The translations under genes and the position numbers were made by a program. Positions 1-64,000 of a stretch of 64,000 nucleotides of DNA are shown in pieces. Source of the stretch: an uncultured Verrucomicrobiae bacterium (GTDB taxonomy: Bacteria; Verrucomicrobiota; Verrucomicrobiia; Limisphaerales; Palsa-1400); the NCBI GenBank assembly GCA_963707025.1, contig CAVPOM010000010.1, positions 96,001 through 160,000 on the forward strand. Direction: 5' to 3'. Under the pieces are notes generated by a model. It was not told the DNA's origin, made no database searches, and was given only the letters and a program-made list of their open reading frames with translations. Within the stretch, counting starts at the first letter, position 1. Each line of letters begins with the position of its first letter.

Positions 1-166
1 CGTTTCACAATGTTGCATGGTGTCGGGAGTGGGACATTCCCGTCAATGAAACGATTTTCCATTCCTGCGGTTGAGCCGGGAATTTTACCGGCTTGACGAG
101 TTGGTTGATGGGTTGCGGAGCGGTTGCGGGGCATCCAGTGGAGATGAGGTTTTCATTTGTGTTCAT
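1..166 (-). pseudogene. N-terminal part of a probable RadC/JAB-domain protein, frameshifted and running off the window edge
   Basis: Reads MNTNENL...PQEWKIVSL; removing one base near position 43 continues it as RECPTPDTMQHCET, which resembles the N-terminus of RadC-like proteins of mobile elements (recall only). Confidence 0.45.
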
Positions 167-493
167 GTTTTGCGTTTTGTTCTGAAGGAGCGGGACTGCT
201 CTCTTCACCCGCCCGGAGAGAGCAGGACCGCTCCTGACAAAACGCACCCGTCTGTGCCCGCGCCGCCGGGCAGCGGAGCATCAGCAACTGAGTGACGGCG
301 GGCGCAAAGATATTGCGGCCGCTGGCGCGATGTTGCGCGGAGCAACCAGAGGCGCGGGTGCAGACGGGATGAACACAGATGAAGTTCTCGTCAACGGATG
401 ACGGCAGAATCAGCTATCAAACCGGTGGCGGATTTCCATTCACGGGAGCGCGAAAATGAGCATTCAGCAAAATTGCCAGCAACCCAAAAAATT

Positions 494-653
494 AGTGCCA
501 GTGGAAGTGCCAGTGATTCCCCGTGAAACCGTCATCATTTTGGCTGAATTTCCAAAGAAGCCTAAAACTTGTAGCCGGTGGTTGAGAACCCACCCCACCA
601 CCGCGAAATGCGACCAAAAAACGATCAAAAAAGTGCCAGTGAAAGTGCCAGTG
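494..653 (+). repeat. Four AGTGCCAGTG direct repeats in two tandem pairs (arm-site-like)
   Basis: Copies at 494-503, 506-515, 632-641 and 644-653, with a 12-bp period inside each pair. Confidence 0.8.
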
Positions 654-837
654 AACGGGTGATAAATGAGTAATTGGTGAGTAGTTGATTGGTATTGGCT
701 GCGTAATGTCGGTGACTTGACACGCAGATAAAAATGCCTGATTCTATTGGCGTTCGTTAGTTATGAGGCTGTTCGCCTCTGGTGGTGGGGTGGTGGTCGC
801 GGAGTAATGGAAATTGAAAAAACTTCCAAAAGTCGTC

Positions 838-858
838 CGAATCCCACCCCTTCCGCCA
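838..858 (+). mobile_element. tRNA-Ser-like 3' end fragment (probable att site)
   Basis: CGAATCCCACCCCTTCCGCCA is a T-loop/acceptor 3' half ending in CCA. No 5' half lies upstream, and an integrase remnant is adjacent. Confidence 0.7.
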
Positions 859-1019
859 GTTGTTGCGAAACCCCCGTATTTACAGGGGTTTCCGCGTTTT
901 TTACGGCGTCGTTCGTGTTTTCGCTCATTTTTCGTTCCTTCGTTTTTTGAATTCTCCGGTGTATAAAGACCGGTGTGTAAGGTTTTTGGCCAAGGTTCTG
1001 CGGGTGGATCTTGCTTGGA

Positions 1020-1150
1020 CTGAGTGCCCAACCTGCACCCGGTGTAAGCGAGTAGTTCAGCAAAATCTGCGGCGGCCTGGCATGGTCCAAAAAGATGGGA
1101 GCGCATCCGGGTCACGATGGCTCCAAACTGCTCTGACGTTGGATAACGAA
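1020..1150 (-). pseudogene. Tyrosine recombinase/integrase remnant
   Basis: Translates to YPTSEQFGAIV...AADFAELLAYTGCRLG, matching box I (LxxTGxR) of tyrosine recombinases; both ends are missing. Confidence 0.7.
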
Positions 1151-1220
1151 GAGAGGGAAGAGGCGAGGGAGTGGCTGTCCCTGTTCTGGCATGAGGCGGT
1201 GGTGAGGGAGGTTGGGTGAG
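1151..1220 (+). repeat. 70-bp dispersed direct repeat, copy 1
   Basis: 66/70 identical to 5684-5753 by manual alignment. Confidence 0.9.
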
Positions 1221-1442
1221 GATGTGCTTGGATACTGCCAAGAATGCTCTGCCAATGGAGTTTTCTGCCCAGTCTGGTCATGGTTGGTTCATTCGTGGAA
1301 TCAACGACTTGGTGGGGTTGGGTGGAGAAGGTTGATATTTCGCAGCAGAAACCCTGGCAATCGACGGTCTGGGCGAAGAAAAGGGGTCTCATTTCTGGAA
1401 ATGGCAAGCCTCATGCTTCCAAGGTTGCAAGACAATTGCATT

Positions 1443-1625
1443 ATGAAAATTGAGCCAATCTCGCACAGCAAAGTCCGTCCGAAAACTCCGCCATTGACCT
1501 TTGGTGATTTCGTGGCGGGTGTTTACCACACTTTCGGCAAACGCAGAGCCAAAGGCGTTGTTCATCTCGCCGTGGCAACGCATCTGGTTGAATTCCGCGG
1601 CCCAGAACGGATTGAGATTTTTTGA
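1443..1625 (+). CDS. Small hypothetical protein (60 aa)
   Basis: ATG start, protein-like sequence MKIEPISHSK...LTFGDFVAGVYHTFGKRRAKGVVHLAV. Confidence 0.5.
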   Translation: MKIEPISHSKVRPKTPPLTFGDFVAGVYHTFGKRRAKGVVHLAVATHLVEFRGPERIEIF

Positions 1626-1912
1626 AGACTTTACCCTGCCATGCTCGTGATTATCAACATGATCCTTGAACCGGAAATGAATCCATAAAGAGCCTTAACC
1701 CCGATTGTGGCCGACACGCCTTCAATGGAAGTCGTAAACAATCGAGGCGGTTCTCTGTTCTGAAATGAGTTCAACGGAACCGTCAATACACGGCATTACG
1801 GCGGGGTATGTCTTTTTTGGGAGAGCCTCCTGCTTCACCGAGGGTTGCATTCGGTGATGGGCATGGTAGGTTGAATGGACGACGGTGCGTGTTGGTTTCG
1901 GCAGGTTTGCCA

Positions 1913-2702
1913 TCAAATATCGTGCGCACGCTCACCATTGACCGTTCTCCAAGATCGTAAGAACCTCCATGTCATCAGGTCATCATCAGGCAAAATCGTG
2001 AAATCATTGAACCCCCCTGGTTTGATCAACTTCTGGGCTTTCTCTTTCTCCCATTCCCTGGCCAACTCCTTCTCCACCATCGCCTGATAGTTGATTCCGC
2101 CGTTCAATTTCATCTCCCGCTCGTACACGGTGCGGACGGTGTGGTCATAAACCGCAGGGCTGCCGAGGTAGGCGTAACACCTCTCCCGAATCTGCACCAC
2201 ATGCCAGGCCGGCATCCAGCAGCACCTCGTAAGGCGGCATGGCCGGCACTTTTTCCGGATTTTTCGCCGAGTCGTGTTCCACTTCCACCACCCATCCGCC
2301 GTCCACCGCTCTGGCGCGGTATATATTTTGCTTGACAAAACCGGGGCCGCGCGTCAGCGCCTGCAGCAGTTGGATGACACCGGCGGCTTCATTGGTGGTT
2401 GTGGCCCCCATGCGCTGGCGGCTGAGGTAGCGCATGGTGGGCGTGAGCCAGTATCCGGCCCCCTTCCTGGGTTGCGGATTCTCCCGCAAGGCCGTCATGA
2501 GATCGAGAGCGTCGCCTGACGCCGACATCACCGCCCGAGGTTTGGCTGGCGCGTCCGGTATCAGCCGGGCGCCGGGCAGGCATTGCTGGAGCAATTTGTT
2601 CAGTTCGATGGCGTCCGTCCCCGCCGCCACTGACCAGGACTGGGCGGACAAAAGGACAGCCGCAATGAGCAGAAGTATTTTCATAACTTTTTGAGTTTTC
2701 AT
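1913..2702 (-). CDS. Secreted hypothetical protein, probably frameshifted near 2205
   Basis: Signal peptide MKILLLIAAVLLSAQSWSVAA. The ORF 2145-2702 appears to continue in the 1913-2338 frame (HVVQIRERCYAYLGSP...). Confidence 0.5.
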
Positions 2703-2779
2703 ACTGCTATTTTACTCGAACGAACCTTAAGGGGACGTGAAGATTGGCTGAGTGTCCCGCTCCGCCGGTTGCAGCCGGA

Positions 2780-2885
2780 CGGAAAACCCGCGGCAACTTG
2801 CTGCTGGAGAACCTGCCGCTGCGCCACCAACTGGTCCTGAGCCGGATTCCGAGCGACCCCGGCTGATGCCAATGGACCGGTTCCC
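2780..2885 (+). pseudogene. Degenerate N-terminal fragment of an integrase-core/IS481-like transposase
   Basis: Fragments NLLLENLPLRHQLVL and RPRLMPMDRF resemble the 'LLENLALRQQL...RPRL..DR.F' N-terminus of that family (recall). Confidence 0.35.
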
Positions 2886-3212
2886 GGCAGGCGCGGCCCT
2901 CCCATGGATGGCAAAAGCAAAAAGTCACTTGACTACAGTTGGAGCGTGTGCGGCCAGAAGAAGCGTCGCATTGTTATGCAGTTTCCATTCTTTTTGGCTG
3001 GATGGATTGCGGGCGCTTTGCCGCTGTGTGCTCAGCGGCCATGCCGACTGGGCGACCGCGCTGGCTTTGGACACTTCCGGCAGGCTGACTCTGGAAGGCG
3101 ACGCCAACGTCTGTGGCAGCATCGGACCCTGCCCGCTCTGCTCCAGCGGCTGCAAAGACGTTACCGTCATTGGCGTGGTCAGCCCCAAGGGCATTGATTA
3201 TTCTGTCAAATA

Positions 3213-4469
3213 TTGAGAAACGTGAAGACCTTCCCACATCTTGTCAACTTTCTCCTGACGATGGCCAGCGCGGCGGCGCAACCGCTCTCCAACCTGGTCT
3301 TCAACGTGGGAACCACCATCCAGGACACCGATCTTCAGAATTGGTCCTACGTTCTGCTGGGTTCCCCGCAAGTTCAGCTTCTCGCCGGCCAGCGCTTTGC
3401 CGTCTATGGCAAAAACGGTTTGCCGGCGGACCCCGGCGCCTTCACGCTGCGCGGCACGATTTTCCAGCAAAGCGACACCACCGCCATCAATAATCTGCTC
3501 AATCAGTCGGTGGCGCTGGGCGAGGATTTGAGCGCGCTCGACGCCGCGCTGGGGTTCTTGTTGCGGAATGTGCCTGGGATCTCCAGCCAAACCCTGCCGC
3601 AAAAAGTCCTCACCGCTTTCCTGACCGCCGCGGGCGACCCGACCACCGCGCCCGCGTTGATGGTGCTGGCCCGCTTGCATCCCGGTTTCAATCTTTGTTC
3701 CGGCCAGGCCTTCTCGGAGGTAATCAGCGCCACCACCACCTACGAAGTGCGCGAAGTTGACCCGGCCAGCGGACTGCCCGACGAGGTGGTGGGACGGGTC
3801 ACGATCATGCCCGGCGCGCCGGTCGTTTTGCCCGCGCCCGGCTATCCCTTCCAGGTCGTGACCAATGCGACCAGCGATCATCTGCGCATCCGGCTGCGCT
3901 GGGGCACGCCCGACGCCTTGCGCCGATTGTCGCTTTTGCAATTCGGGTTCAATGTCTGGCGCATTGCGCTCGCCGCCGCCCTGGCCGGCAACTTCAACAC
4001 CACGCCGCCCACGACCGCCGCGCTGACCTCGAATCCCGATTTTACGCGCGTCAATACTATGCCGGTGCTGGCCATGACCGATTACGCGCCGCTGGACGGG
4101 CCGGGCGGACCGAACGATCCGGCGGATACCTCGACCTGCTTTTTCTCGGACCGCAACGGACGTTCGCCCGGCATCGCGCAATTTCCGCCGACCAACACTC
4201 CGCCGGGCTACCTGGCCGCTCCTTTCAACGATGGCGACCAATTCTATTACTTCATCACCGCGCGAGATGTTCTGGGACGCGACGGCCTGGTCTCGCCGGG
4301 CGGACTGGGCACCGCCTGCCGGAAAAGGCCGCCGCCCGCGCCCATGAATTTACGCGTCTTCAATAAGACGCAGGTCCTGCTGCTGGGCGGAGGGCAGACG
4401 ACGAACCAGGAACAATTGCTGCTGCACTGGGCGTTCCGTTCAGCCCGCCTCCGACCCCGCCCGTGCTGA
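3213..4469 (+). CDS. N-terminal part of a large secreted protein (Fn3-like beta-rich region)
   Basis: Signal-like N-terminus and motifs RLRWGTP..FNVWR and FYYFITARDVLGRDG; the frame degenerates after about 4430. Confidence 0.65.
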   Translation: MRNVKTFPHLVNFLLTMASAAAQPLSNLVFNVGTTIQDTDLQNWSYVLLGSPQVQLLAGQRFAVYGKNGLPADPGAFTLRGTIFQQSDTTAINNLLNQSVALGEDLSALDAALGFLLRNVPGISSQTLPQKVLTAFLTAAGDPTTAPALMVLARLHPGFNLCSGQAFSEVISATTTYEVREVDPASGLPDEVVGRVTIMPGAPVVLPAPGYPFQVVTNATSDHLRIRLRWGTPDALRRLSLLQFGFNVWRIALAAALAGNFNTTPPTTAALTSNPDFTRVNTMPVLAMTDYAPLDGPGGPNDPADTSTCFFSDRNGRSPGIAQFPPTNTPPGYLAAPFNDGDQFYYFITARDVLGRDGLVSPGGLGTACRKRPPPAPMNLRVFNKTQVLLLGGGQTTNQEQLLLHWAFRSARLRPRPC

Positions 4470-4515
4470 TTGACCCACCAACACCAACACCCCGCCGGTC
4501 CTGGCCACCAATGAA

Positions 4516-5598
4516 GTGGTTCTGTCCCACGACGGCACGCTCTTTTACGGACGCCGTTCCCCGGCCAATGGCGGCACGATTTGGGCCATCAACCTGGATG
4601 GCAGCAGCGACACCTGCATCACCACCGGCTTGCGTCCGCGCGCCTCGAGCGACGGCCACTGGCTCGCCTTCTTGCGCAATGGCGATGAAATTTGGCTCCG
4701 CGACCTGGCGGCTGGCGCCGAACGATTGCTCGCCACCGCGCCCGGTCCGGTGACCGGATTCGGATGGGAAACCAACAATACCACCTTGGTGACAGATTAC
4801 GGCTGCGCCATTGGCGACTTGGACACCAACGGCGGATTCACCAGCCTCCTGACCGGCGATTGTTTCAACGTCGCTCCCGCTCGCAGCCCGGATGGCGCTC
4901 ACCTCGCGTTCCACAACCTCAATCCCACCACCGGCGCCGCAGGCATTTTTGTTGATAGCCAGCGGATTGTGGCGACTGTTTTCGGCGCCACCTGGCCGTC
5001 CTGGTCGCCCGACAGCAGCAACCTGGTGTTTTGCGACAACAACGACATCAATGGGGATTCGGGACAAAACCTTTGGATGCTCAATCCCGATGGCAGCGGG
5101 CTGATTCAGATCAGCGACTTCACCGACGCCAGCAACGGCTTCCCCCACGGCGCGCTCTGGTCGCCGGACGCCCAATCCCTGGTCGGCGCGGGAACTGTAT
5201 TTGACACGAACGGCCTGTGGGTCATTCCGCTGCGCGCCGACCGGCAAGGCTGCGACGGGCGGCCCTATCTGCTGCCGACCACTCCCGGCGATCCCATTGA
5301 CTTTGCGGGTTCGATCGCACTGGCGCCGGTGGCCAACGTATTTATCGGCACGCCGCCAGGCCTGTTCATCCGCCAAGACCCCGCTAACGTCGTGGCTTAC
5401 TGGAATACCAACTTCGTGGGGTTTACCCTGGAATCGCAGCCGACTCTGCCGGCCCCCTCCGCCTGGAACCCTGTCGGCGGCCCCTTCTATCTCAACGGCG
5501 CTTGTTTCGAATATTGGGAGGCCAGCACCAATTTGCAGACCGCGAAATATTTCCATCTGCACTACACCGGCGCCGCCGTGGTCCTGAGCCAGCACTGA
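4516..5598 (+). CDS. TolB-like (PD40) beta-propeller protein with C-terminal sorting-like domain; likely the C-terminal part of the upstream gene
   Basis: Repeats ASSDGHWLAF, RSPDGAHLAF, WSPDSSNLVF and WSPDAQSLV; C-terminus FTLES...W...KYFHLHY; no signal peptide. Confidence 0.75.
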   Translation: MVLSHDGTLFYGRRSPANGGTIWAINLDGSSDTCITTGLRPRASSDGHWLAFLRNGDEIWLRDLAAGAERLLATAPGPVTGFGWETNNTTLVTDYGCAIGDLDTNGGFTSLLTGDCFNVAPARSPDGAHLAFHNLNPTTGAAGIFVDSQRIVATVFGATWPSWSPDSSNLVFCDNNDINGDSGQNLWMLNPDGSGLIQISDFTDASNGFPHGALWSPDAQSLVGAGTVFDTNGLWVIPLRADRQGCDGRPYLLPTTPGDPIDFAGSIALAPVANVFIGTPPGLFIRQDPANVVAYWNTNFVGFTLESQPTLPAPSAWNPVGGPFYLNGACFEYWEASTNLQTAKYFHLHYTGAAVVLSQH

Positions 5599-5683
5599 CA
5601 AATACAAATAGGCAATGCCTCAAGGCCCCGGTTGAATGCGGTAAAACTGCATCAAACTGGAACTGGAAGGCGGATCGAGGGAG

Positions 5684-5753
5684 GAGAGGGGAGAAGCGAG
5701 GGAGTGGCTCTCCCTGTTCTGGCATGAGGCGGTGGTGAGGGAGATTGGGTGAG
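5684..5753 (+). repeat. 70-bp dispersed direct repeat, copy 2
   Basis: 66/70 identical to 1151-1220. Confidence 0.9.
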
Positions 5754-5899
5754 TTCGTGGTTGGAGAACTTCTCCAGAAAGCGACATGAACGCCGCCTGA
5801 GCTCCCGCCGTGTGCCGGCGACGGGCTGAACCGCACGAAAACCTAAAAGCGGTCATTTGGCTTTGAGAAGCTTTTTTTGCCGTGAGGATTTGGCCCTGA

Positions 5900-8104
5900 T
5901 TACTTATCGACGACTTGGAAGTCACGCGTGGCCCGGATGTCTTCCGAGGAGGCTCCGATCATGATTTGGAAGGTCCCGGGCTTGACGTGAAAGGCATGGA
6001 TGGATTCATCGTAGAAGGCCAGCTTCTCGCCTGGGACGGTGATTTCCACCTTCTTCGTTTCGCCGGGTTGCAGGTGAACGCGTTGGAATCCGCGCAGTTC
6101 CTTGATGGGACGCTTCACGCTGGGATTCTCTTCGTGGACGTAGAGCTGGACCACTTCGTCGCCTTCGCGTTTGCCGCTGTTGGAAACTTCGATGGCGGCG
6201 GTGATGCGGCCGGTTGACGCTATTTGGAGATCGGACAATTCGAGGCTGCCATATTTGAAGGTGGTGTAGCTCAGCCCGTGGCCAAAAGGAAAGAGCGGCT
6301 TGCCGCGCTGATACATGTAAGTGAAACCCTTGGTCACGTCATATTCGTCCTGCGGCGGAACCTGGTTGGTTGAAGCATAGACCGTGAGCGGCATGCGCCC
6401 GGCGGGGTTCACATCACCGAAAATGACATCAGCGATGGCATTTCCGCCTTCCTCGCCTCCCCACCAGGCTTCGATCAACGCTGTCGCCTGCTCGGCAATC
6501 CAAGGCTCGGTCAGGGGGCCGGCATTCATTTCAACAACCACGGTGCGGGGATTGGCCGCGACCACTGCCTTGACCAGTTCCAGTTGATTGCCCGGCAGGG
6601 CGAGCGAGACGCGATCCCGGCCCTCCGCTTCGATATCGAGGGTAGTGCCAACATAAACGATGGCGACATCCGCTTTCGAGGCGGCGGCGGCGGCGGTTTG
6701 GATTTCGTCGCTCTTTTCGGCGGGCGTACGGGCCGGGGTGCCACGTCGAGGCGGTGCGATCTCGCCGCCCTGTACATAAAGAACCTCCGTGCCGGGAGCC
6801 ATGCGGTTTTTAATGCCGGCGAGTGGCGTCACCGCATTGCTCACCCGTCCGCTGTAACCGCCGGCGGTAAAGATGTTCGCATGCGGCCCAATGACGGCGA
6901 TAGTCTTGATTGTAGAACGGTCCAAGGGAAGGAAATTGCTTTTATTGCCGAGCAGAACGATGGCTTCGCGTTCCGCCTGGAGCGACAATTGGCGGTGTTC
7001 GGGGCTGCCGATGACGCTCATGGGAATCTTGCTGAACGGAACCTGTTCCGGCGGGTCGAATTCGCCGAGGCGGAAACGGTCGCGCATCACGCGGAACACG
7101 GCATCGTTCAAGCGGGCTTCCCCCAACTTGCCCTCGCGAACCGCGATGGGGATGTTGGTCATAAATTCGGCGTCGGAAAAATCACAGCCCGCGTTAATTG
7201 ACAACGCGACGGCATCCACAAAAGTCATTTTGCCCGCCTCGTGGCCACGAACCATGGAATTGACGCCGCCCAGGTCGGAGACCACGAAGCCTTGGAAGCC
7301 CCATTGTTGCTTGAGGATGTCGGTCAGCAGGAACGTGTTGATGTTGTTGGGAGTGCCGTTGATGGCATTGTAAGAGGCCATGACGGACTGGGCCTGGCCT
7401 TCGACGATGCAATCATGGAAGTGCGGCAGCCAGAATTCGTGGAGCATCCGCTCGCTGACCGTGGCGGAGAGTTTCTGGCGGTCCTGCTCGACGTTGTTGA
7501 CGGCAAAATGTTTGAGGGTGGCAGCCAGCTTCAGATATTTCGGATCCTCGCCCTGCAGGCCCTTGACATAGGCAACGCCCATCCGGCCGGTAAGAAAGGG
7601 GTCCTCGCCAAAACATTCATTGATGCGGCCCCAATATGGATTGCGGCTGATGTTGATGACCGGGGCGCGATAGATCAGGCCCTTTTTCTGCCCGCGGAAA
7701 TTCGGATCCTGATGCCAGCCGTTGTAGATGGCACGGGCTTCGTCTGAAATGGAACTGGCGACCCGGTTGACGAGGACGGTGTCCCAAGTGGCGGCCAGGG
7801 CAATCGAGACGGGAAACATGGTCGTGGGACGGTCCCAGACCACGCCGTGCAGGCACTGGTTCCATTTGTCGGATTTGATGCCGAACCGCTCGATGTCCGG
7901 ACCGACGTGGTTGAGCAGGATGCCCTTCTCCTCAAGGGTGAGGCGGGAAACAAGGTCGTTGACGCGGGCATTGACCGGCTGGGCGGGATCCAGATAGAGC
8001 GGCTTGGAATTATCCTGGGCAGCAGCAAATGTTGACAGGCACAACCCGAAGAGGCTGGCGAACCACCGCGATAGAATGAGTCTTTCTGGCTTCATGCTCT
8101 GCAT
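5900..8104 (-). CDS. Glycoside hydrolase family 3 (beta-glucosidase/xylosidase) with Fn3-like C-terminus
   Basis: Motifs RNPYWGRINECFGEDP, LKHFA, GFVVSD (nucleophile), EAEGRDR, FPFGHGLSYTTF and ELRGFQRV; signal peptide. Confidence 0.95.
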   Translation of the reverse strand: MQSMKPERLILSRWFASLFGLCLSTFAAAQDNSKPLYLDPAQPVNARVNDLVSRLTLEEKGILLNHVGPDIERFGIKSDKWNQCLHGVVWDRPTTMFPVSIALAATWDTVLVNRVASSISDEARAIYNGWHQDPNFRGQKKGLIYRAPVINISRNPYWGRINECFGEDPFLTGRMGVAYVKGLQGEDPKYLKLAATLKHFAVNNVEQDRQKLSATVSERMLHEFWLPHFHDCIVEGQAQSVMASYNAINGTPNNINTFLLTDILKQQWGFQGFVVSDLGGVNSMVRGHEAGKMTFVDAVALSINAGCDFSDAEFMTNIPIAVREGKLGEARLNDAVFRVMRDRFRLGEFDPPEQVPFSKIPMSVIGSPEHRQLSLQAEREAIVLLGNKSNFLPLDRSTIKTIAVIGPHANIFTAGGYSGRVSNAVTPLAGIKNRMAPGTEVLYVQGGEIAPPRRGTPARTPAEKSDEIQTAAAAASKADVAIVYVGTTLDIEAEGRDRVSLALPGNQLELVKAVVAANPRTVVVEMNAGPLTEPWIAEQATALIEAWWGGEEGGNAIADVIFGDVNPAGRMPLTVYASTNQVPPQDEYDVTKGFTYMYQRGKPLFPFGHGLSYTTFKYGSLELSDLQIASTGRITAAIEVSNSGKREGDEVVQLYVHEENPSVKRPIKELRGFQRVHLQPGETKKVEITVPGEKLAFYDESIHAFHVKPGTFQIMIGASSEDIRATRDFQVVDK

Positions 8105-8518
8105 CTTGCCCTCGGGCGTGTTTGCGGCCAAGAAGATTGGTATGCGGAGTCCCAATCGGGAGCTGCCCAGGGCTGCCGGTCGGCAAACTGAATCCAAACC
8201 CATTGCCATCGCAGAAGCCCGCACTCTTGCGCTCGCCACCGACGACAAATAGGCAAGAAAAATAATGCAGCGCCGAGGATTGAAAATCGAATTGTGGTCA
8301 ACTTGTGGTTTGCTCCCGCATTGGCAGCAAATGTGCAGTGACGGATGCCCGTGCCCCCTTCCGGCCTGTCCATCTGCGCAAACCGTGCAGGTTTTGCACA
8401 GTCAAGCGCAGCCTTTGCGCGTCCATATCCGTGTTTTAAGCGAGAAAACAACCCTTTCGCCTGGGGAAAGCGCCGCTTTCCCGATTGGCACGTTAGTTGC
8501 ATAAGAATGGATCGGGTG

Positions 8519-8767
8519 ATGAATATGAACGCAACAACACACGCAGCACAGCCCATGAATACGACGATATTGAATTATCCGGGTTTCCAAACCTTGCCAA
8601 AAGGAGTCCGGCAGATGTTGCTGGTTTCCGAGGCGTACTTTTTCAATGAACCCGCGTCGGATCATCAGGAGCAAAGGGTTGCAGCCAGGCGGGCCAATCG
8701 GGGTTCAAAGGACTTTATGGGAATCCCATTCCTCCCGGCGGGGTTCGCGCTGGATGTGCCAGCCTGA
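8519..8767 (+). CDS. Small hypothetical protein
   Basis: ATG-initiated ORF with protein-like core YPGFQTLPKGVRQMLLVSEAYFF. Confidence 0.4.
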   Translation: MNMNATTHAAQPMNTTILNYPGFQTLPKGVRQMLLVSEAYFFNEPASDHQEQRVAARRANRGSKDFMGIPFLPAGFALDVPA

Positions 8768-8885
8768 TGACGCGGGACAGCGTTACGAGCATCGGGTCTT
8801 ATGGATTTGCATGGGCGTGGCTGACCAGTATCGCGATCCCTGACAGTGTGACGAATATTGGCAGCAACGCTTTCTCTGTGTGCCG
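8767..8885 (+). pseudogene. BspA-type leucine-rich-repeat (LRR_5) fragment
   Basis: DSVTSIGSYGF..LTSIAIPDSVTNIGSNAF, about 1.5 repeats of the type found in 44444-45700. Confidence 0.6.
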
Positions 8886-9032
8886 GGCAACCAACGCGAC
8901 GTTCGCCAGCGGCGTCAAGAGTGCTACGACCGTCCTCTTGGACAGTGTGGCAAGTTGCTTGTCCTTCATCGTTCCAAGGGAGCCGTCTTCTTCGCGGGTG
9001 CCGGGCATGCCAACGTTTTGCCCCGCCGGCGA

Positions 9033-9317
9033 TCACGGCGAAACGATCAGATAAAACCGGATTGGCGCGTTGGTTGAATTATCCGTAATCGTTACAGTGC
9101 CTGCGCCAAATGTGCCATTGGTCAGCACCGTCCACTGGTTCAACGGCAGCGTGAGGTCGCCCGCAAATAACACTTGATAACTTTGTCCAGCTTGGGCGCT
9201 GAAACTGACCTGCCACCCTTCCGCTCCATTGGATATCGCCGGACTGGCAAAAAACGGCCTGACCAACGGCAGAATGTCCGCCGTCAATCCCGCCGGCTGG
9301 GCCAGCGTGTAGTTGGT
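9033..9317 (-). pseudogene. C-terminal 94 aa of the giant adhesin, separated from it by IS3
   Basis: Removing the IS and one GGC TSD joins ...GADA to TNYTLAQPAGLTAD...IRFYLIVSP in frame. Confidence 0.9.
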
Positions 9318-9320
9318 GGC

Positions 9321-10813
9321 TGAGCTGGACCCCTATTTTTAGACCACAGGTAAGTTTCGATTTTTGCCGGTTTGCTGTAGATAAGAAAGAGCAGACTTAT
9401 GAAAGCAAAACGGAAAAGACACAGTGCGGCCTTCAAGGCCAAAGTGGGATTCGAAGCCCTGGTGGGGCTGAAGACGGTCGCGCAATTGGCGCGAGAGTAT
9501 GCGGTGCATCCGGCGCAGGTCACGCAGTGGCGGGCGACGATTCGGGATCACATGCCCGAATTGTTTGAGCCCGGGCAACCCCGCACGGAGGATCAGGAAC
9601 AGTTGATTGCCCAACTGCATGAGAAGATTGGCCAACTGACGGTGGACTTGGACTGGCTTAAAAAAAAGTCCAGGCAACTGGGGCTTTAACATGTTTAATC
9701 GCTCCCGATCCGCAGCTCAGCGTGCGGCGCCAGTGCGAGCTGCTGGCGGTGTGCCGTGGCAGTTATTATTACCAGTGCTGTCCGGAGACAGAGGAGAACC
9801 TGGCGCTGATGCGGCGGTTGGACCAGATGCATTTGGACCACCCGGTTTATGGCAGCCGCAAACTGACCGTGCTGTTGCGCCGGGAGGGTTTGACCATCAA
9901 TCGCAAACGGGTGGTGCGGCTGCTGCGGTTGATGGGGATCGAGGCGATTTACGCCAAGCCCAAGACGAGTCTGCGGGAGATGGGGCACCAGATTTATCCG
10001 TATCTGTTACGCAATTTGGCAGTGACGGGACCGGATCAGGTTTGGTGTTCGGACATTACGTATGTGCCTATGGCAACTGGGTTTATGTATTTGGTGGCGG
10101 TGATGGATTGGTGGAGTCGTTACGTGCTGGGATGGCGCTTGAGCAACACGTTGGAGGCGGACTTTTGTGTGGACGCTTGGGAGGCGGCGTTGCGGGCGGG
10201 GCGTCAGGCGCCGTTGATTTCCAATACCGACCAGGGATCGCAGTTCACCTCCCCGATGTTTATCGATGCGGTGGAATCGGCGGGGGTGGACGTGAGCATG
10301 GACGGACGGGTCGCTGGATGGACAACCGGTTTATCGAGCGGCTGTGGCGGAGCGCCAAGTATGAGGACATTTATTTGCAAGACTATGGCGACGGGTTGGC
10401 GGCAGGGCGCGGACTGGGCCGGTGGTTTGACGGCTACAACCGGGAACGACCGCACCAGGCGTTGGGCTATGCGACGCCGGCGGACGCGTATTTTGATCCC
10501 GGCACGCATGGAGCCCAACCGGCCAAATGGGAAGCGATGCAACCTGCCAGAGGCAGGAGCGATCGCAGCACTTGACAGAGAGGCAGGCGGCAGGAAAAGG
10601 CTTGAAATCAGACCGCCTGCGGCGGTAGAGTTGAGAACCCTAAGAAAACGGAGAGGGAGGACGGGCAGTGCTCCGCATCGCTCGTTCTCTCTTTTCGAAA
10701 GGGGTTTGAAACACGGAATGAACAGTAGTCAACTACAATTAGTAATGACAGCAATCGGCAAAAGTCGCGCTTATTTCATGCGCTCCGTGGTCTAAAGGAT
10801 GGGGTCCACCTCA
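9321..10813 (+). mobile_element. IS3-family element, copy 1 (orfA 9399-9689; orfB ~9722-10575, frameshifted near 10310)
   Basis: TG...CA ends with IRs TGAGCTGGACCCCTATTTTTAGACCAC / TGAGGTGGACCCCATCCTTTAGACCAC; GGC TSD; A8G slippery site near 9660; DDE motifs WCSDITY, NTDQGSQF and IERLWRS. Confidence 0.97.
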
Positions 10814-13800
10814 GGCATCGGCTCCGCTCAGGGCATATCCGCACACGGTGACTGGAATGTCCGCGCCAGCATTCGGGGCGGCAAAGGCAGCCGCCACCTC
10901 GTTCGTGACCAGGTTCACATCGTCCCCGCTGGCCTCTCCCTCCAAGGCGGCAACCCCGCTCAACTGCGCGTTGGTGGTCCCGTCATACACCTTGGACAGC
11001 GCCGCCAGGCCGGTCACCGTCAATCCGGCCGGGGTGATGCTGGCCGTCAGATTGGTCGGATCCACCACTGCGTAATTGCTGGCCCCCGCCCCGCCCAACG
11101 CCAAACCTGTTACTGTGACCGGCTTGTTCGTCCCCACATTCTTGTCCGCAAAATAGGCCGCGGCATTGCTGGCCACCAGCGTGACGCTGTCGCCGTTCAA
11201 CACGCCTTCCAAACCGGCATTGGTGGCATCCAAAGCGGCATTGGTCGTGCCGTCATAGACTTTGTCCACCGCCAGCAGGTTGGTCACGGCCAAGCCCGCC
11301 GCGGTGATGGTCAGCGCACCGTTGGTCAGATTATAGCTATAATTGGCGTCGCTCAACGTGCCTGGCCCCACGTCAATGGGATAAGAACCGACCGGGCTGT
11401 TGGACATGGCGATGGTGCTCAAGACCGCGCTGCCGCCCAGCACGGTGGGGTCCTCTCCGTTGACAAAGCCCGTGTAGGAGGCCCTCAGGGTCGGAACAGT
11501 GGAGCCGTAGGAGATGGAAAGATCGTTAGCCGTGACGCCCAAGGGCGCTGGCGCCACAGATACATCGCCTGGGACAAAGGAGAAGACGTAGTTGGTCGCG
11601 CTCAATGTGCCTTGCATGACCGAGATGGGATAAGGACTATTGGTTACCGGGCTGTTGGTGGTCGCGGTGGTGCTGACTGCGGCGCTGCCGCTCAAGACGC
11701 TGGCGGTGTCTCCGTTGACGAAGCCGCTGTAGCTGACGGTCAAAGGCGGCAGAAGGCTGCCGTACTGGTTGGTGATGCTCGTGGCCGTTACGGTCAATGC
11801 GGCCTGGGCCACGTTAAAACTCGCGCTCACAGCGCTCGCCAGACCGCTGGCGCTGGCGGTCAACTGCTTGTTGCCCGAGGAATTAATCTGCAAACCGGAG
11901 AATGTGACCACTCCATTTCCCGTGTTGAGTCCGATGTCCAGGTTTGCCGTGCCTAGAAGGGAACCCGCGCCCGACGAGAGCGACAAGGTCACGTTCAAGC
12001 TCAGGTTCAAACCAGAAATGGAACCATTACCATACGCATCCTGGGTGATGACCACCGGCTGAACGCCGAAGGGGGAACCCACGGCAGCCGAACCGGGCTG
12101 CGCGGAAAATGCCAGCCGCGCCACGGTTCCGGGATTTACCTGGACGATGCTCGAAGTTGCGCCCGTCAATGCACCGCTGTTGAAATCTACGCTGATCGGG
12201 ACAGCCACGTCGTGGGCGAGGTTGACGAATGTTGCCACGCCGTTGACGTTGGTCGCGGTCAGCGTGCCCTGCAACACGCCGGAACCGCTGCCGGCGTCGC
12301 GAGCAGCCATGACCACGGTGCCATTGTCCGCGCTGCATAAATTTCCAAATTGATCTTCAACAAGGATGACGGGTTGTTGAGCGAATGGAACGCCCGACAT
12401 GGCGACCGACGATGGTTGGGTCTGAATGACAAGCTGGCTTCCCGCGCCAGCACATACCACCGTGCCGGAAGATGTTGCCAAAGTCAGAGTGCCAGAGGTG
12501 AAATCAATAGTGATGGTTTCGGCGACCTGATAACCGAGATCGGTGAAGGTCACGACACCGTTGGCGGCGGTGGCCGTCAGCGTGCCGAGTAATGTCCCCG
12601 ATCCCTGGTCGAGCGAGGCGGCAACCACCGTGCTGTTGTCAGCATTGCGCAGATTGCCAAATTGGTCCTGCACTTGAACTGCCGGCTGTTGCGAGAACAC
12701 GACGCCCGCCGTGGCCGCGGCGGAAGGCTGGATTTGAAGGGCCACCTGGCTCGCCACCGCGGGACTGACCACGGTGTTGCCCGAATTTATGGCAGCGACA
12801 CCCGAAGCGGTGAAACTGAGCGCGATGGTTTCGGCCACTTGATAGCTCAACCCGCCGAAGGTGGCAATTCCGCCCACGGCAGTGGCCGTGGCCGGCCCTT
12901 GCAGCGTGCCTGTTCCAGTGTTGATTCCTGCGGTGACCACGGTGGAATCGTCTGCGTTGCGCAAGTTGCCGAATTGATCTTCAATTTGAATCACCGGTTG
13001 CTGGGCGAACTCGACTCCTGCGGCCGCGCTGGAAGAGGGTGCGGTCTGGATGCCAAGTTGGGTGGCCGCGCCGACAACTTCCGCGAGAAAACCGAAACTC
13101 GTCGAGCTGGCCGTCACGCCTTGTATGACCGCGGTGCCCGAAACCACCAAATTGCCGCTGGCAAGCGGTGTGCCCGCTGAGGGCTGCACGCTGACATTTT
13201 GCCAAGTGAGCGAGCAGGTCACCCCGCCGCTGCTGGCTGATGCGACCGTGAACGTCAGCTTATTGGCGGTTTGGGAAGTCATGGCCAGGGATGTTCCGCT
13301 GGCCACACCGTTGATATTTAACGAATTGGCGCCTGATCCCCCAACCCGCGTGATGAGCACAGTCGGAGCGGGGCCGCTCGTATTGAAAACGAATCCGGCG
13401 GGCGCCTTAAGAATGATGGTTCCGGCGCCGACGTTGCCATTTTGGATTTCCGTGTAAACCGGCCCGGTTAAATTTGTATAAGCTCCTCCTGTGGCATCGG
13501 CGGAGATGGCGGAGCCGCCCGTGGCCGGCGTGAGCAAACTGCCGGGGCCAAACCCAACCACGAACCAACCGACATCTGCCTGATCCCCAGTATCATTGCG
13601 ATCCAGCGCAGGCTGCGTGGCACTGGTCACCGCCAGAGTGGCGGACCCGACTCCCAGCACACTGCCGGTGGACGCAGACCGCCCGGTGTTTTGGCCGCCC
13701 ACCGGTTGCACAGAGGCAAAAGCCGCCGCGCGATTGGTGTCGAGGCTGAGGAGCGTGACGTTGGTTTCCCCGATGCCGTTGGCGAGGGTCACCGAGCCGC

Positions 13801-16800
13801 CCTGCACGGTGGAACCATCGTTGAGTTGGACGGCCTGCCAGGCAATTTCCGAAATGTCGTCCGGCGCGCCGGAAATGCTGCGGTCAAAAGCCATGGTGCT
13901 GGCCCCGGTCCATTGCGCCCGCAACATCCGCGCGCCCACATTGGCGCCCGAACCAGAAGTGCGATAACCGGTCAGCAAAAAGGTGCTGTTCGTATTGACT
14001 GGCGCCGCCAGCGTGGCGGTGGCCAGCAGGTTGGTTCCAGTGAGGTTTGTCACCGAGCCTTGTTGGACACTGATGCTCGCCGGATTGAGAAACTCAATCA
14101 CCTGCCAGAAAATGACCGGCACGGAGGACGGCGCTGCGCCGACGCGAAATTGCAGATTGCCCGTGCCCGTGATTTCACCAATAACCGGATCGCTGTCAGT
14201 AAAAGCCGTCTCGGCCGGATCCGGCGTTTTCGACCAGGTGACAAACGCTTGATTGGTTGCAGCAAGCGGAGTTAAGGGCACGTTGATGGTCGTGTTGGTC
14301 TGATTGACTTGACCGCGTTGCACCAGGACACCGGCCGAATACTCGACCACATACCATTGAATGTCCATCGTGGACGTCTCGGAAGTGACACGGACAAATT
14401 CCACCGAATTGGAGGACGCGATACACCCGCCGATCATCGAGCCGCCCGGAACGCTGCTGTTGTGGCGCGTGTTGAAAATGAGGAACGCGCTAGGCGGGTT
14501 GACCGCCGCTGCCAGCGTGGCGATGTTGGTGCCGGCACCGGAACTGGTTAATGTGCCGCTTTGCACGTCCTTAATCGCCGCCAGCGCCGCCGCGGTGAAA
14601 ACCAAATTCAAATTGTTTCCCGATTGGCTGAGGAAAAAAGATCCCGCACCAAGAGGATTTTGAAACGCGGAAGTGTCAATAGTGAAAGCAGCGGGATTAA
14701 ACCCGGTGATGCCGCCGCTGGCGCTGGCAATCGTCCAAACATACGTGGCGGTGTCGTCAAAATTCGAGGTGAGTCCGGCGGCGTCGCTCAAATTCAGAGA
14801 AACCACTTTGATGACGAACTTGCTGCCGGCGGTTGCGTTGATCGTGAGCGTCCCGGATATATTCATCCAATCCCAGCCGGGGTCGGATCCCTGCGAGCCC
14901 GCGGCCTGGTTGATCTCCCAGACAAAATTGCCGGCGCCGGCCCACGTTTGCGAGCCGCTGCTCAAGGTCCCCGCACCGCCGGCGCCGGGGGCATTGGTGC
15001 CGCCGGTGTTGACGGCCACGCTTCCCACCGTGCCGTTGCCGGACAAAGTCGCGCCGGAAGAGATCGTCACCGCGCTGCCCGGCAAACTTCCGGTAACCTG
15101 TAAATTGCCGACGTTGATGGTGGTCGCTCCGCTGTAGGAATTCGCCCCGGCAAGGATTTGCGTTCCCGCGCCAACCTTGGTCAACGCCCCGGTGCCGCTG
15201 ATGGCTCCTGAGAAACTGGCGGTGCCGGCACTTCCCACCGTCAATTTTCCGCTGCCCAAAGTCACGCTGCCTGCTCCGGCCAGGGACGCGATGGTCTGGT
15301 TGAAGTTATTCAGATTGAAAACAGCGCCGTTGCTGACGACGAGCGGCGAGGCGCTGGCCAGGCGCGAATTGGCGCTGATTTTCAGCGTGCCCGCGCCGAC
15401 GGTGGTGGCGCCGGTGCAGGTGTTGGCGCCGCTTAAAACCATCGTGCCGCTGCCAACCTTTGTGAAACTTCCCGTGCCACTGATGACGGCGGAATTTGTC
15501 GTGGAAAGATTGTCGCCGCCCGCCGTCAAAGAACCGCTGCCCAAAGTCACCTTGCCCGCCGCTGTCGAGGCCAGCGAACCGACGGTTACGTTGAAACCGT
15601 TTATAGCGAAAGTCGCGCTGGCGGCTGTGATTTTGACGGGGGTGAGGCTGGACAGCCCCTGGTTGCCGCCCAATTGCAAGGTGCCTGCGCTGATGGTTGT
15701 CGTGTTGGTGCAAGTGTTGTTGCCGCCCAAGGCCAAAAGGCCGGTGCCGCTTTTGGTGAGCGCGCCCGCCCCGCTGATGACGCCATTGAATGTATTCGTG
15801 AAACCAGTTCCGGTATTGAAAGTGGCCGTTCCTGCATTGAGGACCATGTTGCGCGTCGAGGAGAAGGAAGCCGTGGTCGTCAGTGTCGCGCTGTTGGAAA
15901 AAGTAAGTGTGCCACCGGGGTTGCCCAAGGCGGCGTCTGAACCGATGGTGATGGTTCCGGCCGCATTCGTTGTGCCCCCCAAATACGAGTTCGTGCCGGT
16001 CAAGGCCAGAGTCTTGGTGCCGATCTTGGTCAAAAAGCCCGGTCCGCTGATGGTTCCCGAAAGTGTGAGCGTGGTGCCGCCCGCGCTGATGACGCCGCCT
16101 TTTGTTCCTAGAACAACCGCCCGCGCGGAAGCCAATGTTTTGGTCGTCGTGAACGTGCCACCGTTGAGAGTGAGCGTGCCGCTGGCATTGCCCAACCCGG
16201 TGTCGGCGGCGACGCTGATGGCCCCGGCGTTGATCGTGGTGCCGCCGGAATAGGTGTTGACGCCGCTCAGGGTCATCGTCGCAGCGCCGGCTTTGATCAG
16301 GCTGCCTGTGCCGCTCATCGCCCCGGAAAAAGTCGTGGCGGCGGAGTTTCCAACGCTCAGCGTCCCGCCGCCCAATGTCACGCTGCCTGCTCCGGCCAAC
16401 GAGAGAATGGTCTCATTGAATCCGTTCAAATCCAAAGTCCCGCCGGCATTGACCGTGACGGCGGACGCGCTGCTGGCACCTCCAGACACGCTGAACTGCA
16501 CCGTGCCGCCGCTAATCGTCGTCGTGCCGCTGTAAGTATTCGCGCCGCCCAATGAGAGCAGCCCGGTGCCGACTTTGACAAACCCGCCCGTCCCGTTTCC
16601 AAGGACGCCGTTGAAAATAATGACGCCGGCGTTCGTGAACGTGGTTTGCAGAGTGGAATTAATGATGTTCGCCTGCAAAGCGAATGTGCCGGCGTCGCAG
16701 CCAATGGTCGAGTTCGCGGCGAGCGTGATCGTTCCGTTCCAGGTATTGCTGCCGCTGACGCTTCTCAGCGCCCCGCCGCCGCCGATGCCGTTCCCGCTCA

Positions 16801-17503
16801 GAGTCAGGTTTTCCCCGGTTACGACAATGCCTCCTTGCAACTGCAGGGCGGCGCCGCTGGAAACGGTCGCGCCGGAAGCCGTTGCGCCCAAAGCCGCGCC
16901 GTTTAGAACAGCGAGGACGCCTGCGCTGACAGTGGTTTGTCCGCCGTAGGTGTTGACGCCGCTGAGCGTATTCGTGCCCGAGCCGGTTTTGGTCAGGCCT
17001 CCCGTGCCACTGATAACGCCGCTGATCAGCATATTTGAAGTGCCGCTGACAGTCAGAAGATTGGTGTTATTGTTGACATTGCCGGCAAAGACGATACTGC
17101 CGGAGGTTGCGCTCCAGGTTTGGTTCGCTGCCAGCGCAATCGCATTGCTGATGGTTTGAGGGTTCGTGCAATTGTTGACCACTCCGCCGTTGCCGATGGT
17201 CAGCGTGCTGCCTCCGAGCACAAATCCGCCGGCGGTGTTGTTGAAAGTCAGCGATTGAATGGCCCAGGCCGCATCCACGTTGGGCGCAAGTTGGTTGGTT
17301 CCGGCCAGGACGATTGCCGCCGTTCCATTATTGGTTGGGGCGATGCCTCCGCTCCAGTTCAGGCCGGTGCTCCAGTTGTTATCGCTCCCATTGCCATTCC
17401 AGGTGAAGGTGGCCGCTTGGGAAGAGGCGTACACCAGAAGGCTTGAACAGACCGCCAGGAATCCATGCCTGATGATGCTGTTGGTTGTGGAACGATGTAT
17501 CAT
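10811..17503 (-). CDS. Giant surface adhesin-like protein (autotransporter-associated beta-strand repeats, Ig-like, MBG- and YDG-like domains), truncated by IS3
   Basis: Signal peptide ending SQA-ATFTWNG; many 'LTKxGxGTLxLxGxNTYxGxTTIxxG' repeats; YSGFVNGD (MBG) and KVYDGTTNA (YDG) motifs; the stop codon is supplied by the IS end. Confidence 0.92.
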   Translation of the reverse strand: MIHRSTTNSIIRHGFLAVCSSLLVYASSQAATFTWNGNGSDNNWSTGLNWSGGIAPTNNGTAAIVLAGTNQLAPNVDAAWAIQSLTFNNTAGGFVLGGSTLTIGNGGVVNNCTNPQTISNAIALAANQTWSATSGSIVFAGNVNNNTNLLTVSGTSNMLISGVISGTGGLTKTGSGTNTLSGVNTYGGQTTVSAGVLAVLNGAALGATASGATVSSGAALQLQGGIVVTGENLTLSGNGIGGGGALRSVSGSNTWNGTITLAANSTIGCDAGTFALQANIINSTLQTTFTNAGVIIFNGVLGNGTGGFVKVGTGLLSLGGANTYSGTTTISGGTVQFSVSGGASSASAVTVNAGGTLDLNGFNETILSLAGAGSVTLGGGTLSVGNSAATTFSGAMSGTGSLIKAGAATMTLSGVNTYSGGTTINAGAISVAADTGLGNASGTLTLNGGTFTTTKTLASARAVVLGTKGGVISAGGTTLTLSGTISGPGFLTKIGTKTLALTGTNSYLGGTTNAAGTITIGSDAALGNPGGTLTFSNSATLTTTASFSSTRNMVLNAGTATFNTGTGFTNTFNGVISGAGALTKSGTGLLALGGNNTCTNTTTISAGTLQLGGNQGLSSLTPVKITAASATFAINGFNVTVGSLASTAAGKVTLGSGSLTAGGDNLSTTNSAVISGTGSFTKVGSGTMVLSGANTCTGATTVGAGTLKISANSRLASASPLVVSNGAVFNLNNFNQTIASLAGAGSVTLGSGKLTVGSAGTASFSGAISGTGALTKVGAGTQILAGANSYSGATTINVGNLQVTGSLPGSAVTISSGATLSGNGTVGSVAVNTGGTNAPGAGGAGTLSSGSQTWAGAGNFVWEINQAAGSQGSDPGWDWMNISGTLTINATAGSKFVIKVVSLNLSDAAGLTSNFDDTATYVWTIASASGGITGFNPAAFTIDTSAFQNPLGAGSFFLSQSGNNLNLVFTAAALAAIKDVQSGTLTSSGAGTNIATLAAAVNPPSAFLIFNTRHNSSVPGGSMIGGCIASSNSVEFVRVTSETSTMDIQWYVVEYSAGVLVQRGQVNQTNTTINVPLTPLAATNQAFVTWSKTPDPAETAFTDSDPVIGEITGTGNLQFRVGAAPSSVPVIFWQVIEFLNPASISVQQGSVTNLTGTNLLATATLAAPVNTNSTFLLTGYRTSGSGANVGARMLRAQWTGASTMAFDRSISGAPDDISEIAWQAVQLNDGSTVQGGSVTLANGIGETNVTLLSLDTNRAAAFASVQPVGGQNTGRSASTGSVLGVGSATLAVTSATQPALDRNDTGDQADVGWFVVGFGPGSLLTPATGGSAISADATGGAYTNLTGPVYTEIQNGNVGAGTIILKAPAGFVFNTSGPAPTVLITRVGGSGANSLNINGVASGTSLAMTSQTANKLTFTVASASSGGVTCSLTWQNVSVQPSAGTPLASGNLVVSGTAVIQGVTASSTSFGFLAEVVGAATQLGIQTAPSSSAAAGVEFAQQPVIQIEDQFGNLRNADDSTVVTAGINTGTGTLQGPATATAVGGIATFGGLSYQVAETIALSFTASGVAAINSGNTVVSPAVASQVALQIQPSAAATAGVVFSQQPAVQVQDQFGNLRNADNSTVVAASLDQGSGTLLGTLTATAANGVVTFTDLGYQVAETITIDFTSGTLTLATSSGTVVCAGAGSQLVIQTQPSSVAMSGVPFAQQPVILVEDQFGNLCSADNGTVVMAARDAGSGSGVLQGTLTATNVNGVATFVNLAHDVAVPISVDFNSGALTGATSSIVQVNPGTVARLAFSAQPGSAAVGSPFGVQPVVITQDAYGNGSISGLNLSLNVTLSLSSGAGSLLGTANLDIGLNTGNGVVTFSGLQINSSGNKQLTASASGLASAVSASFNVAQAALTVTATSITNQYGSLLPPLTVSYSGFVNGDTASVLSGSAAVSTTATTNSPVTNSPYPISVMQGTLSATNYVFSFVPGDVSVAPAPLGVTANDLSISYGSTVPTLRASYTGFVNGEDPTVLGGSAVLSTIAMSNSPVGSYPIDVGPGTLSDANYSYNLTNGALTITAAGLAVTNLLAVDKVYDGTTNAALDATNAGLEGVLNGDSVTLVASNAAAYFADKNVGTNKPVTVTGLALGGAGASNYAVVDPTNLTASITPAGLTVTGLAALSKVYDGTTNAQLSGVAALEGEASGDDVNLVTNEVAAAFAAPNAGADIPVTVCGYALSGADA

Positions 17504-18205
17504 GGGTGTCCGATGGTCCTCAGCAATCAAGGGCCGTGCTTCGAGCCAAATGGAGGTGCAAGTTCGGTGCTGGCGATGCGTTCTGGAGCCTCGGCACATC
17601 ATTCTTCTCATAGTTCTTGGGGCCAACTACAATTAATATTGGACCTTTTGACGGGTTGCCCCGTCAATGCGTGTCCAGAATTCAGCCAACTCCGTTATAT
17701 ATCGGTCAATAATGATTTTACCTTAGTGGATTTCCCGGATGAGCCATTAGCGGAATATCCGATGCATCTCCAAGCCGCTGATGCGCAATACATTAGGTGA
17801 TGCTGCTCGCCTACAGAATACCAGGAGAGGGCGAACCAATGTCTGCATCATCAGCAGTATTTACCGGCGGGGGACAAGATAATTCGCGACCAAAAAAAGC
17901 GGATGTGAGGCCAGCCCTATTGGGAGGCCGTGATCGCAGGATCACGACAAATCAAGCGTCAAGGCAGGATATGCGTCGAGGTGATGAAATTGCGCATGGG
18001 TTTGATATGGACAATGCCATTATTGAAATTGGAGCGGGTTGAAGGGAATCGAGCTCTCGTCTCACCTCGAACGGCTTCGGGAAAGACGATGAGCGGGATG
18101 AGGAGGATGCAGGATGTCCTGCCCCGGACGAAATCGAGCACGATCCAGATGGCGTCGGTGAATATAAGCCTTGCGCGGGCATCCACCCTCTTGTCCCGCT
18201 CGCCC

Positions 18206-18670
18206 ATGCCTTTCATTCTGTCTTTGGATCAGGGGACAACCAGCTCCCGGGCGATTGTCTTTGAGCATGGGGGCGCCATCCGCGCCGCGGCGCAAAAGGA
18301 GTTTCAACAAATTTTCCCCCGAACCGGGTGGGTGGAGCATGACCCGCGCGAGATCTGGTCCAGTCAGCTTGAGGTCGCCCGCACGGCGCTGAGGCGGGCC
18401 GGGATCAAAGCGGGCGATCTGGCGGCCATTGGCATCACCAACCAGCGCGAGACCACCGTCCTCTGGGACCGCGCCACCGGCGAACCGGTCCATAACGCCA
18501 TCGTGTGGCAGGACCGGCGCACCGCTCCCTTCTGCGATGAGCTGAAGCGGGCCGGGCATGAGGACCTGATCCAGCGCAAAACCGGCCTGGTCATTGACGC
18601 TTATTTCTCGGGCAGCAAAATGCGCTGGCTGCTGGATCATGCGCCCGGCGCACGGGAGCGGGCGCGCGTT
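18206..18670 (+). pseudogene. glpK: Glycerol kinase, N-terminal ~155 aa only
   Basis: [40 protein letters not shown] and DAYFSGSK; similarity ends after GARERAR. Confidence 0.9.
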
Positions 18671-18849
18671 TTCCAGAGGTCTCAAGTTAAGAAATGCCCC
18701 CTGCCGGATGGCGTTGCATTGCGTGTGCCGGATTCGCCGGCGCCATTAATATGTCAATACTATTTATCTCCGGGTCCCGCGCCCGCCGCGGCCAAATCTC
18801 AACCGCGGCCGAATGACGGCGCAACCGGGCGGTCCGGCGGGCGGTGCAT

Positions 18850-21800
18850 TTAACGCATGACGAGCCGGTAGTATTGCTGCAAACCGGTGGCGTTGACGGT
18901 ATAGGAATGCTGACCCACGGTGCTGAGAATATCAGCGAATGGGGAAGTCACAGAACCGGCGGTCTGCAGGGTGACCGCCGGATTTCCTATCCAGGTCAGG
19001 GTGACGGTGCCGTTGGTGACGGGACCGATGTTGACACCGCCGATGAGGTTGCCCGCGCCGGAGGCTTGAATGTTAAACGAATTGAAGTTGACACTCCCGC
19101 CGCCGCCAAAATACTCGAACAACAGGCCTGCGGCCGTGATCGGCCCGCCCAGGTTATGGGCCGGCGTTCCCCCCAGCAACACTCCCGCCGAGTTTGTAAA
19201 GGTGAGAGTCTGCCACAGCGACGCGGTGTTGGTGTAGATTTGGGAGAAGGAAGTATAATTAGCCGCCGTGCCGCCAGGCGTCAGCAACGCGATGGCGGGA
19301 GTGTAGCTGGCCGTGAGCAACGGATTGGCCGTGGCCGCATACCATTGCCCGCCCTGCTCGATGGCAAAGGCCACGGTGACGTTGGTCCACGCGCCGTCGC
19401 CCTGGGCCATGGACGTGCTAAACTGGATGCTGTTCACCGGGTAAAGCGCCGGGTCAAAGGCGATGAACGGCAAGCCCGAGTAACCCGTGTCACTGGTCGT
19501 CGAGGCGTAAAGGACGGCGTTGGTGTAGCCGCCTTCGTAAGCATAAGCCGCCGCGGTGCCCGACTGGTTGTCGGCGGCGGCGCCGTTGAGCTTGAACAAG
19601 CGGGTGGGAGTGTCCGCCTGGAGCGTCCAGCCGACATTGGTCAGGCTTAGATTCCCGGCCGGCAGCGAATAAACCGGGAACGATTCGTTGTAGATCAGGC
19701 CCAGCGGCGGAGGGATTACCGTCAAGATGGGTGATCCGTAGGTCCCGGAATCAGGTACCGTTGGTGCCGCCCCCGTTGACGGCCCAGCCGCTGTAAACTC
19801 CTGCCTCGCCGCTCTGGACATTTTGGAGCAGGATCTCCGTGTTGGTGGCGCTTGTAATAATGGAGCCGTCGGCGTTGGTTCCATTGGCCAAAACAGTGCC
19901 GCTTAGGAACGCGCCGGGAGTGGCGTTCAGCTCCCAGCTATTGGTGAACGGACGGGTGCCGGCTTCTGTAAAACTGAAACCCACTCCGCTGCCGGCATAA
20001 ACCGTCTGAGGATAAGGCACGTTCGGCTCGGAGGGGAAGCTCGGCGCCACGGGCGGGGTTGAATTGGTTACCAACATAAAGCTGTCCATGCTGTATAAAG
20101 CCAGGCCGGTGAAAACGAAGACCACGCCGGCCCCGGTGATGTTACCGGCCAGATTGGCCGAGGCTGCCGAGCCGATGGTCGCCGAACTGCCGCTGAGCGT
20201 CAGCGTGTTCCACCCGGCGGCGGTTGGGTCGAATTGCAGGCCGTAGGTGGTGTAGGCGGCGGGGGTCCCTCCCAACTGGATGGCGGAGGTGCTGACATAC
20301 CAACTGCTTCCCCCCGTTTGCACCGCCCAGTACAAGGAGGCGTTGCCGGCATTGGCCTGCGCGGCAATGGTGGCGCGAAAAGAGACGAAGGGGTAATTGG
20401 CCGGGGTTATGGCGGTAAAGGGAACTCCGGACAGCCCGGCGACATCCGTGTTGGTGGCGGCGTAAAAGGCGGTCGTCTTGGCTGCGGTTTCATAGGCATA
20501 GGCGGCTCCGGATTCGTCCAGACGGTTGGGAATGTCCCCGGCGGTGGTGGACCTCCATCCGACGTTGTTCAACGACGCGGCGGCGGGGAAGGGTCCCACA
20601 AAGGGGAATGTTTCCGCGTATAGAATATTATTGGTGAGAGGATTGACCGTCAAGGTGTTGGTGGTGTAGTTGGTGCTGTAGTCCTGGCCGTAGAGGTTGC
20701 TGACCTCCACCGAATAAGTTCCCGCGTCGGCGGAACTGACATTGGAGATGGTGAGCAGATTGCTGCCGGCCCCGATGATAAAGGACCCGGTTCCAGTAGC
20801 CCCGTTGACCAGAGTAACCGCGGAGCCGCCCGCTGCCGGATCAAATGTCCAGGCGTAATCCAACAAGGGTGTGCCGACGTAGGCATCCACCGCAAAGGAG
20901 GCGGTTCCCGTGGCAAAGGCGGTCTGGCTGAAGCCCGGGGCATCAATATTTGGCGCCACGTTACCCGGCGGACTGACCAGCGGCGCCGTAATGGTAAGAA
21001 GGTTTTGATCAACGCCATACCCGGTGGTGGTGGTGGAAAAAGTCCCGGTCGCCGCGACGACGCCAATGCCCTGGATCGGACCGGTCAAAGGGGCGGCGGC
21101 CGGACCGCCAATGGTGGCGGAGGTGGCGCCGAGGGTCAGGGAGTTCCAATTGGCCGCGGCGTTATTATTTGTATAGAAAAAGGAGTTCTGGGTCCAAATG
21201 GCATCGCCCGCGACGCTCGGGCTGTTGTTGGTGAAGGGGTTGACGGCGACATACCATGCCCCGCCGACTTCAACGGCAAGATAGTTGGTCACATACCCAG
21301 GGGGGAAGACGGGGTTTCCGCTGGCTTCGGACTCCAGGTTGAAGGTCAATCCCGCGGGATAAAGGCTGGGATCAATATCGGAAAATGAGGAGTCGCCCTG
21401 GCCTCCATTGCCGGAGGTGTCGGTCGTGTAAACAATCCCGACGGCGTTGGCTGTGTCTGCGGACTCATACATGGCGCGAGTGGACGCAATCACACCGGTC
21501 GTCACGTCCAGGGTCCCGGCGGCCACGCCGAATATCCCGGTGTAGGCGATGCCGAGTCCAGTCCAACCCACCTCAGCCAGGGTGGTGGGCGCAGCGCCGC
21601 CGCCGGCGGTAAAGGCAGCGCCCCAGTCTTCTGAATAGAGCACCGCTGGGGGCGGGGGCGCAGGCAGAGTCGCTGAAATGACCAGGGTGCTGTAATCCCA
21701 GCCACTGAAGCTGGCGTCAACCACCAGGCCAACGCCGGTGATCAGCCCGGACAAATTCTGGGCTGGCGTCGAACCGATGGTGGCGCCGGAGCCGGGCGCG

Positions 21801-22312
21801 TTAATGGTCAGGGTATTCCAGGCGGCGGCCAGGTTGGTATAAGGCATGCTCACGTTGATGAAGTTGGGATAGGTGCTGCCGTTGGGCAGGAGATTGGTGG
21901 AGACATACCACGACCCTCCCTGCTGAATGGCAAAATAGTTGGTGGCGAAGGTGCCCTCGCGGGCGATGGAAAAAGTCAAGTTGTTGGTGAACACAGTCGG
22001 GTCAATATCGGTGAAGCTGGAATCACCGTCGGCGCCGGCCCCGCTGCCGTCCGTCGTGTAAAAGATGCCAAACTGCCCAGGGGCCATGTCTTCGAAATAA
22101 ACGACGTTGGGCGGGGCGCTGAAAATGCCGCTATACGGGCCGCCCGAGGCAGCGCCCGCCGGCAGAACCGCCGTCCAACCCACCTGGCTCAAACTGATAC
22201 TCCCGGGGTGTTTGACCGAACCCCAATCCTGGACGTAGAGGTTGGTGGTGATTTGCGCCGTCGCGACCGCCCAAGAACCAAATAAGAAGAGGAGAGACAG
22301 TGATTTTTTCAT
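18850..22312 (-). CDS. Large secreted protein with a repeated beta-sandwich domain, Ig-like domains and C-terminal sorting-like domain; frameshift near 19755
   Basis: Signal peptide; about four copies of a domain (GWT...FTDIDP...[13 protein letters not shown]...WNTLT); Ig motif [11 protein letters not shown]; ends QQYYRLVMR. ORFs 19751-22312 and 18850-19884 join. Confidence 0.8.
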
Positions 22313-22360
22313 AATTGGAATGGATTGGTTTGACAGGTTTGGAACAAAGAAAGCTCGCCG

Positions 22361-23137
22361 CTATTGGTATTGATTCATCCATTGCGGCCAGCGGGCCGGA
22401 GGGGAGCTGACCCATCCTTGAAACCAACTCAAAGTCCAAAGCTCCTTTAACCCGACGCTGCGGACGGAGGAATCGAGAAAGGCCATGTTGACCGGTCTGG
22501 CGCCAGGATGCCTGGGGAGGGCAAACTCATCCAGGCCGTTTCCGGTTTGCCAGCCTTGCGAGGTGGGCGGCGCATCCGCCGGGGTGGGATTGGTGCCGTC
22601 CCACATGCCATCCCCAAACACCGGGGTGTTGTTCAGCTTGTTGAAGTCTGAAAGTTTGGTGCCGTACAAATTGCCGTTGAATTCGTAACTGCCCATCTCC
22701 CCTTGGTAACCCCAAGCTTCAATCGGATACGCACCCACGCCCATGATTCCCCAAGAGTAGAAGGTCCAGTCCATATCATCGGCAAACATGGTGGCGGCCG
22801 GAAGGGAAGACCGAAACAGGTTGGCGGCCGGGCACAGACAGATGTTGGTGTTGTTGTAGTAAGGCTGGCAGGCGCCCATCCACACCGAGGTGGGCACCCC
22901 CGGCGTCCAACCCACCGGCATGGTGTCCTTGTTGTCATTGGCATACATGGCAAAGGCCACTACCCACTGGTGCAGGTTTGACTTGTCTTGGGTGCTCTTG
23001 GCCGCCAGTTTCGCCTTGGCCAGAGTCGGAAGCAGCAGCGACGCCAAAATGGCGATGATGGCAATGACCACCAGCAATTCAATCAGCGTAAAACCCCATC
23101 GCAACCGCGAAGCGTTTTTTGGTCTTAACATAAGCAT
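22361..23137 (-). CDS. Prepilin-type N-terminal cleavage/methylation protein with H-X9-DG-like C-terminal motif
   Basis: [23 protein letters not shown] and [17 protein letters not shown]. Confidence 0.92.
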
Positions 23138-23520
23138 CGTGGATGCCGGATCAATGATTCCGATTTCGTATTGTTTTGTCAAGCCGCCGATCGCGACCTG
23201 GCGACAACATCGCGTTCCTGCGCTTTCAAAGGCTATTTGAGGATAATTTTCCCTTTTTCCCCGGCTTTGTCCAGCCTCACAACTGTATGGTTCTGAGGGG
23301 GCGGGAATTCCCGGCGCCGCCCCGGCCATGCCTCGGGACGGAGGCCTCTAAATTCTTGCCGCGCGTTGGAATTCAGCAAATAACCCTCCGCCGCGCTTCT
23401 TGTTGGAGCCTTGGACCCTGTCGCCGATTCCCAATGGTCTGCCGGAATCCGATGCGTCCGCCCTGAACCCGCGCATTTGTGAGGCTTGGCAGGGAACGGA
23501 TTCTTTGCGAAGATCAATTC

Positions 23521-24987
23521 ATGTTCCATCAACGATCCAGCCGGCAAAATTCACCCTCCGCCGAAAACCAGCATTCCTACAGGCAATTTTCGCCCGCAAG
23601 TCGAAGCACGCGCCCGCACGGCGTCGGTCGCGCCCTGGTCCTTTGGCTGGCGCTTGGTGCCTGCCTGGCAGCGGCAATGGCTCGCGCGCAAACGGCGCCG
23701 CCCAGTTCGAAATTCCTGCTGGGGGCGGACATCTCAGCCCTGGCCAGCGGGCGCGGCGGCCGGGGCTTTGGCGGCAGAGCGCGCGGGAATGCCGCCACCA
23801 ATACTGCCGCAACCAACACCGTTGCCGCCGGCACCAACGCGGTGGCGGCCGGTGGGCGGCGCGGAGGTCCCGGCGGTTACCAGGAGAACGGCCAGCCGGG
23901 CACCGAAATCAGCATCATGATGAACCACCACTGGAACGCCTTCCGCCTGCGCGTTTTTGTGGACCCGGTGAGGAACGCTCCGAACAACAGCTTGTCCAAC
24001 ACCATTCCGCTGGCCAGACAGATCAAGGCGGCCGGGGCCTTGTTCCTGCTGGACATTCATTATTCGGACACCTGGGCCGATCCGCAGCACCAGGAGACCC
24101 CCTTGGCGTGGCAGGACATTGACGCAGACCACACCAATCAGTCCCTCAGTCTGCGCGAGTTTCAAGACCTGCTGACCAACAGCGTGTCCGGCTACGGAAC
24201 CTGGCCGGCGGCACGGGTGGAACGGGACATGGCCGCCTTGGAAAAACGCGTCGAGCAATACAGCAGCGATGTCATCACCCAGCTCCAGCAGGCCGGGGCG
24301 ATGCCGGACATGGTGCAAGTGGGCAACGAAATCACCGGCGGCACCCTGTGGCCCTTCGCCCACGTCAAGGTCCCCCCTTCCGCTGTCAAACTGGATGCCG
24401 GCAGAATTCAAGCCCTGCCCGAGCCTTACGACGACAACCGGCAATGGGACCATCTCATCCGCGTGATCAAGGCCGGGGTGCGCGGCGTCCGCTCCGCCGC
24501 GGGCCGCCCGGTGCCAATTGTCATTCACATTGACTGCGGCGGCGACTGGCCGGTGACCAAATGGTATTTCAATCACCTGACGGAGGCGAAGGTGGACTAC
24601 GACATCATCGCCCAGAGTTTTTATCCCAACTATCACGGCACGCCGGACCTGCTGCAGCAGAACATGGTGGAGTGCGCCCGGGCCTATCACAAGCCGTTCC
24701 TGGTGGCCGAGACCGGGTATGCGAAGACCGGCGGAGACGAGCTGATGACGCGGAGAAAGTACAATTTGTGGCCGGGAACGCCGCAAGGCCAGTTGCAGTT
24801 TATGGCCGACCTGGTCAACACGGTCCAGCGCGCGCCCGGCGGCCTGGGAGTGATTTACTGGGCGCCCGAGGGCGCCTTGTGGAATGCCGACGGCAGCCCC
24901 GCGCCGGCCATTTCCGTGCTCGACAATTTGTCGCTGACCAATGCCCCGCAGAGTCATCTGCCCCCCGCGCCCGCGTCCGGGCCATAA
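23521..24987 (+). CDS. GH53 arabinogalactan endo-beta-1,4-galactanase
   Basis: LGADIS, RLRVFVDP, DIHYSDTWADP, MVQVGNE and VAETGY. Confidence 0.92.
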   Translation: MFHQRSSRQNSPSAENQHSYRQFSPASRSTRPHGVGRALVLWLALGACLAAAMARAQTAPPSSKFLLGADISALASGRGGRGFGGRARGNAATNTAATNTVAAGTNAVAAGGRRGGPGGYQENGQPGTEISIMMNHHWNAFRLRVFVDPVRNAPNNSLSNTIPLARQIKAAGALFLLDIHYSDTWADPQHQETPLAWQDIDADHTNQSLSLREFQDLLTNSVSGYGTWPAARVERDMAALEKRVEQYSSDVITQLQQAGAMPDMVQVGNEITGGTLWPFAHVKVPPSAVKLDAGRIQALPEPYDDNRQWDHLIRVIKAGVRGVRSAAGRPVPIVIHIDCGGDWPVTKWYFNHLTEAKVDYDIIAQSFYPNYHGTPDLLQQNMVECARAYHKPFLVAETGYAKTGGDELMTRRKYNLWPGTPQGQLQFMADLVNTVQRAPGGLGVIYWAPEGALWNADGSPAPAISVLDNLSLTNAPQSHLPPAPASGP

Positions 24988-25184
24988 ACCGCGGCCCATT
25001 GCGCTGCAACCATCAAGGCAAAGCAATGTCATGCGCCAGTAATGCCTGGCAGGGCGGGTCCCGAATTATCGGGACCCCACCCTGGCATTCATGCCGCATT
25101 GCTTTGCCTCGCACCCGCCGGCGCATTTGGGAACTGTCGAAATTGGTGATGCGAAGGTCGTTTCCAGAGGATATGCTCGGCTCC

Positions 25185-28100
25185 ATGCGCGCAACTTCTT
25201 TGATCCGGCCCTGGCGCGCGGCGCTTTACGGCGCATTCGCACTGGGCGCGCCCCTGGCGCGAGCCGCGCAGGCGCCGGGGAGTCCCTCTTCCGCGCAAGT
25301 CACCACGGTGCGCCAAATTCGCCGGCTGGCTACCCAGACGCCGGAGGCCAGCTATTCCTTCGCTCTGGACGGGGATGTTTGGTGGGCCAATCCTGCGCAG
25401 GGAGAATTGGTTTTGAAGGATGACTCCGGCGCGGAGGAATTGGAAATGGACCTGGCGGGCCAGCCTTTGGCCGCCGGACAAAGAGTGCATCTGGAGGGAA
25501 ACGGGACGATCACCCCGACGGGTTCCGGTTTCCGCCTCGGGGCCAACGGGCCGGTGGTGGATAACGACGGCGTTCATGGGATGGTGGAGAAATCCGGCGC
25601 TGTTTTCTTGAAGGCGGGACGCAATCCGATCCGCCTGGAGTGGTTCAATGGCGTCGAGAGTTTTGGCTTGGAGGCGCAGTACCAGGGGCCGGACCTCTCC
25701 CGCCGGAAGATCGCGGACTCCGCCCTCTTTCGGCTGCAAACCAATCCCGCCAGCGGGGTGGGCCAGTGGGTCAATGGGCTGGATTTCAAATGTTGCCAAG
25801 TCTCCGGCCAGGCCCTGCCTGATTTCAAACAATTGCCCGCCCTGAAAACCGGGGTGACCGACAACTTCGATCTAAGTGTGATGACGCAGCCGGAGCATGT
25901 GGGCCTTTGTTTCACCGGATTCCTGGATGTTCCGCGCGCGGGCCTTTACCGGTTTTACCTCAAATCGGACGACGGCAGCCGGTTGTTCGCCGGCGAACCC
26001 TCGCTCCAGGCCACGGTCCTTGGCCGGGTGGCGCTGCCCAAACCTGAGCCGTTGTTCATCGGTCAATCTTGGCGCGACGGCGACAACGGCCTGTGGGTCG
26101 AAGTGACCGGAAAGGTAACTTTTGCCAGTCAGAAGCCTGACGGGTTGAAGCTGGAATTGAGCGCCGGCGCCGGACGGCTGCGCGCGGAAGTCGCCGATGA
26201 CCCCGGCCTCTCCCCCGCCCTGCTCTGGAACCGCCACGTCCGCGCCACGGGGTTCTGCCAGGGCGTCTCCAACGTGGACGGCCAGGGTGTTCCCGGTGTT
26301 TTGCTCGTCCCCGGCCGCTCTGAAATCGTGCTGCTGCCAACCCCGGCGGAGGCGGCCGAAAACAGGGACACCAACGCGCGCGGGCTTCCGCTGCTGGTCA
26401 CGGCGGCGGAGGTTCACCGCCTCAAGCGGGAGGAAGCCCGGCGCGGCTATCCGGTCAGGATCCGCGGCGTCATCACCTCGGTTCTGCCGGAGCACCAGGC
26501 CTTCACCCTGCAGGATTGGACGCGGGGACTTTATATTGTTGACTTTTCCGAAAGCCGCTCGCGCCCGCCCCGGATCGGCGAGTTTTTGGAGGTGGAAGGC
26601 GTGACCGATCCGAGTTTGTTTGCGCCCGTGGTCAATGCCCGGCGCGTGCGCGGGCTGGGCGCCGGGGAGATGCCCGAGCCGGTCCATCCCACCCGCGATC
26701 AATTGCTCAACGGCAGTCTGGACGCCCAATATGTGGAAATTCAGGGCGTGCTCACTTCGGTCCAGGAGGATGGCGTCAATCTCCTCACCCCCGACGGGAG
26801 AATCAAAACCGACCTCCGTGTCCCCGGCCTCCAACCCCAGGATCTGGCCCGTTATGAGGATGCGCTGGTCCGGGTGCGGGGATGCCTGTTCGCCACCTGG
26901 GATTATTTGACTCACCAGGTCCGGATGGGAGAGATCCGCGTTTACGGCGCGGACATCACGGTGGAGCAGCCGGCGCCGGCCGACTTGTTCTCCACGCCCA
27001 GAAAGACGGCGGCCCAACTGCTCTTGTTCGATCCCCAGGCCGGTATTTTTCAAAGGGTCAGAGTCTCCGGCCAAATCATCCATGTCCGCGGGCCGGAATG
27101 TTTCATGATGGACGGCCGCCGCGGGGTGCGCTTCATCCCAAAACATCCCGCCGGCCTGGCCGCGGGCGACTGGGTGGAGGTGGTCGGCTTTCCACAATTG
27201 AGCAGCGCTTCCCCCGTCTTGCGCGAGGCGGTGGCGCGCCAGACCGGCCACGCCGCCCTGCCCGCCGCCCGCGCCCCCGACCCGGCCGATTTGATCCGGT
27301 CGGACCTGGATTCAACCCTGGTGCGAGTGGAGGCGTTGCTTGTCAATCATAGAAACACCGGGGCGGAGCAGGCCCTGGAAATGCGCGTGGGCCTGCGCAC
27401 CTTTTTAGCCTGGCTGCCCGGCAAGGAGCAGGACGTTCGCGCCATACCGGAGGGCAGCCGGCTGGCCTTGACCGGGACCTACGCCAGCCTGGGCGGCAGC
27501 CGGCCCGGCAGCCAGGACGTGGCCTCTTTTGAGTTGCTCCTCAACTCGCCCGCCGACATCGCGGTGCTGGCCCGGCCGCCTTGGTGGACGCTGGCAAGGC
27601 TGTTGGTCATCCTGGGCGCGCTGGCCTGCGTCCTGGCCGTCACCGTCCTCTGGATTACCCAACTGCGGCGCAAAGTCGAGCAGCGCACCGCCGAACTTGA
27701 AGTCCAAATCCGCCAACGCCAGCGGGTCGAGCAACAGCATGACCATGGAGCAGGAACGCGCCCGCATTGCCCAGGACCTGCACGATGAACTGGGGTCCGG
27801 CCTGACGGAAATCAGCATGCTGGGGGCGCGGGCCCGTTCGGCCTCCGCGCCGGTGGAGAAGCGGGGCCGCTATCTGGAGCAAATGGGCGAAAAGGCGCGC
27901 CAGATGGTTACCGCCCTGGACGAGATTGTCTGGGCCATGAACCCGACGCACGATTCCCTGGCCTCGATGGTCAGTTATTTTTCCCTGTATGCCGACCGCT
28001 TCCTGGGCTGGCCAACATCGCCTGGCGCTTCGAGGCGCCGCCGACCCCGCAGGACCAGGCGGTGGATTCCCGGCGCCGCCACCAGTTGTTTCTCGCCTTC

Positions 28101-28352
28101 AAGGAAGCGCTGACCAATGTGGTGCGCCATTCCGGTGCGACGGAGGTGCGCCTGAGCATCCAGGCCGAACAGGGCCACGTCCTCCTGACCATCGCCGACA
28201 ACGGCCGGGGGCTGCCTCAGGGCGGCCAGACCGAAGAAATGGACGGCGTGGCCAATATGCGGACCCGCCTGGAAAAATTGGGCGGGCGCTTTGCAGTCAA
28301 CAGCCAGGCCGGGCGCGGCACCGTCGTTCGCTTCGATCTGCCGGCGCATTGA
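25185..28352 (+). CDS. Sensor histidine kinase (PA14-like periplasmic region, HisKA_3/HATPase); frameshifts near 27740 and 28005
   Basis: FYLKSDDGSRL (PA14-like); PPWWT followed by a TM helix; ERARIAQDLHDELGSGLT; KEALTNVVRHS; DNGRG. Confidence 0.88.
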
Positions 28353-28363
28353 ACCGCAAGCCT

Positions 28364-28997
28364 ATGACCAGAATTGCCATTGTTGAGGACAACAGAGTCA
28401 TCCGCGAAAGCCTCATGGAATTTGTCCAGGCGGACGCGGAATGCGAGTGCGTCTTCGCCTGCGCGACCGCGGCGGAAGCCCTCCAGCATGATCCCCCGGC
28501 ACCAGCCGGAAATTGTGCTGATGGACATTCAATTGCCGGACATTTCCGGCATCGAATGCACCGCCCAGCTCAAACAGCTGCTGCCCTCCGTCCAGATCAT
28601 CATGGTCACCGTCTATGAAGATACCGAACGCATTTTCAAGGCCTTGCGGGCGGGGGCCTGCGGCTATCTGTTGAAGCGTTGCACCCCGGAAGAACTCCTG
28701 GCCGCCATCCGCGAGGTGCGCCAGGGCGGCGCGCCCATGTCGCGCGAAATCGCCCGCAAGGTCATCGCTTCCTTCCAGGAACCGGTGGCCGTCGCGGCGG
28801 AAGTGGAGGGCCTGTCGCCGCGCGAGCGCGAAATCCTGGAATTGCTCGCCGGCGGATTTCCCAACAAGGAGATCGCCGACCGCATCGGCCTGACCGACGG
28901 CACGGTGCGCTGGCATCTCCGGCATGTTTATCACAAGCTGCATGTCCGCTCGCGGACCGAGGCGGCGCTCAAGTTCCTGTCCGCCAAGGCCGACTGA
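28364..28997 (+). CDS. NarL/LuxR-family response regulator; frameshift near 28487
   Basis: IAIVEDN, LMDIQLPDISG, GACGYLLK, LSPREREILELLAGG..NKEIA and KLHVRSRTEA. Confidence 0.93.
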
Positions 28998-29083
28998 CCT
29001 TGCCGGCAGGCCAAAGCCCTCATACCCGCAGTCGAAGGAATCCACCAACGGGCGCGAATTGCGCCAATCCTGGGTGAAGTGGT

Positions 29084-29132
29084 GGAGTAACGGAGTGGTG
29101 GAGTATTGGAGTGATGGAGTGATGGAGTGATG
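29084..29132 (+). repeat. Degenerate GGAGTGAT octamer tandem repeat
   Basis: About six units, same motif as the array at 38107-38298. Confidence 0.8.
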
Positions 29133-29245
29133 AGCACGGCGGCTGCAAAAAACACCTTGATTAGGGGAATTATATACAATCTTACACCGCCGCCAGCCGC
29201 CTCCAAACCGGGCAAAGCGTTGACCGAAAGGACGTTCCATGAAAT

Positions 29246-29512
29246 TTAAGCGGTGGCCTTCGGCAGTTCGGGGGCTTCTGGAAGGAATAAAATCCGGTAT
29301 TGGAATTCATGTTCGACGGCTTGACGTATGGCAAGACCGAGGAACGGCAGCCCATCATCTGAGACAATCAGCCAGGTCCCTGCATTCAGGATTTCGACAC
29401 CTTTACTGGATGATGAGTCATCTTCAACGGCTTCTACGATCTGCCACCATTTATGTTTTCTTTTATCGTCGGAATCGGACGGACGTTTCACAACAAAGAG
29501 GATTGAGTTCAT
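29246..29512 (-). CDS. Hypothetical cargo protein (88 aa)
   Basis: ATG ORF just downstream of, and co-oriented with, the RM gene inside the transposon. Confidence 0.6.
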   Translation of the reverse strand: MNSILFVVKRPSDSDDKRKHKWWQIVEAVEDDSSSSKGVEILNAGTWLIVSDDGLPFLGLAIRQAVEHEFQYRILFLPEAPELPKATA

Positions 29513-29865
29513 GTCCCGAATCAGAGGGCCAAGAGGCGGGGGATGTCAAGCGGTGAAACCGTTACGGCTTGCGTCCCCGTTTCTTTGGCGTGGCTGGCAA
29601 CAACGGGGCGGTGAATTTCTCATAAAGCGCAAAAAGGAACCCCACACGCTCCCGGTCTGACCGAAACGGCTCCGGGCGGTAGCACTGCTCCACGGCACGA
29701 TCAAGTTCCGTGTGGGCTTTCGACAAGGCGGGAGGCATGGTGAGGGGGTCGTACAAATCAGCAATCGTGCCCGTGCCTCTCGGAGGCAAATGCGGCTCAC
29801 GCGCTTCAAGAACGATTTTTGCTTTACTATTTATTCGGTCACGCTGGCTATCGGTGACAATCGGC

Positions 29866-31359
29866 TGAGGTGGACCCCATCCTTTAGACCACGGAGCGCA
29901 TGAAATAAGCGCGACTTTTGCCGATTGCTGTCATTACTAATTGTAGTTGACTACTGTTCATTCCGTGTTTCAAAACCCTTTCGAAAAGAGAGAACGAGCG
30001 ATGCGGAGCACTGCCCGTCCTCCCTCTCCGTTTTCTTAGGGTTCTCAACTCTACCGCCGCAGGCGGTCTGATTTCAAGCCTTTTCCTGCCGCCTGCCTCT
30101 CTGTCAAGTGCTGCGATCGCTCCTGCCTCTGGCAGGTTGCATCGCTTCCCATTTGGCCGGTTGGGCTCCATGCGTGCCGGGATCAAAATACGCGTCCGCC
30201 GGCGTCGCATAGCCCAACGCCTGGTGCGGTCGTTCCCGGTTGTAGCCGTCAAACCACCGGCCCAGTCCGCGCCCTGCCGCCAACCCGTCGCCATAGTCTT
30301 GCAAATAAATGTCCTCATACTTGGCGCTCCGCCACAGCCGCTCGATAAACCGGTTGTCCATCCAGCGACCCCGTCCGTCCATGCTCACGTCCACCCCCGC
30401 CGATTCCACCGCATCAATAAACATCGGGGAGGTGAACTGCGATCCCTGGTCGGTATTGGAAATCAACGGCGCCTGACGCCCCGCCCGCAACGCCGCCTCC
30501 CAAGCGTCCACACAAAAGTCCGCCTCCAACGTGTTGCTCAAGCGCCATCCCAGCACGTAACGACTCCACCAATCCATCACCGCCACCAAATACATAAACC
30601 CAGTTGCCATAGGCACATACGTAATGTCCGAACACCAAACCTGATCCGGTCCCGTCACTGCCAAATTGCGTAACAGATACGGATAAATCTGGTGCCCCAT
30701 CTCCCGCAGACTCGTCTTGGGCTTGGCGTAAATCGCCTCGATCCCCATCAACCGCAGCAGCCGCACCACCCGTTTGCGATTGATGGTCAAACCCTCCCGG
30801 CGCAACAGCACGGTCAGTTTGCGGCTGCCATAAACCGGGTGGTCCAAATGCATCTGGTCCAACCGCCGCATCAGCGCCAGGTTCTCCTCTGTCTCCGGAC
30901 AGCACTGGTAATAATAACTGCCACGGCACACCGCCAGCAGCTCGCACTGGCGCCGCACGCTGAGCTGCGGATCGGGAGCGATTAAACATGTTAAAGCCCC
31001 AGTTGCCTGGACTTTTTTTTAAGCCAGTCCAAGTCCACCGTCAGTTGGCCAATCTTCTCATGCAGTTGGGCAATCAACTGTTCCTGATCCTCCGTGCGGG
31101 GTTGCCCGGGCTCAAACAATTCGGGCATGTGATCCCGAATCGTCGCCCGCCACTGCGTGACCTGCGCCGGATGCACCGCATACTCTCGCGCCAATTGCGC
31201 GACCGTCTTCAGCCCCACCAGGGCTTCGAATCCCACTTTGGCCTTGAAGGCCGCACTGTGTCTTTTCCGTTTTGCTTTCATAAGTCTGCTCTTTCTTATC
31301 TACAGCAAACCGGCAAAAATCGAAACTTACCTGTGGTCTAAAAATAGGGGTCCAGCTCA
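29866..31359 (-). mobile_element. IS3-family element, copy 2 (orfA 30991-31281, orfB 30104-30958)
   Basis: Same IRs as copy 1, GGC TSD at 29863-29865 and 31360-31362, intact ORFs. Confidence 0.97.
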
Positions 31360-32138
31360 GGCCAAGGGAAATTGTTGTCACACTATTGTGTTGGAGTATT
31401 GATAACGGCTTTCCAAGCGACCACCTTTCACATCCAAGCCATGTGCATAATGGATGACAAAACTCCGAAATGGAAAGGTTGAGCGTTGGGGACAATCAAA
31501 GAACTTCCATTAGCGACCACCTCAGATTTAAGAAACCCCAAAGGGAGATATTGTCTTCGTTCGGACGAAACCTTCGGAAATAATAAGTAGTCATCATTTG
31601 GCTGTCTATCCTCGCCGACAGACGCGGGCGTTGATGCAAGCTCGATAGTTGGCGGTTTCTTGCTTGCCGCACGGAACCTGCGAACTGCCTCGACTCGTTC
31701 CAGAATTGGAGGACAACTCCGAATATCATTCGGCGACGCACGTTCCAGCCAAAGCACCCACCGCTTCGTGCCGTTGAGAAACTCATCCCCACCTGTAAAT
31801 GGCCGGATAACATGCTCCGTGAACGGATACCCCTGAATCAGTTCCTCCCTTTCCTTTGCATCCAGAATGAAATGCCCATCGTCCACCAACTTTGTTCCGA
31901 AAACCATTTCAGGAACCCCGCACAGCGGCCTTGCCCGGTAGAGAACGACGATATTTTGCGCGTCCGTCAAATACGGACTGATATTCTTGACAGAAAACGA
32001 ATGTGGATCGCCTCTAGGGTCATCGTGCTACTCGAACAGCCTTTTCGTATCGGCTGGATAAGCAGCAAAACCAATTATTACAACATGGACATGCGCCTTT
32101 CCGCGCGCCTCGCTTTGCCACGCAAAAGTTCGATGCGC

Positions 32139-33632
32139 TGAGGTGGACCCCATCCTTTAGACCACGGAGCGCATGAAATAAGCGCGACTTTTGCCGATTG
32201 CTGTCATTACTAATTGTAGTTGACTACTGTTCATTCCGTGTTTCAAACCCCTTTCGAAAAGAGAGAACGAGCGATGCGGAGCACTGCCCGTCCTCCCTCT
32301 CCGTTTTCTTAGGGTTCTCAACTCTACCGCCGCAGGCGGTCTGATTTCAAGCCTTTTCCTGCCGCCTGCCTCTCTGTCAAGTGCTGCGATCGCTCCTGCC
32401 TCTGGCAGGTTGCATCGCTTCCCATTTGGCCGGTTGGGCTCCATGCGTGCCGGGATCAAAATACGCGTCCGCCGGCGTCGCATAGCCCAACGCCTGGTGC
32501 GGTCGTTCCCGGTTGTAGCCGTCAAACCACCGGCCCAGTCCGCGCCCTGCCGCCAACCCGTCGCCATAGTCTTGCAAATAAATGTCCTCATACTTGGCGC
32601 TCCGCCACAGCCGCTCGATAAACCGGTTGTCCATCCAGCGACCCCGTCCGTCCATGCTCACGTCCACCCCCGCCGATTCCACCGCATCAATAAACATCGG
32701 GGAGGTGAACTGCGATCCCTGGTCGGTATTGGAAATCAACGGCGCCTGACGCCCCGCCCGCAACGCCGCCTCCCAAGCGTCCACACAAAAGTCCGCCTCC
32801 AACGTGTTGCTCAAGCGCCATCCCAGCACGTAACGACTCCACCAATCCATCACCGCCACCAAATACATAAACCCAGTTGCCATAGGCACATACGTAATGT
32901 CCGAACACCAAACCTGATCCGGTCCCGTCACTGCCAAATTGCGTAACAGATACGGATAAATCTGGTGCCCCATCTCCCGCAGACTCGTCTTGGGCTTGGC
33001 GTAAATCGCCTCGATCCCCATCAACCGCAGCAGCCGCACCACCCGTTTGCGATTGATGGTCAAACCCTCCCGGCGCAACAGCACGGTCAGTTTGCGGCTG
33101 CCATAAACCGGGTGGTCCAAATGCATCTGGTCCAACCGCCGCATCAGCGCCAGGTTCTCCTCTGTCTCCGGACAGCACTGGTAATAATAACTGCCACGGC
33201 ACACCGCCAGCAGCTCGCACTGGCGCCGCACGCTGAGCTGCGGATCGGGAGCGATTAAACATGTTAAAGCCCCAGTTGCCTGGACTTTTTTTTAAGCCAG
33301 TCCAAGTCCACCGTCAGTTGGCCAATCTTCTCATGCAGTTGGGCAATCAACTGTTCCTGATCCTCCGTGCGGGGTTGCCCGGGCTCAAACAATTCGGGCA
33401 TGTGATCCCGAATCGTCGCCCGCCACTGCGTGACCTGCGCCGGATGCACCGCATACTCTCGCGCCAATTGCGCGACCGTCTTCAGCCCCACCAGGGCTTC
33501 GAATCCCACTTTGGCCTTGAAGGCCGCACTGTGTCTTTTCCGTTTTGCTTTCATAAGTCTGCTCTTTCTTATCTACAGCAAACCGGCAAAAATCGAAACT
33601 TACCTGTGGTCTAAAAATAGGGGTCCAGCTCA
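32139..33632 (-). mobile_element. IS3-family element, copy 3 (orfA 33264-33554, orfB 32377-33231)
   Basis: Same IRs; imperfect 4-bp TSD GCGC/GTGC whose removal restores the host frame F-A-H-R. Confidence 0.97.
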
Positions 33633-35373
33633 GTGCGAAATGAATGCTAAGGTGATACCGACAAAACACCTCATTCCAAAGAATGCTTACCTGTTCGCCT
33701 TGGGTGATTGAATTTGTTGACACAAACGCAACTTTAATTCTGGTTCCTTGAATATATTCGGCAGCCTGCTGATACCATGAGCAAACGTAATCAAGGACGC
33801 CAGCAGCTTTTGAGTGCGTGAAAATTATATCCATGTCGGCCTTTTGTTCTAGGTTTTGCTCTTTCTTGCCGACAAACGGTGGATTACCGAGAACGTAGCT
33901 GCACAGTTCAGGCCGTAAAATCTCCTTCCAGTCAAGTCGGAGCGCGTTTCCAGGAACAATCGTCGGGGACTTTTTAAGGGGCAGGCGTTGATACCATTGC
34001 CCGAAGGCTTGCGAGATTTTCACGTTCATCTGGTGATCCATCAGCCAGAGTGCAACCTCGGCAATTCGCACAGGCCATTCGAGAATCTCAATGCCGTAGA
34101 ACTGGTCCACGTTGACCTTTGACAATTTGGTGATCTCCATTTCCGTTTGCCCCCCAAAAAGTTCCTTGAGCGTTTCAAGTTCAAGTTGGCGCAGTTCCCG
34201 GTAGGCGATGACGAGGAAGTTGCCGCAGCCGCAAGCCGGGTCCAGGAACCGGAGATTGCAAAGTTTGTCTTGGAATTCCTGCAAACGCGCCCGGCGCCCG
34301 GTTGACCGGTCGGCCTTACGGTTTTCAAATTCGGCGCGGAGATCGTCCAGGAACAGCGAGCGGATGACCTTAAGGATGTCTCGTTCACTCGTATAATGCG
34401 CCCCAATCTGGCGGCGGTCCTTCGGTTGCATTACAGACTGAAAGAGCGAGCCGAAAATGGCCGGGGAGATGCGCGACCAATCCTTGCGTGTGCAAGCAAG
34501 GAGCGCGTTGCGCATGTCGGCATTGAAATCAGCAAAATGAAGCTGTTCGCTAAAAAGCTCACCGTTGACGTGGGGAAAGCAGGCCAGCGTTTCATCGAGA
34601 TTTTTCTGGCGTTTCTCAGGTTCCGTGTTCAGGACATCAAAAAGCCTCGCCAATTTTTGCCCCAGGTCTGAGCCGTCCAGCGCGGTGCGATTCTCGATGA
34701 AAAGCCGGAATGATTCAGGCTCAAAAAGCTGAGTGCATTGGGCAAACAGGCAAAACAGGATGCGGACGAGGAATCGTTCAAGTTCATGGCCGCTGTAGCC
34801 GCCAGCCTTAAGCGCGTCGTGAAGGTTGCCCATGATTTCGACCGCCTCAATGTTGATCGGGTCTTGCTCGTGAAAGGTGTGCTGCTGGTAGCCAGCGATG
34901 AAGGCGAAATCGCTGATGTGGAGATAAAGTTCGGAAAGCGGAAATTCATGCGTCGCCCCGCGCTTTTCATTCGCATCCAGGTCGTGCAAGGCGATCCGCG
35001 CAAAATCAGACACGATGATATAATGGGGCAATTCAATGTCAGGGTTTTCATCAGCAAGCTCACGGATATAACCGAGCGCCTGTGTTTCGGCTTTGCTCAA
35101 ATCCTTTCCAAACGATTTATGTTCAACGAGCAGCTTGCCCGGCCAGAGGAGGTCAATGTAGCCATAATCGCCAGCCTTTTTCTTGACTGGCACTTCACAG
35201 GCGGCGACACGGCGGCGCTGGATTCCGAAGACCTGAAAGAAAGCGTTCCAAAACGTCTGTGATTCGGCGGTTTCACTTTTGACGCCCGTCCAATCTTTTG
35301 AAAAGGCAATGGCGTTGTGGCGGATTTCGTTCCAACTGATCGGCATGGGTCAGGATTCTGCCCCGAAGAATCG

Positions 35374-35418
35374 GGCCGTCAAGATTTCTGTTGACGGCCT
35401 TTGCTCGTTTGCTAGAAG
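35374..35418. promoter_or_regulatory. Back-to-back TTGACG -35 boxes forming a palindrome (putative divergent promoters)
   Basis: GGCCGTCAA-N8-TTGACGGCC; TGCTAGAA lies about 16 bp downstream on +, and CAGAAT lies 16 bp downstream on -, shortly before the RM start codon. Confidence 0.5.
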
Positions 35419-35423
35419 CGCGG

Positions 35424-35541
35424 CAACGGTGTCGAAACCGTTGAGAAATAGCGGGGACATTGATTTGCGACCCGTCATAGCTGGCCACCCGGCCACCGCT
35501 GCCCGCAGCGAGTTTCGACAGCTAGGACGGGTCCATTTTTT
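35424..35541 (+). ncRNA. C4-antisense-like structured RNA with upstream target hairpin
   Basis: Outer stem GACCCGTC-A-TAGCTG / CAGCTA-G-GACGGGTC encloses two small hairpins; internal GTTTCGACA is complementary to TGTCGAAAC (35430-35438) and CCGCT to AGCGG (35450-35454); a T-run follows. Confidence 0.6.
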
Positions 35542-35667
35542 ATGAACAGAAGAGTAATGGGCGCAACGCGGAGCCGAACGCGAAAGCGCCCGAAAAAATA
35601 AAAAGCACGGCCCGCTTGGTGATTCTTTGTCAAGACGCCAAGCGGGCCGGAGGCAAAACAGCAAGTT

Positions 35668-35741
35668 GCCAGTGTGGCGAAACGGCAAACGCAACCGCCT
35701 GTCGCGCGGTATTATTGCGGGTTCAAATCCCGCCACTGGCA
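35668..35741 (+). tRNA. Atypical tRNA-Asp (GTC), CCA not encoded
   Basis: Acceptor GCCAGTG/CACTGGC; D arm GCG...CGC with GG in the loop; anticodon stem ACCGC/GCGGT with loop CT-GTC-GC; T arm GCGGG-TTCAAAT-CCCGC; discriminator A. Confidence 0.85.
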
Positions 35742-35847
35742 CTTGAACCGTTGCGAGGCTCGCACGGAAAATGTCGAAAGTCAAAGATTTTTTGGTGTGA
35801 AAATCCACGCCCAAAAAGCAGCAGTAAAACTATTTTCAAATAATTAC

Positions 35848-35876
35848 TTGACAGAAGAACAAATTTAGTGTAATCT
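35848..35876 (+). promoter_or_regulatory. Sigma70-type promoter of the transposase (near-leaderless mRNA)
   Basis: TTGACA-17 bp-TAATCT ending 9 bp before the ATG at 35886; no Shine-Dalgarno sequence. Confidence 0.65.
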
Positions 35877-35885
35877 ACTACCAGA

Positions 35886-36807
35886 ATGAAAAACATATTG
35901 GATTTCAAAACGCTGATGGAGTTCACGGATTATTTCAAGGACGAGGCGACCTGCGTGGCGCACTTCACGGCCACGCGGTTCCGCAACGGGGAGTATTGCC
36001 CGCACTGCCACACCACCAAGATTTACAAATGCGCCGGCGGCAAGCGGTATCACTGTGCCAGTTGCAAGCAGGATTTCACCATCCGCACCAAGACGGTTTT
36101 CGGGGAGTCCAAGCTGCCGCTCCGCAAGTGGTACATGGCGGTTTATCTTCTTTCCACCACGAGCAAGGGCATATCGAGTTTGCAACTGGCAAAGCACGTC
36201 GGCGTCACGCAAAAGACGGCGTGGTTTATGGACCACCGATTGCGCTCGGCAATGAAACAGGACGGCGGGCAGATTTTTGGGACGGTCGAGGCGGATGAAA
36301 CCTACGTGGGCGGGGCCGTCCGCAACATGCACAAGTGGAAGGTGGACAGGTCGAAAGTGGGGACGGGCGGGAAGGGCAAGGCGATAGTTTTCGGGATGAA
36401 GCAGAGGGGCGGTCAGGTGCGGGCCAGGCTGATAGCGAACAACGGCTCCGAGCAACTCCATCCGGCCATTCAGGCGACCGTTGCCCCCGGTTCGGGTACT
36501 TTACACGGACGAACACCGGGGCTACAATGGTTTGGAAGGTTACAGCCGGACGGTGGTGAACCACAGCGTCAGGGAGTACGTGAACGGGATGGCCCACACG
36601 AACGGGATTGAGTCGTTCTGGGCGCTGTTCAAGAGGTGCTACCACGGCGTTTATCACTGGATGAGCCGGAAGCACCTTCAAAAGTACATTGACGAAGCGG
36701 CTTACCGGCTCAATCGCCGGGGCCAGGACATGAACATGGTGTTCGGGGAAGTTGTGGAACGAACAACAGATGGCGCGAAACTGCCGTATAAGAAGCTGAT
36801 CGAATGA
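35886..36807 (+). CDS. IS1595-family (ISXO2-like DDE) transposase; frameshift near 36495
   Basis: Zn ribbon CPHC...CASC, HTH, VEADETYVGG, LYTDE, HTNGIESFW and HLQKYIDE. Confidence 0.93.
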
Positions 36808-36968
36808 GCCGACCGCAGAAAATAATGCCGCCCCTCAAAGGCACGTTCACGGAGATCGTCACCGCTGTGGCCGATGGGAAGGGCTTCAAAAAGGCGAAGC
36901 CGAAGCTCATGGCGAACGAGCGCGCCACTGCGACGACGCCGAAACCGCCGCTGAAAAAAGGAACTTGA
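36804..36968 (+). CDS. Small basic protein (54 aa) coupled to the transposase
   Basis: ATGA overlap with the transposase stop; MSRPQKIMPPLKGTFTEIVTAVADGKGFKKAKPK... (below the ORF-track cut-off). Confidence 0.6.
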   Translation: MSRPQKIMPPLKGTFTEIVTAVADGKGFKKAKPKLMANERATATTPKPPLKKGT

Positions 36969-37001
36969 CGCCACCGGCATGTTTGGTGGAATCCAGGAAC
37001 T

Positions 37002-37229
37002 ATGAGCAAATTCAATCGTTCTCCAAAAGCTGACAGAACCGGCGGAATTGCCTGCAATTTGGCCCTTGGTGACATTACCATTTTAGACGTGAGGAATCAC
37101 GACTATGTGGTCATGGTTCGCAAAGGGACAGGTTCCAAGGAATGCCGAAGAACATTAGACGAGTTGAAGGCGAGGTATCAAGGCAGGAAACGGCGTTTGC
37201 CTGGCGTGGCTACGGTTGCGCCGCCTTGA
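37002..37229 (+). CDS. Hypothetical protein (75 aa)
   Basis: ATG preceded by AGGAA; overlaps the convergent ORF at its 3' end. Confidence 0.35.
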   Translation: MSKFNRSPKADRTGGIACNLALGDITILDVRNHDYVVMVRKGTGSKECRRTLDELKARYQGRKRRLPGVATVAPP

Positions 37230-37384
37230 TGTTCTCGAATACCATCCACAGAGTCCTCCTTAAAGAACTGGACTTCTTTGCCGTCAGCGGTTTGAAACGT
37301 GTATTGGCCGTTGTCGTGGACATATCCTTCGGCATTGACCGGAACTTCTTTTCCATTCTTGAGATGAACGTAAAATAATTTCAT
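37178..37384 (-). CDS. Small beta-rich hypothetical cargo protein (68 aa)
   Basis: MKLFYVHLKNGKEVPVNAEGYVHDNGQYTFQTADGKEVQFFKEDSVDGIRE, an alternating beta-strand pattern. Confidence 0.6.
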   Translation of the reverse strand: MKLFYVHLKNGKEVPVNAEGYVHDNGQYTFQTADGKEVQFFKEDSVDGIREHQGGATVATPGKRRFLP

Positions 37385-38106
37385 AATTCGTTGCTTCCGA
37401 CGCATGGAATCGAAAGTCCGGCAGGCGCGGATGTCAAGCGTCGAAGCCGCCGTGGCGGCCATCGCGGCGGGGACGGTTCACTGTAACATTATATATAAAT
37501 CCCTTGATTAGGCTTGATTGACCTTGTTGGAAATCGTGATGGAAATGGCCCCATTTTTGTCGTAAATTGTTCATGGAAAGGCACTTGAGACGATTTTTTG
37601 CAAAAAAGCTCATCCGTCGTCGCTTCGCAGTTGCGTGACCAGGGAGTGGTGGGCATGGTCAAGGTTGAAAACATGGTTTGACTGGGTGTGACCGGTTTGA
37701 CCGGCTGGGCGCAAATGCATCCTCCTCCGCAGGGCCTGCCGAGGACAGGAAATGCAAAATGCAAAATGGGAAGCAGGGCGGGAGCGATGAGGTTTTCATG
37801 GGTGCGGCAAATTGGGGCAGCACGGTTGCTTTGGGGACAGGATGAACGGGAGGCACAGGATTTTGAGCGTTGCAACCTGCGCGGTCCCGGCAGGGCCGGG
37901 ATTGGACATGGAACTTCTGACGCTTTGGCGTGTGCCGACGGGTCGGCGCCGCTTTGCTCTCCGGGAATCGTTCCCAATCCAAAAGCGGGAGCAAGCTCCC
38001 GCACTCCATAGACACCGCCCTCTTCACTATGCCAAATTAGCATTTAACCCAGGTGTTGTCAATGGGAAAAGGAAGGAAAAAGAAGGGGGGTTGAACCGGA
38101 GCAGCC

Positions 38107-38298
38107 GGAGTGATGGAGTGATGGAGTGATGGAGTGATGGAGTGATGGAGTGATGGAGTGATGGAGTGATGGAGTGATGGAGTGATGGAGTGATGGAGTG
38201 ATGGAGTGATGGAGTGATGGAGTGATGGAGTGATGGAGTGATGGAGTGATGGAGTGATGGAGTGATGGAGTGATGGAGCGATGGAGTGCTGGAGTGAT
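38107..38298 (+). repeat. (GGAGTGAT)n octamer tandem repeat, 24 units
   Basis: 21 perfect units (38107-38274), two variant units and one more perfect unit. Confidence 0.97.
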
Positions 38299-38512
38299 GG
38301 GGATGCTGATCGAGCCGTTTCGGGCCGTTTACAACTCATTGATTCGGAGGATATTCAACTTTCAACGGGGCAAAGCCATTGTTTGACACCGTTCACGCGA
38401 CGCCTTTCACGAGCGATCCAATTTGACCATTGATTATCGTAACGTCGCCATTGAATTTATCAAATAGGGTCACTCTCTGGCGGGGGTTATATTTGGAACC
38501 ATGAAAACAAGA

Positions 38513-39962
38513 CACACCCGTCTCATAAGGGGAAAAGTCTGGTGCTGACCTGTTCATTTGCAAGGGTTTAATTGGTCTTCGGGGTAAAATGAGATTTTGA
38601 TTTTTCCGAGTTTGGCTTTTGGGTGTGGTATGCGCCTGTTTGGGCGCGTGTGCTGTCCCATAGCTTTATTGGAAGCCGGGGAAATACGCCTGCTCGGGCC
38701 GCGCCAAGTGGCGAAAGCTGCCGCCTGCTGTCCCATAGCACGCCAGCAAATTGAGCAGATCATATTTCTCCCAGAGCGCCGCCCGCAAAATCGTGAACAG
38801 CCGGGTGAAGCTGTGCGCCCAGTTGGAGAGGTGACTGAGGTAGCGCAACAGCACGTAGGTCAACAGCGCCGTCCACACCTGCCAGCGCACGGCGTTGGCG
38901 TTGTGGCCCAGAAAATCCGCCAACTGCAAGGTCTGCTTGATTTGTTTGAAGAAGACTTCGATCTGCCAGCGGCAGCGGTAAAGGTCGGCCACGCTGCGCG
39001 GACTCCACTCCAGGTTGTTGGTCAGGAAGGTCATTTCCCGTTCCTCTCCATCAATCTCGACCAGCGCCACCACCCGGCGCATCAACTCCGGCGCGGGTTT
39101 GTTCTCGTTGCTCAGGACGATCACTTCGTCGCGCAAAATCTTCGGGTCTCTGGAGGCGGGCATTTTCCGCACCACCTCATAGCCCATGTTCTCCTTGGCC
39201 CGCGTCACCCAAAAGACCCCGCGCCCGTCCAAATCCCGCAAGTGGCCGAAGTCCACATAACCCTTGTCGAACAAGGCGATTTCGCCGCTCTTCAAGTCGG
39301 CGCACAGTTCCCGCGCCCGTCGGTTGTCGTGCTCGGCGGCAGTGTCCACAATGACAAAACCGGGCAAAAGATTCTGCAGATTCAACCGCATATGGGTTTT
39401 GGCGGCGGCCTTGCGCCGGCGGTGCTTGGCCCAGTCCAGGCAGTTGGCCACCAGTTCCATGGTCGTGCTATCAATCACATGGATGGGCATCTTGAAACGG
39501 AAGGCGGGGCCACGGCGCTGGCCCGCGGCAAAGCCGGGCGTCTGTGCTTTCAAATGCTCCAGGACCCGCCAGAAGAGTTGTTCGGCCATCTGGGCCGGAC
39601 GCTCCCGGTTGGCGTGGGAGAGGCCGTTGCGGCTGGGGGCGCTGGCGCCGCGCAAAGTGGACAGCGGCCCGGAATGCAATTGCAGCGAGTCGCACAGATC
39701 GTTGAGTCCGATGCAATGGGTGAGTTGCGCGTCCAGCAAACTGACCGTGTGACTCCACGGACTGAAGGTGCGCGACTTATCCAGAGCCCGGTCTCCCGCG
39801 CTATTTTGGAGACTTCATGCGCAGGAATGAGATTGCAAATCTGGCGCAAAACGTTAAACCGGGACCGTGTTGGTTTGATTTTTTTGTTTTTCATGCCTGC
39901 CTTGTGGCAGGTTCAAATGGTCAAGCCAACACTTTTTTCCAATTTCCTGTGGGATGGCTGTG
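38513..39962 (-). mobile_element. IS4-family element, copy 1 (transposase frameshifted near 39787)
   Basis: Ends CACAGCCATCCCACAG / CACACCCGTCTCATAA; 9-bp TSD AAAACAAGA; YRCRWQIEVFFKQIK (YREK signature); 1 bp shorter than the other copies. Confidence 0.96.
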
Positions 39963-40010
39963 AAAACAAGATGTAATTCACTCGGCTATTTAGCTACCCC
40001 CCAAGAATGT

Positions 40011-40250
40011 ATGAAACCAGCGACATTTATTATCATGGCCATTCTGTGTCTGAATTTGTGCGGATGCATGAGTACCGCTGCGGTGCAAAAAGCAAGGGGT
40101 TATCCGGCGGAAAACAAGGGCGGAGACGTGGTTCCAACCGAACAACCCAAACCCCAGTATTATGCGCTTTTACCGCTGGCCGTGCCTGTGGATATTGCGT
40201 TTGCTCCCTTTATGCTGCCCCTGGTTTTCATGATGCGAAATGTTCATTGA
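40011..40250 (+). CDS. Small lipoprotein (YceK/YidQ-like)
   Basis: Lipobox LCGC and hydrophobic C-terminus LLPLAVPVDIAFAPF. Confidence 0.6.
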   Translation: MKPATFIIMAILCLNLCGCMSTAAVQKARGYPAENKGGDVVPTEQPKPQYYALLPLAVPVDIAFAPFMLPLVFMMRNVH

Positions 40251-40307
40251 ATATAATCTCGTCACCCCCGCCTTCGCTGGGCCTTCGGCGGCTAGGCCGG
40301 CCCTCCA

Positions 40308-40452
40308 GGCGAGGGTGAAACCTCCGCCGCCCTCCCGAAAGGCCGGAGCCGGGATTTGCCGGACGCCCACCCACTCAAGCCGGGACGGACGATGTCTGTT
40401 CCTTCTCCCAGGGGGAGAAGGCCAGGATGAGGGCGAGCCGCGAGAAATTTTT
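40308..40452 (+). repeat. Solo copy of the palindromic element of the 49.3-50.1 kb array
   Basis: GAGGGTGAAA..CCGCCGCCCT..GGAGCCGGGATTTGCCGGACGC...TTCCTTCTCCCAGGGGGAGAAGG..GGATGAGGGCG. Confidence 0.8.
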
Positions 40453-40675
40453 CCTCACACCTGCACCGGCTTGTTTGACACGTTTCATGTGATTGACTTT
40501 GGGTGCTGGCGGCGACATCTTCAGGGTTGAATGAAATGGGACCCATCAGAACTCATCGCATTCCCGGCTGAACAGGGTGCCGTCATCGCGCTCCGCGCCG
40601 GGCGCAGGGGAGGCCGCGTCGGCCAGGCGTTTATGCGTGTCCCGTAATTCACAACCCTTGACAACTCCACACCTT

Positions 40676-41110
40676 ATGAAACACATCCTCTGCATCGGCC
40701 TCACTATTGCCGCGGCGCTGACCGCGTTCACCGCCTGCTCGCCCGGCGATGCCAAAACCGTTCAGGGAAGTTGGAAGCCCGTCAAGGCCGAGCTGGCCGG
40801 ACAACCCATGCCCGACACTGTGTTGCAGAGCATCAGCCTCAAACTCGACAACGGCAACTATGAAGTCGTCGCCGCAGGCCAACCCGACAAGGGCACCTAC
40901 ACGCTCGATTCCGCCGCCAAGCCAAAGGGCATGACCATTACCGGCACGGGCGGACCGAACAGCGGCAAGACTTTCCCCGCGATCTACGAACTCAATGGCG
41001 ATGAACTGCGCATTTGCTACGACCTTTCCGGCGCGAAACGCCCCACCGAATTCAAGAGCACGGCGGGGACGCAGCTCTATCTGGTGACCTACAATCGCCA
41101 GAAGGAGTAA
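40676..41110 (+). CDS. TIGR03067-like domain lipoprotein
   Basis: Lipobox FTAC; VQGSWK..KAELAG, GTYTLD...PKGMTIT, IYELNGDELRICY and RPTEFKS. Confidence 0.8.
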   Translation: MKHILCIGLTIAAALTAFTACSPGDAKTVQGSWKPVKAELAGQPMPDTVLQSISLKLDNGNYEVVAAGQPDKGTYTLDSAAKPKGMTITGTGGPNSGKTFPAIYELNGDELRICYDLSGAKRPTEFKSTAGTQLYLVTYNRQKE

Positions 41111-41135
41111 GAAGATACCTGCAACTCTAAATCAA

Positions 41136-42892
41136 TCACCATGTCGTCTCTGCTGCATTTGGGTCGTCATACCACAACGTAAGATAATCGTCATACGGAT
41201 TATGTGGCCCCATCACCCAATAAAACGGGGCGCAAGGAAAATAAAAAGTCACAGCCATCCCACAGGAAATTGGAAAAGAGTGTTGGCTTGACCATTTGAA
41301 CCTGCCACAAGGCAGGCATGAAAAACAAAAAAATCAAACCAACACGGTCCCGGTTTAACGTTTTGCGCCAGATTTGCAATCTCATTCCTGCGCATGAAGT
41401 CTCCAAAATAGCGCGGGAGACCGGGGCTCTGGATAAGTCGCGCACCTTCAGTCCGTGGAGTCACACGGTCAGTTTGCTGGACGCGCAACTCACCCATTGC
41501 ATCGGACTCAACGATCTGTGCGACTCGCTGCAATTGCATTCCGGGCCGCTGTCCACTTTGCGCGGCGCCAGCGCCCCCAGCCGCAACGGCCTCTCCCACG
41601 CCAACCGGGAGCGTCCGGCCCAGATGGCCGAACAACTCTTCTGGCGGGTCCTGGAGCATTTGAAAGCACAGACGCCCGGCTTTGCCGCGGGCCAGCGCCG
41701 TGGCCCCGCCTTCCGTTTCAAGATGCCCATCCATGTGATTGATAGCACGACCATGGAACTGGTGGCCAACTGCCTGGACTGGGCCAAGCACCGCCGGCGC
41801 AAGGCCGCCGCCAAAACCCATATGCGGTTGAATCTGTAGAATCTTTTGCCCGGTTTTGTCATTGTGGACACTGCCGCCGAGCACGACAACCGACGGGCGC
41901 GGGAACTGTGCGCCGACTTGAAGAGCGGCGAAATCGCCTTGTTCGACAAGGGTTATGTGGACTTCGGCCACTTGCGGGATTTGGACGGGCGCGGGGTCTT
42001 TTGGGTGACGCGGGCCAAGGAGAACATGGGCTATGAGGTGGTGCGGAAAATGCCCGCCTCCAGAGACCCGAAGATTTTGCGCGACGAAGTGATCGTCCTG
42101 AGCAACGAGAACAAACCCGCGCCGGAGTTGATGCGCCGGGTGGTGGCGCTGGTCGAGATTGATGGAGAGGAACGGGAAATGACCTTCCTGACCAACAACC
42201 TGGAGTGGAGTCCGCGCAGCGTGGCCGACCTTTACCGCTGCCGCTGGCAGATCGAAGTCTTCTTCAAACAAATCAAGCAGACCTTGCAGTTGGCGGATTT
42301 TCTGGGCCACAACGCCAACGCCGTGCGCTGGCAGGTGTGGACGGCGCTGTTGACCTACGTGCTGTTGCGCTACCTCAGTCACCTCTCCAACTGGGCGCAC
42401 AGCTTCACCCGGCTGTTCACGATTTTGCGGGCGGCGCTCTGGGAGAAATATGATCTGCTCAATTTGCTGGCGTGCTATGGGACAGCAGGCGGCAGCTTTC
42501 GCCACTTGGCGCGGCCCGAGCAGGCGTATTTCCCCGGCTTCCAATAAAGCTATGGGACAGCACACGCGCCCAAACAGGCGCATACCAAACCCAAAAGCCA
42601 AACTCGGAAAAATCAAAATCTCATTTTACCCCGAAGACCAATTAAACCCTTGCAAATGAACAGGTCAGCACCAGACTTTTCCCCTTATGAGACGGGTGTG
42701 ATAAAAAGTCGTTCGAACACGTTCGGGGGCAAAATCAAAATAGCCGCGACCATCCAACGCATAAAAGGGACCCAAGAAAAGCAAGTAAGCGGGATAAACC
42801 AGCACAAGGAAAAGCAACCACCTTCGCACACGCCGAGCGGAACACGACGGCGTTGACAACGTCAACGGATGCTCTGTGCTGAAAACATTCAT
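41136..42892 (-). pseudogene. Small membrane protein interrupted by IS4 copy 2
   Basis: Removing the IS and one TSD gives ...WLLFLVLVYPAYLLFLGPFYAL...VRTTFY-FPCAPFYWVMGPHNPYDDYLTLWYDDPNAAETTW in frame. Confidence 0.75.
41250..42700 (+). mobile_element. IS4-family element, copy 2 (premature TAG at 41837-41839)
   Basis: Same ends; 9-bp TSD ATAAAAAGT; CAG changed to TAG relative to the other copies. Confidence 0.96.
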
Positions 42893-43059
42893 TGGCCCGC
42901 TTACAGTCTGCTTTCAGTATGTGACCATCGCCTCGTTTATTGAAACACAAAAATCCAATGGATCAGAAAGCGCTTGTTTTTTTGCCGCGGCCGGTGGAGG
43001 TTGCATGAAATGAAGCCCTTAATCAGGAAATCAGCAATGGTTATGTGAGTGCCGCCTTT

Positions 43060-44085
43060 ATGAAACCTGCCTCGAGAACCCAATCCGGCGGCACATCGCC
43101 GGGCGGCCGCCAATCCGTCATCTGCGGCGCGGGCCGGGCGAGCCAGGGCTTCACGTTGATCGAATTGCTGGTGGTCATCGCCATCATCGCGATTCTCGCC
43201 GCCTTGCTGCTGCCCACGCTGGCGCGGGCCAAGACCACGGCGCTGGGCGCGCAATGCAAGTCGAACATCAGGCAACTGGCCATTTCGTGGGAATCGTACG
43301 CGGACGACAACAAGAACAAGTTCGTCGTCAATACCGACAATCCCATTCCACTGAACGTGCCCAGGATTTCCCCGTCCTTGAGCTGGCTGGACGGGGCGGA
43401 GGCCTGGGAAGCCAATACCTTTGACAATACGAACTTCAACTTTATTTCGGGGGCTCTCCTGGGGCCGTACGTGGGCCAGAATTTCAAAGTCTATCATTGC
43501 CCGTCCGACCAGTCCGCCACCCTGATCATGGGAAGTTTGCAGGGCCGCTTGCGCAGCATTTCCATGAACGGTTTCGTCGGCCTTAATGCAGACTGGGAGG
43601 CGGATTGGCTCAGCTACCTCAAGCTCTCTGATTTGGCGCATCCTGGTCCGGCCATGCTGTTGGTATTTCTTGACGAACATCCCGACAGCATCAACGACGG
43701 CTGGTTCATGTTCGCCAACGAGGGCGTGCTGGATAACGGGACGGGGGACGGAGCTTGGTTCAACCTCCCCGCCAGTTATCACAACGGGGCGTGCAACCTG
43801 AGTTTTGCCGACGGCCACTCCGAATCGCACCGCTGGGCGGACAAGGCGATGCTCAAGCCGGTGCTCAAGTCGGACTACGTTTTCGCCCAGCCGCAAGTGC
43901 GGACTTCTCCCACCGGCCCGGATTACCAGTACATGCTCGCAGCACGCGTCCTACAAATTCAAATAGCTCGAACCAACCAAAAATGCCCAAAGCTACGGTT
44001 TGACCCGAATGGCGCTTACATAAGGCATTCGGGTTCTTCGCTGTTTTCGGTGGATTTCTTCCGCCTGGACAACCGCCGGAAGTAG
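43060..44085 (+). CDS. Prepilin-type N-terminal cleavage/methylation protein with H-X9-DG motif; 3' end uncertain
   Basis: [39 protein letters not shown] and YHNGACNLSFADGHSE. Confidence 0.9.
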   Translation: MKPASRTQSGGTSPGGRQSVICGAGRASQGFTLIELLVVIAIIAILAALLLPTLARAKTTALGAQCKSNIRQLAISWESYADDNKNKFVVNTDNPIPLNVPRISPSLSWLDGAEAWEANTFDNTNFNFISGALLGPYVGQNFKVYHCPSDQSATLIMGSLQGRLRSISMNGFVGLNADWEADWLSYLKLSDLAHPGPAMLLVFLDEHPDSINDGWFMFANEGVLDNGTGDGAWFNLPASYHNGACNLSFADGHSESHRWADKAMLKPVLKSDYVFAQPQVRTSPTGPDYQYMLAARVLQIQIARTNQKCPKLRFDPNGAYIRHSGSSLFSVDFFRLDNRRK

Positions 44086-44101
44086 CGCAGGGTCCGCTCC
44101 C

Positions 44102-44270
44102 GACCATTGCTCGGAAACAGCCGTTACATCGTTACACACATTGGGTATGACGGTGAAGTCAAGCGGAAGGGGACCATTGCTCCGTTACAGCCGTTACATC
44201 GTTACACCTGTTGCACCACAAGCACTTACGCATTTTAGAGCCGTTACACCCCCGTTACATGCCGTTACAT
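44102..44270 (+). repeat. Cluster of eight GTTACA direct repeats (iteron/arm-like)
   Basis: GTTACA at 44123, 44131, 44184, 44193, 44201, 44243, 44254 and 44264, plus a duplicated GACCATTGCTC. Confidence 0.8.
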
Positions 44271-44443
44271 CTTCGGAGGTGTTAAAACTCCCATGCTTTG
44301 TACAATATTATCGGTAACCCCTTCCAGCGCTGCCGTTTCCATGATGACGGCCATGCGGCGCTCGTGCTGCACGGCCGCCAGTTCAGCCCTCGCCTCACCT
44401 CCATGCCGTCGCACACCATCGCGGCCATCCCAACACTCACGCC

Positions 44444-45700
44444 TCATTGGGAACTGATGCGGTAGTATCTTCCGGCGCTGACCGGCTGAAAAGGTTCGCT
44501 GAAATAATAGGAACCGTTGGTGAGGGTGAGGCTCTGCAACGGAGTCCAAACTTGGCTGGCCAGATTGGTGCAGGCTTCCACCACGATGGGGATATTGCTG
44601 GTGCCGGTGATGTTAAACCCAAATTGATTGTTCCGCACGCCAAAGGTGCCGTCCCCGGTTTGGATCAGCGGGTTCCAGAGGACGGCAGGACAAAAGTCGA
44701 AAGAGTTGCTCCAGCCGGTGGCTCCCGGCAGGTAATAGACCGTCCCCTGGAGCAGGGATCCAAGATTGGGTCCATCGTACGGAATAATGCCCGGCGCGTC
44801 GTCTAGGAAATAGATGCTGGTCAAGGGGCATCCTTGGAACGCGTCAGCCGCGAAATTGGTGACGCTGTTGGGAATGGTCACGCTCGTCAAGCTATTGCAG
44901 TTAACAAACGCATCGTCGCCAAGGCTCGTCACGGTGTCCGGAATCGTCACCTTCGACAAGAAGGCGCATTCCGCGAATACAGAATTTCCAATGCTCGTAA
45001 TGCTCTTGGGTATTGTGACGCTCGTCAGGAAGCAGTGGGAGAAGGCAGAATCTCCGATGTTGGTGACGCTGGCGGGAATCGTCAGATTGGTCAGGCCAAG
45101 GCATCCCTCGAACGCCGAATCACCGATGCTCGTGACGTTGGTGGGGATGGTGAGGCTGGGCAGTTCACTACAGTGTCCGAATGCTTGATCCCCGATGCTT
45201 GTGACGCCGCCAGGGATCGTGACGCTCGTCAACTGCCAGCACTCGAGGAACGCGCGCGCCGCGATGCTGGTAATACCATCGCCGATTATGGCGTTGGTTA
45301 GGCTGAGGCATTGAGCGAACGCAGAATCCCCCATGTTGGTGACGCTATTTGGGATTACAAGGCTGGTCAAGTACTCGCAGTTGGAGAAGGCCCCGACTCC
45401 AAGGACTGTGACGCTGTCGGGAATGGCAACGTTTGTCAGGCTCAAGACGTTTGCGAATGCATTCGTCCCGATGACCATCACGGAAAGGCTTGTGATCGTG
45501 CTTGGAATGGCCACGGCGCCGCCTGAACCGGTGTAAAGCGTGATGGTAATCGTGTTGTCCGCGTTAGTCACGTAATCGTAATCCTGCGTCTCCTTAGCAT
45601 TCCCCGCAGAAGGCCCGGCCAGGAGGCCCAATCCAAAAAGGATGAGTCCACGAATAATAACCTCCTTTGTCATAATCTTTTTCTCCGTATCTAAATCCAT
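44444..45700 (-). CDS. BspA-type leucine-rich-repeat surface protein with C-terminal sorting-like domain
   Basis: Repeated LTSVTIPxxVTSIGDxAFxxC; signal peptide; ends VVEACTNL...WTPL...RYYRISSQ. Confidence 0.92.
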   Translation of the reverse strand: MDLDTEKKIMTKEVIIRGLILFGLGLLAGPSAGNAKETQDYDYVTNADNTITITLYTGSGGAVAIPSTITSLSVMVIGTNAFANVLSLTNVAIPDSVTVLGVGAFSNCEYLTSLVIPNSVTNMGDSAFAQCLSLTNAIIGDGITSIAARAFLECWQLTSVTIPGGVTSIGDQAFGHCSELPSLTIPTNVTSIGDSAFEGCLGLTNLTIPASVTNIGDSAFSHCFLTSVTIPKSITSIGNSVFAECAFLSKVTIPDTVTSLGDDAFVNCNSLTSVTIPNSVTNFAADAFQGCPLTSIYFLDDAPGIIPYDGPNLGSLLQGTVYYLPGATGWSNSFDFCPAVLWNPLIQTGDGTFGVRNNQFGFNITGTSNIPIVVEACTNLASQVWTPLQSLTLTNGSYYFSEPFQPVSAGRYYRISSQ

Positions 45701-45736
45701 TTTTCTGTTTCTCCCAATGGGGGCGGATTAGTTTTG

Positions 45737-47653
45737 TTAAGGAAAGCTGGAGGCGCCCCCAATATAGCCGTAGGCATCATCGGGCCCCCACCCATAGGCC
45801 TGCACCTCGATCGGCTGCGTACTTCTGATTGTATTGGTGCTCCCGGGAGGAACTGAGATGCGCGCCCCGGAGTAGCCGCTTTGGCCTATCTGTAGGAAAT
45901 TGTTGGTTGAGATGTTTGTGCCATCCATCATTGTCGTTGAGATGGCCGATTGGGGAACGATGAGATTGACGAAATTCTGGTCAAAGTCCCCGGTATCGCC
46001 GAAGTCTGCGGGAATGGTGATGGTGTAAGAGGTCAAATAATGACGCGTCGGCGGCAACAGCATCTCGAGGGGATCCCCTTCATTGTTATTCGTGCCATCG
46101 AATGCGTATCCATCGGGGAATTGGGCCACTTGAATGGGCTTGTTGGCCTGGAATTGCGCCCAGCCCCCCAGGTTGGTGTCAAAGAATTGCCCCGCGCCAA
46201 GGTTGGTCGTGAACACGCCCTTTGGGGACCATACTGTTACTTGCGCGCCATTAGTCGCCGCAAGGACACGATAAGTGTCCCCATTAGTTCGACCGGCGAA
46301 GGAAAGGGACAGCGCTTGGGTTCCCCAGGAACAGACCGGCAGTTGCTCCTGCACGAGTGGGTTGCCGCTCTCGGTCAATTCGTAAGGCACGAGGGCATTT
46401 CCCGCGCCAGCGAAAACGGCAATCGGGTTATCTGATGTGATCCATGTTCCGGTCACATCGTTGGTTATCGTGCCGCTGGAAACTTGATAACTCTGCCCGT
46501 TGGTCAGGGCGACCCTGTAGCTGTTGCTGTAAGAACCACCAGACGATGTTGCCAGATTCGCGTTGGTTGAAGGATTGATGGTCACGATTGCGCCCTCGGC
46601 TGTCGCGACGATGGCAAACTGCGAGGTGTAACTGTCACCGCTGAGGGACGGACGGGCCATGAGACAGTAATTGGTCCCCAGCATCGGGGTTGGAAAAGCA
46701 GTGAACGCCCAGCTTCCTTCCGGATAAAAATCCATGCCATAAACGGACAGTTGTTGGCTGGCAGTAATATGGAAGGTGAAGCCAACATTCGTAGCGTCAT
46801 AATTTGGAATGGCCACCTCCTCAAGCAGATCGTTAAGCAGAATACCGTTCATGGTTGCGGGCATCAGGATGAAACTGGTGGTAATGCCTCCTGATACCCT
46901 TATACTGTTGCTCACCTGAGTTGTAAAGTTAAGCCAGTAATAACCGCCTAATCCTGCACCATTTACAAAAGCGACCCAGAAATCAGTTCCGGAGGAGGAA
47001 TTGGTCGCCCCCAACGCGAAGAAGCGCTGCGGGTCTCCCTCGTTGGTCAACGGGATGATCGTTTGTCCCGGCGTGGTGGTCATGAACCACTGCCAGACGA
47101 TGGGCGGGGCCAGGTTGGTTGTGGTCAGGATATTGTACACCCCGTTGGTGACGTACCACGGTGTGTGAAGCACCAAGCTGGCCGACGTTGCGTTCGACGA
47201 TGGGGCAATCTCCAGGTACAAATCATTCGTGGTGTATTGAACCATCGGCATGCTGACACCGCCGGCGGAGTTGGTACCGCCGGAGTTTGTCCCGCCTGGC
47301 GGGGGCGGGGCACCGGAGACCATTGCGCCCATTCCGCCAGTTTGGGCAGAAGTCGCGAACATGGCATTGCCAGAAGCGGAATAATCCCATCCCCTGTCAT
47401 CCACGATGAAAATGTTGCTGGAGAGGCCGGCGTACACCGCCAGTTGCGGCAGCCAGTCAGTCGGCCAGGGAGGAATATTGAGCTGGGCAGAAAAGAACGT
47501 CCCCGTGGAGGGGACGCTCGCCAGCGGGGTTGCGGCTGGGTCGGTTGCTCCCCCCACCAGGATTTGGGCCTCGATTGCGCCGGGCAACAAGCCTCCCAAT
47601 GTGAAAAGGCCGAACGCAACAACAGCCTTTAAAGTTTTCATCTTTGCTTCCAT
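45737..47653 (-). CDS. Secreted IgGFc-binding-domain protein
   Basis: Signal peptide; GTDFWVAF, PTPMLGTNY, EQLPVCSWG, ANKPIQVAQF, GDPLEMLLPP and AYGYIGG. The longer ORF start at 47860 lies inside the IS. Confidence 0.8.
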   Translation of the reverse strand: MEAKMKTLKAVVAFGLFTLGGLLPGAIEAQILVGGATDPAATPLASVPSTGTFFSAQLNIPPWPTDWLPQLAVYAGLSSNIFIVDDRGWDYSASGNAMFATSAQTGGMGAMVSGAPPPPGGTNSGGTNSAGGVSMPMVQYTTNDLYLEIAPSSNATSASLVLHTPWYVTNGVYNILTTTNLAPPIVWQWFMTTTPGQTIIPLTNEGDPQRFFALGATNSSSGTDFWVAFVNGAGLGGYYWLNFTTQVSNSIRVSGGITTSFILMPATMNGILLNDLLEEVAIPNYDATNVGFTFHITASQQLSVYGMDFYPEGSWAFTAFPTPMLGTNYCLMARPSLSGDSYTSQFAIVATAEGAIVTINPSTNANLATSSGGSYSNSYRVALTNGQSYQVSSGTITNDVTGTWITSDNPIAVFAGAGNALVPYELTESGNPLVQEQLPVCSWGTQALSLSFAGRTNGDTYRVLAATNGAQVTVWSPKGVFTTNLGAGQFFDTNLGGWAQFQANKPIQVAQFPDGYAFDGTNNNEGDPLEMLLPPTRHYLTSYTITIPADFGDTGDFDQNFVNLIVPQSAISTTMMDGTNISTNNFLQIGQSGYSGARISVPPGSTNTIRSTQPIEVQAYGWGPDDAYGYIGGASSFP

Positions 47654-47664
47654 TGGTTTGGATT

Positions 47665-49115
47665 CACAGCCATCCCACAGGAAATTGGAAAAAAGTGTTG
47701 GCTTGACCATTTGAACCTGCCACAAGGCAGGCATGAAAAACAAAAAAATCAAACCAACACGGTCCCGGTTTAACGTTTTGCGCCAGATTTGCAATCTCAT
47801 TCCTGCGCATGAAGTCTCCAAAATAGCGCGGGAGACCGGGGCTCTGGATAAGTCGCGCACCTTCAGTCCGTGGAGTCACACGGTCAGTTTGCTGGACGCG
47901 CAACTCACCCATTGCATCGGACTCAACGATCTGTGCGACTCGCTGCAATTGCATTCCGGGCCGCTGTCCACTTTGCGCGGCGCCAGCGCCCCCAGCCGCA
48001 ACGGCCTCTCCCACGCCAACCGGGAGCGTCCGGCCCAGATGGCCGAACAACTCTTCTGGCGGGTCCTGGAGCATTTGAAAGCACAGACGCCCGGCTTTGC
48101 CGCGGGCCAGCGCCGTGGCCCCGCCTTCCGTTTCAAGATGCCCATCCATGTGATTGATAGCACGACCATGGAACTGGTGGCCAACTGCCTGGACTGGGCC
48201 AAGCACCGCCGGCGCAAGGCCGCCGCCAAAACCCATATGCGGTTGAATCTGCAGAATCTTTTGCCCGGTTTTGTCATTGTGGACACTGCCGCCGAGCACG
48301 ACAACCGACGGGCGCGGGAACTGTGCGCCGACTTGAAGAGCGGCGAAATCGCCTTGTTCGACAAGGGTTATGTGGACTTCGGCCACTTGCGGGATTTGGA
48401 CGGGCGCGGGGTCTTTTGGGTGACGCGGGCCAAGGAGAACATGGGCTATGAGGTGGTGCGGAAAATGCCCGCCTCCAGAGACCCGAAGATTTTGCGCGAC
48501 GAAGTGATCGTCCTGAGCAACGAGAACAAACCCGCGCCGGAGTTGATGCGCCGGGTGGTGGCGCTGGTCGAGATTGATGGAGAGGAACGGGAAATGACCT
48601 TCCTGACCAACAACCTGGAGTGGAGTCCGCGCAGCGTGGCCGACCTTTACCGCTGCCGCTGGCAGATCGAAGTCTTCTTCAAACAAATCAAGCAGACCTT
48701 GCAGTTGGCGGATTTTCTGGGCCACAACGCCAACGCCGTGCGCTGGCAGGTGTGGACGGCGCTGTTGACCTACGTGCTGTTGCGCTACCTCAGTCACCTC
48801 TCCAACTGGGCGCACAGCTTCACCCGGCTGTTCACGATTTTGCGGGCGGCGCTCTGGGAGAAATATGATCTGCTCAATTTGCTGGCGTGCTATGGGACAG
48901 CAGGCGGCAGCTTTCGCCACTTGGCGCGGCCCGAGCAGGCGTATTTCCCCGGCTTCCAATAAAGCTATGGGACAGCACACGCGCCCAAACAGGCGCATAC
49001 CAAACCCAAAAGCCAAACTCGGAAAAATCAAAATCTCATTTTACCCCGAAGACCAATTAAACCCTTGCAAATGAACAGGTCAGCACCAGACTTTTCCCCT
49101 TATGAGACGGGTGTG
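47665..49115 (+). mobile_element. IS4-family element, copy 3 (intact transposase 47733-48962)
   Basis: Same ends; 9-bp TSD GTTTGGATT; 409-aa ORF with DDE motifs IDST, FDKGY and YRCRWQIE. Confidence 0.97.
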
Positions 49116-49275
49116 GTTTGGATTCAATTAATACTCCTTGGACGCTTGACAGCGACCGCATGACGACTACACTTACAATCTTATGCCTGTTACTTGCCGC
49201 AAGGCAATCCACATTTCTTGGTAATTAAGCCCCTTTTCTTGCCCCAGCATGGGTCAATTCAGCGGAAAAGCCCGA

Positions 49276-50105
49276 CCTCACCCGCCGCCTTCGCCGGGCC
49301 TACGGCGGGCAGGCCTCCCCTCTCCTCCAGGAGAGGGTGAAATATCCGCCGCCCTGGCGAAAGGACGGAGCCGGGATTTGCCGGACGCGCATGCGCCCAA
49401 ACCCAGGCGGGCGATGTCAGTTCCTTCTCCCAGGGGGAGAAGGTCAGGATGAGGGCGGGCTGCGAGAAATTTTGTAAAGCGGTCAAGCCCGGAATTCGGA
49501 ATTACATTCATACTTGCTTCGCCTGCACAGCCGCCGTGTTTTGCTTTCTCCTTGAGGCATGAGCGAGGATTAGAGGAAATCGTGGGGATGAGGCGAAGCC
49601 AAAAAGCCAAGTCAGTGGAGAAGCTCGACCTCACCCCAGCCCTCTCCTCCAGGAGAGGGTGAAACATCCGCCGCCCTGGCGAAAGGACGGAGCCGGGATT
49701 TGCCGGACGCGCATGCGCCCAAACCCAGGCGGGCGATGTCAGTTCCTTCTCCCAGGGGGAGAAGGTCAGGATGAGGGCGGGCTGCGAGAAATTTTGTAAA
49801 GCGGTCAAGCCCGGAATTCGGAATTACATTCATATATGCTTCGCCTGCACAGCCGCCGTGTCCTGCTTTCTCCTTGAGGCATGAGCGAGGATTAGCGGAA
49901 ATCGTCGGGATGAGGCGAAGCCAAAAAGCCAAGTCAGTGGAGAAGCTCGTCCTCACCCCCGCCCTCTCCTCCAGGAGAGGGTGAAACATCCGCCGCCCTG
50001 GCGAAAGGACGGAGCCGGGATTTGCCGGACACGCATGCGCCCAACCCCAGGCGCGCGATGTCTATTCCTTCTCCCAGGGGGAGAAGGTCAGGATGAGGGC
50101 GGGCC
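49276..50105 (+). repeat. Tandem array of about 2.5 x 322-bp units built from REP-like palindromes
   Basis: TCTCCTCCAGGAGAGGGTGAAA at 49321, 49643 and 49965 (period 322); each unit also holds TTCTCCCAGGGGGAGAA. Confidence 0.92.
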
Positions 50106-50227
50106 ACGATCAATTCTTTCTCACACCGGCACCCGGAACCATACATCCATAAGGCTGGCAAATGCGCCCGGATGAGTTTAACTTTTCAGATGCACCCACG
50201 GAGCGCAGTATTTTTAAGATGCCCAAC

Positions 50228-51529
50228 ATGGATTTGAGAATGGCAGGCTGGCTGGCCCTGGCCTCCGCGCTTTGCTGCGGATCGGCCGGCGCGTCGGATG
50301 TATTCCTTGCGGCGGCGGACTTTTCCGACCTGGCGTATTTCGAGTCGCTGGGTGTCACGTATAAAGATGGCGGACAGGTCCAGGACGGGCTGGCCATTCT
50401 CAAGCATCACGGCCTCAACTGCGTCCGGCTGCGGCTGTTCACCAGCAGCGCCGCGCAGGCCGCGTCGGACCCCTACAACTACGGCAACAACCTGGTCTAC
50501 AACCTGCCGCTGGCCTTGCGCGTCAAGAAGGCCGGCCTGCTCTTCTCGCTGGATTTTCATTACTCGGACACCTGGGCCGACCCCGGCCATCAAGCCACGC
50601 CCTCGGCCTGGACAAATCTGAACTTTAGCCAACTGGTGCAGCAGATGCGCAGCTACAACAGCAACACCATCTGGCAGTTTGCCACCAATGGCTCGATGCC
50701 GGATTACGTGCAAGTGGGCAACGAAATCACCGCCGGCATGTTGTGGCCCTTGGGGCAGGTCCCCGGCACCAATGCCGCCGTGCAATGGTCCCAGCTCGGC
50801 CAGTTGCTCACCGCCGCCATCCAGGGAATCCACGACGCCGCGGGGGCGGGCGCGCCGCGGATAATCATTCATATTGACAGGGGCGGGGATTGGGCCACGA
50901 CCGAGTGGTTTTTTGACAACGTCAAGGCGCAGGGGGTCGCGTTCGACATCCTGGGCGAGAGTTATTACCCGTTCTATCACGGCCCGTTGACCAATCTGAA
51001 CATTTGCCTGAGCAACGCGGCCGTGCGCTACGGCAAACCGGTCGTTGTCGCCGAGACCGCCTTTCCGTGGAACAACACCCACTGGACGACCAACATTTTT
51101 GGCTTCGTTCCCAGCACCAACGGCCAGGTCAGCTATATGGCGGCGTTGGCGCAGATCATCAAAGGCGTGACCAACCAGCTTGGCGCGGGCGTTTTCTATT
51201 GGGGGGCGGAATATCAGGCGGTCAACGGCGTCAACGAGGCTGGCTTTAATACGGCCTCGTTTTTTGATGCGGGGGGAAATGTATTGCCGGTGGCGGACGC
51301 GGTGGGCGGCCTTGGCGCCCCGCTTTATCTGAGCGCCTCGCTGCTTGGCCCGAACCTGCTGCTGCAATGGCCGTTCAGCGGAGCGGCGGCCCGGCTGATG
51401 ACCTCAACCAGTCTGGCGCCCACCGCGGTGTGGTCGCAGGCGACCAATTCGATCACCAACACCGGGCCGGTGTTCACCGTGACCCTGCCCCGCGGCGGCT
51501 CTCGTTTTTATCGGCTGCAATCGAATTAG
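50228..51529 (+). CDS. GH53 endo-beta-1,4-galactanase with C-terminal sorting-like domain
   Basis: VRLRLF, DFHYSDTWADPGHQ, YVQVGNE and VAETAF; ends SRFYRLQSN. Confidence 0.92.
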   Translation: MDLRMAGWLALASALCCGSAGASDVFLAAADFSDLAYFESLGVTYKDGGQVQDGLAILKHHGLNCVRLRLFTSSAAQAASDPYNYGNNLVYNLPLALRVKKAGLLFSLDFHYSDTWADPGHQATPSAWTNLNFSQLVQQMRSYNSNTIWQFATNGSMPDYVQVGNEITAGMLWPLGQVPGTNAAVQWSQLGQLLTAAIQGIHDAAGAGAPRIIIHIDRGGDWATTEWFFDNVKAQGVAFDILGESYYPFYHGPLTNLNICLSNAAVRYGKPVVVAETAFPWNNTHWTTNIFGFVPSTNGQVSYMAALAQIIKGVTNQLGAGVFYWGAEYQAVNGVNEAGFNTASFFDAGGNVLPVADAVGGLGAPLYLSASLLGPNLLLQWPFSGAAARLMTSTSLAPTAVWSQATNSITNTGPVFTVTLPRGGSRFYRLQSN

Positions 51530-51638
51530 AGCAGTGCGAAGAACGCCCCAGTCCAAGGACGCGGTGATTCTGCGCAACGAGGTCGTCAACTTCCGCAATG
51601 CAGCGAAAGGCGTCAGTCATGGTTGCGCCGGGAAAGGC

Positions 51639-51828
51639 AGGGCGGGCAGTCCCCTGCCCGCCGTGCCCGCCGCTCGACGGTAGTGCGACATTTATTCCTC
51701 TGCCAATGCCTGACGGCGGGCAGGGGACTGCCCGCCCTACCTGCCATGAGTCACGTATTATACCGTTTCCAGTTCGTAACTGCACTATTGCCAAGGCGAT
51801 TGGCGGCGGTCGCAGACCGCCGCTACAG
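51639..51828. repeat. GTAG-type REP doublet plus a second REP-like palindrome
   Basis: AGGGCGGGCAGTCCCCTGCCCGCCG ... CGGCGGGCAGGGGACTGCCCGCCCTAC inverted pair; CGGCGGTCGCAGACCGCCGCTACA near 51805. Confidence 0.8.
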
Positions 51829-51920
51829 TGCAAAAGCAAACCGGAAAAGGTATTGCGACAAAACCCTGCAAATGGAGGGGATGACAATGGGGCGCGGCGT
51901 CGTATGATGGGCGCCATACC

Positions 51921-54179
51921 ATGCTGACAAAAAGAATGATTTTCCATTGCGCCGGTGGATTGATTGCGGCTCTGATGTTGATGGCCGCGCCTGAGATGCA
52001 TGCCCGGCAATCCACGCCGGACCGCGGCACTCCCACCGCCAACGCGACCCCAACCAATGCGCCGGGAACCAATGTCGTGGCCGGTGGCAGAGGCCGGCGT
52101 GGCGGCGGATTTGGCCGCGGCGCGCAAGCCGACGGCCCGACCACCGCCTTTGGCACGCCGGGCCTCGAGCTTAAACCGTTTTTGATGGATCACCGCCACG
52201 CGGCGGATTCGCTGATTGATCTTTCCTTTTTGCTGGAGGCTCCCGCCGGGAAAGATGGATTTCTTCGCGCCAACGGGGCGCACCTGGTCACCGGCGACGG
52301 GAAGCCCATCCGGTTTTGGGGGTTCAACATCACCGAATGGAGCCGCGGCTCGGTCGAAATTCCGCCCAAAGAGGACGCCGCCATCTGGGCGTCGGCCCTG
52401 GCCCGATCCGGCGCCAACATCGTCCGTCTCCAATTTCTTGACTTGGACGCGCCGCGCGGCCTGCTCGACGGCACGCGCCCGGACAGCCAGCACTTCAATC
52501 TGGCGCAGCTCGACAACGAAGATTACTTTCTGGCCGAGGTGATGAAGCGGGGGATTTACGTGGATTTCAACCTCAACGTCGGCCGCGCCTTCAAGCCGGG
52601 CGACCAGGTTCCGGTGACGCGCGAAGGCAAGGGGCCGCTGCTGTTCGACAAGCGGCTGATCGAATTGGAAAAGGATTATGCGCGGCAGTTGCTCACGCAC
52701 CTCAACCCCTACACGAAGAAGACCTATGTGGACGATCCCGGCATCGCCATTGTGGAGATTGTCAACGAGGACGCGATCTACCTCGGTTGGAGCGGCAACA
52801 ACGCCTACGACCAGGAACTGACCGATTTGTTTAATGCGTGGCTGGTCAAAAACGTCAGCGCGGCGAAGCTGGCCGAGTTCCGCCAGGCGGCGGGTGTGGG
52901 CACGAACGATCCGGTGCCGCGGCTCAAGGGTCCGGCGCTGCGCACGGCCGCCCGGGAGCGGTATTACACCGAGTGCCGTTTTTTCTCCGATTTGGAATCG
53001 GGCTTTTTCAAGGAGATGAGCGCCTATCTGCGGCAAACCCTGGGCGTGAAATGCCTGCTCATCGCCACCGCCGACCACAGTCATTCCGGGAGCGGCTACG
53101 GGCTGGAGCAGGACACGCAGCAGTTGGACATCGTGGATGGCCACACCTACTGGCAGCATCCGGGCGACCGGCTCTACCACCACGCGCCCATGGTCAATGA
53201 TCCTTTCAATTCGACGGTCGCCGAACTTTCGCGCACGGCCCTGGCGGGCAAGCCCTACACGGTCAGCGAAGTCAACAATCCGTTCCCCAACCAGTTTGCC
53301 TGCGAGGGGATCCCGATACTGGCGGCTTACGGCGGCTTTTTGGACTGGGACGGCATCATGTGGTACACGTTCGAGCCGAAACGCAGCGCCGACTGGAAAC
53401 CGGTGTTGAGCGAGCCGTTCGACATGTCGCTCGATCCGGTCAAGATGACGCAGATGGCGGCCGGGGCCTTGATGTTCCTGCGCGGCGATCTGGAGCGCGC
53501 CCGGGAAACGGTGGCGCGCTCCTACAGTTGGGAAGAGGTGGCGGACAGCCGGCTGCTGGCCGGCACCAACCGGCCCTACTTCACACCGGGTTTCCCAATG
53601 TCGGTCCCGCTGCTGCACGGCTCGCGCATCGCCTCTCTGGAGGGCAAGCCGGCCGGCCCCATCCAGGCGGATTTGGCCGGCCCTTACCGGAGCGACACCG
53701 GCCAGTTGGTGTGGTACGCCGGCAAAAACGAAACGGGCCTGGTGACGATTGACAGCCCGCGTTCGCAAGGTTTGGTGGGATACGTCAAGGCCAACGCCCA
53801 GAGCGTGAGCCATCTCTCCGCCGATGTTTCCAATGACTTCTGCGCCATCGTCCTTAATTCACTGGATGCCCGGCCCATTGCCCAAACGGGGCGGATGCTC
53901 CTGACCACCGGCTCGCGCGTGGAGAACACCGGCCTGACCTGGAACGCCGGGAAATCACGCACCGCCGAGGGCGGAACATCGCCGACCTTGATCGAACCGG
54001 TGACCGGCGTCATCACCCTGCGCGATCTGGCCGGGGCCAGGCGCGTGTCCGCCAAAGCCCTGGACGGCTCCGGTCATGCCATGGGCGCACCGATCCTGGC
54101 CAAGCCGGCCGGGGCGGGCTGGGAGATTCCGGTCGGCCAGATTGTCACGCCCTGGTATGAGGTGACGGTGGAGAGGTGA
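51921..54179 (+). CDS. Secreted clan GH-A glycoside hydrolase (GH5-like)
   Basis: Signal peptide; IRFWGFN, NIVRL, HLNPYT...DDPGIAIVEIVNE (acid/base), DGHTYWQHP and TVSE (nucleophile). Confidence 0.8.
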   Translation: MLTKRMIFHCAGGLIAALMLMAAPEMHARQSTPDRGTPTANATPTNAPGTNVVAGGRGRRGGGFGRGAQADGPTTAFGTPGLELKPFLMDHRHAADSLIDLSFLLEAPAGKDGFLRANGAHLVTGDGKPIRFWGFNITEWSRGSVEIPPKEDAAIWASALARSGANIVRLQFLDLDAPRGLLDGTRPDSQHFNLAQLDNEDYFLAEVMKRGIYVDFNLNVGRAFKPGDQVPVTREGKGPLLFDKRLIELEKDYARQLLTHLNPYTKKTYVDDPGIAIVEIVNEDAIYLGWSGNNAYDQELTDLFNAWLVKNVSAAKLAEFRQAAGVGTNDPVPRLKGPALRTAARERYYTECRFFSDLESGFFKEMSAYLRQTLGVKCLLIATADHSHSGSGYGLEQDTQQLDIVDGHTYWQHPGDRLYHHAPMVNDPFNSTVAELSRTALAGKPYTVSEVNNPFPNQFACEGIPILAAYGGFLDWDGIMWYTFEPKRSADWKPVLSEPFDMSLDPVKMTQMAAGALMFLRGDLERARETVARSYSWEEVADSRLLAGTNRPYFTPGFPMSVPLLHGSRIASLEGKPAGPIQADLAGPYRSDTGQLVWYAGKNETGLVTIDSPRSQGLVGYVKANAQSVSHLSADVSNDFCAIVLNSLDARPIAQTGRMLLTTGSRVENTGLTWNAGKSRTAEGGTSPTLIEPVTGVITLRDLAGARRVSAKALDGSGHAMGAPILAKPAGAGWEIPVGQIVTPWYEVTVER

Positions 54180-54221
54180 GGGCCGGTTGGCAAACACAAG
54201 TTAGGGCGGAGTCAGACAATG

Positions 54222-54252
54222 AGAAGGCCCGCCGGCGGTGGCGGGCCTCCTT
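54222..54252. terminator. Hairpin between convergent genes
   Basis: AGGCCCGCC-loop-GGCGGGCCT, followed by a second hairpin at about 54262-54296. Confidence 0.55.
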
Positions 54253-54334
54253 GCTCCAGGCAGGACCCGCTCCGGCCATTGGCAGGAGCGGTCCTTCGGG
54301 ACGGTTAGTTGACAGGGACGGTGAAATTTCCGGG

Positions 54335-55357
54335 CTAGAAACCAGTTATCGTGAGGATGTTGCTGGGCGCGGACTGGTTGCCAAACTGGTCAACCGCAAC
54401 AACCCAAACTTGCGCCGGCAGGGTTGCGTTGCCGTGCGGGAATATATACACCTGCGAGGTTTGGCCGACGGAGGTGTCAGGAAAATCCAACACTCCATCA
54501 ATATAGATATTATATTGGATGTCCGCTTGCGGCTCGTTGACCGACGTCGAGGGGTTCCACGAAATGATGGCTTCGCCGCCGCCATCGCCCCATCCGGTCA
54601 GGCCGGTTGGAGTGGTCGGAGCGTTGGGAGGCGGGGTGATTGTGGCTGGCGCCGTCGTCACGGTGACGGGCTGGCTCGTGGTGGAGAGTGCCCCCGTTGT
54701 GCCGTTCAAGCTATAGGCAGTGACCGTGATGGCATAAGTGTAGCCGGGCCACAGACCCGTGGTTGTCGAGGTTGTGGAACTTGTGGAACCGCCACTTAAC
54801 GAGATGCCATTGACAGCGACTGCATATGAGCCGATCTCATCGGCAGGCGTCGCTTCCGTCCACGACACGGTGATGGTATTGGAGGTCGCGCTGGTTGCCG
54901 TGATCACTGGCGCGGCCGGTTTGACGGGTGTCGGCAGTGGAGTCCCGGCCAGCGTCACCGTGACTTCCGGACTGGGCGCCGAGGCTTGGTTGCCCGAAAC
55001 CGCAATGATGTGGAAGGAATAAGTGCCGCCCGCCTCCACCCCAACCGTCCAGGTAAACCGGGTGACGTTGCCGACGTTTTCGATAAACCCTTGCGTATCG
55101 TTTTGAATCTCGTAAACAAGACTCCCGCCTGACCCCGGCGTGGAAGCGTTCCAAGCGAACGAGACGCTGTTGCTGGTGACCGCGGTGACATGAAAATTGC
55201 CCGGTGTTGATGGCGGTGTGGGTTTTCTGAAGCCGAAGGCCGAGGCGGAAAGCGGTTCCAGAAGCCAGGCGGCTGCGATTAACGCGGCGATTCCGGCTGT
55301 TAATCCCGCCGCGTTCCCCCGGGAGTGAGTTCTCTGAATTGATCCATTCGCAAACAT
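54335..55357 (-). CDS. Secreted fibronectin type III repeat protein
   Basis: Three Fn3-like units (PSTPGNFHVTAVTSNSVSFAW; TGLWPGYTYAITVTA; VVAVDQFGNQSAPS). Confidence 0.85.
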   Translation of the reverse strand: MFANGSIQRTHSRGNAAGLTAGIAALIAAAWLLEPLSASAFGFRKPTPPSTPGNFHVTAVTSNSVSFAWNASTPGSGGSLVYEIQNDTQGFIENVGNVTRFTWTVGVEAGGTYSFHIIAVSGNQASAPSPEVTVTLAGTPLPTPVKPAAPVITATSATSNTITVSWTEATPADEIGSYAVAVNGISLSGGSTSSTTSTTTGLWPGYTYAITVTAYSLNGTTGALSTTSQPVTVTTAPATITPPPNAPTTPTGLTGWGDGGGEAIISWNPSTSVNEPQADIQYNIYIDGVLDFPDTSVGQTSQVYIFPHGNATLPAQVWVVAVDQFGNQSAPSNILTITGF

Positions 55358-55568
55358 AGTATAATACCTTTCATGGCGAATATTTTAGGCGCCCAAGACC
55401 GGGGAATCCGGTCTTGCACCGGCCTGGCCGCCTCGCCGACGGACATCCGCTGGGTAAGAGGAACCAGCCGCCCAAAAGTTCCCGCGATCTTTGCAAAACG
55501 GCTAGGCCTTCGGATCAGGATTAAGATCCGGCGAGGCAAAGGACCGCCAAAAAAGCAATGGGCGCCCG

Positions 55569-56545
55569 TCAGCGGGGGATGGCGACCTGCTGGAGGATTT
55601 TTTGGATGACTTCGACGACGCTCACGCCTTCGATTTCGAATTCGGGGCGCAGGATCAAGCGATGCTCCAGCACGGGAGAGGCCATGGCTTTGATGTCGTC
55701 GGGGGTGACGAAATCGCGGCCGGCGATGGCGGCGGCGGCGCGGCTGGCCAGGAGGAGGGACTGGGTGGCGCGGGGCCGGCCCCCACCAGGACGCTCTCGT
55801 GCCGGCGCGAGGCGCGGACGATGTCAACAATATAAGCGAGGAGTTCGTCGCGGACCAGGACCAGGGCGAGCTGGCCGCGCAAGGCCGCCAACGTTTCGGC
55901 GGAGAGGGTCTGGCGGACGGCGCCGGAGGCGAGGGCGGCTTCGGGGGAGTCCTGGCCGAGCATGCGTTTGGCCAGGGTAAGCTCTTCGTCGCGTTCGGGG
56001 ACGTTCATGGTGATTTTGAGCATGAAGCGGTCTTTTTGGGCCTCTGGCAGGGGATAGGTTCCCTCGTATTCGATGGGATTCTGGGTGGCGAAAACGGTAA
56101 AGTTGGCGGAGAGGGGATGGGTTTCCCGATCAATGCTGACCTGGCGTTCCTGCATGGCCTGGAGGAGGGCAGATTGGGTTTTGGCGGGGGCGCGGTTGAT
56201 TTCGTCGGCCAGGAGGAAGTCGGTGAAGACGGGTCCTTTGATGAGGGCGAATTCGTTGCGCTGCAGGTTGAAGACGTGAGTGCCGGTGATGTCGGCGGGC
56301 ATGAGGTCGGGGGTGAATTGGATGCGGCCGAAATCGCAGCCCAGGACGCGGGCCAGGGTGCGGACGAGGAGGGTTTTGGCGACGCCGGGGACGCCTTCAA
56401 TGAGGGCGTGGTGGCCGGTGAAGATGGGGATGAGGGCCTTGTCAATAACATCGGACTGGCCGATGATGACTTTGGCGACTTCGAGCCGGGCGGCGGCGAG
56501 GGCTTCCTTAAGCTGGTCAACGTTGGGGTTCATGGGGGGCGGCAA
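55569..56545 (-). CDS. moxR: MoxR-family AAA+ ATPase; frameshift near 55778
   Basis: EGVPGVAKT, RIQFTPDLMPADITG, LLADEINRAPAKTQSALL and GTYPLPEAQKDRF; the C-terminus GPRATQSLL...VTPDDIK...HRLILRP lies in another frame ending at 55569. Confidence 0.93.
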
Positions 56546-56623
56546 TGGAGTGGTGGAGTGTTGGGTTGGTGGATGGGAGGAATGGGACGGATGGGACTAA
56601 TGGCACGGATGGTTACTTGGGCG

Positions 56624-57877
56624 CTATTTTCGTTCGGTTAAGATTCTTTGGATGGTTTGCCAGGTTTCGACGGGGTGGCGGGAAAGGGGCGGACGGGACC
56701 TTTCTTCCTCCATGATTTTTTCGATGGCGGCAAGGCGGGCGGCGGCGCGCGGCTGGCGGGCGCAGGCCGATTTCCACTCGGCAAAGCAGGTGAACAGGAT
56801 GTCGGCCGGAGAAATGCCGCGGCGCAAGAGGCTGGCAAAACCGGCGCTGGCCTCCTTGCCCTGCACCAGGGCGGCGGAGCCTTCGTCCGGCTGGCCGGGG
56901 GGCGGCGGGACGAGCGGGAGGCTGTTTTTCCAGATGAACAGGCCGGCGATGAGGGCCAGGGCCAGGAGCACGCCCTGCAAATGGTACTGGCGCATGAGAC
57001 CGGCCACGCCGGGGCGCTCCTCCACGCCCAGGTGGGTTTCGTCAAATATAATGTCGCGCCGGGCTTCCACCAGCCAGGCCAGCAGTTCGGCGTGGCGCTC
57101 GCGGCGGAGGGCTTCGTTGCTCAGAAAAAAGGAGTCGGTGGCGAGGACCAGAGATCCCGGGCCGTAGGCGCGCTGGAGGATGACGGGATGATTTTTTCGC
57201 TGGTAAAGGGTCTGCCAATTGGTGTCCAGCACCTCAAAATAGGCGCCGCTGTGCCAGGAGATCAGAGGGGGCAAGCCGGGCGGGGCGTGGACGGCTTGGG
57301 CCAGTTCGGAGCGGCTGTGGCCGTGCTCATCCAGGGAGAGGTCGTCGTATTGCAGGCCCAGGCCGGTTTTGGCCAGGAGGGAAACCAGTTGGAGCGGCAG
57401 CGCCGGGCTGGCATTGGTGTCGTCGCGCCAAGGGGGCCGGCGACTGGCCGGCGGCCGGGCCGGGGGCGGCAAGGAGTTGGTGAACAACAAGCCCAATTCC
57501 TGGGCCTGGTTGGCGAAGGGCAGCAGGGAAATGACGACGCGCCCGCCGCGCAAGAGAAAATTCTGGAGGGTGTTGTCGTCCTCCGGGGACAAGGAATCCA
57601 GGTCCCGGCGGGTCGTGCCCAGGAGAAAGAGGACGCGCTGCGGATCGCCCTGGAGTTTGGCGGAGGACTGGAAGAAACGGGTGACGGACAGGCCGGGGAG
57701 ATTTTGCAGAGCCTGGTAGAAGGCCTTGACGCCGAGGGGGTCGGTGCGGAGGGAGGAATAAGGGGGATAAATGTCGCCGGCGTCGAAGCGCATTTGAAAA
57801 AGCCAGACCAGGCCGAGGACGAAACCGGCCAAGGAGAAGGCGAGGAAGGCGGGCAAAATGTAGCGGGATTTCAACAT
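56624..57877 (-). CDS. DUF4350-like membrane-anchored protein
   Basis: N-terminal TM, YSSLRTDPLGVKA, IIFDETHLG, C-terminal TM; directly upstream of MoxR. Confidence 0.75.
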   Translation of the reverse strand: MLKSRYILPAFLAFSLAGFVLGLVWLFQMRFDAGDIYPPYSSLRTDPLGVKAFYQALQNLPGLSVTRFFQSSAKLQGDPQRVLFLLGTTRRDLDSLSPEDDNTLQNFLLRGGRVVISLLPFANQAQELGLLFTNSLPPPARPPASRRPPWRDDTNASPALPLQLVSLLAKTGLGLQYDDLSLDEHGHSRSELAQAVHAPPGLPPLISWHSGAYFEVLDTNWQTLYQRKNHPVILQRAYGPGSLVLATDSFFLSNEALRRERHAELLAWLVEARRDIIFDETHLGVEERPGVAGLMRQYHLQGVLLALALIAGLFIWKNSLPLVPPPPGQPDEGSAALVQGKEASAGFASLLRRGISPADILFTCFAEWKSACARQPRAAARLAAIEKIMEEERSRPPLSRHPVETWQTIQRILTERK

Positions 57878-58830
57878 GCGCGGATGCGGGCGAGGTTGGC
57901 TTGAAAATCCAGCAGGGCTTCCCGGGTGACTTCGCGCAGGCCGTACCAGGCGTGGTCGAAGGCGGCGACGTTTTGGCTGAAGGCGCTTTGCACTTCGGGG
58001 GCGGCGCGGGCGCGGCGGCGCAATTCCGATTCGTATTCGCGGTTGGATTTGAAGATGGCGATGGAAATCATCCCGCGGGCGGCCAGGTGGGCGAGGCCGG
58101 CCAGATAAAAGGCGCGCAAGGCCAGGCGCAGATTTCCTTCCTGCATCAGGTCGCGGGCCAGGCTCAGCCAGCCGTCTTCGGGCAATTGGTCGGGGGCCAC
58201 GTTTTCATCGGTTAAATCCGGCCGGGCGGCCACCGGCTCGGCAACGAGGATGTTGGGGCGGCGGCGGCGGTCGTAAGCGCGAAAAACCAGGACGGCCAGG
58301 AAACCGAGCAGGACTGAGATGAGCAGGAGCAGGAGGATTTGCAGGGAGTAGATCAAGCGGGAACCCCAACCGGACAAACCCGGCTGGCCGGAGAAGGAAC
58401 CGGGCCACAGTTTGAGCAGCATTCTTCCCACCCACTGCAGCGAGACGCGCAGACCGTGGGCGGCGGCTTTGACGGCGTCGCGCACCACGTCAACCACGAA
58501 CTGGGCGGCGCGGGCCAGCCAGCCTTTTTCTGCATCTGACGCCACCGGTTTTTCGCGCGGCATGCGCCAGGCAAACTGGCGTTGTTGCAGGACCCGGTCA
58601 ATGGCCAGGCTGAGTTGCTCCGGGGAAACGGCGTTGCTGGTTGTAGTTGACAGAGCAGGCGCCCCGGCCGGCGCGGCGGCGGAGACCCGGGTTGGGCAGA
58701 AAAAGAGTGTCAGGACGGCAAAGGCCGCGAGAAAGCAATTCTGCAAGATGCGCCCGGCGGGACGCCGCGCGCGGCGGGCCAGGAGGCCCGCGCTCCCCAA
58801 ACCAGGGTCAAATGCGCAACGGAATTTCAT
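57871..58830 (-). CDS. DUF4129-like membrane protein
   Basis: ALRAFYLAGL...KSNREY...FDHAWYG. Confidence 0.8.
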   Translation of the reverse strand: MKFRCAFDPGLGSAGLLARRARRPAGRILQNCFLAAFAVLTLFFCPTRVSAAAPAGAPALSTTTSNAVSPEQLSLAIDRVLQQRQFAWRMPREKPVASDAEKGWLARAAQFVVDVVRDAVKAAAHGLRVSLQWVGRMLLKLWPGSFSGQPGLSGWGSRLIYSLQILLLLLISVLLGFLAVLVFRAYDRRRRPNILVAEPVAARPDLTDENVAPDQLPEDGWLSLARDLMQEGNLRLALRAFYLAGLAHLAARGMISIAIFKSNREYESELRRRARAAPEVQSAFSQNVAAFDHAWYGLREVTREALLDFQANLARIRAC

Positions 58831-59669
58831 GGCCGTGATGCCAGGAGAGCGGGCGCGCCGGGTGAAGGCGGGCGCAGGCCGGCCAGTTCCGCTTTCAAGT
58901 CGTCGCCGGAACGAACGGATTGGCCGTAGAAACAGCGGAGGACAAAAACGGTCTTGATCAAGGGATCCACGAACAGATAGGCCAGGGCGAAGGAACAAGC
59001 CAGATAAGTGGTGTTCAGGACGCTGAACCGGCCAGCCTGGGTGAAGGCGGTGTCAACGCCCAACAAGGTTTTGAGCAGGCCGGGCAGCGCGGCCATGGCC
59101 ACCATGGTGTTGAGCCAGACCAGGAAGGCAAAGAGAAAGAGCACGGCCAGCAGAAGAAGATTCTGGCCGAGGCGCAGTCCCGCCTGGAGGGCGGCGGTTT
59201 TGCAAGTCTCCCCCAGACCGCCCGGTTCGCCGCCCGCGGCGGTGAGGTTCTGGTAGAAGCTGTAAACCCAGACGAAAGGGAAAATGGTGACCAGGGCCAG
59301 CGGCACGACGAACAGGCCGGAGGGTTGCAGCGCCATTTGCGTCAGGGCCAGCCGTCCGGCCCGCCGGGCGGTCCACGGCTCGGCGGCGCGGCCGGCGACG
59401 CGCGCGCGCAGGGCGGCGGCGAAGAGGGCCTGCCAGCATTTCATCCACAAGAAAAGCAGTCCCAGGCCGGCGGCGCCGGCCGCGGCATGTTCGCGGGCAA
59501 AAGCGCCGCGGCTCATGTCGGCCCAAAAATAAAGGAAGGCCAGGAGGAAAGGAAGGGTGCCGACGGCATAGGGCGCCAGGAGACGCAGCGGCGCGGAGCG
59601 GAGGAGGTGGACGGCTTGTTCGATCAATTCGAACAGGCCAATGCCCGGCTGGCGGTCGGACGGTTTCAT
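58827..59669 (-). CDS. Polytopic membrane protein
   Basis: Multiple TM segments; ATGA overlaps with both neighbours. Confidence 0.8.
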   Translation of the reverse strand: MKPSDRQPGIGLFELIEQAVHLLRSAPLRLLAPYAVGTLPFLLAFLYFWADMSRGAFAREHAAAGAAGLGLLFLWMKCWQALFAAALRARVAGRAAEPWTARRAGRLALTQMALQPSGLFVVPLALVTIFPFVWVYSFYQNLTAAGGEPGGLGETCKTAALQAGLRLGQNLLLLAVLFLFAFLVWLNTMVAMAALPGLLKTLLGVDTAFTQAGRFSVLNTTYLACSFALAYLFVDPLIKTVFVLRCFYGQSVRSGDDLKAELAGLRPPSPGAPALLASRP

Positions 59670-59992
59670 GGCACCGTACTCCAAAAAGAGGTCCAGAGCG
59701 CGTTATCGTGGTAGGAGGGCGGAATAGAGAGCAGGATTTGGCCGACCCAATAAAAGTAAAGCACGGCGGTCAACAGGCCGGCGAAACTCAGACCCGCCCG
59801 GCCCAGGGCGCGCAGAGGCTGGCGGCCCGCGCCGGCCGACTGGGAGAGCTGGCGCAAACAGACGGCGCAGAGGATGCGGTCGTCGTGCTCGGTGATGCAC
59901 TCGCGACAGAAGAACCGGCGGCATTGGGGGCACTGGGCGGCGGCCTCGCGGGCGGGATGATTGAGGCAATGTTGTTGGGCCAGGGGCAGCAT
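59666..59992 (-). CDS. B-box-type zinc-finger membrane protein
   Basis: CxxHPxREAAAQCxxCxxxxCxxC...CxxC followed by a TM helix. Confidence 0.8.
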   Translation of the reverse strand: MLPLAQQHCLNHPAREAAAQCPQCRRFFCRECITEHDDRILCAVCLRQLSQSAGAGRQPLRALGRAGLSFAGLLTAVLYFYWVGQILLSIPPSYHDNALWTSFWSTVP

Positions 59993-59996
59993 GGGG

Positions 59997-60668
59997 CTAG
60001 GAAGTTTCCGCGGCGGAGGATTGGGATTGGCGGAGGATCTCCTCTTCGAGGCGGGCTTTGAGTTCCACCTGGGACAACTCGCCTTGCGCCTCCAGCAGGC
60101 GGGGACGGATCATGGCCATGCCTTTGCGCGCGGCCCGCATGCGGTTCCAGGCGGCCAATTGTTCGGTCTGCACGGCGGTTTTAATCTGCGTGACACAGGT
60201 TGACCCGCGCCACAGGCTGAGCAGGAAAAGAAAAAGGAAGAAGCCGCCGATCAAGGCGGTGACAATCCTGCCGGCGGGGTCCGAAATGTCCCCCGCCCAC
60301 AGGAAAAAGCCGAGCGCGAGAATGACGAGGATGATGTTGCCGACCAGGGAGGTGACGGTCTTGCGAGTGATGATGGCCTGGATGTCGCGGAAGTAGAAGC
60401 GCTTGTATTTTTCCGTATAACCGGTGCGCAGAATCAACAACAGGTGGTCCTGGGCCATCCAGACCGTGCAGAGGGCGCGGGAGGTGGCATACCACTTGTT
60501 TCCTTCCATGAGCGAGCCGCGTCCGGGCAGGCGCCGGTATTCTTTGCCTGCCTTGCGCGCATCGGAGGATGGACCAGGGGCATTGGGGTCAACCAGAGGT
60601 TGGCCGTCAAGATCACAGACCGACGCATCGTCTGGGAATTCTTTACCGCAATAAGGGCATTTTTTCAT
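59997..60668 (-). CDS. Zinc-ribbon two-TM membrane protein
   Basis: MKKCPYCG...C; YKRFYFRDIQAI; two TM helices. Confidence 0.75.
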   Translation of the reverse strand: MKKCPYCGKEFPDDASVCDLDGQPLVDPNAPGPSSDARKAGKEYRRLPGRGSLMEGNKWYATSRALCTVWMAQDHLLLILRTGYTEKYKRFYFRDIQAIITRKTVTSLVGNIILVILALGFFLWAGDISDPAGRIVTALIGGFFLFLFLLSLWRGSTCVTQIKTAVQTEQLAAWNRMRAARKGMAMIRPRLLEAQGELSQVELKARLEEEILRQSQSSAAETS

Positions 60669-60834
60669 GCGCGTCGGTTTTGCCTTTTAAGGCCGAAGCC
60701 ATAGCTGCGCAAGCGGGGTTAAAAGAGTCTGTTGCACGATCTGCGGGTGAGTCTGGGCAAATTCCGGATTTTTGCGAGCTTTTTCCCTGGCGGAGTTTAC
60801 CGTGCAAGCCGGCGACAGTATTTGGGAAAGCGCT

Positions 60835-61413
60835 CTAATCCTTTTTGGTAATCAGGAAGACAATGAAAATCACCCAGCCCACACACTCCAGCAGGGCCAG
60901 CAGCCCGGCCGCGGCAAAGGCCAGGTTGGATTTGCCGGTGATGCTGCAAGGAGCCTTGCGATAACGCACGACGAGATAAAGGGCATAGGGCGCGCCGATG
61001 AACGATGGCCAGAAGCAGAGCAGCGGAAAAAGGGCCACGGCCAGGGCGATGTGGTCCCACAACACGCGGGTGTTTTCCAAGTCCTTGAACTTGGATTTTT
61101 TTTGGCCGGTTTCCAGGCAGGCGGGGCAGAGATGGCGTCCGTTCAACTCCAAATCGCACAGCCCGCAAAGAAACCGGCCGCAGCCGTCGCAGACAATGGA
61201 GGCTTTTTTGGCGGGATGATAAAAGCAACTGGACTGGCCCTGGACCAGGAGCGGTTCGGCGGCGGCGGCGGAAGGGGTTTGCAGAATGGCGGGAAAAACC
61301 TCGACGGCCAGGGGGGCCTCGCAGGAGGGGCAGGGAAAGAATTGGCCGGTGTTAAAGTGTTCCGGGAAAAGAATCGCCTGGCATTTGCCGCACTTGACCA
61401 GGCTGGATTCCAT
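60835..61413 (-). CDS. Zinc-finger (B-box-like) membrane protein
   Basis: CGKC, CPSC and CFYHP..CDGCGRFLCGLC..CPAC followed by TM helices. Confidence 0.8.
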   Translation of the reverse strand: MESSLVKCGKCQAILFPEHFNTGQFFPCPSCEAPLAVEVFPAILQTPSAAAAEPLLVQGQSSCFYHPAKKASIVCDGCGRFLCGLCDLELNGRHLCPACLETGQKKSKFKDLENTRVLWDHIALAVALFPLLCFWPSFIGAPYALYLVVRYRKAPCSITGKSNLAFAAAGLLALLECVGWVIFIVFLITKKD

Positions 61414-61421
61414 TGGCGCGA

Positions 61422-62174
61422 TTAGATTCGAATGACGCGCGTGTTGCAGATGCGGTCATGCAAGGCGCGCTTCTCCGGGTCCCAACAGACCATGAGATAG
61501 CCAATGCAAAGAGTGAAGATGGCGCTGACATATTCCGCGGCAAAAAAGCGGCCCAGCGCCTTGGCATAGCTGACCTTGGAGCCATCCGGGTTGACGATGC
61601 GCAGTTTGGCGGACATTTTACCCGGGGTGGCTCCATACTTGCCGACAAACAGCGTGTAATAAGAACCGCCCAGCACAAGTCCCACCACCGTCCTGGCCCA
61701 CAAGGGCGCGGCGAACAGAGGCAGGCCCATTTGCTGGGCGATGAAATACTGGGCCACCAGCGCCGGCACGGCGACGATAAGGCCGTCCAAGAATTTGGCG
61801 CCGAACCGGACCCAAAAGCCGGCGTAAACCATGCCGCCTGGCAACGCCACGCCTTCCTTGAGTTTTTGGAGGAAAACCGGTTTGCAGTCAGCGCAGATGA
61901 ACTGGTTGCCGTGGCGGATGACTTCCTCGGGCGGGAAGGCCCGTCCGCATTCGGCGCAGAGCACCTGGCCGGGCGGGGCCGAGACGGCGCCGGCCATGCG
62001 CAGGGGCGCTCCGGCCGGAGGGCCAACGACCTGGGCGTAGGGCAGCCACTCGGCCATGCCTTCGCGCCAGACCAGGGTGTCGTGGCGCACGGTGCCGCCC
62101 CGCACCAGGGCCTCGAAGTCGGCGTCGGTGACCGGCCCTCTCTGCTCGGAGCCTTCAAGATAGTGCCAGCTCAT
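61422..62174 (-). CDS. RDD-family protein with N-terminal GYF_2-like domain and zinc finger
   Basis: WHY..QRGP..LVWREGMAEW; YAGFWVRFGAKFLD; GATPGK; RALHDRICNTRV. Confidence 0.9.
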   Translation of the reverse strand: MSWHYLEGSEQRGPVTDADFEALVRGGTVRHDTLVWREGMAEWLPYAQVVGPPAGAPLRMAGAVSAPPGQVLCAECGRAFPPEEVIRHGNQFICADCKPVFLQKLKEGVALPGGMVYAGFWVRFGAKFLDGLIVAVPALVAQYFIAQQMGLPLFAAPLWARTVVGLVLGGSYYTLFVGKYGATPGKMSAKLRIVNPDGSKVSYAKALGRFFAAEYVSAIFTLCIGYLMVCWDPEKRALHDRICNTRVIRI

Positions 62175-62296
62175 AAAATGGATGGGTCTTGCTCGTGTCG
62201 GCGGCCAGCCTGTTGGTTGCGGGCGAAAAAGTAAAGCCTGTTCTGAGGCGAATTGAGGAAGCGCACGTCAAATTTGGCGGCGGCGGTTTCTGGTTT

Positions 62297-62398
62297 CTCT
62301 TAATCTTAATCATAATCTTAATCCTAATCTCTCCCATGCGTCGAAGAAGATTAGGATTAAGATTAAGATTAAGATTAGGATTAGGATTAAGAATAAGA
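62297..62398. repeat. Inverted hexamer repeat (AATCTT)n ... (AAGATT)n
   Basis: About five units followed by about eight complementary units; can form a long hairpin. Confidence 0.85.
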
Positions 62399-62560
62399 AC
62401 CGGAGACCGTCCGCCCAAAAACTGAGATGCGCCCCTTGACGGGGAAAGGCGCAAGGAACGCTTGCGCGGAGGGCGGCCCGGGGGTATGAGATTCTGCCGC
62501 AGTGACCGCGAGCTTTCAACCGCGGTTTGTTCAGGAAAACTTAAACGGAAAGCATTTATT

Positions 62561-63307
62561 ATGATGACACGACGAGAAGCCATTCAGAAAACCATCTTTG
62601 CCACCGCCGCTTTTTCGGCCGGCGCCATGGCCGCCCAAACCCGGCCCGCCATGATGCCGCCGCCTCCGGCCGCCGGGCCTGCCGGCCCGTTCACGTTGCC
62701 GCCCCTGCCCTACCCTTACGATGCGCTGGAGCCGCACATTGACGCACAAACCATGCAAATTCATCACGACAAACATCATGGCGCTTATGTGGCCAATTTG
62801 AACAAGGCCGTGGCGGGGCATCCGGATCTGGCCGGCAAAAGCGTGGCGGAACTGGTGCGCGGCCTGGACACCTTGCCGGCGGACATCCGCACCGCCGTGC
62901 GCAACAACGGGGGCGGACACCTCAACCATTCGGCCTTCTGGCTGATGATGAAGAAGAACGGCGGCGGCCAGCCCAAGGGGGAGCTGGCGGCGGCGATGGA
63001 GAGGGACTTCGGCGGCTTTGACAAATTCAAGGCGGCCTTTACCGACGCGGCCATGAAGGTGTTCGGCAGCGGCTGGGCGTGGCTGAGTGTGGCGGGGCAA
63101 ACCGCGGCGGGCGCCCCCAGGACCCTCAAGATCGAATCCACGCCCAACCAGGACTCCGTGATCACGGCGGGGAGAGTTCCGCTGCTGGGGATTGATGTGT
63201 GGGAGCATGCTTACTACTTGAAATACCATAACGTCCGCGCCGACTACGTGGCGGCGTTCTTCAACGTGATTGATTGGGACAAAGTGGGCAGCGATTACAA
63301 GGGTTAG
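62561..63307 (+). CDS. sodA: Mn/Fe superoxide dismutase with twin-arginine signal peptide
   Basis: [39 protein letters not shown] and DVWEHAYY; N-terminal TRREAIQK. Confidence 0.93.
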
Positions 63308-63332
63308 CCCGGGCTTGCCATGCCTGAGCGGT

Positions 63333-63432
63333 TGTAGGGCGGGCAGTCCTCTGCCCGCCGTCGGACATTGGCACACGAACCGACGCCACACTGCTGCGGT
63401 CCTGCGGCGGGCAGGGGACTGCCCGCCCTACC
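63333..63432. repeat. GTAG-type REP doublet (REPIN-like)
   Basis: GTAGGGCGGGCAGTCCTCTGCCCGCCG ... CGGCGGGCAGGGGACTGCCCGCCCTAC, same family as 51639-51741. Confidence 0.85.
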
Positions 63433-63550
63433 GCGCAGGATCGGTGCATCGCAATACGTTAGATTCGTGGCGGCAGGGGTGGGTTTTGGCTCGGAGGTAT
63501 TGGTCCTTCCATTGAACCTTTTGTTGCGCGGGGCATTCTACTGGATGTAA

Positions 63551-64000
63551 ATGCTGGTAGTGGCTGAACGCGAACAATTGCCGGTGGAGCAGGCCAAAGC
63601 CGGGGAAGCGGAGGCTTGGAGCGTTCTGTTTCGGCGCTACCAACTGCCTTTGTATGTTTATGTCTTTGAGCTGGTCCGCGACGAGCAAACGAGTCTGGAC
63701 ATCGTCCAGGAAACTTTCATTGCCGCCGTCCGCCACATCGGCAGCCTGCGGGACGAGGCCAAGTTCGGCGGCTGGCTTTTCGGCATCGCCCACCAAAAAT
63801 GCGCGCAGTTGTGGCGCCAGCAGCACCGCGCGGCGGCCTGGCGGGAGGAAATCGCGCAATCCACTCCCGATCTGGACGACGGCCCCGACGAATTGCTCAT
63901 TCGGCGCGAAGAGGAGGAGGAGTTTATGAGCCTGATCAACCAACTTCCGCCCCCGCAACGCTCGGTGTTGCTGCTCCATTTTGTGGAGGATTTTTCGCTG
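63551..64000 (+). CDS. ECF-type RNA polymerase sigma factor (partial, runs off the window)
   Basis: My translation: AWSVLFRRYQLPLY...DIVQETFI...FGGWLFGIA...LPPPQRSVLLLHFVEDFSL (regions 2 and 4). Confidence 0.9.
   Translation, partial: MLVVAEREQLPVEQAKAGEAEAWSVLFRRYQLPLYVYVFELVRDEQTSLDIVQETFIAAVRHIGSLRDEAKFGGWLFGIAHQKCAQLWRQQHRAAAWREEIAQSTPDLDDGPDELLIRREEEEEFMSLINQLPPPQRSVLLLHFVEDFSL

Follow-up and report, generated by a model that had tools for sequence, protein, structure and literature searches.

Organization of the locus

The window (the whole 64,000-nucleotide stretch of DNA analysed, from an uncultured Verrucomicrobiae bacterium of soil) contains an element bounded by terminal inverted repeats and a target duplication. 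Within it lie an IS1595-family transposase gene, a restriction-modification (RM) gene interrupted by two IS3-family copies, small open reading frames, and a structured RNA followed by a tRNA gene. The features, with their strand in brackets, are:

29157..29164, left copy of the 8-bp target duplication TTGATTAG, within a dispersed chromosomal repeat
29165..29187 (+), left terminal inverted repeat, 23 bp, fitting the clade consensus GGGAACTATATACAAAGTTACC
29246..29512 (-), 88-aa ORF without a family assignment; clade element L008 has a homologue (28.6%, E 2e-5)
29562..29865 (-), 3' piece (MmeI_C) of an MmeI-like Type IIG/IIL RM gene
29866..31359 (-), nested IS3-family copy 1, with a 3-bp duplication, GGC
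31360..32138 (-), middle piece of the MmeI-like gene, covering the target recognition domain and broken by a TAG stop and two frameshifts
32139..33632 (-), nested IS3-family copy 2, with an imperfect 4-bp duplication
33633..35346 (-), 5' piece of the MmeI-like gene, with nuclease, helical spacer and methyltransferase domains in an open frame of 570 aa
35355..35418, divergent promoter region, with a minus-strand sigma70-like site for the MmeI-like gene called by scan
within 35355..35418 (+), candidate promoter TTGACG-16-TAGAAG, picked out by eye and not called by the scan
35424..35443 (+), 'a1' hairpin, loop GUCGAA
35469..35533 (+), three-way-junction RNA of C4-like anatomy (predicted fold, z -4.68)
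35536..35544 (+), conserved U-tract plus AUG, TTTTTATG
35559..35592 (+), leader hairpin H3, conserved GCCGA loop
35608..35649 (+), leader hairpin H4, whose long stem shows compensatory changes
35668..35741 (+), tRNA with leucine-type D arm, A73, anticodon GUC, 6-nt variable loop and no encoded CCA
35773..35779 (+), third GTCGAAA copy, a possible downstream 'a2' site whose conservation is not above chance
35886..36807 (+), IS1595 transposase with zinc-ribbon and DDE domains, frameshifted near 36490-36500
36804..36968 (+), 54-aa ORF, kept 3' of the transposase in Verrucomicrobial clade members
37002..37229 (+), 75-aa ORF with one distant homologue (P0124)
37178..37462 (-), 68/94-aa ORF, no family
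37481..37503 (-), right terminal inverted repeat
37504..37511, right copy of the 8-bp target duplication TTGATTAG

A decayed IS1595-family transposon carrying passenger genes

When the coordinates were re-checked, the left (29165-29187) and right (37481-37503) inverted repeats proved identical at 19 of 23 positions and the 8-bp duplication perfect, as a preliminary description of this DNA had reported. The recomputed length is 8339 bp, or 5351 bp once the two 1494-bp IS3 copies are subtracted, in agreement with the earlier figure of about 5.3 kb. The unoccupied target, which that description had proposed to look for, is present in paralogous repeats and in one same-genus genome; the element itself is single copy. 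A scan of the whole genome for GG..CC ends that share the same 8 bp of flank, with at most 4 mismatches in 23 and a spacing of 1-10 kb, returned 21 pairs, all resembling IS ends and none resembling chance. Inverted repeats with an 8-bp duplication were found at 58 of 88 related loci. A survey of ends and cargo among relatives likewise agreed with the assignment: the window repeat fits the clade consensus, and RM cargo (Dam/PD-(D/E)XK) recurs in 14-15 of 33 clade elements. These 33 span 2.0-3.8 kb, and the window element 5.35 kb; its repeats carry four mismatches, those of 21 of the 33 relatives none. The closest IS1595 subgroup is presumably the one named ISNwi1. A DUF5343 gene matching the PADLOC candidate PDC-M34A is present in six of the 33, and a SocA-like antitoxin was also seen among the defence neighbours.

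The single internal transposase described earlier stands as to family and position, Pfam PF12760 and PF12762 (zinc ribbon, DDE_Tnp_IS1595) scoring above cut-off, but these matches are spread over two frames, the reading frame being split near 36490-36500. A contig from a public run covering 36386-36635 is identical to the window except for one gap. Among the public sequencing runs that matched, all as contigs, the best had a share of 0.21; runs with a small share carry no information on habitat. On the transposase tree the window protein nests among eight Verrucomicrobial-type elements that do not carry tRNAs of the kind described below.

In the RM cargo, the 5' piece matches PADLOC REase_MTase_IIG at E 1e-211 and is 73% identical to full-length homologues, and Pfam, which also confirmed the IS3 copies, finds all five domains in the order seen in MmeI-family Type IIG/IIL enzymes. 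Unlike those enzymes, the window copy is a pseudogene, interrupted at five places by the two IS3 copies (of a type with 36 full copies, >99% identical, in the genome) and, beyond these insertions, by one stop and two frameshifts. The idea of a mobile defence-plus-RNA unit therefore holds in so far as one IS1595 unit carries RM and RNA cargo; an active defence unit is not supported, because the MmeI-like gene is a pseudogene and the transposase is frameshifted in the assembly. The small ORFs (88, 54, 75 and 68/94 aa) all exist and gave no family in Atlas, PHROGs or PADLOC, but they are not all orphans as proposed: homologues of the 54-aa ORF occur in seven of the 33 clade elements and of the 88-aa ORF in one, and the 75-aa ORF has its single homologue.

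The element is thus a real, decayed, passenger-carrying IS1595-family transposon inserted in a dispersed chromosomal repeat, and as such is of a known kind. IS1595 transporter IS (tIS), e.g. MTnSag1/tISSag10 and tISCpe8, have ∼25-bp inverted repeats, 8-bp duplications and passengers according to PMC5704250, with which the preliminary description agrees. The window element shares their family DDE transposase, terminal repeats, 8-bp duplication and passenger genes, and differs in its internal transposase and its RM and RNA cargo, described tIS carrying resistance genes. No tRNA cargo in described tIS was found in the open-access literature.

A leucine-type tRNA with a non-leucine anticodon

ARAGORN and Rfam both confirmed a tRNA with anticodon GTC, which ARAGORN labelled tRNA-Asp. 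This label, also used in the preliminary description, was not upheld: the D arm is nearly identical to that of the host tRNA-Leu(UAA), and the discriminator base is A73 versus G73 in both host tRNA-Asp(GTC) genes. The molecule folds as a 7/5 cloverleaf with all four stems fully paired. It has A73, A14 and a class II D-loop layout, which we take to be leucine-identity elements, and also GUC and C38, presumably identity elements for AspRS. Among 76 well-paired GUC relatives, 64 have A73 and 75 a variable arm of at least 13 nt; most have A at position 37, where the window tRNA has G. Homologous bodies carry the anticodons UGG, UGU, AGA and UGA, and 11 of the 12 tRNA calls in 14 BLAST-hit loci of the order were tRNA-Leu(TAA). 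Many GUC tRNAs adjoin ordinary chromosomal genes. The sequences flanking the tRNA can pair, to an extent matched by no more than 1 in 300 shuffles in the window and in 8 of 12 relatives; 6 of 77 host tRNAs reached p 0.02 or less. Judged from its sequence, the window tRNA is a leucine-type body with a non-leucine anticodon that has lost its long variable arm, and this mismatch of body and anticodon weighs more than the points raised in the preliminary description.

A structured leader with C4-like anatomy precedes the tRNA

The 3' joint of the three-way junction, UUUCGAC (35513-19), could base-pair with the a1 loop, and the 7-mer GTCGAAA occurs three times in 550 nt against 0.08 expected. All leader helices are fully paired in the predicted fold. 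Apart from three changes and one gap, 35500-35713 agrees with a contig obtained in another study.

The C4 antisense RNA of phages P1/P7 (RF01695), with its c4-a1b1 motif, is described in PMC2864571 and PMC5320573. The window RNA resembles it in its three-stem junction and probably also in having an unpaired stretch able to pair with a site upstream, the two partners varying between copies. In each of four cassettes, 0-1 of 300 shuffles gave a predicted junction as stable. The loop/joint complement is GTCGAAA/TTTCGAC in the window and ACTCAAAA/TTTTGAGT or CTGAAA/TTTCAG elsewhere; its 9-bp run was equalled in 3 of 2000 shuffles for the window and 7 of 2000 for L292, while the 6-bp runs of L302 and L343 (248 and 215 of 2000) were not above chance, and in L292 and L302 pairing of a cassette's loop with its own joint was not the energetically most favourable option. 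Rfam C4 gave no match in the window, even at E up to 10, or in six related loci, and a single unrelated match of 19.8 bits in the whole genome; Rfam as a whole, at gathering and E-value thresholds, returned only tRNA/tmRNA-clan matches in the window and 14 related loci. Unlike C4, the RNA has one complementary pair, not two (no b pair was identified), and is followed by a leader and tRNA, not by an icd/ant-like gene. It also differs in lacking a conserved downstream target, the search for a2/b2 sites giving only 6-nt matches at unrelated places, not above chance. Pattern searches of viral sequences returned 29 matches for the a1/joint pair, none convincing, and 22 for the leader with no convincing homologue; of seven of these 22 rescored with model R1, none passed E 0.01. 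Since Rfam finds no C4, the term 'C4-like' refers to anatomy and covariation and does not imply membership in the family: what remains of the C4-like antisense RNA first proposed is its anatomy and a loop and joint that appear to change together in three to four cassettes. A CreT-like mini-ORF after the U-tract was rejected (M-x-R-R in three cassettes, absent from the other three), as was a T-box likeness of H3, which had no Rfam support.

The cassette recurs in related mobile elements

The same order (a1 hairpin, three-way junction, U-tract, the covarying hairpins H3 and H4, odd tRNA) recurs in related genomes, the tRNA anticodon varying by copy (GUC in the window, UGG in others). A leucine-type D arm with a non-leucine anticodon occurs in 4 of 301 genomes of the order. 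The cassette is common in its entirety to L292 and L302 (column identity 67%), and in L292 it is enclosed by the ends of an IS1595 element flanked by an 8-bp duplication. Wherever the junction was found, it was followed by the same leader and tRNA; four leader matches had no visible a1/junction part, and that in L351 no tRNA. In an alignment of eight sequences fitted to the model, 10 of the 12 H4 pairs showed changes on both sides; RNAalifold on a plain MAFFT alignment did not recover H3 or H4, and a BLAST search with the RNA region in 151 genomes of the order found the tRNA arms only. Two of the seven matches of model R1 in the order (G788, G736), and G075 from the class search, were discarded as plain terminators. 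The cassette is portable and present also in other mobile elements within the order.

Transposase codons match the anticodon in long-armed carriers

In 12 of 12 clade carriers of a long-armed tRNA, alignment column 115 of the transposase is the codon read by the element's own tRNA (codon/anticodon ACA/UGU in ten, TCT/AGA in one and TCA/UGA in one); ACA stands there in 4 of 31 non-carriers. Hydrophobic columns hold 30 of 70 ACA codons in carriers versus 14 of 133 other Thr codons, the figures for non-carriers being 9 of 117 versus 28 of 571. Because the carriers are related, with five changes on a quick tree, the Fisher p of 2.5e-7 makes the coupling look stronger than it is. That related mobile elements have this cassette with other anticodons suggests that they may be able to switch on a reading of the genetic code of their own.

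The window transposase has no Asp codon at a hydrophobic column, and the MmeI-like gene has 1 of 51; recoding of either by the window tRNA was therefore rejected. Five other GUC-linked IS1595 transposases showed no coupling either, so self-recoding is unsupported for any GUC tRNA. All five Asp codons of the 75-aa ORF are GAC, and its Leu-recoded version looks membrane-spanning; this reading was dropped because its one homologue keeps Asp at the four aligned positions and GAC already makes up 58% of host Asp codons. Reading of CCA as Leu in L292/L302 was downgraded, the signal holding only against distant references: close relatives show A/V/T/P at these sites, and three of four other Pro codons are identical between the two as well.

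Discussion

The reading we prefer, whose chance of being right we put at about even, is that of a portable, RNA-gated misreading-tRNA cassette in a decayed IS1595 element, present in the window as an uncoupled passenger. One transcript would run from the plus-strand candidate promoter through the whole cassette. Pairing of the junction joint with the a1 loop would act as a C4-like switch deciding transcription past the U-tract, and the paired flanks would slow maturation of the tRNA. Host LeuRS would charge the mature tRNA, which would insert leucine at its codon. In relatives with fixed cognate codons in their own transposase, transposase output would then depend on the switch. The window cassette appears to be a captured passenger, uncoupled because the element's genes offer no matching codons and the variable arm is shortened; if expressed, its tRNA would misread host Asp codons. 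A more far-reaching version, which we advance tentatively and regard as doubtful, is a switchable private code: a C4-like gate, a leucine tRNA with a swappable anticodon and cognate transposase codons, moving as a module between unrelated elements, with transposition only when the gate opens and host mistranslation or death as a side effect.

The misreading tRNA might instead be the toxin of an RNA toxin-antitoxin or abortive-infection system, held off by the C4-like RNA and the paired flanks until the element is lost or transcription is upset by a phage. In P1/P7, toxic or antirepressor genes are under C4 control (PMC5320573), and misreading of Asp as Leu can be expected to be highly toxic. 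Defence genes are frequent neighbours (RM genes, DUF5343/PDC-M34A in 6/33, the SocA-like antitoxin), and flank pairing is found in the window and 8/12 relatives versus 6/77 host tRNAs. E. coli was killed by Ser-type allo-tRNAs bearing Leu anticodons, and toxin-antitoxin systems are found close to allo-tRNA genes (PMC5389517). Such a system nevertheless leaves the fixed cognate codon of all 12 carriers unexplained, and with many GUC tRNAs beside ordinary chromosomal genes it seems unlikely. Simple decay would account for the 6-nt variable arm, G37, the four repeat mismatches and the broken MmeI-like and transposase genes, the cassette being a neutral relic decaying with its element and the tRNA now a pseudogene. 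We think this improbable, given that the four tRNA stems and the leader helices are all fully paired and that a contig from another study nearly matches 35500-35713; moreover, E. coli LeuRS does not require a long variable arm.

Two further explanations concern the parts of the cassette separately. An immunity RNA of true C4/CI type, aimed in trans at a phage or satellite and unrelated to the adjoining tRNA, would fit the three-stem anatomy, the loop complementary to an upstream site and the third 7-mer copy downstream; it is very unlikely in view of the failure of Rfam C4 in the window and six related loci, the lack of a b loop or icd/ant-like gene, the constant succession of junction, leader and tRNA, and the 29 unconvincing viral matches. 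An ordinary spare tRNA-Asp, or a decoy resisting anticodon nucleases, would agree with GUC and C38, the short variable loop and the ARAGORN call, but A73, the leucine-type D arm, two tRNA-Asp(GTC) genes already in the host and homologous bodies with UGG, UGU, AGA and UGA make it highly improbable.

The nearest precedents for the preferred cassette are tRNAs whose body and anticodon disagree. In allo-tRNAs, described together with irregular tRNA polycistrons, identity is set by the body, GUC is among the predominant anticodons, and the genes lie near transposon ORFs and toxin-antitoxin systems (PMC5389517; review PMC7609411); missense suppression by them was demonstrated in E. coli (Mukai et al. 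2017, PMC5389517). In the window tRNA, too, the body rather than the anticodon would set identity. Unlike allo-tRNAs, which are 8/4 or 9/3, tRNA-Sec-like, of Ser or Ala identity, with G73/U73 and a long variable arm, it is canonical 7/5, leucine-type, with A73, and is encoded within IS elements of defined ends, downstream of a structured leader. The tRNA-ProX/ProA of Actinomycetes combine one body with several non-cognate anticodons and mistranslate, and come with a dedicated synthetase, ProRSx, according to PMC11415595; the window element has no synthetase gene. The cassette is absent from Rfam and was not found in the main texts of the open-access literature.

If these tRNAs are leucylated, mobile elements would give rise to regulated misreading of sense codons on a wide scale, and the Asp, Thr, Pro or Ser label that annotation tools derive from the anticodon would be wrong for such genes. 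As a regulator, the leader RNA would represent a new class whose target is a tRNA and not a protein-coding gene, and the anticodon-codon match in three anticodon types offers a direct, cheap handle on element-specific recoding.

Boundaries and insertion site of the element

The ends assigned to the IS1595-family transposon (window positions 29157-37511) in the preliminary description are present: inverted repeats of 23 bp agree at 19 positions, with TTGATTAG flanking each side. The insertion target is a dispersed chromosomal repeat of the source genome G000 (18 contigs, 6.96 Mb), and the junction without the element was spanned by 21 of 177 BLAST pieces from elsewhere in that genome. The proposed search for an empty site was also successful: in a same-genus genome the orthologous position, which follows the corresponding response-regulator gene (89% identity), contains the repeat and a single TTGATTAG but lacks the element, and a same-family genome is without it as well. 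Closer inverted repeats around the transposase do not exist. From these ends, the empty sites and the lack of a closer inverted-repeat pair it follows that the entire 8.3 kb transposed as a single unit. The element is single-copy in G000, where a genome-wide scan returned 21 comparable end pairs, all IS-like; relatives of its transposase come mainly from Verrucomicrobiota.

The target repeat (window 29080-29164 and 37504-37620, and many G000 contigs; at least 21 copies) is intergenic and consists of tandem GGAGTGAT units followed by TTGATTAG-type units; a further long GGAGTGAT array lies at window 38107-38300. At C18:668632 an inverted repeat belonging to the element's IS1595 clade stands alone, preceded by a TTAATCAG flank and with no partner within ∼15 kb. 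Other 3-5 kb elements of G000 with inverted repeats and 8-bp duplications lie at C9:13485-16448 (ending 8 bases from a tRNA-Asn gene), C14:279242-282258, C17:64555-67758, C2:89923-95217 and C15:233807-238938.

Decay of the transposase and the MmeI-like gene

The transposase is interrupted by a frameshift, which could reflect misassembly or strain variation, since one public-run contig over this stretch is identical apart from a single gap; that run and the assembly are possibly not independent. Two insertions of an IS3, present in 36 full copies in G000, interrupt the MmeI-like gene, and its middle piece contains one stop and two frameshifts. With the transposase frameshifted in this assembly and the MmeI-like gene broken, the element, judged by its sequence, is dead as a defence unit; it is a new, decayed variant of a known transposon type.

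A second MmeI-like gene, intact (C14:316497-319364; 955 aa, with 74% identity across the 5′ piece), is followed by a 1299-aa ORF in surroundings that look like an integrative element, the RNA cassette being absent upstream. Elsewhere in the window the IS3 occurs once more and a different IS three times (9320-10814, 38502-39969, 41249-42700 and 47658-49126), as well as a 6S RNA at 1630-1811 (Rfam, 61.4 bits).

Related IS1595 elements and their cargo

The IS1595 family, reportedly set out by Siguier et al. in 2009, includes subgroups named ISNwi1 and ISNha5. Inverted repeats plus an 8-bp duplication were found in 58 of 88 loci with related transposases, and 33 elements, spanning 2.0-3.8 kb, have a GGGA-type end in common. 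Cargo in these 33 was varied: a Dam-like methylase (15), a PD-(D/E)XK nuclease (14), DUF5343 (6) and a tRNA (9), with MmeI in none. IS1595 elements with passenger genes are already described in portions of PMC5704250. The methylase and the nuclease occur together in L010, L011, L013, L015, L017, L018, L020-L023, L025, L028, L029 and L049, from several phyla, and by sequence constitute a mobile RM pair. In Patescibacteria elements (L016, L024, L034, L036, L041-L043) a DUF5343 gene (PADLOC candidate PDC-M34A) lies directly 5′ of a long hairpin and an odd tRNA.

A leucine-type tRNA with anticodon GUC

The tRNA of the element forms a normal 7/5 cloverleaf with anticodon GUC, which would suit an ordinary tRNA-Asp, the label it had been given. 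Its D arm, however, is that of the host tRNA-Leu(UAA), and position 73 is A, as against G73 in both host tRNA-Asp genes; judged against the LeuRS and AspRS identity elements, the body of the tRNA is of the leucine rather than the aspartate type, and the label is not supported.

The combination of leucine-type D arm and GUC was found in one of 401 phylum genomes (G000 itself); it also had 2 matches in viral sequences and at least 121 in metagenomes. The matches listed include 87 distinct sequences, 76 with a well-paired acceptor stem; among these 76, A73 is present in 64 and a long variable arm in 75, unlike the element's own tRNA, in which this arm is missing. An IS1595 transposase lies near 6 of 123 loci (3 of 23 among those with 2.5 kb on both sides); in a scan that covered 66 of the 121 ORFs flanking 34 picked loci, others adjoin IS1-like or DDE transposases, integrases, RM genes or ordinary genes. 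The closest tRNA among the matches listed, L126, ends ∼30 bases inside an inverted repeat of the element's clade. A large subgroup (L130, L132, L142-L145, L156 and many more metagenome loci) has everyday genes as neighbours, for amino-acid permease, DUF2779 and RNase E/G proteins, and no transposase was seen beside these tRNAs.

According to parts of Mukai et al. 2017 (PMC5389517), allo-tRNAs have Ser or Ala identity, with GUC among the common anticodons, cause lethal missense suppression, and are tied to transposon ORFs and toxin-antitoxin systems. Those allo-tRNAs are 8/4 or 9/3 and so differ in kind from the 7/5 tRNA of the element; irregular 7/5 tRNAs are the subject of supplementary figures in that paper, which could affect how novel the element's tRNA is. 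The portions of two reviews consulted (PMC11415595, PMC7609411) make no mention of leucine-type tRNAs inside IS elements.

The RNA cassette occurs in different element types

In three other genomes of 301 in the order, a leucine-type tRNA has a non-leucine anticodon, always UGG. Two of these loci, L292 (a bounded 2.4-kb element) and L302, carry this cassette with its parts in identical order and adjoin IS1595 transposases from a different clade. A model covering the U-tract and hairpins H3 and H4, built on the window, L292 and L302, was searched against 151 order genomes and the fetched loci; matches with an irregular tRNA 3′ comprised four more true cases (L342, L343, L345 and L331) and the GUC locus L181, while L351 matched without a tRNA. 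In the model-fitted alignment of 8 sequences, where fitting favours structure, both sides had changed in 25 of 31 pairs, and 86% were paired in the true register versus 37-46% in slid controls. Four cassettes have the a1 hairpin and junction; the predicted junction folds are stable (matched by 0-1 of 300 shuffles), and their P1 stems differ between cassettes yet stay paired. In each copy the joint complements the a1 loop in letters of its own; the run is 9 bp long for the window and for L292, and the 6 bp of L302 and L343 are not above chance.

The leader also precedes short-armed irregular tRNAs (L343:1633-1706, L342:1431-1506, L345:900-970), whose anticodons are different again, CUA (amber-suppressor-like) and GAA among them. 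Often just 5′ of it is a gene of 150-165 aa with a coiled-coil start (L349:2815-3309, L348:6221-6688, L350:1176-1652, L301:6517-6966), for which PHROGs gave no family.

Anticodon-codon match in relatives

In an alignment of 85 transposase rows, the codon at column 115 is the one read by each carrier's own tRNA in all 12 long-armed carriers of irregular tRNAs (ten UGU, one AGA, one UGA); a single UGU tRNA, whose body is short and of class I, is the exception. Hydrophobic columns hold 30 of 70 ACA codons of UGU carriers versus 14 of 133 other Thr codons, a bias not seen in non-carriers. The carriers are kin, with 5 changes on a quick tree, in which the UGA carrier nests among the UGU carriers and the AGA one stands apart. 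This pattern is the outcome that leucine insertion would give. No GUC coupling was found in the window transposase, MmeI had 1 of 51 Asp codons at a hydrophobic column, and nothing convincing appeared in five GUC-linked transposases; nor is there a sign of GUC recoding in orf75 (75 aa, 37002-37229), whose homologue retains its Asp residues.

Possible roles of the cassette

Transcription would start at a plus-strand promoter, a pairing switch would act at the U-tract, paired tRNA flanks would slow maturation, and the tRNA, probably leucylated, would then misread codons. A rival reading makes the structured RNA a true immunity RNA, as its description as a C4-like antisense RNA had implied. The C4 of phages P1/P7 has three stems and target-specific loops (parts of PMC5320573; Rfam entry listed in PMC2864571), and the cassette resembles it in its predicted three-stem junction and, above chance in two of four cassettes, in a joint-to-loop complementarity varying by copy. 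In contrast, no Rfam family matches the RNA, and the tests run did not place it in the C4 family; by analogy, the cassette would work like C4 in part without being a member. The listings and abstract openings searched contained no description of it. A toxin-antitoxin or abortive-infection role is a further rival. The cassette might also be a neutral relic, or its tRNA an ordinary tRNA-Asp. The element's transposase falls in a tRNA-free branch, and from its sequence the cassette there looks like a captured passenger.

The original observation is confirmed and its interpretation upheld in part. At the level of sequence, the analysis establishes the anatomy, the movement of the cassette from one type of element to another, the identity mismatch of the tRNA and the codon match in relatives. 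The interest of the locus would lie in a portable RNA cassette and in the anticodon-codon match of its relatives, both directly testable.

Follow-up and report, generated by a model that had tools for sequence, protein, structure and literature searches.

The window, i.e., the whole stretch of 64,000 nucleotides analysed here, contains an 8.3-kb IS1595-family cargo element (29165 to 37503) that is found in a single copy in the genome. It is bounded by 22-bp inverted repeats at 29165 and 37503 (identical at 19 of the 22 positions), flanked by an 8-bp target duplication, TTGATTAG. The repeats enclose a tRNA gene (35668 to 35741, forward strand), an IS1595 transposase (35886 to 36807, forward strand; Pfam PF12760 and PF12762) and an MmeI-type restriction-modification gene (29562 to 35346, reverse strand; Pfam MmeI_N, hel, Mtase, TRD and C, and rve), an arrangement that identifies an IS1595 cargo element. 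The original prediction that the tRNA is transposon cargo is thus borne out by the repeats and the duplication around it. The transposase is preceded by a predicted promoter (TTGACA, 17 nt, TAATCT; 35848 to 35876, forward strand), with a similar site before related transposases. Its reading frame is shifted near 36494, probably by an assembly error; one base at 36494 is absent from a contig of run X1 that is 99% alike. The MmeI gene is split by two separate IS3-family insertions (29864 to 31360 and 32137 to 33633), and its pieces span contiguous profile positions (8-590, 591-848 and 852-949). This cargo is therefore dead in this strain, and the element may be decaying.

The surroundings hold two further features: a tandem array of the 8-mer GGAGTGAT on either side of the element (long at 38107 to 38298, shorter at 29079 to 29130) and a 6S RNA at 1630 to 1811 (Rfam).

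Close relatives differ in what they carry. L022 and L023 (transposase identity of 94%) share this layout and contain an intact MmeI gene (unbroken in L023) and, at the same spot, a different Leu-like gene (anticodon AGA, C33); that of L022 has a single G in the D-loop. In contigs X3, X13 and X16, from three studies, the leader promoter and the middle part are kept and the C4-like and tRNA parts are replaced (117 letters for 107). We saw no Leu-body tRNA in 78 of the closest 80 metagenome transposase relatives, many of which lie on short contigs. L031 and L057 have degenerate CTA/TTA tRNA-like genes inside the element ends (short-loop and imperfect; 4331 to 4406 and 1897 to 1971, respectively), in IS1595 elements with an additional transposase of the IS1 family. 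Contigs from two RNA runs cover the transposase and MmeI genes of relatives and not the tRNA, and have no bearing on its expression; the tRNA itself was found in none of the runs.

The tRNA gene was called by both ARAGORN and Rfam (RF00005; 62.4 bits, E 3.8e-11), and its sequence is that of a tRNA-Leu body whose variable loop is short and whose anticodon is GUC (Asp). The acceptor (7/7), anticodon (5/5) and T stems (5/5) are fully paired, and the D-stem has 3 bp (GCG/CGC) below a D-loop of 10 nt. The anticodon (35701 to 35703) lies in the loop CU-GUC-GC, with G37 and C38, the variable region has 6 nt (ATTATT), A15 (35682) pairs with U48 (35716), and G18G19, A20a and U54:A58 are present. A73 (35741) is directly followed by CTT, and the gene thus lacks an encoded CCA. 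The cloverleaf first described from the sequence (perfect stems, GTC, C38, A73, G37, 3-bp D-stem, 6-nt variable region, no CCA) is therefore recovered in full by ARAGORN, Rfam and the sequence; the fold z-score is only -1.65. The flanks (CAAG-T(T)/A-CTTG) do lengthen the acceptor stem at this locus, as had been proposed, but we rejected this pairing as a trait of the wider family: a strong flank duplex occurs in 4 of the 29 listed IS1595-linked tRNAs, for which the mean is -2.9 kcal vs -2.1 kcal with swapped flanks.

Leucine and aspartate identity of the tRNA

The passages of PMC9976931 on tRNA identity give A73, A15:U48, G18G19 and A20a for leucine, with the anticodon and the long arm dispensable for the E. 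coli LeuRS, and G73, G34, U35, C36, C38 and G2-C71 for aspartate, with the anticodon determinants strongest in bacteria and A73 unfavourable for aspartylation. The window tRNA carries the leucine set (A73, A15:U48, G18G19, A20a, U54:A58) and has GUC in place of the A35-containing anticodon of canonical tRNA-Leu. It also holds G34, U35, C36 and C38 (loop CUGUCGC), i.e., four of the five main Asp determinants, together with G10 and G1-C72, and has A73 and C2-G71 where tRNA-Asp has G73 and G2-C71. Judged from other bacterial and phage tRNAs, in which LeuRS tolerates either a long arm or a variable region of 5 nt and more, the 6-nt variable region would be acceptable: as described in PMC6614811, a bacterial LeuRS charges short-loop tRNAs, one variant keeping 14% efficiency and 5 nt sufficing in S. 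coelicolor.

Comparisons with other tRNAs point the same way. When the acceptor, D and T arms were compared with those of 76 host tRNAs, Leu(TAA) came closest, scoring 43, and the two tRNA-Asp scored 30.5 and 25. One of these has a normal G73 and an encoded CCA (C5:277555), and the second lies in a tRNA array. Since the host's own tRNA-Asp is normal and unlike that of the window, the latter is not the ordinary tRNA-Asp of this lineage, and the prediction of an atypical gene stands on this point. We then searched viral contigs for the acceptor, D and T arms of the window tRNA with the anticodon left free, and all 86 of the matches listed (80 of at least 124 viral loci) have Leu anticodons. When the body was combined with a short loop, A35 and A73, 61 of the 62 distinct tRNAs had a Leu anticodon (80 of at least 121 loci listed); these short-loop tRNA-Leu have U-rich loops of 5-6 nt and sometimes G37-C38. 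Exact patterns of the Leu arms with GTC, and of the promoters, had no match in the viral contigs. Common phage tRNA-Leu (L629-L708) combine a class II D-arm with a 5-6-nt variable loop.

A73, G37, the 3-bp D-stem, the Leu-like D-loop and the short U-rich loop are thus the design of a short-loop tRNA-Leu, and the label "tRNA-Asp" under which the gene was first described is misleading. Judged by sequence, the gene is a tRNA-Leu body with an Asp anticodon and not an odd tRNA-Asp. This design supports the mischarged tRNA among the options originally listed, and the host genome encodes both a LeuRS and one CCA-type nucleotidyltransferase.

It weakens another of these options, a converted spare tRNA-Asp, which AspRS would charge via the anticodon loop and which would be harmless, perhaps evading nucleases that cut tRNA-Asp. 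The Asp determinants of the anticodon loop, G10 and G1-C72 fit such a spare copy, and phage Leu-like D-arms can go with a cognate identity: with the A73 filter off, 47 of 81 phage tRNAs with Leu-like D-arms have GTT. Yet these cognate cases have G73 (by eye), whereas the window tRNA lacks G73 and G2-C71, its A73 is unfavourable for aspartylation (PMC9976931, in the passages cited above), the host already has two normal tRNA-Asp, and the anticodons of the family described below vary freely while A15:U48 stays constant (A15 being set by the search pattern). We thus regard a spare tRNA-Asp as quite unlikely. Many phage tRNAs (L255-L334) pair a Leu-like D-arm and a long arm with an Asn (GTT) anticodon and G73, and His and Ser types also occur.

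Related tRNAs and the terminal codon of transposases

A search of species genomes for tRNAs with a Leu body, a non-A35 anticodon and A73 listed 80 of at least 120 loci, with 81 tRNAs that have 30 different anticodons and come from many phyla; CCA is encoded in 21 of them. IS1595 transposases lie within 5 kb of 21 of these 80 loci (profile search), and other transposases adjoin 9 more (138 neighbouring ORFs scanned). As a comparison base not matched to those loci, 77 of 401 genomes from the order have an IS1595 of any kind. In viral contigs, IS1595 is beside the tRNA at 6 of 80 listed loci vs 0 of 80 loci with canonical tRNA-Leu, the latter having shorter flanks. Inverted repeats and a target duplication enclose both tRNA and transposase in 9 of the 27 listed elements. 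Evenly sampled genomes of the order carry such a tRNA in 5 of 401 cases, four of them beside IS1595 or IS1. Because gene callers label tRNAs by their anticodon, perhaps about one in a hundred bacterial genomes carries a mis-annotated and possibly mistranslating tRNA.

Across the 29 listed IS1595-linked members, 567 of 580 stem cells are paired, and U33 (27/29), purine 37 (28/29), U48 (29/29) and G1:C72 (27/29) are kept; A15 and A73 are forced by the search pattern. In 16 aligned members, all 240 stem cells are paired and 8 of the 15 pairs show double changes, i.e., the compensatory changes across homologues that had been asked of a functional tRNA. The variable loops of the 29 members have 14-21 nt, except for the 6 nt of the window; a long arm is thus present in 28.

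The neighbourhoods of family members contain other recurrent features. Second, degenerate tRNA-like genes lie by the Leu-body tRNA inside IS1595 elements (L411:5160-5232, L451:4838-4909, and upstream of those of L409 and L448). In L424, a Leu-body tRNA with TCT is located between a GSU0054-type cas gene and cas4-cas1, and a DUF5343 gene recurs beside the tRNAs of L375, L420, L442 and L454.

The transposases of one clade differ from the others at a site six residues into the terminal KRLxY motif. Leucine is encoded at this site in 91 of 96 background transposases, and one of the exceptions itself bears a tRNA. Among the 34 tRNA-bearing elements, 29 are assessable: 16 have at this site a codon readable by their own tRNA, 9 keep Leu and 4 have another codon. 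The codon/anticodon pairs are CCA/TGG in 11 elements, TAA or TAG/TTA in 3, CCT/AGG in 1 and GCG/TGC in 1 (L381, L401, L407, L410, L417, L421, L448, L454, L536, L588, L592, L404, L409, L383, L516 and L395). The match between codon and anticodon has a label permutation p of 5e-5, to be read with the fact that all 16 cases belong to one clade and are thus not independent. Where the terminal codon encodes Pro it is always CCA (11/11), vs 58 of 331 background Pro codons. The replacement of this Leu codon is indirect evidence that the tRNAs of the family deliver leucine. Four elements of the clade do not fit. L411 and L451 have a terminal CCA and a tRNA with CTA. We also found no tRNA near two transposases of the clade with a non-Leu codon (L246/L627 and host C12), and the matching tRNA predicted for L246 (CAG) failed to appear; the dependence is therefore not strict, or the partners were lost.

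The window transposase belongs to another clade of the tree and its terminal codon is CTG (Leu), i.e., not one that its own tRNA would read. A private code could still be in use if Leu at an Asp codon gated a protein of this or another mobile element, which the 16 own-readable codons in 29 assessable relatives make conceivable. In the window transposase, however, none of the 12 Asp codons falls at a Leu or hydrophobic column. Among the 52 Asp codons of the MmeI gene there is one weak case, a GAT at an Ile/Leu column of the recognition domain, and none at a column with at least 85% Leu. The small cargo ORFs match those of L023 by eye, in shallow alignments, with no change of Leu to Asp, and the terminal site in the other IS1595 of the host (C12) is GCC instead of an Asp codon. 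We consider a private code served by the window tRNA very unlikely.

The latter element (L626, C12:16.4-17.4 kb) encodes a transposase that ends in KRLTYRQ-Ala, and no tRNA was found within it. Other candidate sites were discarded: the Asp of WFM[D]HR is clade-wide (47/67), and stop suppression inside the transposases was rejected, as the ORFs are open and the terminal site alone is affected. In IS1 and other DDE neighbours (the L379 transposase frame left out), we found no convincing private codon. The L023 transposase (5980-6921) has no TCT or TCC, the codons that its AGA tRNA would read, among its 16 Ser codons; its twin L022 is the only other such case among 67 close relatives.

The leader and the antisense signals

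The leader of the window tRNA comprises, in order, a predicted promoter, an a1 hairpin, a C4-like RNA with a U-run and two more hairpins. The predicted promoter (TTGACG, 16 nt, extended -10 TGn-TAGAAG; 35391 to 35418, forward strand) is kept in L022, L025 and the X3, X13 and X16 contigs. It diverges from the MmeI promoter (35382 to 35355, reverse strand), and a consensus scan calls the MmeI promoter only. The putative C4-like RNA (35469 to 35541, forward strand) is a structured, terminator-like hairpin with a fold z-score of -5.0, and its a' bulge (35512 to 35520) is complementary to two own targets. One is the a1-like site in the leader hairpin (35430 to 35438, forward strand; 9 nt), the other an a2-like site of 8 nt after the tRNA (35772 to 35779, forward strand). 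The a' and a1 elements co-vary in L022, L024, L025 and L592, and according to a script, which parsed L588 wrongly, 5 of the 6 leaders have an own-specific a'; the b'/b1 pairing was seen by eye only. The Rfam C4 family has no match to the leader up to E 10. Searches with the leader DNA gave no match in plasmids or phages; in 401 genomes of the phylum, the matches were no more than short tRNA-like pieces. A short leader ORF is not conserved. Between the C4-like RNA and the tRNA, a GCCGAR-loop hairpin (35550 to 35600) is conserved in L588 and L592.

The tRNA fold might have a structural role only, as a handle for RNase P or 3' processing or as a module of the C4-like leader that never enters a ribosome. 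The processing signal of the original prediction gains from the position of the tRNA after a C4-like RNA (RNase P processes RNAs of this class, according to the part of PMC5320573 that treats it), from possible pairing between the 5' end of the leader and sequence on the 3' side of the tRNA, and from the L022 gene with C33 and a single D-loop G. Yet the related leaders of L024 and L025 have no tRNA, many members of the family lack a C4-like leader, and U33 and a purine at 37 are retained. A purely structural role thus seems highly improbable.

Signals on the other strand would fit an antisense transcript opposed to the tRNA. A predicted convergent promoter (-35 TTGACT, 17 nt, TGn, weak -10 GAGCCT; 35756 to 35784, reverse strand) scores only 7 of 12, with the a2-like site within its spacer; its -35 is perfect in 5 of 6 positions. 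A strong hairpin (35608 to 35649; fold z-score -6.4, -28 kcal) followed by a T-run on the minus strand forms a predicted antisense terminator (35592 to 35649, reverse strand), and homologous hairpins are found in L588, L592 and L022. Pairing of the anticodon with the window's own leader, whether T-box-like or as a same-strand antisense, was rejected (6 nt, p 0.75), and same-strand antisense copies in the listed IS1595 set are as frequent as expected by chance (3/31).

Among listed loci, an antisense -35 lies 20-60 nt downstream of 12 of 31 IS1595-linked tRNAs, 18 of 78 tRNAs of the family and 8 of 144 control tRNAs (Fisher 2.7e-4, kin not being independent), and at a greater distance in 5 of the 31. 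Strict antisense promoters follow 11 of 77 family members vs 3 of 139 controls at the listed loci, and the listed IS1595 set shows no enrichment of antisense terminators (9 vs 6 of 30). Another layout occurs at 13 loci without transposase, mostly from Gemmatimonadota (L387, L393, L397, L415, L428, L431, L432, L434, L437, L439, L440, L443 and L452), where the D and anticodon arms recur as an antisense copy (35-45 nt), with its own promoter and terminator, 45-110 nt after the Leu-body tRNA. The copy co-varies with the tRNA anticodon over 7 anticodons, so that these loci look like tRNA/antisense pairs; the group is defined by the feature itself, and without that selection 15 of 51 have it, compared with 9 of 77 controls. 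Such antisense partners suggest that Leu-body tRNAs are harmful.

Proposed mechanism and known systems

The reading that we favour, with a probability of roughly one half, is that this IS1595 transposon carries a Leu-charged missense tRNA for Asp codons, normally silenced and possibly toxin-like. Read-through past the C4-like terminator would produce a tRNA precursor, which RNase P, 3' trimming and CCA addition by the host would turn into a mature tRNA. The host LeuRS would charge it with leucine, and it would then compete with tRNA-Asp and insert Leu at GAC and GAU codons. The C4-like attenuator and the convergent antisense transcript would normally keep the tRNA low. The window leader can be aligned with the leaders of L588 and L592, which belong to the private-codon clade; this likeness suggests that the module of leader, tRNA and antisense promoter was swapped in from that clade, after which the anticodon would have changed. 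Since the window has no private codon to serve, mistranslation of host proteins is the effect that we infer. The tRNA might thus be a conditional toxin, with an addiction or abortive effect once repression lifts, e.g., in a new host without the C4-like RNA.

The same facts could also describe a disarmed passenger, i.e., a tRNA that descends from a private-codon one, that neither synthetase charges well and that, seldom expressed, hitch-hikes in a decaying element. This would account for the lack of a private codon in the window element, the loss of the long arm kept by its 28 listed relatives, the weak antisense -10, the MmeI gene broken by two IS3 copies, the absence of a tRNA from most close relatives and the modest fold z-score. 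It accounts poorly for four stems that are all perfect, for a short U-rich loop with G37-C38 that is a natural tRNA-Leu design and not a random loss, and for the other intact tRNA-like genes at the same spot in relatives (L022/L023, and the 117 letters of X3, X13 and X16). We therefore hold a disarmed passenger to be unlikely.

If the silenced missense tRNA is considered together with its family, a more tentative and more general scheme is possible, in which transposons combine a private code with an all-RNA toxin-antitoxin system. A Leu tRNA with a swappable anticodon would license the transposase in one clade and poison the host when unrepressed, and an anticodon-matched antisense would neutralise it; the window would hold a short-loop, Asp-to-Leu version under C4-like control. 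If these tRNAs are charged with leucine, a mobile element is able to introduce a codon meaning of its own and to couple its transposase to that meaning. In that case, nature would have a path to the ambiguous decoding that has been proposed for changes of the genetic code, and the family would supply a ready collection of natural suppressors of sense and stop codons, each with a matching RNA off-switch. If the window tRNA is, in addition, repressed by its antisense as predicted, it would be a mobile, built-in source of mistranslation.

IS1595 transporter IS carry passenger genes between inverted repeats, with an 8-bp duplication and variable cargo, and the window element shares their transposase domains, repeats, duplication and variable cargo. 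In the open-access papers searched, we found no tRNA passengers or private codons in IS1595 elements, nor any description of a transposon-borne family of Leu-body tRNAs. The mutA and mutC alleles of E. coli are reportedly anticodon mutants of glyV that read Asp codons; they would thus also place another amino acid at Asp codons, but they are laboratory mutants with Gly identity. Phage short-loop tRNA-Leu share their whole body design with the window tRNA and have Leu anticodons. The type I tRNA-Leu(CAA) of S. coelicolor, in the part of PMC6614811 devoted to it, accepts leucine with a loop of 5-6 nt, but likewise has a Leu anticodon. The C4 antisense RNA of phages P1 and P7, as outlined in PMC5320573, has a structured leader and an a' bulge complementary to flanking sites that varies with its target. 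The window leader shares this bulge, but has no match to the Rfam C4 family, precedes a tRNA instead of icd/ant and sits in an IS.

Natural mistranslating tRNAs are already known. The allo-tRNAs, in the main accounts of Mukai et al. 2017 (PMC5389517) and a review (PMC7609411), are natural bacterial tRNAs whose identity disagrees, as in the window, with their diverse anticodons, GUC being common; they are found near transposon and toxin-antitoxin genes, and Ser-type missense allo-tRNAs induced in E. coli led to missense suppression and cell death (PMC5389517). They are defined by an 8/4 or 9/3 structure, a long D-stem, a long arm and Ser or Ala identity (G73/U73 or G3:U70), whereas the window tRNA is 7/5 and Leu-type, has a 3-bp D-stem, a 6-nt loop and A73, and is carried by a delimited IS1595 element. 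The nematode nev-tRNAs, as reported by Hamashima et al. 2012 (PMC3333845), derive from tRNA-Leu, have non-Leu anticodons, are charged with Leu only and read GGG as Leu in vitro; in that account they are eukaryotic and chromosomal, require the long arm and have no described link to transposons or antisense RNAs. What the window adds to these systems is a short-loop member with an anticodon for Asp sense codons, a transposase clade without private codon, a C4-like leader and antisense partners.
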